IMG/VR virus record: IMGVR_UViG_3300044610_000169 | Length of the DNA stretch: 20,000 nucleotides | Direction: 5' to 3' (one strand) | Source of the DNA: an uncultured virus (IMG/VR IMGVR_UViG_3300044610_000169) | Lineage: Duplodnaviria > Heunggongvirae > Uroviricota > Caudoviricetes | Part shown: positions 1 to 20,000 of the stretch, piece after piece | How the letters are laid out: each line of letters opens with the position of its first letter | Position numbering within the stretch: position 1 is the first letter of the stretch | The notes under the pieces: model-generated | Seen by the model: only the letters and a program-made list of their open reading frames with translations | What the model was told of the DNA's origin: nothing | The model's database searches: none | Program-made: the position numbers and the translations under genes

Positions 1-1
1 G

Positions 2-700
2 AGCATTCTCTGCTGCCGCTTGAGCCAAAGCGTCATACCTTGCAGCATCACTGTCCTGAACGCCGATTTTTACAAACCTAGAGTCTACTTGATTCTCAGG
101 AAGCATGATTCTGCGACTTACCATCAACCCTCGCTTGGTCAAATACTCCTGTGATCTCCTGGCATCGGTTTCGCTAAGCGGGTTCCTCTCCCATGCGATG
201 TACTCTTGATCTCCAATCCTCCTGATGTTTGCGCCGAACAGCAATGCAAACTGCTTAAACCCACCTAGATCCTCGAAAACACCAGTTGGCTCAAGGTACT
301 CCGCTTGAACCGGATTTTCCATCGGAGTCGCACTGGCGAAAATCGTAAAACCAGCCTTCCTGATCCACTTAGCAGCCTCCTTAGCTTGCTGTGATTCGTC
401 GATGTTTTTAATTGAGTGAGCCTCGTCGAAAATCAAAACATCGGACTGCTTTGCGCCACCACTCCGCATTGCCGGATAGGTTATAAACTCAACGTCGTCG
501 ATGCCATACGCTTTCAGGTCATTCTTTATTTGACCAATGAGCTCAGTTCTTAATGTGACGTAAGTAAACTTTTTGGCACCAGCCTTTTTCAGTTCTCTGA
601 TCGCACCACCAAGCACAAACGTTTTGCCGCTTCCTGGCTCGCTTGCCAAAAGAAACAGCCCTTTGTTTTCCTTGTAAGCGTCTACGATACTACCTACGTC
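2..700 (-). other. SF2 helicase ATPase domain (SNF2/strawberry-notch-like) within the giant ORF, partial
   Basis: Walker A FLLASEPGSGKT (620-655), Walker B VLIFDEAH (DEAH 416-427) and motif III FASATP (SATP 323-334), all in the same frame with SF2-like spacing. Confidence 0.9.
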
Positions 701-3700
701 CTCGATTTGCTCATCGACGACCCTCTGAGGCATCCCAATTTTCAGCCCTTGAGATATTAGGTCCTTGGTGTCTTGACCAACAAGCCCTGCGACAACTCCA
801 GGAGATTTTCGACTGTCGGGCCTTCCGTCAACATCTTCTCTGAGTCGCCTGAGTTCAGTATCTTTGAGGTAAGCTGGGAGCCTTCCGCCAGTTGCATCAT
901 CAGGGACAGGAAGTCCTCTAAGCTCTTCCTGTAGTTTTTCGAACCCTTCGGCGGTAAGACTCCACGCCTCGTCTCCCTTGTTCCATCTTCCGCCTGCATT
1001 TCTGATCTGGTCTTTCCATTCATAGGTTTCACCCTTTATGTAAATTCTTCCGCTCGACGCATTTGCCCTCAGCCCGAACTTAGCGAGCAACTTGGTCGCT
1101 TTTTCATCGACCAGATTGCTGACGTTCTGATTCTCTTGTTCGATCTTGGCGGCGAACTCGGGTCGCTCAAGCAAGTAGCTAACGATCTGCTTTGCTCTTG
1201 GAGTGGTGGCGTTTTCAATCAACCATGACACATACCCAGGCTCTTGCTCAATAAGATCCTTGACTGTTTTGTTTGCGTGCTTGCCGAATCCAACAGGCTG
1301 GTCGCCGATCGCGACCTTCTCGGCAGACACAAGCTGCTCTGGGTCGAGCGTGTTCTCAAGCACTTGAATGAGCTTTGGCTTTACGGCTAGAAGTTCGCTT
1401 CCAATGAACGCCACGCCCGTAGTCTCGCCCCGTGCGATCGATTCCGCCCTCTCTTTGGCTTTTGCGATCGCTTGCTCTCGGTTAGCGCCAGCATTACCAA
1501 TGAACCTCCATCTAGTACCTATCTTCGCCCAAATGCCATACTGGTTGTTTGCAGCAACAGCAGCGATCTGCAAATCAGGCTTCCTTCCGTCAGTTATTTC
1601 TCCGAATACGACTTCTGCGGGAGTTGGCTCGGTCGGAGCCAAGAAGCTACCTCCGCCAGTTTGCTCGAGCCAACCCAAGACCTTCGGGAGGTTTGTATCT
1701 GGAGCGGCACCAATGAAGTTTCCGTCGGCAGAATCGACTTGATATCCGTAATTCGCCCACTCCATTCTCTTCCAGGAATTTACTCGCCCCATGTGAATCT
1801 TTTTGCCGAGACGTTTTGCCTCTTTGATCAAATCAACTTGCGATCTAAGAACACCAGCCTTGCTAAGCTCTTCGTCTGTTGGACGATTAAAATCCTTGTA
1901 CTGTCCCTTTGGATCAAAGCCTAGTTTCCACGGAGTGGACCCGCCAATGAAAAGCACATCAAAGTCGTCCCACGGAATCTGGCTCATGTTCTCGTCGACA
2001 CCGTCTTGCGCTACATACGCCAATGGCATCCCGTATTCTTTAACTCGCTCGTAGAATTGCTTCCATCGCTCGGTGGTTCCTTGCCAGTCACCGACCTTGT
2101 CCGGAACAACGACAAACTGTACTTTGTCTTGCAGACCAGCCTCAACGATCGAGTCAAGCAACGCGAAGAACTTGTCTTCGCTGAACGGCGCAGTTCCAGT
2201 GAACTCCGAAAACGCTCCGTTGTCGATCATGATGTGGCTGTAATCACCGCCATGTTTGATGTATTGCTTCGTTGCTGGAGTAATGACCAAGCCGAGACCA
2301 GGGTTTGCCTTTGCGGCATCTCTCACTGGGTTCGAGCTATGCCCAGTAAGGAAACTTGTTGGGTGATCGCCTACCCTGTGCCTGCGATTCATCCACTTTC
2401 GATACGCAGATCCGTCTGGGTAGTGCGTCTCGCTAGGTGCAACTTCCTTGCCGCCTTCAGCCTTGCCCTTGAGCGCATCATCAAACTTGCCACCTGGATC
2501 CCCTGTTAGATCCAAGCTATGCGCAACTCTCCACGCCGACTCGAAGTAAGGCTTGATCTCATCGAGCGCATCTGCCGCGAAGTTAGTCGACACGTTTTCC
2601 ACAAACGCAGCAAACGTCAAAACTCCATCTTCTATCTCAGCAATAGCGATCTGCACTGCAATTTTCGCGAGTTTCGCATCAAGACCCGAAGGCGGCTTGT
2701 TCTTAAACTCATCCTTGAACTGCTGGTACAGATCAGCCTTCTTTTTGCGCGCAGCATCTCTGGCTTGCTCGGTAGCGGTTGGCTTCTTGTCTTTCTTTAA
2801 CGATCGAGGCTTCTTTCGCTTCTTACCCTTCTTCTCGATCGGAGCGGCTTGTCTTGATCGCATCTGAGCCTCAAACTCAGCCCTCACCATGTCATCCATT
2901 GCGGCATTCTCATCGTCCACCGTGTCGGGTATTGCTATCTGCCCGTCCTCAGATTGCCATGTCGGCTCAGCTTTCAGCTTCGACTCTGTTCGCACGACAC
3001 CAGACCTGGACGCCTTCGAAAGCAACTCTAGCATGCGAGCGTGCTTCGCCTCCCCGGCTTGCGTAAAGTAGAACGTTCCAGCTATCCCCTGCGAAGGCTG
3101 CTGAAGTCCGAAGTCCATCAACTCCATAAGCTCGGACTCTTCGTCGTCAGTAAGCTTTGAACGATCTAGCCCGTTGTTGTTCAGTAGTCCAGTTCCGTCT
3201 TTGTGTGTGTATCGAACAACGGTATCGCCAACTTTCGCTTTCGGCATTTCCTCTCGTTTAGGCGATTTTGCCTCACGCTCTTTGTCGTAAGCGAACAACT
3301 CGTCCCGCACTGACGCTGGAACGTCTTTGCCTTGATCGATGCCTCGACGCACGACCGATGACCAACTCTCGCCCCAACCTGCCTCTTGTGCCTCAAGGCG
3401 GCTAGCTTGCCATGGTTCTTTTTGCGATGGTGCTACTGGCTGCTCCTGCGATTGCTGGTCTTTGGAGACTCCTGCCAGCGATTGCGCAGAAGGCTCTTTC
3501 CCTTCTGGCTGCTCCCACGGATCCTCGGCTGGCGGGGTAGTTCCCTCAAACGGATCGCCGGCAGTCGGCACCTCTGGCGTGGCAACGTTGCCGCTTGCTT
3601 GCTGATCGAAGAACTCCTTGTCGGTTAGCGGCTGGACTGGAGGTTGCTCTGCGGGTGGCGCTGAATCACTCAGTTTTTTAGCACCAGAGAAATTACTAAT

Positions 3701-5890
3701 TTCAAAAGCGTATGCCAGTAACTCCTCGTCGCTTTTGTCCTTAGCAAACGCTGCGTTATATTTTATTTCGTTATAACCATCGGCAAATATAGAGACCGAT
3801 CCATCCGAAACCCGAAAAACAATGGCGACCCATTCGCCGTTTTCGTCAGTGACTTGGTAATCCGCCCTGGTCCTGGTTTCCCTCGGTTTCAATCGCTGCT
3901 CTTCTAGATCCCTAGCGTTTTGTTCCTCGGTTTCTTTTTTCCATTGCTCAAACGACAATTTCCTACTGGCTACTTCCGCTTCCTCTAAAACTTTAGCTTG
4001 GTCAATTGAAACTGGAGTTCCGCTTATCACTGCGTTTTGCAAGGCATCGACGCCTGAACTACCAATCCCATTGGACTCCGCAAACTTCCTGGTAAAATTC
4101 CAGCCTAAGGGCAATCCATCAGAATTAAACAGAGATTCATATTCTGCCGGAATTGGATTGCCATTGTATGTAAGCCTTTGCTGCGACCCAAGCGGAGGCT
4201 GGAGCGGTGGCTGGACGGTCGGCTGCGGAACCACTGGAGGCACTGTCGCCGTGTCATTTGGCGGTGGAGTGGAAACGTTACCACCCCTAGCAGCCATCCT
4301 TTCAAAAAACTCCCTGTCTAAATCGGCCTGGGAAGCCTGCGGAACGAGCTCGCCATCTTCGGGGATCGGAACCTCGGCGAACTGCTCAGGTTGCACGGCA
4401 ACTTGCGGCTGTGGAGTCTGAGCCTGTTGCTGCTGGTTGATGAACTCTTGGTCCAACTGCTTCGAAGCTTCTGCTTCTTGCTGACCTAGCTGCTCGATCT
4501 CACTTTCAACGTTCGCCATGCGTTCGCGACGGCTGTTGCCTTCGATTCCAGCCGCTTTGGCGTCCGACTCCGAAACGAAGTTCTTGGCACGAATCTGCTC
4601 AAGTTGGTATCGGCGAGCGCGGATAGACGACAATCCAGCACCACCAACCGCCGGTACTCCAAGCAAGAACGCCATCGGCAGAGCTGCTTCCTTGGTTTGC
4701 TCCCATCCGTTGGCAAACGCATCCGCGATCGTTTTCTCTTTGGCGTCCTTGTCGATGTACTGCGCAACGTACTGACCGAGACCGCTCGTGACGCCTTGCA
4801 AATACTCCTCACCCAACTCTGGAGGTGCTTTCTTCAACGCTTCCCACAAATACTGGCGAGCTGCCTTCATCGCCCCTTGCTTGAGCGAAACGGTGCCACC
4901 AAACGGATTCGGAACGATACCCTCGACCAGACCTGCGACCGTTGCTGTGCCGCCAGCAAGCAACCGCAATTTCCAGTCGTCCTCCATGCCGATTTCTTTG
5001 AGTTGGTCAACCTCTTGAGCGTATTGACCTGGAAACGCAGCCGACGTGATACCAGCTAGTGTTCCAGCACCCTGAAAAACGCCTTTTGTCGTTGCGCCTT
5101 TCAAACCGATCGCTGTTGGAACGCGACCAACCGCACCAGCCGCCTGAAATGCTGCCTTTGCTCCAGGGACTCCTGCCGCAGCACCTCTAGCCAGTAACGT
5201 TCCAGCCCCTTGACCAGCAGCACGCCCAAGACCACCAGCACCAACGATGGTCGCCATCCACGGTGCCATTTGGAGAGCTTGAAGAGGACCGCGTTCGTAC
5301 CACGGATCGCTTGGACGAGCAGGATCGAACTCTTGTGCGGCCATTGCGTCAAGTTTGCGAATAGTTTCGATTTCCTCTGCGGTCCCCCCAGCACCGAACA
5401 ACTCCTTGACAGGTTGAGACACCTGCGCGACGCCTCTGCTGACAGCACCCATGGTACGATTGAGGATTCCGCCGCGATCGTCACCCATCTGCTGCGAGAC
5501 ACCTGACGACACCCGCAACACCTCTTCCAGTTGCTCAGGTTTCAGCTTGCGAATGATTTCGAGACGCTTCGCTCGATCGCCGACGTTCATCTGGAGATCT
5601 TTGGCAATGCTGACCACCTTTGGGTCCGCTTGCTCGGCATAGGCTCGCTGCTGCCGACGCTGATTGACTTCCTTTTTCCTTTGCGAAAGCGAATACAAAT
5701 CAAGAAAGCTATTTCCCGTATCCTTTAACCTACTGTCGATAATCGCCTGTTCGCGTGGATCTTCATACGCAGGGATCGCAAGTCCTTCCGAAGCAGGAGC
5801 GACGCTACTCTCCACAACTGGCGTTTGCGATAAGCTGCCAGTGCTCTTTTGCCTCTGCACTTCCCTGAACATCTCTAGGAAATCACCCAT
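2..5890 (-). CDS. Giant multidomain (polyvalent / DarB-like) probable internal virion protein, >1960 aa, truncated by the window edge; contains a TGT/DpdA-like domain and an SF2 helicase
   Basis: ATG at 5890 preceded by AAAAGGT (MGDFLEMFREVQRQ...). No stop was seen in the parts translated by hand, and the ORF track lists no terminated ORF in this frame, consistent with it running off the window. Contains a Gly/Ala-rich N-terminal region, P/Q/E linkers, DNGAFS...HMGRVNS...DSADG, GFGKH, and helicase motifs SEPGSGKT, LIFDEAH and ASATP. Confidence 0.92.
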   Translation of the reverse strand, partial: MGDFLEMFREVQRQKSTGSLSQTPVVESSVAPASEGLAIPAYEDPREQAIIDSRLKDTGNSFLDLYSLSQRKKEVNQRRQQRAYAEQADPKVVSIAKDLQMNVGDRAKRLEIIRKLKPEQLEEVLRVSSGVSQQMGDDRGGILNRTMGAVSRGVAQVSQPVKELFGAGGTAEEIETIRKLDAMAAQEFDPARPSDPWYERGPLQALQMAPWMATIVGAGGLGRAAGQGAGTLLARGAAAGVPGAKAAFQAAGAVGRVPTAIGLKGATTKGVFQGAGTLAGITSAAFPGQYAQEVDQLKEIGMEDDWKLRLLAGGTATVAGLVEGIVPNPFGGTVSLKQGAMKAARQYLWEALKKAPPELGEEYLQGVTSGLGQYVAQYIDKDAKEKTIADAFANGWEQTKEAALPMAFLLGVPAVGGAGLSSIRARRYQLEQIRAKNFVSESDAKAAGIEGNSRRERMANVESEIEQLGQQEAEASKQLDQEFINQQQQAQTPQPQVAVQPEQFAEVPIPEDGELVPQASQADLDREFFERMAARGGNVSTPPPNDTATVPPVVPQPTVQPPLQPPLGSQQRLTYNGNPIPAEYESLFNSDGLPLGWNFTRKFAESNGIGSSGVDALQNAVISGTPVSIDQAKVLEEAEVASRKLSFEQWKKETEEQNARDLEEQRLKPRETRTRADYQVTDENGEWVAIVFRVSDGSVSIFADGYNEIKYNAAFAKDKSDEELLAYAFEISNFSGAKKLSDSAPPAEQPPVQPLTDKEFFDQQASGNVATPEVPTAGDPFEGTTPPAEDPWEQPEGKEPSAQSLAGVSKDQQSQEQPVAPSQKEPWQASRLEAQEAGWGESWSSVVRRGIDQGKDVPASVRDELFAYDKEREAKSPKREEMPKAKVGDTVVRYTHKDGTGLLNNNGLDRSKLTDDEESELMELMDFGLQQPSQGIAGTFYFTQAGEAKHARMLELLSKASRSGVVRTESKLKAEPTWQSEDGQIAIPDTVDDENAAMDDMVRAEFEAQMRSRQAAPIEKKGKKRKKPRSLKKDKKPTATEQARDAARKKKADLYQQFKDEFKNKPPSGLDAKLAKIAVQIAIAEIEDGVLTFAAFVENVSTNFAADALDEIKPYFESAWRVAHSLDLTGDPGGKFDDALKGKAEGGKEVAPSETHYPDGSAYRKWMNRRHRVGDHPTSFLTGHSSNPVRDAAKANPGLGLVITPATKQYIKHGGDYSHIMIDNGAFSEFTGTAPFSEDKFFALLDSIVEAGLQDKVQFVVVPDKVGDWQGTTERWKQFYERVKEYGMPLAYVAQDGVDENMSQIPWDDFDVLFIGGSTPWKLGFDPKGQYKDFNRPTDEELSKAGVLRSQVDLIKEAKRLGKKIHMGRVNSWKRMEWANYGYQVDSADGNFIGAAPDTNLPKVLGWLEQTGGGSFLAPTEPTPAEVVFGEITDGRKPDLQIAAVAANNQYGIWAKIGTRWRFIGNAGANREQAIAKAKERAESIARGETTGVAFIGSELLAVKPKLIQVLENTLDPEQLVSAEKVAIGDQPVGFGKHANKTVKDLIEQEPGYVSWLIENATTPRAKQIVSYLLERPEFAAKIEQENQNVSNLVDEKATKLLAKFGLRANASSGRIYIKGETYEWKDQIRNAGGRWNKGDEAWSLTAEGFEKLQEELRGLPVPDDATGGRLPAYLKDTELRRLREDVDGRPDSRKSPGVVAGLVGQDTKDLISQGLKIGMPQRVVDEQIEDVGSIVDAYKENKGLFLLASEPGSGKTFVLGGAIRELKKAGAKKFTYVTLRTELIGQIKNDLKAYGIDDVEFITYPAMRSGGAKQSDVLIFDEAHSIKNIDESQQAKEAAKWIRKAGFTIFASATPMENPVQAEYLEPTGVFEDLGGFKQFALLFGANIRRIGDQEYIAWERNPLSETDARRSQEYLTKRGLMVSRRIMLPENQVDSRFVKIGVQDSDAARYDALAQAAAENA
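1215..1305 (-). other. Small FGKH-motif domain (ExoX C-terminal/DUF3820-like) within the giant ORF
   Basis: DQPVGFGKHANKTVKDLIEQEPGYVSWLIEN matches the FGK(H/Y)xGxxxxxxxxxDPxYxxW pattern of that family. Confidence 0.7.
1665..2350 (-). other. tRNA-guanine-transglycosylase (TGT)/DpdA-like TIM-barrel domain within the giant ORF
   Basis: IMIDNGAFS (DNGAFS 2207-2224), FVVVPDKVGD, PLAYVAQDG, DVLFIGGST, KIHMGRVNS and VDSADG occur in the same order as the TGT-family motifs DSGxF, pD, V-Q/H-G, iGG, H-x-G and DS-D. Confidence 0.75.
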
Positions 5891-5941
5891 CTGGAAACCT
5901 TTTGCCTTGTAAAGCTTGTTGATTGTCTTAAAAGTTCAGGG

Positions 5942-8203
5942 TCAGCTTATTTGACCTGTCACGCTTCTTGACGAAGACGGTGGTTTTCGCAGCACTTCCT
6001 CTGGGATTTCTCCTCGGTATGACTTGCTCATTGGACCTGACCTAGAGGGGTATTTCTTCTGCTCCGTAGTTGGCTTTTCGTACTTGCTCGCTTTTCCTTT
6101 GCCAACCTTGATCGTATTGCCCGTCGTCCAGTCGTACCCGTCTAAATACCGAGACACCTTAAATGCAGCCTCTAAGTAGGCCATATCTTCCTCGCTAAGC
6201 TGCGAGACAGGGATATTGAAGAATTGACCATCCTTTCGCTTCACAGTGATCGTCTGCTGACCAGAAGGCTGTCTAGATGCTGCTGCAAGAGACTCCACGA
6301 CGAGAGTTCCTTCCAGAGTTTTCCCTTCTGCGTTTTTCCATGTCCTCAGTTTTCCTTGGTCCTGCGTTGCATCACTTGCAGGCGACGGAGCAACTGAACT
6401 TGCTGCTGGTGGCTCAGCCTGCTCAAGTTGACCAAGTAGCGATGGGCTTGCCGGTGGGCTTGCGGGTTTCATCCTGGGGTTTTTTCTTTGAGTTTCAATC
6501 GACTCTCTAAGAGAATCCGCAATCTCCTGGTCCTTCGAAGGCGGAAGCCCAGTCATTAGCGACTTAGCTCGTTGGCGGTTGTCGGTGTCTCTGTCTTGCA
6601 TGACTTTACCGACTCTTTTTTGGGTTTCCTTGACCTGAGCAGAAATGTCGCCATAGATTTGACCAGGAATTTCCAGGACGTCCTTTTGGCTTCCCCATGC
6701 AGGCAATTTCTTTTTGGTGGGCTGACCTGAATTGCGACCAGCGACCAATTTTGCTACGTCATCCTCCGTGAATCCTGCCGCATCCAGCGTTGCCACTGCT
6801 GCTGCCTGTTGTTCGCGTGTCGCACTGGGGTTTGCAGCGATCGCCTCAGCTTCCTTAACCTTCGGGTCGTCCCTGCTTATGCGCATTGGAGCGGCAGTCG
6901 CCTCTGGCAACGCATTGTAAGTCGCCATTTGCGCTGGCGTTGACGCCCCTGGCGAAACATCAGCAGTCGCAGCCGGCGCAGGCTTCTTCCTGCCGCCCAT
7001 TATCGTCAGTCCACCTCTGCCGCCGCCCATGGCTGTCCCAGGCTTACCGACTGGCTCGTCGTACTCTGGCATTGTTCCGCCAGGACGGATCGAAGCGGTG
7101 ACACGGTTGCCTGTCGCGGGATTGATGCCGTAATCGATCATTCCGAGGCCGTATCTACCTCCTGGCTTGCCAAGCGTTTCCTTTTGAGGGTTGACGATGC
7201 TCTGATCGGCACCACGCATCCGAGCGTACTCTGGGTTCTCTGGGTCGAAATAGTTTGTGCCTGCGCTTCTACCAGGGTTTGCAGCATCGTAAGCCATGTC
7301 TACTAAATTGGCATTGTAAGGAGCGCCGCCTGGGAGGTACTGCGTTGCAGGCTGCTGCTGCGGAGGTTGTGCAGGGTTCGCCAGCACGTTCGCAGCACCA
7401 AACACTTGTGGCGAGGTATAGCTCCCTGGCTGATACGCACCTGGACCGACCGGAGCACCCATCCCGCCTTGTGCCATCACTGGAGACGCACCGAACGTTG
7501 GCTGACCGCCAGTGTACGACGCTTGGGGATTCGCCGCTGGAGTTGTCGCAGGAGCGTTTGGCGGTTGTGCTGCTGGTTGACCTTGCCCTTGAGGTTGCGA
7601 CAAGCCTTGCAGGAACTTCTGCTTCGCCAAGTAGTCGTTGTGCATCTGCGCCTGGATGTTCTCTGGAGTAACAGGGGTGTCTGGACCTGCCGCTTCGAGC
7701 CTAGCCTGCGCGGCTGCATACGCATTGGCGTAGTTCTTCTCGTCGCTGAAATACTCAGCCTCAGTCATGGGTGGCTTCGTTTGCAGTGCTGCTGGACCCA
7801 TCTGCTGCATCATCGGCTGAACCTTGCCCGTCGACCTGGACATTCGCATGCGGGATTGCAGGTTCCCCAATGCTTGCGCTCGTTGAGTGCCGTCGATGTT
7901 CGTGTCTCGCATGATCTGCCTCATGGCACGCTGATCTTGCCGTAGCGCCCTGACCGTATCGGGATCGTACAAACCGCTACGGATCTCCTGCTCGAGCATT
8001 GCGTCGTCTTCCCCGATCGACGGCTCACGCATCTCCCGCATTGCACCCATGCGCTGCATGTCGTACTGTTGGTCTTGCGTTCTCTGACGCATCTGCTGGT
8101 CGGCTCGCTGCTGCTGGAGGACCATCGCCATGCCGTACTTGGTCCGTGGGTTCTCTTGGTCTGGCGCAATTCCAGCGGCTTGGTGTCTGAGTACGATCGG
8201 CAT
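5942..8203 (-). CDS. Q/P/A/G-rich, largely low-complexity protein (putative internal virion/ejection protein) with C-terminal SHD1-like domain
   Basis: 753-aa ORF with ATG start, upstream TAAGGA and co-orientation with its neighbours. Lies directly before the giant ORF. RTWKNAEGKTLEGTL...VKRKDGQFFNIPVSQLSEEDMAYL occurs at about 6168-6349. Confidence 0.85.
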   Translation of the reverse strand: MPIVLRHQAAGIAPDQENPRTKYGMAMVLQQQRADQQMRQRTQDQQYDMQRMGAMREMREPSIGEDDAMLEQEIRSGLYDPDTVRALRQDQRAMRQIMRDTNIDGTQRAQALGNLQSRMRMSRSTGKVQPMMQQMGPAALQTKPPMTEAEYFSDEKNYANAYAAAQARLEAAGPDTPVTPENIQAQMHNDYLAKQKFLQGLSQPQGQGQPAAQPPNAPATTPAANPQASYTGGQPTFGASPVMAQGGMGAPVGPGAYQPGSYTSPQVFGAANVLANPAQPPQQQPATQYLPGGAPYNANLVDMAYDAANPGRSAGTNYFDPENPEYARMRGADQSIVNPQKETLGKPGGRYGLGMIDYGINPATGNRVTASIRPGGTMPEYDEPVGKPGTAMGGGRGGLTIMGGRKKPAPAATADVSPGASTPAQMATYNALPEATAAPMRISRDDPKVKEAEAIAANPSATREQQAAAVATLDAAGFTEDDVAKLVAGRNSGQPTKKKLPAWGSQKDVLEIPGQIYGDISAQVKETQKRVGKVMQDRDTDNRQRAKSLMTGLPPSKDQEIADSLRESIETQRKNPRMKPASPPASPSLLGQLEQAEPPAASSVAPSPASDATQDQGKLRTWKNAEGKTLEGTLVVESLAAASRQPSGQQTITVKRKDGQFFNIPVSQLSEEDMAYLEAAFKVSRYLDGYDWTTGNTIKVGKGKASKYEKPTTEQKKYPSRSGPMSKSYRGEIPEEVLRKPPSSSRSVTGQIS

Positions 8204-8219
8204 TTACAGAATCCTTAAA

Positions 8220-9350
8220 TCAAACGTTTGTGTTTTCACCAGCCACTTGCTGGGTCCGAATGTAATCTTTGATCAACGCCAAGCGATTCGATGCGCTAGA
8301 AAAGTGAACAATATAGGCGTTTTCCAGTCCATCGGCAAATCCCGAGTACCAGTATTGCCAGTTCCATCGATAATCGAGGTGCCTGAGCGAAGCCCCAAGC
8401 GCGACCAAATCGTCGATCTGCTTGCCCACCCACACTTGCTCTGCGCAGTGCATGGTGCCAATGTCAACTTCCGGTCTGCGCCAAATACCGCTGGATTCCC
8501 GGCGACACAAGACCACGCCTGAGTTGACGGAATGCTCCGTGTCCTCGATCTTGACTTTTGAGCGAGACTCGACCGATTTTCGCTCTTTCGTCATCCATTC
8601 CCGGTGCCGGTGCAGAAACTTGCTGGACTCTTCGCAAATACCGATCGATTCGGGGTACTCGTCGAAAATGGACGGCGATTGCTCTCGAACCACGCAATCG
8701 GCATCCAGGAACAGCGTTTCGTCGTACTGGCTTGCGAAATGACCCGTCCGGAACTTCTCGAGTCCCCACCAGTCCTCGGTGTCGTTGTCGAGACCGATAA
8801 AGTCGGCTCCGCACCGATCGGCGTAAGCCTGCATGAGCGGCCAAGTCTCCTTGGCTATCTGCATCATCTCAAGACCCACGGCAACAGACACGATGCAACG
8901 AGTCTTGGTCGTAGGGGGTCTGCGGTTGCGCCAAAGCACGTAGGCTCGCTCGATCGGAACGGCAGGCTTTGGGGTGTTCAGTCCTGCGCTCACTTCGTTG
9001 TGGAACTCCACGGTCCACTCAAACCACTCCTCGGGAGATCCGTACCTCGGCGGGAGTCGGATCAAAATCGCAGCAACCTTCTTGCGGCACTCGCAACCTG
9101 CTGGCATGTACCGCTTCCACTTCTCGAAAGCTTCGGGAGTCCCGAGCTCAATGCGATGCAGCTTCGACCACGCTCTGCGTCCCTCAATGGCTTTTCTAGC
9201 CTCGCGGTCAAGAATCACATTGCCACTGGTCGGCTTGACCGTCACGGTTGTCAGCCAGCCTCGCTTGCCAAGCACGGCACCACACGTGCAAACGTATGGA
9301 CGGATGTCATTCGAGCAAGCCTTATCGCAATGCGGACAGCTACACACCAC
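8220..9350 (-). CDS. Fusion protein: Cys-rich N-terminus + Erv/Alr-like sulfhydryl oxidase domain + GT-A (GT8-like) glycosyltransferase
   Basis: GTG at 9350 has AGGAGG 7 nt upstream (alternative ATG at 9377). Erv-like motifs: GRRAWSKLH, PAGCEC, WTVEFHNEV, KP. GT motifs: YADRCGADF, LFLDADCVV (DxD), NSGVVL, EQ, RWNWQ, IVHF. Confidence 0.85.
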   Translation of the reverse strand: MVCSCPHCDKACSNDIRPYVCTCGAVLGKRGWLTTVTVKPTSGNVILDREARKAIEGRRAWSKLHRIELGTPEAFEKWKRYMPAGCECRKKVAAILIRLPPRYGSPEEWFEWTVEFHNEVSAGLNTPKPAVPIERAYVLWRNRRPPTTKTRCIVSVAVGLEMMQIAKETWPLMQAYADRCGADFIGLDNDTEDWWGLEKFRTGHFASQYDETLFLDADCVVREQSPSIFDEYPESIGICEESSKFLHRHREWMTKERKSVESRSKVKIEDTEHSVNSGVVLCRRESSGIWRRPEVDIGTMHCAEQVWVGKQIDDLVALGASLRHLDYRWNWQYWYSGFADGLENAYIVHFSSASNRLALIKDYIRTQQVAGENTNV

Positions 9351-10569
9351 TGCAATCCCTCCTTGAGCAACAGTCATCGGAACTTACCGTCACATAGTAA
9401 CCACACGAACCAGTTCCGAAGATAGTGTCGCGACAAAGGCAAGCAAAATCTAGCTCGGTTATCACGTATGGACCAAAAAGGAAGCACGACTCCCCCGTCT
9501 CGCTTGCGCATCTATATTCGATCGGGTTGCGAGTGCTGGTGCCTTCACCTGTTTGCGTGCAACCACCAATGTTTGCCAAGACGTACTTGTTGATCCCTGG
9601 CTCGGCAGTGCAAGAAAACTCGACGATAAACTGACCGCAACACTGCTGTTCCTCATGCTTCCATGCGTTGTCGACTCTATCGTATTCGATCTGAAAACAA
9701 CACGGCTCGAGGTTTATCAGGCGAGCGCAATCCTCTGGATCAGGCCAAATGCAAACGTTCAGCACTGCGGGTAGTTCAATCTGGTTGTCGGTTCCTTCTT
9801 CGGTGTTGTCGTCGCAAAGGCACAATCCGCATCGCGGACAATTGCGGTTTCTGGTTTCAGGCGGATTGCTGTTGTAGTGCCGATAGAACTCAAAGTCATC
9901 AACCAGCATGTCCTCTTCGCTCATCCCGAAGCCGCTGTACCATCCATTTGCAAACAACCCAGGAGACTCCATCGACACGGAGCCAAGTACGGAATTGTCG
10001 ACACCGGCGCAGAAGCTATCTTCGTCGATCGTCGCCCAAAACCGCCTTGAGTTTCCCGTTTCAGAGAAAATTTGCAGTTCTTTCAAGATCGATTCGCTGC
10101 CCCCGCTGCCAACCCCAAGCCGAATCCAACTCCGGTCGGCGGGATCCGCAGACCCTCCCGCAGCTCCACCAAGCCGCTCGTACTCCGCGAAGTAGTACGA
10201 AGTCGCCTCGCACTCCTCCGGATCGCCCGAGACCGTCCTGACTACGTTCAGGTAGATCCGCCACTTCTGACCGTCAGAGTATTCCGAACCAGCTCGGTTC
10301 TCTTCCTCTTGAGTCACCACAGAGACGTACATGGAGCCAACTTCGTCGGGATGCTTTACGTTGCAGATCGCTTTCGCGTCTGGGACTTCGCATCTGGCTC
10401 TCCACGTTGGAGTGTCCACGATGTAGTAGTCGCCAGGAGTGTCGCACCAACCCTTGCCTAAGAACGGAGCAGAAACGCGATTGCCCAACGGAGTTCCCGT
10501 CTCGTCTCTTGTGAAGTCGTCGGAGAAGATCAGGCATTCGTCTGAACAGCAGCACTTTCGCCAAGCCAT
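9340..10569 (-). CDS. Cysteine-rich protein (about 29 Cys in 409 aa), putative virion surface/tail protein
   Basis: ATG at 10569 lies immediately after the upstream stop (10571-10573), giving MAWRKCCCSDECLIFSDDFTRD. Beta-rich/lectin-like N-terminal half (FSDDF...VDDFEFY) and Cys-dense C-terminal half. Confidence 0.8.
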   Translation of the reverse strand: MAWRKCCCSDECLIFSDDFTRDETGTPLGNRVSAPFLGKGWCDTPGDYYIVDTPTWRARCEVPDAKAICNVKHPDEVGSMYVSVVTQEEENRAGSEYSDGQKWRIYLNVVRTVSGDPEECEATSYYFAEYERLGGAAGGSADPADRSWIRLGVGSGGSESILKELQIFSETGNSRRFWATIDEDSFCAGVDNSVLGSVSMESPGLFANGWYSGFGMSEEDMLVDDFEFYRHYNSNPPETRNRNCPRCGLCLCDDNTEEGTDNQIELPAVLNVCIWPDPEDCARLINLEPCCFQIEYDRVDNAWKHEEQQCCGQFIVEFSCTAEPGINKYVLANIGGCTQTGEGTSTRNPIEYRCASETGESCFLFGPYVITELDFACLCRDTIFGTGSCGYYVTVSSDDCCSRRDCSGV

Positions 10570-10570
10570 G

Positions 10571-11356
10571 TTATGCTCCGCTACATTCGCAGTCGTTCTC
10601 GCCGCTTGGCTCGCACTCGCAAGCCTCCATCTCCTCGGGGTCGCACTTCGCATCGACGATGTAATACTTTCCTTCTTGGAACTCTACGTATCCTTTCGTG
10701 CCTGCTAGCATGCCATCGTAAACCCTGTTCGGATCGTAGATCGTTGCAGTGTGCGGCCAGTAACCCGACATTTGCCTGACGCACGCTTCGCACGAATCCG
10801 AGTCGATCAAATCCTCAGTCGACTGGAATCGAAACAACTTGTTTTCTGTGTGGACAAGTATCCAGTTGATCACCTTGCCGTTGTGATCCCGAAGGATTGC
10901 TATTTCATCCTCGAGACACTTCGGAGGACCGCCGTAGGGAGATCCGTCGACCACACCTGGGTTTTGACCAAGCCGCCACTTAACCTCGACAGGCGACGGC
11001 GGTACGTAATGTACGTCGATATCTGCCGTCCCTTGGGTTGGCAGGAAAGCTGGAAAAACCTCTCCGATGCGGTATCGCTTGGCTCCACCAGAGGTCACGC
11101 GACACCCAAAAGGCTTGGCTACCGATATCCCAGGCTTCTCGGCGCTGTTCTCTTTGTAGTCGATGAACTTCAGGATCCTCGGATCGAACCCGCGGCAAAC
11201 GACGTAGTTCGGATATTTGTCCTCGCACGCCACCTGCATCATCGCACAGTACGACCAATCGCCATGCACTTGCAAATCGTCGTGATCGCCACGCATCGCG
11301 TTGTACGGCGGCGGTACTTGAAACCCTGGCGTTGGACGTCGTCTTTTACGAAACAT
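10571..11356 (-). CDS. Hypothetical Cys-containing virion-module protein (12 Cys, acidic CEC-repeat tail)
   Basis: 261-aa ORF separated by 1 nt from each neighbour; ends AKCDPEEMEACECEPSGENDCECSGA. Confidence 0.8.
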   Translation of the reverse strand: MFRKRRRPTPGFQVPPPYNAMRGDHDDLQVHGDWSYCAMMQVACEDKYPNYVVCRGFDPRILKFIDYKENSAEKPGISVAKPFGCRVTSGGAKRYRIGEVFPAFLPTQGTADIDVHYVPPSPVEVKWRLGQNPGVVDGSPYGGPPKCLEDEIAILRDHNGKVINWILVHTENKLFRFQSTEDLIDSDSCEACVRQMSGYWPHTATIYDPNRVYDGMLAGTKGYVEFQEGKYYIVDAKCDPEEMEACECEPSGENDCECSGA

Positions 11357-11357
11357 C

Positions 11358-13367
11358 TTAGTTTGGCGTCAGCCAACCCCCTCCACTGTCCCCGAGTCCT
11401 GCAATCATCTTCGCCATGTCGTTCCATTCAGGTCCGATGTCCTGGCGGCGCTCGACGAATGCGTAGACCGCCATAAGCAACTTGTTCCGCTCGTCCAACT
11501 GGTAGGTCATCAGCCGCATGTTCTCAGCGGCAACACCCTTCCAGCCTTCGAGACGCTGAACCTTTGCGTTGACCATCTCGGCAATCGCACGGTGCTTGTG
11601 ATCAGCAAGCGTGTTGGCGTTCTGCATGAGAAGCACGGCGTATCGTTCTTTGCCAGACATCAGCGAGGTCAAAGCAGCTTGTAGTTGCGACAACAGGGTG
11701 TGCTTCTCGGACATCTCCACCTTGGTCACATCCTGAGCCGAAACATACTGACGCTGGATTCCCTCAAGGAACTGAGCCTCGATCTGCTGGATCCGCTCAT
11801 AACGTCGGTTGGCTTCTTCCGTACTCCACTTGGCGAACACATCCCGAAGTTGGTAAATCCGATCGACCGAATCGATTGTCCGCTGTCTGACATCCTGGAG
11901 TTTGCCGTACATGTTCGAAGCAATCTCGACACCGTACTTGGAGTTCGAGTCCTTGGCAGCAAATATCGCCTGCCGACCAGCTAGGATCCGGTTGGTGGCA
12001 TCGCTGCGGAGCGAGTAGATACTATTGACAAGCGAGGCTTGGTATCTGATCACTTCCTGGCGAACTGAATGCAACCGATCGGTGCCATCCAGCCGCCGTG
12101 ACCGCATTGCAACTTGCTGCTCGTAAAGCTTGTGCTGGTTGTCCAGTTTTTCGCGGTTCAAGCGGTCGTTAAGTTCTTGGATATTCTCGTCACGGTCCCT
12201 GGTGTTGCGAGCCGTGATGTCGACCGGAATTGTCGACGTGTACAATCCTTTGCTTACCAGCATTTGCATTTGAGACGAAAGGCTACCTGCGAACTGCTCG
12301 TTGATCCTGGCTAAATCCGTCTGTCCGAGGTTGACTAGGAAGTTTCGAGCGATCGGTGCGTGCGTTTCGTAGTCGGTTTGAAGCAGAATCAGTATCGCGT
12401 TGTAGTCTCCCGCATACTGAGAAACCAAACTTCCCGTTTGCGTGCTGAGTGCATCAAGATCTTCTGCCACCTGTTCGTAGTCAGTCTCAAGCAACGTGAG
12501 TATCGCATCTACTTGCGCAACGTAGATATCAACGTTCGCCTGGACCAACGCGAGTTGTGACGCGATGTCAGCCGCGTGAGCCGTGTAGTTGGTCGCCAGG
12601 ATGCCGAACTGCTGGCTGTAATCTGCGATATGGCTATCGAGGTCGGAGTCGAGGGATGAGATCTTCGACAAGACATCACCCAGGTACGTTGCAAAGTTCT
12701 GGTCGAGCTCCGCAAGTTTGCTGTTGTAGTTATTGACGAATGTCGCCAAGTTCGCGGCTTGTACGGTGAAAAGCGATTCAATCTCCGAAGCGTTGTCAGT
12801 GGCATTGGTCTCCAGGTCGCCAAGCCTATCGAGCATTTCCCCCAACGCAATCTTGGAGTTGTTTGCGTCGATGACAATCTGAGCCTGATTGTCGTTAATC
12901 ATCGCCTCGATCGCGTTCATGTACTCATCGAGGTCGGACAAGAACACACCTGACTGCGCGTTTTGCTCGGCGATCTGAGCGTCAAATTGGACTTGAGAAC
13001 TGTCGACCATCACCTGCATGTTTTCAAGTATCTCTTTGTACCTGATCTGGTTTTGATTTCTCGCGTTGTTTGCCTCGACGGTGTAGGAGTTACAAAGAGC
13101 CAACAAGACCCCAGGTGGATACAAGCCTTGCTTCTTAACCGAGAAGTAATTTGTCGGAGGGACGGTGGTGTTGTCTTGTCGAATGTTCGTGATCTCGAAC
13201 CCCTGTGCGACAAGCCACCCCATAACGTTTTCTGGGATGTCAGAGAGCGTTTGCGTTGTGAACCATTGCGAAACCTCGATAAACGGATTAGCAATGCTTG
13301 GTAACTGCCAGAAGTTTTGGTTCGGATCAACCTCTGGTACTGCCAATACGTCATTTTCAGTCGACAT
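11358..13367 (-). CDS. Long alpha-helical/coiled-coil protein (putative internal virion/ejection protein)
   Basis: 669-aa ORF with AGGTGG upstream of the ATG, proline-poor helical composition and 18-residue periodic repeats. Confidence 0.85.
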   Translation of the reverse strand: MSTENDVLAVPEVDPNQNFWQLPSIANPFIEVSQWFTTQTLSDIPENVMGWLVAQGFEITNIRQDNTTVPPTNYFSVKKQGLYPPGVLLALCNSYTVEANNARNQNQIRYKEILENMQVMVDSSQVQFDAQIAEQNAQSGVFLSDLDEYMNAIEAMINDNQAQIVIDANNSKIALGEMLDRLGDLETNATDNASEIESLFTVQAANLATFVNNYNSKLAELDQNFATYLGDVLSKISSLDSDLDSHIADYSQQFGILATNYTAHAADIASQLALVQANVDIYVAQVDAILTLLETDYEQVAEDLDALSTQTGSLVSQYAGDYNAILILLQTDYETHAPIARNFLVNLGQTDLARINEQFAGSLSSQMQMLVSKGLYTSTIPVDITARNTRDRDENIQELNDRLNREKLDNQHKLYEQQVAMRSRRLDGTDRLHSVRQEVIRYQASLVNSIYSLRSDATNRILAGRQAIFAAKDSNSKYGVEIASNMYGKLQDVRQRTIDSVDRIYQLRDVFAKWSTEEANRRYERIQQIEAQFLEGIQRQYVSAQDVTKVEMSEKHTLLSQLQAALTSLMSGKERYAVLLMQNANTLADHKHRAIAEMVNAKVQRLEGWKGVAAENMRLMTYQLDERNKLLMAVYAFVERRQDIGPEWNDMAKMIAGLGDSGGGWLTPN
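12351..12728 (-). repeat. Seven degenerate 18-aa helical repeats
   Basis: YNSKLAELDQNFATYLGD / VLSKISSLDSDLDSHIAD / YSQQFGILATNYTAHAAD / IASQLALVQANVDIYVAQ / VDAILTLLETDYEQVAED / LDALSTQTGSLVSQYAGD / YNAILILLQTDYETHAPI. Confidence 0.65.
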
Positions 13368-13382
13368 AATCCACCTATTTCG

Positions 13383-15521
13383 TTAAGCGTTTGCAGCCTT
13401 GGCTGTCATGTCAAATACTGTCCAGGTGTCAATCGCAGAGCAAAAACACCGAACCCCCTTGCTAGCTGGGATAACAATACCTGCGTTTGCTGCTTGACCG
13501 TTCAACACCCCAGTTGTTGCAGGGTACAGCTTCGCAGCAGTCGCACTGGTGTTGATCACTTCCATGATGTCACCTGGAGCACCAGTCGGCAACTTCACCC
13601 CTTTAGCTGCACTATCCGAGGTAATGTACGTCGTGTTGGTCGCCGCCAACGCTGCCGCATCCAAGTAAGTGCTTCCAGTTGCCGCAGTTGCTATTGCTGT
13701 GGAACTGGACGAAGGAGCCCAAGTTCCGTCTCCACGCAAGAACTGCCTTGTATTGTTGCTCAGTTTCGGCAAAAGACCGTGCGCAGACGAGGTGGCGTTC
13801 AGGTCAGTGTTGTCGTCGCAAGCCGTGAAATCGTCAAGTTTGATCGTCTTGGCATCGAGTAAATAGCGGCTGTCCCACAGATCGCCAACAGTCAGCTTTC
13901 GAGGCGTGCCTGAGTTTAGCATGTACAGAATATCAGCGTCAATCGCAGTGGTCGCAGCCGTCAACCCTGTCACATAAGCAGGCAGCGCTGACCAGAAGTG
14001 TGATCGAAGATCTGCGAGCGTGACTTTTGTGTTTGACGCTCCCTCGTCGACAAGGAACAGATCGCCATCGGAAAGTGCTGCTGCCGTCAACGCACCCACA
14101 TCGATGCTGCTCGTCACAATGCCAGCAACGTAGGTAGCAAGAGCTCCAACGTCCAGTTTGTAACTCGTCGTGCTTCGTCGCATCCACAGGTCATCGCCAG
14201 CCTGAACCGCAGGACTTGCATCAGCCTTATCCCACATCTCGGTTTCGATGTAGGACGCAATGTTTGCTCCAGTGATCCTCTTGGGGGTGGTCCCTTCGAT
14301 GACATAGAACGTGTCGGCGTCCTCGAGTGCCGTCAAAGCAGTCAAGCCAGACACGTAAGCCTGAAAATCCACCCAAAGCTTCGTTTCAAGTTCCGCTAGG
14401 GTGGCTTTCTTGGCTGTTGAACCATCCCCGACCAGGAATAGCGATCCCGAGGCAAGCGAAGCACTCGTCAAGCCGGTGAGATCAAGAACGCTCGCCTGAA
14501 TGCCTACGAGAGCAAATGTCTTGAGCTGGTCAACCGTGACGCTAAAAGTGGTCCCACCCCTGCCGATCGTAATCTTGTCGCCAGTTGCCACTGGGTTCCC
14601 GCTTGCTGCCGACCATCCAGAAGCCAGGACATAGGTAGCCAACTGGCCGATATCCATTTTGTTCTGCACTCCCGATCGAAAGATCAGGAAGTTGTCTCCA
14701 GCCACTCCGCTACCCGCACTCGCCGCACTATCCTGAGTACCTACAACGTATGACGCGAGATTTGCTCCAGTTGCCGTCCTTCCTGTTCCGCTTCGCTCGA
14801 GAAGGAACACATCGGTTGCGTTCGCCGCCGCTCCGAGCGCCGAGTAAGTATCCCACGCACCTGAAACAACGCTAGCACCGACTTTTCCTTGCACATAGGT
14901 TGCAATCGTTTGCGCTGTTACCTTGCTTGCCACCCCACTATCGCTCACATAGAACGTGTCCGCATCAGCGAGCGTTGCAACAGCCGAAAGACCAGCAACA
15001 TACGCTAGGAACTGCGAGTGGACCCTTGCTGCAATGTCAGCAAACGTAGTCTTGCGTGCAGTCGTGGTTTGCGCAACGACGTACTGATCCGTGTCAGCCA
15101 ATGTTGCAGCAGACAAGCTGGCGATTTGATTCCCGAGGGAAACAGCCGAGGAGTTGAGGAACGTCTTGACGTTATCGATATCGATCTGCTTGAGAATGCC
15201 GCCGTCGTTGAACACCAACTTGTCGCCAGAGACGATCGTCGTGCTCGTTTCAATCGCTTCGAGTTTATCCACCACCCAATTGAAGAAGTTCTGAGCCGTG
15301 ATGATCTTTTCGATGTCCGATTGAAACACGTTGAGTTCATCGGCGTCAGCAACCGTTGTGATCACTGGAGCTTGATGGAGCGTGTCAACGACAAACGCAG
15401 CAAGCAATGTCGCCGTGACATGACGAGACGTCGTGCCGTCAAGCACCGGAACCTTTTCTGGTCCCGTAAGCGTATCGACTGGCAAGCCAGCAATCCATTC
15501 GGAGAATGTCACATCAGGCAC
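13383..15521 (-). CDS. Tail fibre-like protein with 13 tandem 39-50 aa repeats
   Basis: 712 aa, GTG start with GGAGGT upstream. Repeats of the type ATLADADTFYVSDSGVASKVTAQTIATYV, then the fibre-type motif HGLLPKL...FLRGDGTW and a small C-terminal beta domain. Confidence 0.85.
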   Translation of the reverse strand: MPDVTFSEWIAGLPVDTLTGPEKVPVLDGTTSRHVTATLLAAFVVDTLHQAPVITTVADADELNVFQSDIEKIITAQNFFNWVVDKLEAIETSTTIVSGDKLVFNDGGILKQIDIDNVKTFLNSSAVSLGNQIASLSAATLADTDQYVVAQTTTARKTTFADIAARVHSQFLAYVAGLSAVATLADADTFYVSDSGVASKVTAQTIATYVQGKVGASVVSGAWDTYSALGAAANATDVFLLERSGTGRTATGANLASYVVGTQDSAASAGSGVAGDNFLIFRSGVQNKMDIGQLATYVLASGWSAASGNPVATGDKITIGRGGTTFSVTVDQLKTFALVGIQASVLDLTGLTSASLASGSLFLVGDGSTAKKATLAELETKLWVDFQAYVSGLTALTALEDADTFYVIEGTTPKRITGANIASYIETEMWDKADASPAVQAGDDLWMRRSTTSYKLDVGALATYVAGIVTSSIDVGALTAAALSDGDLFLVDEGASNTKVTLADLRSHFWSALPAYVTGLTAATTAIDADILYMLNSGTPRKLTVGDLWDSRYLLDAKTIKLDDFTACDDNTDLNATSSAHGLLPKLSNNTRQFLRGDGTWAPSSSSTAIATAATGSTYLDAAALAATNTTYITSDSAAKGVKLPTGAPGDIMEVINTSATAAKLYPATTGVLNGQAANAGIVIPASKGVRCFCSAIDTWTVFDMTAKAANA
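13865..15485 (-). repeat. 13 degenerate protein-level tandem repeats in the fibre gene
   Basis: Consensus approximately xxLxxxD-x-h-h-h-xxxG-xxx-K-h-T-h-xx-L-xx-Y/F-V, counted 13 times in the translation. Confidence 0.8.
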
Positions 15522-15524
15522 GAT

Positions 15525-16766
15525 CTACCTCCACGCCCCAGAAGGCTCTATCACTGCACTCGCACCTTCCCACGCCCAGTTGCCACTTGCAGCCGAGATG
15601 AGCAGGATCATGTATTTACCCCTGGCGCGAGGGTAGCAACGGTGATTTACACCTGCCGTCCAAACGCCGCTACTGTGAACATTCGATGGCGTAGTGCCAG
15701 CAACCAAAGCCTCAATCGCCGCTTTGGCGTTGATGCTCACTTGCTCTGCCGTATCAGCCACCATAACCCTCCAGGTGACATTCACACTCCCAGAAGCGGT
15801 GATGCCATGCAACTGAATCAACCTGCCGTAGCTGTTGCTGTTCCCGAGTTGAATTGGACCAAGAGCGACATGCGAGCTGGAGTTCCCAACCTTGAACGGC
15901 CAGAACCCCATGCGCTCGGTATCGAACATCCAGGAAACCGCCGCTGACGGTATATGAATGCGCACCGATCGAGTTTCGTGGTCGTATTCCAGCACCGTGG
16001 ACGCATCGGCAACCCCAGTGAGTTGCTCAGGGACAACATCCTCGGAAATTGCTTGCAGACCGTCACCAGACGCCGACACGGTGTAAAGACCATGCGACGA
16101 CAGGAAGTAGTACCGATCAAGGTGATCACGGCACCAAGCCTTTGGACCCACCATGCCGACTTCTCGAGAAACGTTTCGCAACGTTCCATCAGCAGTCGGA
16201 TCCCCCTGAACCACCCAAAGCGAACCGCTCGTTGCCGCCAACAGATAAGCGTCTTTGTGCGGAATCAGTGCCACAATGTCAGTTCCGATCTCTCCAGCCT
16301 CGGACAACTGGATAACGAACGGACGCGCCATGTCGCTGACGTCAGCACTCAACGACCAATCGGTGTAAACGCTCTGCCGGCTAGCGAAGATAATCCTTCC
16401 CGAAGGACGGATGAATCGATCGCGATAGACGCACTGAGCACCGTGAGACGCCGGAGCGTTCGATCCTGGATCTACGTAAACCACCCCGCCACTGTGGACC
16501 GCAGCAACACCAGAGCTCGCAACAATGCGATTCCCGCTGTCGTCTACAATCGCATTGCTACCGCTGGCAAAGTAGTTGCTTTGTGTCGCAGGCACCGATC
16601 CAGCAGCAGTAGGCGACCAAGATCCACCACGAAGGCGACCCTGGAAGTCCTCCATGCGACAATTGACAGACCAAGGACTGAAATACCGATCGCGCCTGCC
16701 CACTTCTTGACGAAATGAGAAGCGTCGATTCACGCCCGAGGGGAATAGTATCTCTTTGGTTGGCAT
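15525..16766 (-). CDS. Putative tail nozzle / DNA stabilisation protein (P22 gp10 / T7 gp12-like beta-propeller)
   Basis: The likely start ATG 16766 (MPTKEILFPSGV) follows the upstream stop. Propeller-like blades (IVALIPHKDAYLLAATSGSLWVVQGDP; VSREVGMVGPKAW; YYFLSSHGLY). Positioned downstream of the adaptor-like gene. Confidence 0.7.
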   Translation of the reverse strand: MPTKEILFPSGVNRRFSFRQEVGRRDRYFSPWSVNCRMEDFQGRLRGGSWSPTAAGSVPATQSNYFASGSNAIVDDSGNRIVASSGVAAVHSGGVVYVDPGSNAPASHGAQCVYRDRFIRPSGRIIFASRQSVYTDWSLSADVSDMARPFVIQLSEAGEIGTDIVALIPHKDAYLLAATSGSLWVVQGDPTADGTLRNVSREVGMVGPKAWCRDHLDRYYFLSSHGLYTVSASGDGLQAISEDVVPEQLTGVADASTVLEYDHETRSVRIHIPSAAVSWMFDTERMGFWPFKVGNSSSHVALGPIQLGNSNSYGRLIQLHGITASGSVNVTWRVMVADTAEQVSINAKAAIEALVAGTTPSNVHSSGVWTAGVNHRCYPRARGKYMILLISAASGNWAWEGASAVIEPSGAWR

Positions 16767-16774
16767 GTCAACGA

Positions 16775-17170
16775 TTACGCTGCGGCTTCGAGTCCTGCGG
16801 TCGTTCCGTTGCTCGCAATGGTAAACGCCTTCCACGAAGTCGCAGACTCGCAGATGCAAATAACCATCTGGTTGGCAGCAACCGCCGACTCAGCAGCAGC
16901 ACCAGTGCCTCCGTTGATAGCAATTGTTGCTGGAGCCGTGGTTCGCAACTCGCCTCCAGTTGCCGCGCCGGCAATGATGACGATCTTTCCTGGCTCTGGA
17001 TTCGGAAGAATCAAGATGTTGTTCGCGTTACCCCAAGTTGGGATGACCAACTGAACCAACCGCTCGTCAGGGATTCGGGTTCCAGTATCCGTCGCGATCA
17101 ACGGAACCAAACCAGGACCGTTGCTACTAAAAGCATTAAGCAACTCATTCAAAATCTTATGCTCCGACAT
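16775..17170 (-). CDS. Small structural protein, similar to the fibre C-terminal domain
   Basis: 131 aa with AAAGGAGA Shine-Dalgarno; LILPNPEPGKIVII...AING...ICICESATSW. Confidence 0.8.
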   Translation of the reverse strand: MSEHKILNELLNAFSSNGPGLVPLIATDTGTRIPDERLVQLVIPTWGNANNILILPNPEPGKIVIIAGAATGGELRTTAPATIAINGGTGAAAESAVAANQMVICICESATSWKAFTIASNGTTAGLEAAA

Positions 17171-17194
17171 GCTTACTCTCCTTTGAGTAAAAAA

Positions 17195-17518
17195 TCAATC
17201 TTTCATGGTGATGCCAGCAACACCCGCAGCGTTGCCGACGATCTTCAAAAAACTTGCGCCAATCAAAGCCGCAGGGAACGCGTAATTGTACCCTGCCGCC
17301 ACGGTCGACGTAACGTCAGCATTCGAGCCGTCCCTGACTTGGGTGTAAACCCCATTGTCAGTCAAGCTAGCATACCAGTTCAATGTCGTCAGAGACGAAC
17401 CCGCAGGGATATGCACCCTCCCAGTTTCGGAGCTACTGAAATCAATCACTGAACTCGCGGCAATCGAGGTTCCAATCGTCACCGCTGGAATCTGAGCACT
17501 GTATCGTTGTGTTGTCAC
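17195..17518 (-). CDS. Small beta-rich hypothetical structural protein
   Basis: 107 aa; GTGA start/stop overlap with the upstream gene and GGAGGA upstream. Confidence 0.78.
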   Translation of the reverse strand: MTTQRYSAQIPAVTIGTSIAASSVIDFSSSETGRVHIPAGSSLTTLNWYASLTDNGVYTQVRDGSNADVTSTVAAGYNYAFPAALIGASFLKIVGNAAGVAGITMKD

Positions 17519-18768
17519 TGAATCTGTCCTCCAATTGTCAACCGTCCAATTCGCTGTTCTCGGCTACGGTAATCATAATCGAAAACGCTACGATTTCCAT
17601 ACTCGCCGCGGGGTGCATCTGGTCCTAAACTTGTCGGACTTGACCGTTCCATGTCATTTCGGATGGCTAGAGCGATCATTTCCAGGAATCGCTTCTCGTG
17701 AACGTGCTCTCTTTCCTCGTAATTGTGCTCTGCCGCTGCCAAGCAAGCCTCAAGGATGACCTGGCTGAGCATTTCCCCGCCGACCGGAAAAAGACTCGAT
17801 TCGTTGAGCTCCACCGGACGGAGAATCATCGGCACTCGCATGGTGTATGCCGCGTCTGGAGCAGGGTAAAACGCCAGGGTCTTCCTGCTTCCGACCGCTG
17901 GATCAAACCTGCTGGTCCTCACCGAGTAGTAGCAAGGACGGCTAAACTCTGGGTTGTCAGCCTCCAGTTTACGTATCGTTGAATCGTGGCGATTGCTCAC
18001 CGATGGATACCACTGGTCTGGACCAGGGTAGTACGCCAAGTCGCTGTCGTTTGCCACTGAGTCGAAGGAAACGTCCATTGCCACCTCTGGCATCGCCAGT
18101 TTGTAGGCTGTGCTACTGGTTTGGGTGACGCTGGTATTGTCAAGGGTGATCTGAGTATTGCTCCCGCGACTTGCAACCGAGTAGTACTTGCTACCCACCA
18201 TCAGCACTCCGCTTGCTGCCCAGCTCGGGAATACCCCGCCTACGAGCGTAACGACACCTGCGGCAATGGTAATTGTCCCTGTTGCGTAAGGTGCCGTGGT
18301 AGTCACGTCAACCAACGGTCTGAAAAAGGACCACTCATGCGCTGCGTAAACTCGACTCAAGCCATCTCGAATGCAGTAATTGATTCTGGTCAACTGATCG
18401 GTAGCGAAGACCGTCCCAACCTCCGCGCCGAACAAGTAATGACCTACCCGCTCCCTGAGAGTAAGGTAACTGACTGGACCGCCGCCTGAAACGCTAGCCG
18501 CTGCCGCAAAGTCCACTTCGAAGTGGTACGTTGACCCGCCGTAGACAAACTCAACGTAAGCCGTGTAAGCCACGTTTGGCAAGTCGGCAAACTCATACTG
18601 GTACGTTCCTGTCGAAACTAGAGTCATTGACGTGTTGTCAGCGACCACAACCGCATCAGTGTCGTTGCGCTTGACCCCGAAGGTTCCAGTTGGGTCCGAG
18701 AGCTTCGCCGACGTCACGTTGGTCGGAACGCCGTCAACCTTAAACGTTTTGCGTACAATGCGAGCCAT
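17515..18768 (-). CDS. Putative head-tail adaptor / tail tubular protein A-like, with extra N-terminal beta domain and internal insertion
   Basis: 417 aa. YLTLRERVGHYL...INYCIRDGLSRVYAAHEWSFF and LAFYPAPDAAYTMRV resemble podovirus adaptor motifs. TAATG overlap with the upstream gene. Confidence 0.72.
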   Translation of the reverse strand: MARIVRKTFKVDGVPTNVTSAKLSDPTGTFGVKRNDTDAVVVADNTSMTLVSTGTYQYEFADLPNVAYTAYVEFVYGGSTYHFEVDFAAAASVSGGGPVSYLTLRERVGHYLFGAEVGTVFATDQLTRINYCIRDGLSRVYAAHEWSFFRPLVDVTTTAPYATGTITIAAGVVTLVGGVFPSWAASGVLMVGSKYYSVASRGSNTQITLDNTSVTQTSSTAYKLAMPEVAMDVSFDSVANDSDLAYYPGPDQWYPSVSNRHDSTIRKLEADNPEFSRPCYYSVRTSRFDPAVGSRKTLAFYPAPDAAYTMRVPMILRPVELNESSLFPVGGEMLSQVILEACLAAAEHNYEEREHVHEKRFLEMIALAIRNDMERSSPTSLGPDAPRGEYGNRSVFDYDYRSREQRIGRLTIGGQIQ

Positions 18769-19946
18769 TACGTCACCGTTATGCTTCTGTCTTCAACCGT
18801 GATATTTACCGCACCGCCCTGACCGCCGCCGTTTACAACCATTGATACCGCAATTGTATCGAAGCGGAATTGCCCCGCGCCATCGCTCTCGATCATGCTA
18901 TCGAGCCTGCTAAGGGCCTGAGTAGCTGCAACCGCTGTAGCAATCTCCGTTGCCGCATCCGCTGCCAAGCCCGCCGCTGTAAACCAATTAGCAGAGAATG
19001 CCGCCGAAGTTATCACGCCAGCCTGTAGTGCGTGAATGTCTGCTGCAATATGGCCGGATCCCCCGCCGGTCACTTGAACCGATCGGTTATTGTTGTTTGA
19101 AATCAAGATGTGCTTACCGAAGCTATCGGCAACCCATGTCGTCGTCGTCAATGCGTTCCAAACGGCAGTAGGGATCGCATCTACCGCACCGTTAGCCGTG
19201 AGAGCATTAGCCCCTAGCTCATCTACCTTTGTCACCAGTGCTACCGATCCGTCTTGAGCCCCAAGGCCAGTACTCGGCGTCAGATTGACGTTAAACCCGA
19301 ATGCCGTTAGCGTCCTAGTTGCTGCGCTCCATACCGCCGTCGCAACGTCACTGACTAGCGTACCGAATCCAGTTAGCGTTCGAGTTCCTGCCGACCAGAC
19401 CGATGTAGCAACGCTTGAAAGCGACGCCGACGACAAACCGTAATCTGTCTTGTCTCCAACCACCTGAGCATTTGCCGCAATCCGACCATCGACCAACGCC
19501 GCTGGGATCCTCGATTGGATATTCTGGGTATCGGTCTCAATGTCGGCAAGCTTCGACAACCCAAACGCTGCCGCATCCTGATAATCAACCGCATCGAGTT
19601 CGATTTCGATCAACACGGGAAGCATATTGGCAACACCCCGAACGCAAAGCTCAACCCACTCGACGCCCGCTGCCGAAGCAAAAGCCGCATCGGGAAAATC
19701 TACCTCATAACGCCCTGCTAGCGCTCCACTTGCGACGATACCACCTGAGACGTAAGTGCCAAGGGTTTTGGATACTGCGGTAACGCTAGTCCAAGTCGAT
19801 TGATTTTGCCGCCTGTACTCAAGCACTAGCCCGCTAGATGAGTGCGTCACCCCGCTTAGCCCGCCGCCCGTTGTGCTGCTAGTGTCAACGATGAACACCG
19901 GGAGCGATCGACTGGTTTTTGCCCTGGTTGTCTTTTGCTTGCTCAT
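18768..19946 (-). CDS. Ala/Thr/Gly-rich putative virion structural (fibre/decoration-associated) protein with AVW repeats
   Basis: 392 aa; ATGA overlap with the upstream gene and GGAGGA Shine-Dalgarno. Tandem VATSVWSAGTRTLTGFG / VATAVWSAATRTLTAFG and a third IPTAVWNALT. Confidence 0.8.
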   Translation of the reverse strand: MSKQKTTRAKTSRSLPVFIVDTSSTTGGGLSGVTHSSSGLVLEYRRQNQSTWTSVTAVSKTLGTYVSGGIVASGALAGRYEVDFPDAAFASAAGVEWVELCVRGVANMLPVLIEIELDAVDYQDAAAFGLSKLADIETDTQNIQSRIPAALVDGRIAANAQVVGDKTDYGLSSASLSSVATSVWSAGTRTLTGFGTLVSDVATAVWSAATRTLTAFGFNVNLTPSTGLGAQDGSVALVTKVDELGANALTANGAVDAIPTAVWNALTTTTWVADSFGKHILISNNNNRSVQVTGGGSGHIAADIHALQAGVITSAAFSANWFTAAGLAADAATEIATAVAATQALSRLDSMIESDGAGQFRFDTIAVSMVVNGGGQGGAVNITVEDRSITVT

Positions 19947-19999
19947 CCCGAATATCCTCCATCCATAGACCTAGGCAAAATCAAACCGCCACCGCCGCC
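19943..19999 (-). CDS. 3' end of an upstream gene (partial)
   Basis: Reads GGGGGLILPRSMDGGYSG-stop; its TGA overlaps the next ATG (ATGA). Confidence 0.65.
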   Translation of the reverse strand, partial: GGGGGLILPRSMDGGYSG

Positions 20000-20000
20000 A

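Follow-up and report, generated by a model that had tools for sequence, protein, structure and literature searches.

A putative tail-tip maturation cassette pairs an Erv/ALR-like glycosyltransferase fusion with cysteine-rich proteins in an uncultured tailed phage

Three adjoining genes in a 20,000-nucleotide stretch of DNA (the window) from an uncultured tailed phage probably constitute a tail-tip maturation cassette, with which the phage would introduce disulfides into its own tail proteins and glycosylate them. The genes abut or overlap on the minus strand at 8220-11356 and encode a 261-aa protein, a 409-aa protein and a 385-aa protein in which an Erv/ALR-like domain is fused to a glycosyltransferase (GT); their features are as follows.

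10571..11356, minus strand: gene for the 261-aa protein (open reading frame; 12 Cys, 4.6%), a tail-module protein conserved at its N-terminal end (MFRKRRRPTP...) and variable towards the C terminus
9340..10569, minus strand: gene for the 409-aa protein (open reading frame; 29 Cys, 7.1%), read as a receptor-binding tail-tip protein from its lectin fold and gene position
9340..9377, minus strand: 38-nt overlap, evident in the sequence, where the 409-aa gene runs into the fusion gene
8220..9377, minus strand: gene for the 385-aa fusion protein (open reading frame; 14 Cys)
9282..9344, minus strand: N-terminal Cys cluster of the fusion (C12, C14, C17, C21, C30, C32)
8913..9215, minus strand: Erv/ALR-fold domain, residues ~55-155, from the family profile and a structural match
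9087..9095, minus strand: C95-E-C97 pair, aligning with the flavin-proximal CxxC and one residue shorter
8238..8909, minus strand: GT-A glycosyltransferase domain, residues ~157-380, resembling GT8 enzymes and chlorella-virus A64R
8697..8705, minus strand: D225-A-D227, the DxD metal/nucleotide-sugar motif, invariant in 36 homologues

An initial annotation of this DNA had described a Cys-rich gene cluster with a fusion, and all three open reading frames are present as it described: we count the 12 Cys that it gave for the 261-aa protein and 29 where it gave about 29 for the 409-aa protein, with CCC at residues 6-8 and CC pairs, and each of the motifs that it listed in the third gene (GxxxWxxxH, PxGCEC, WxxxxHNxV, KP and DxD) is found in the 385-aa sequence. 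Its remark that no signal peptide is evident agrees with the translations of the two Cys-rich proteins, neither of which, read by eye, begins with a hydrophobic signal-like stretch. Of the 5457 residues that the window's remaining eight genes encode, 14 are Cys (0.26%), with none in the 1963-aa and 753-aa proteins; the Cys excess of the Cys-rich genes is far above this local background. The overlap geometry of the 409-aa and fusion genes is likewise present in relatives and suggests that the two are co-transcribed and translationally coupled, while the junction between the 261-aa and 409-aa genes is a stop codon, 1 nt and an ATG. A longer, 437-aa frame starting at 10653 is less likely for the 409-aa gene because homologue alignments begin at the inner ATG, which is preceded by GGAG 7 nt upstream.

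The 409-aa protein is read as a putative lectin-fold tail receptor-binding protein. In its AlphaFold model (pLDDT 85.2, pTM 0.85) an N-terminal poly-Cys tag (CCC..C) is followed by a ConA-like lectin domain (residues ~10-240), an invariant linker cluster, C244-x2-C-x2-C-x-C252, and a second beta domain (residues ~269-396). The model matches the phage TM4 gp23 receptor-binding domain (9n6a; VIA, Z 17.0, rmsd 3.0, 183 aligned), a mycobacteriophage Douge baseplate chain (8zdo; VIA, Z 16.5) and the phage J-1 Dit CBM2 (5ly8; VIA, Z 14.8), and Foldseek adds galectins and CBM66. It thus shares with these siphophage proteins both a lectin beta-sandwich, in its N-terminal domain, and a distal position in the tail module, as seen in the gene order of the relatives G004 and L095; in contrast to them, it has 7% Cys, terminal poly-Cys tags and an obligate Erv neighbour. 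The annotation had placed the genes in a tail/internal-protein module; the tail assignment stands, but the Cys-rich partner does not appear to be an internal protein, its fold matching receptor-binding tail proteins instead. Eighteen Cys columns are invariant in 20 homologues, and most of the Cys are predicted to be single residues scattered along beta strands. The 261-aa protein, which ends in an acidic CxC...CxC tail, may be a second, moderately Cys-rich tail component; it has 245 homologues at E<=1e-3, the best 120 of which contain a median of 7 Cys (11-12 in the window's close relatives), and searches of Pfam and PHROG with it returned zero matches.

The Erv/ALR-like reading of the fusion is borne out by sequence profile and by fold. 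The window's own protein scores weakly against Pfam Evr1_Alr (PF04777; 22.1 bits, curated cut-off 27.6) and against 2hj3 in phmmer (E 0.055), while a 95%-identical relative reaches 29.5 bits, above the cut-off, and 40 of 67 homologues carry a precomputed PF04777 match. A profile built from 36 homologues matches 17 solved Erv/ALR/QSOX sequences with E 2.3e-9 to 4e-4, among them AtErv1 (2.3e-9), African swine fever virus (ASFV) pB119L (3gwl, the second-best match, 3.2e-9), ALR (1e-8) and Erv2p (9e-6). The AlphaFold model (pLDDT 86.7) places five helices in this domain (58-75, 81-88, 96-107, 115-131 and 142-150) and superposes on Erv2p (1jr8_A; Z 10.8, rmsd 2.8, 92/105 residues, model residues 58-153) and on the Erv1 core (3w4y_A; Z 10.2, rmsd 3.2, 101/113 residues); such Z scores alone are middling for helical bundles, and here they agree with the sequence profile.

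The motifs of the domain, G66-x3-W70-x3-H74, P92-A-G-C95-E-C97, W121-x4-H126-N-E-V129 and K137-P138, lie ahead of D225-A-D227 in the GT half. W70, C95, C97 and F119 are invariant in the 36 homologues, and at least 90% of them retain H74, H126, N127, V129 and P138. W70, H74, the Cys pair, HNxV and the Lys line up with those same residues in 2hj3, 3gwl and 1oqc, so the W..H and H-N-x-V-N..K motifs are both present, the window carrying S130 where most have Asn; we take these residues to be the FAD contacts of solved Erv enzymes. The domain therefore shares its helical fold and these motifs with cellular Erv1/ALR and Erv2p (2hj3, 1oqc, 3w4y and 1jr8), but it is one residue shorter between the active-site Cys and is without their structural C-terminal disulfide.

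Where the canonical flavin-proximal C-x-x-C would stand, at the start of the third helix, the protein has C95-E-C97; alignments to 2hj3, 3gwl and 1oqc match the two Cys to the CxxC pair by opening a gap of one residue. Because C-x-C replaces C-x-x-C, we file the domain as a divergent variant rather than a canonical member. We know of no Erv enzyme with C-x-C at the flavin-side site, and so oxidase activity cannot be assumed for it. According to PMC3509050, the FAD-proximal pair of Erv enzymes is C-x-x-C, and C-x-C is known in cellular enzymes solely as a mobile shuttle pair and not at the flavin side. In the library, 1396 clusters match the domain at E<=1e-10, and C-x-C is present in 118 of the best 150 matches. 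Ahead of the domain, an N-terminal Cys cluster with the family consensus CxxC...CxC is modelled as short beta hairpins (strands 2-4, 8-10, 35-37 and 40-42; pLDDT ~68-70). By eye, about half of the 36 aligned homologues have this cluster, which might form a zinc ribbon or act as a shuttle-disulfide module.

The GT half is the DxD glycosyltransferase that the annotation had seen fused to an Erv-like part. Its model has a GT-A fold whose closest match is the N-terminal GT of PBCV-1 A64R (2p6w_A; Z 18.6, rmsd 2.9, 185/206 residues), a viral enzyme that, by its PDB title, glycosylates the major capsid protein; Skp1 galactosyltransferase (Z 14.7), glycogenin (Z 14.6) and LgtC (Z 13.1) follow, and A64R, glycogenin and UGGT are the best Foldseek matches (E 4.6e-7). 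Besides the DxD motif, N285-S286-G287, H310, E313-Q314 and H358 are invariant in the 36 homologues, and the profile aligns the D225-A-D227 stretch with the glycogenin DxD region at E ~0.1. The domain thus has the DxD and C-terminal His of the fold, the latter (H358) presumably a metal-site residue by analogy, together with glycogenin-like NSG and (D/E)Q motifs, for which we assume the corresponding roles. Although A64R, glycogenin and LgtC share its fold and DxD, the phage GT is 12-17% identical to A64R/GT8 enzymes, is fused to an oxidase-like domain and scores 21.6 bits against Pfam Glyco_transf_8, under the cut-off of 24.3 that its relatives L033 (26.0 bits) and P0114 (26.1 bits) pass.

If the Erv-like domain acts on the neighbouring Cys-rich proteins, the genes should occur together, as the annotation had proposed, and they do. 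Sixty Erv-GT loci, forming 25 clusters at 90% identity and 14 at 70%, have at least 900 nt of upstream DNA, and in 60/60 the directly upstream open reading frame is at least 200 aa long with at least 5% Cys, a content reached by 2/238 other reading frames of at least 200 aa. Among the loci of a stand-alone Erv search, in which most of the C-x-C Erv genes stand alone, 80/80 have an upstream reading frame of at least 6% Cys; in 74 of the 80 the Erv gene is 128-211 aa long, without a GT, and each follows a Cys-rich gene. Conversely, among loci found via the 409-aa family, the next gene downstream is an Erv gene in all 17 for which downstream DNA is available. These locus counts are not counts of independent events because related phages inherit gene order; even so, the proteins upstream of the 60 Erv-GT loci fall into six BLAST families, only two of which hhalign links, and the pairing is near-obligate.

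The same pairing would suit any Cys-directed maturation factor equally, and the Erv fold may have been kept with its chemistry changed, the domain serving as a flavin-independent isomerase or holdase or delivering metal or iron-sulfur clusters to tail-protein Cys clusters. C-x-C instead of C-x-x-C in 32/36 homologues and 62/62 Erv-bearing viral loci is in keeping with this, as are partner clusters that resemble metal sites and equally resemble disulfides: the C244-x2-C-x2-C-x-C252 linker, the terminal poly-Cys tags of the 409-aa protein, whose Cys total is odd (29), and the CCC or CxxC...CxxC N-terminal tags of partner proteins. We nevertheless consider a change of chemistry unlikely. The flavin-lining residues (W..H, HNxVN, K) are the domain's most conserved positions, so loss of the flavin would be unexpected; canonical CxxC is seen within this family at the equivalent genomic position (L095); and the spread of most 409-aa-protein Cys as single residues over beta strands speaks against metal clusters as their general fate.

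Less probable still is that only the GT half works, with the Erv part a structural or docking remnant, the neighbours' Cys metal-bound or reduced and the pairing simply inherited gene order. The GT domain does exist without Erv: in five loci it is joined to a mannosyltransferase, beside collagen-like fibre genes, and four of the five have a small upstream protein with 5.6-6.8% Cys and no detected Erv domain. This reading also draws on the phylogenetic non-independence of the locus counts. Against it stand the GT-free Erv genes of the 74 loci above, the invariance of both active-site Cys, the spread of the pairing over six upstream families and a single-chain fusion, P0110, in which a Cys-rich tail protein and a C-x-C Erv domain share one frame.

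The relatives place the pair in the tail and give the Erv domain a range of partners. In the complete genome G004 the Cys-rich/Erv pair closes the tail module, behind the tail tube gene and a gene of 738 aa; in L095 an 810-aa gene precedes the pair (both long genes are taken as tape measures), which there consists of a 25-Cys protein and then an Erv(CxxC)+GT4 fusion. Independently of the window's fusion, Erv is also joined to GT4 in P0102, P0128, P0134 and P0151 and to a sulfotransferase in P0162, and tandem Erv repeats with one degenerate copy occur in P0091, P0092, P0113 and P0211. That the fusion is a virion-carried or early effector whose target is the host, such as envelope components that it would oxidise or glycosylate, is suggested by its location in the window, where tail genes lie on one side and giant proteins that are probably ejected (753 aa, and one of >1963 aa that has a helicase domain) on the other, but is highly improbable given that nucleotide sugars are cytoplasmic substrates, that the adjacent Cys-rich tail protein is the conserved partner at every locus examined and that no giant protein follows the fusion or Erv gene in G004 and L095.

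The phage host is possibly a member of the Planctomycetota. Hosts do not usually carry the Erv domain: PF04777 was found in 0/301 sampled genomes of G006's phylum. Related phage genomes also encode oxygen-dependent lipid enzymes, which fits aerobic hosts. Among 50,697 deposited phage records the only Erv-like match was to a Mollivirus record (E 0.5), which we take to be a giant virus of amoebae, and our literature searches turned up no description of an Erv enzyme in a phage.

In the tail-tip maturation cassette that we favour, the 385-aa fusion would be the maturation enzyme of the 261-aa and 409-aa proteins, and the lectin-fold 409-aa protein would be a substrate whose many Cys are destined for disulfides. 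The Erv-like domain would bind FAD and take electrons from substrate thiols through C95-x-C97 beside the flavin, the N-terminal Cys cluster perhaps relaying them from the substrate, and would pass them to oxygen; disulfides would thus be made de novo inside the host, in a reducing cytoplasm, as with the Erv oxidases of poxviruses, ASFV, mimivirus and baculoviruses. The GT-A domain, with its DxD presumably of the Mn type, would glycosylate the same tail protein, with a nucleotide sugar as donor.

The compact viral enzymes (ASFV pB119L, vaccinia E10R, mimivirus R596 and baculovirus Ac92) are likewise virus-encoded Erv folds, with presumed virion disulfides made in a reducing compartment; here, in contrast, the virus is a tailed phage of a bacterium, the pair is C-x-C rather than CxxC and a GT is fused. 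Poxviruses use a thioredoxin-like relay partner, whereas in two related phage genomes no thioredoxin-, glutaredoxin- or Dsb-type partner was found at E<=1e-4, so any redox relay would be direct. Fusion itself has parallels, viral Erv enzymes being described in PMC3509050 as often compact, without a shuttle disulfide, or with extra fused domains. The eukaryotic QSOX enzymes (thioredoxin, pseudo-Erv and Erv) also join an Erv module to a protein-processing module, and the tandem repeats with a degenerate copy are QSOX-like, but the phage partner is a GT and not a thioredoxin, the Trx-Erv fusion being unique to eukaryotes according to PMC3616962.

More tentatively, and short of an even chance in our estimation, a large, hitherto undescribed clade of Erv flavoenzymes in tailed phages, their flavin-side pair shortened to C-x-C, may serve hyper-Cys tail-tip proteins, yielding a cross-linked receptor-binding organelle made in the cytoplasm. 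Each enzyme would be dedicated, gene by gene, to a tail-tip protein starting with a poly-Cys tag (MGxxGxCCCxC), which might act as the enzyme's handle or form an inter-chain cystine knot; the disulfide-linked organelle would sometimes be glycosylated or sulfated, in hosts that are probably Planctomycetota and perhaps other aerobic bacteria. Such a system would be to bacterial viruses what the cytoplasmic disulfide pathway is to giant viruses.

Virus-encoded Erv oxidases are regarded as a hallmark of large eukaryotic DNA viruses. A large Erv family in tailed phages would make a cytoplasmic disulfide route in bacterial viruses directly testable, because each enzyme adjoins its likely substrate. 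For enzymology it would provide a natural C-x-C active-site variant to set against C-x-x-C, and it offers compact candidate helper enzymes for producing disulfide-rich, possibly glycosylated proteins in the bacterial cytoplasm. For the phages themselves, it suggests that covalent cross-links and glycans may underlie the stability or function of some receptor-binding proteins, which would bear on host range and environmental persistence.

All long ORFs of the window lie on the minus strand, and the three genes of the cassette are, in transcription order:

10571-11356, minus strand: 261-aa gene, first of the three, 12 Cys
9340-10569, minus strand: 409-aa gene, second, 29 Cys
8220-9377, minus strand: 385-aa gene, encoding the Erv-glycosyltransferase (Erv-GT) fusion, third, 14 Cys

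Only a stop codon and one base lie between the 261-aa gene and the ATG of the 409-aa gene, which has GGAG upstream, while the 409-aa and 385-aa genes share a 38-nt overlap; ORFs, junctions and Cys counts thus bear out the initial annotation, which described three abutting or overlapping genes, two of them Cys-rich, and every sequence motif that it quoted was found in the translated protein. The remaining eight genes of the window together encode 14 Cys in 5457 residues, with none in the two large downstream proteins: a 753-aa Q/P/M-rich protein (5942-8203, minus strand) and the giant protein that it precedes (2-5890, minus strand; more than 1963 aa here, 4823 aa in the 95%-identical relative G002), which includes a ResIII/DEAD helicase part as well as a region of phrog_15826. 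Both may be ejected internal proteins.

The 385-aa product had been proposed to join an Erv/Alr-like oxidase to a glycosyltransferase, and both assignments held. Its Pfam matches fall below cut-off (Evr1_Alr, 22.1 bits against 27.6, residues 94-137; Glyco_transf_8, 21.6 against 24.3), and none of its 67 homologues at E<=1e-3 in a collection of 5.8 billion proteins has a name beyond 'hypothetical', though 40 carry a precomputed match to PF04777 (Evr1_Alr). A profile of 36 homologues matched the solved Erv enzymes AtErv1 (2.3e-9), ASFV pB119L (3.2e-9), ALR (1e-8), yeast Erv1 (1.4e-7) and Erv2p (9e-6), with QSOX at 3e-4. In the AlphaFold model (pLDDT 86.7, pTM 0.81), five helices within residues 58-150 superpose on Erv2p (Z 10.8, rmsd 2.8, 92/105 residues) and, over 101/113 residues, on the core of Erv1 (Z 10.2). 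The top match of residues 157-380 is to the glycosyltransferase A64R of PBCV-1 (Z 18.6, rmsd 2.9, 185/206), with Skp1 galactosyltransferase, glycogenin, UGGT and LgtC next. Positions invariant in the 36 sequences include W70, C95, C97, D225, D227, N285-S286-G287, H310, E313-Q314 and H358, with conservation of 90% or more at H126, N127 and V129; homology, fold and the conservation of catalytic-looking residues are plain from these comparisons. PHROGs gave no named family for any cassette gene, and only phrog_28746, of unknown function, matched the GT part. A prediction with two copies of the fusion protein and FAD (score 0.00, mark 0.42) was uninformative on a homodimer, either way.

The putative active site departs from that of known Erv enzymes. 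In HMM alignments, C95 and C97 align with the flavin-side CxxC cysteines of 2hj3, 3gwl and 1oqc across a one-residue gap; the shortened C-x-C form occurs in 32 of the 36 aligned homologues (CxxC in the other four) and in all 62 viral loci having the Erv part. Passages of the mimivirus R596 paper label the FAD-proximal disulfide CXXC and, for cellular Erv enzymes, give C-x-C only as a mobile shuttle motif (PMC3509050). Since the literal CxxC feature of the family is lacking, we class the domain as a divergent Erv variant and not as a canonical member. An N-terminal CxxC...CxC cluster, present in about half of the homologues, the window protein included, is modelled as small hairpins (pLDDT ~70) and may represent either a zinc ribbon or a shuttle. 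Whether the C-x-C site is competent as the predicted oxidase is one of the main doubts about an oxidative cassette, and the resemblance of the Cys clusters to metal sites is another; a Cys-directed role other than oxidation would sit with both, and we consider it unlikely.

We found the association of the domain with Cys-rich neighbours, expected from the window, to hold across viral contigs and in both directions. Scanning with the Erv-GT family alignment gave 71 loci: 62 with the Erv motif, five mannosyltransferase plus GT8-like fusions and four cut at the contig end. Sixty of the 62 had at least 900 nt upstream and were counted, and in 60/60 an ORF of at least 200 aa with at least 5% Cys (20-47 Cys) ends where Erv-GT begins; two loci dropped for insufficient upstream DNA, L010 and L037, show 10.8% and 4.2% Cys in the visible part. 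By comparison, these loci contain 238 further ORFs of 200 aa or longer, and 2 of them reach 5% Cys. Clustered at 90%, 70% and 50% identity, the 60 loci form 25, 14 and 6 groups respectively; that many share ancestry is a further main doubt. Their upstream proteins fall into six BLAST families, among which hhalign links only those of L011 and L013 (95.9%; others below 15% probability), so common ancestry of all partners is neither shown nor excluded.

The pairing extends to Erv genes that have no GT part. An Erv-only profile of 22 sequences matched 7717 library clusters at E<=1e-3, 1396 of them at E<=1e-10; among the best 150, the Cys pair is C-x-C in 118, CxxC in 26 and Cx3C in four, with no motif by the pattern used in two, and 122 are shorter than 230 aa. 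None of ten clusters looked up had an informative name. A viral-contig scan with ten short Erv sequences gave 113 relatives, of which 80 were retained: five on contigs already seen, one of 382 aa and 74 stand-alone Erv genes (128-211 aa). All 80 combine a C-x-C Erv gene with an upstream ORF of 6.0-11.8% Cys. Conversely, a scan with the 409-aa family found 18 loci, with an Erv gene immediately downstream in 17/17 having downstream DNA. The pairing of Erv and Cys-rich genes is close to obligate and does not require the GT domain. Downstream of the stand-alone Erv genes (L096-L175), 7 of 10 ORFs tested encode a calcineurin-like metallophosphoesterase of ~290-350 aa and 0 of 10 a glycosyltransferase. 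That the fusion protein acts as a glycosyltransferase only seems improbable beside a pairing of this kind.

The 409-aa protein is modelled with high confidence as two beta domains (pLDDT 85.2, pTM 0.85), the first of which (~10-240) is a ConA-like lectin sandwich whose best matches are receptor-binding components of phages, namely the TM4 gp23 RBD (Z 17.0), a Douge baseplate chain (Z 16.5) and the phage J-1 Dit CBM2 (Z 14.8), with CBM66 and other lectins following. Its 20 aligned homologues share 18 invariant Cys columns, including a C-x2-C-x2-C-x-C linker cluster. In five of these sequences C362 is lost and Cys appears jointly at columns 369 and 390; because the five are probably one clade, this covariation is too weak for disulfide pairs to be assigned, and we rejected such an assignment. 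The 261-aa protein belongs to a large, conserved family of 245 matches with a fixed N-terminal and a variable C-terminal part, containing 11-12 Cys in the window's close relatives and a median of 7 over the best 120 of the 245; an ESM Atlas search with it returned neither a usable match nor a model. Among 107 distinct upstream partners of at least 250 aa, 81 start with a CC-containing cluster such as MGxxGxCCCxC, and the others mostly begin CxxC...CxxC. The MGxxGxCCCxC start, seen in upstream genes of L002-L175, resembles eukaryotic dual-acylation signals; the tag may form a cystine knot between chains, bind metal or give the enzyme a handle.

Other fusions point the same way as the gene pairing. 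On a Pirellula MAG contig (L095:8896-11447), a canonical CGNC Erv domain (42.6 bits) is fused to GT4, a GT-B-fold glycosyltransferase (46.3 bits), directly behind a 430-aa, 25-Cys protein starting GNCCCGCCDEC in a tail module, giving a second type of fusion between Erv and a glycosyltransferase. Twenty-eight long library matches include four Erv+GT4, three weak GT8, one Erv+sulfotransferase and four tandem Erv architectures. In library protein P0110 a single 456-aa frame covers both a 26-Cys tail-type protein (start GCNCC) and a C-x-C Erv domain, a candidate Rosetta-stone-like fusion, real or an assembly artefact. In the topology of a FastTree tree built from 172 sequences over 103 columns of the Erv domain, GT fusions lie at several places among stand-alone forms.

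Several further architectures were seen. P0091, P0092, P0113 and P0211 are tandem Erv proteins; the second copy in P0091 (one sequence read) is without the Cys pair, recalling the pseudo-Erv/Erv pseudodimer of QSOX. P0162 (574 aa) joins a C-x-C Erv to a sulfotransferase domain, and P0101 (668 aa) to a phosphoribosyltransferase-like region. GT8-like domains are also fused to Mannosyl_trans3 instead of Erv on viral contigs (L036, L045, L048, L051, L072; 676-682 aa in scanned copies) and MAG contigs (L074-L076). Fibre genes that have collagen repeats or are Ser/Gly-rich adjoin these fusions, as does a gene for a small Cys-rich protein whose membrane helix is C-terminal; we rejected this small upstream protein as a hidden Erv (hhalign 0.5%, nothing in Pfam). 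A Tepidisphaeraceae chromosome (G009; L094:10736-11317, with L084) encodes a stand-alone 193-aa CGRC Erv (54.4 bits) whose neighbours are a ClpB-like AAA+ gene and some very long ORFs taken as RHS/YD-like, with a GT8-like gene ~15 kb away, a context not obviously phage.

The cassette carriers are tailed phages. G002 (59.7 kb, estimated 92% complete) encodes Erf, an exonuclease, a helicase and DNA methylases, with its 4823-aa gene after the cassette. The relative G004, whose 59.7-kb genome is complete and bears terminal repeats, encodes a large terminase that has an intein-like insert, along with portal, Mu-F, capsid and tail tube; a 738-aa gene, taken as the tape measure, is followed by four genes, a 359-aa protein with 25 Cys and then the Erv-GT gene. 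The terminase gene (L090:102-2576, 824 aa) has LAGLIDADG and Hom_end homing-endonuclease matches, so an intein is probably present. Oxygen-dependent lipid enzymes occur in both genomes, a fatty-acid hydroxylase in G002 (L086:16834-17376) and a lipid desaturase domain in G004 (L090:19168-19720). A search of 139 ORFs of the two (E<=1e-4; four border-crossing ORFs left out) turned up no gene of thioredoxin, glutaredoxin or Dsb type, and this absence of a relay partner is also a main doubt.

Eight of 12 genome-collection matches are MAGs titled Pirellula, Pirellulaceae, Schlesneria or Planctomycetota, most matching the GT half only; going by these titles, the phage of the window may infect Planctomycetota. 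PF04777 occurs in 0 of 301 sampled Planctomycetota genomes, so the Erv domain seems not to be an ordinary host gene. Among 50,697 deposited phage records none matched the Erv part apart from a Mollivirus record at E 0.5, and the only matches to the GT part were four Synechococcus phage S-CAM7 records; we found no report of a phage-encoded Erv enzyme in the open literature searched. A host-directed role for the fusion protein is very improbable.

The most economical reading, which we consider probable, is a maturation cassette that oxidises and, in this lineage, glycosylates a tail-tip protein. We infer all of its chemistry, the FAD and oxygen steps included: the C-x-C pair would take electrons from the thiols of the substrate and hand them on to FAD and then to oxygen. 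The tail-tip protein would thereby be co-produced with the enzyme that oxidises its thiols, and in the lineage of the window the same enzyme would also glycosylate it.
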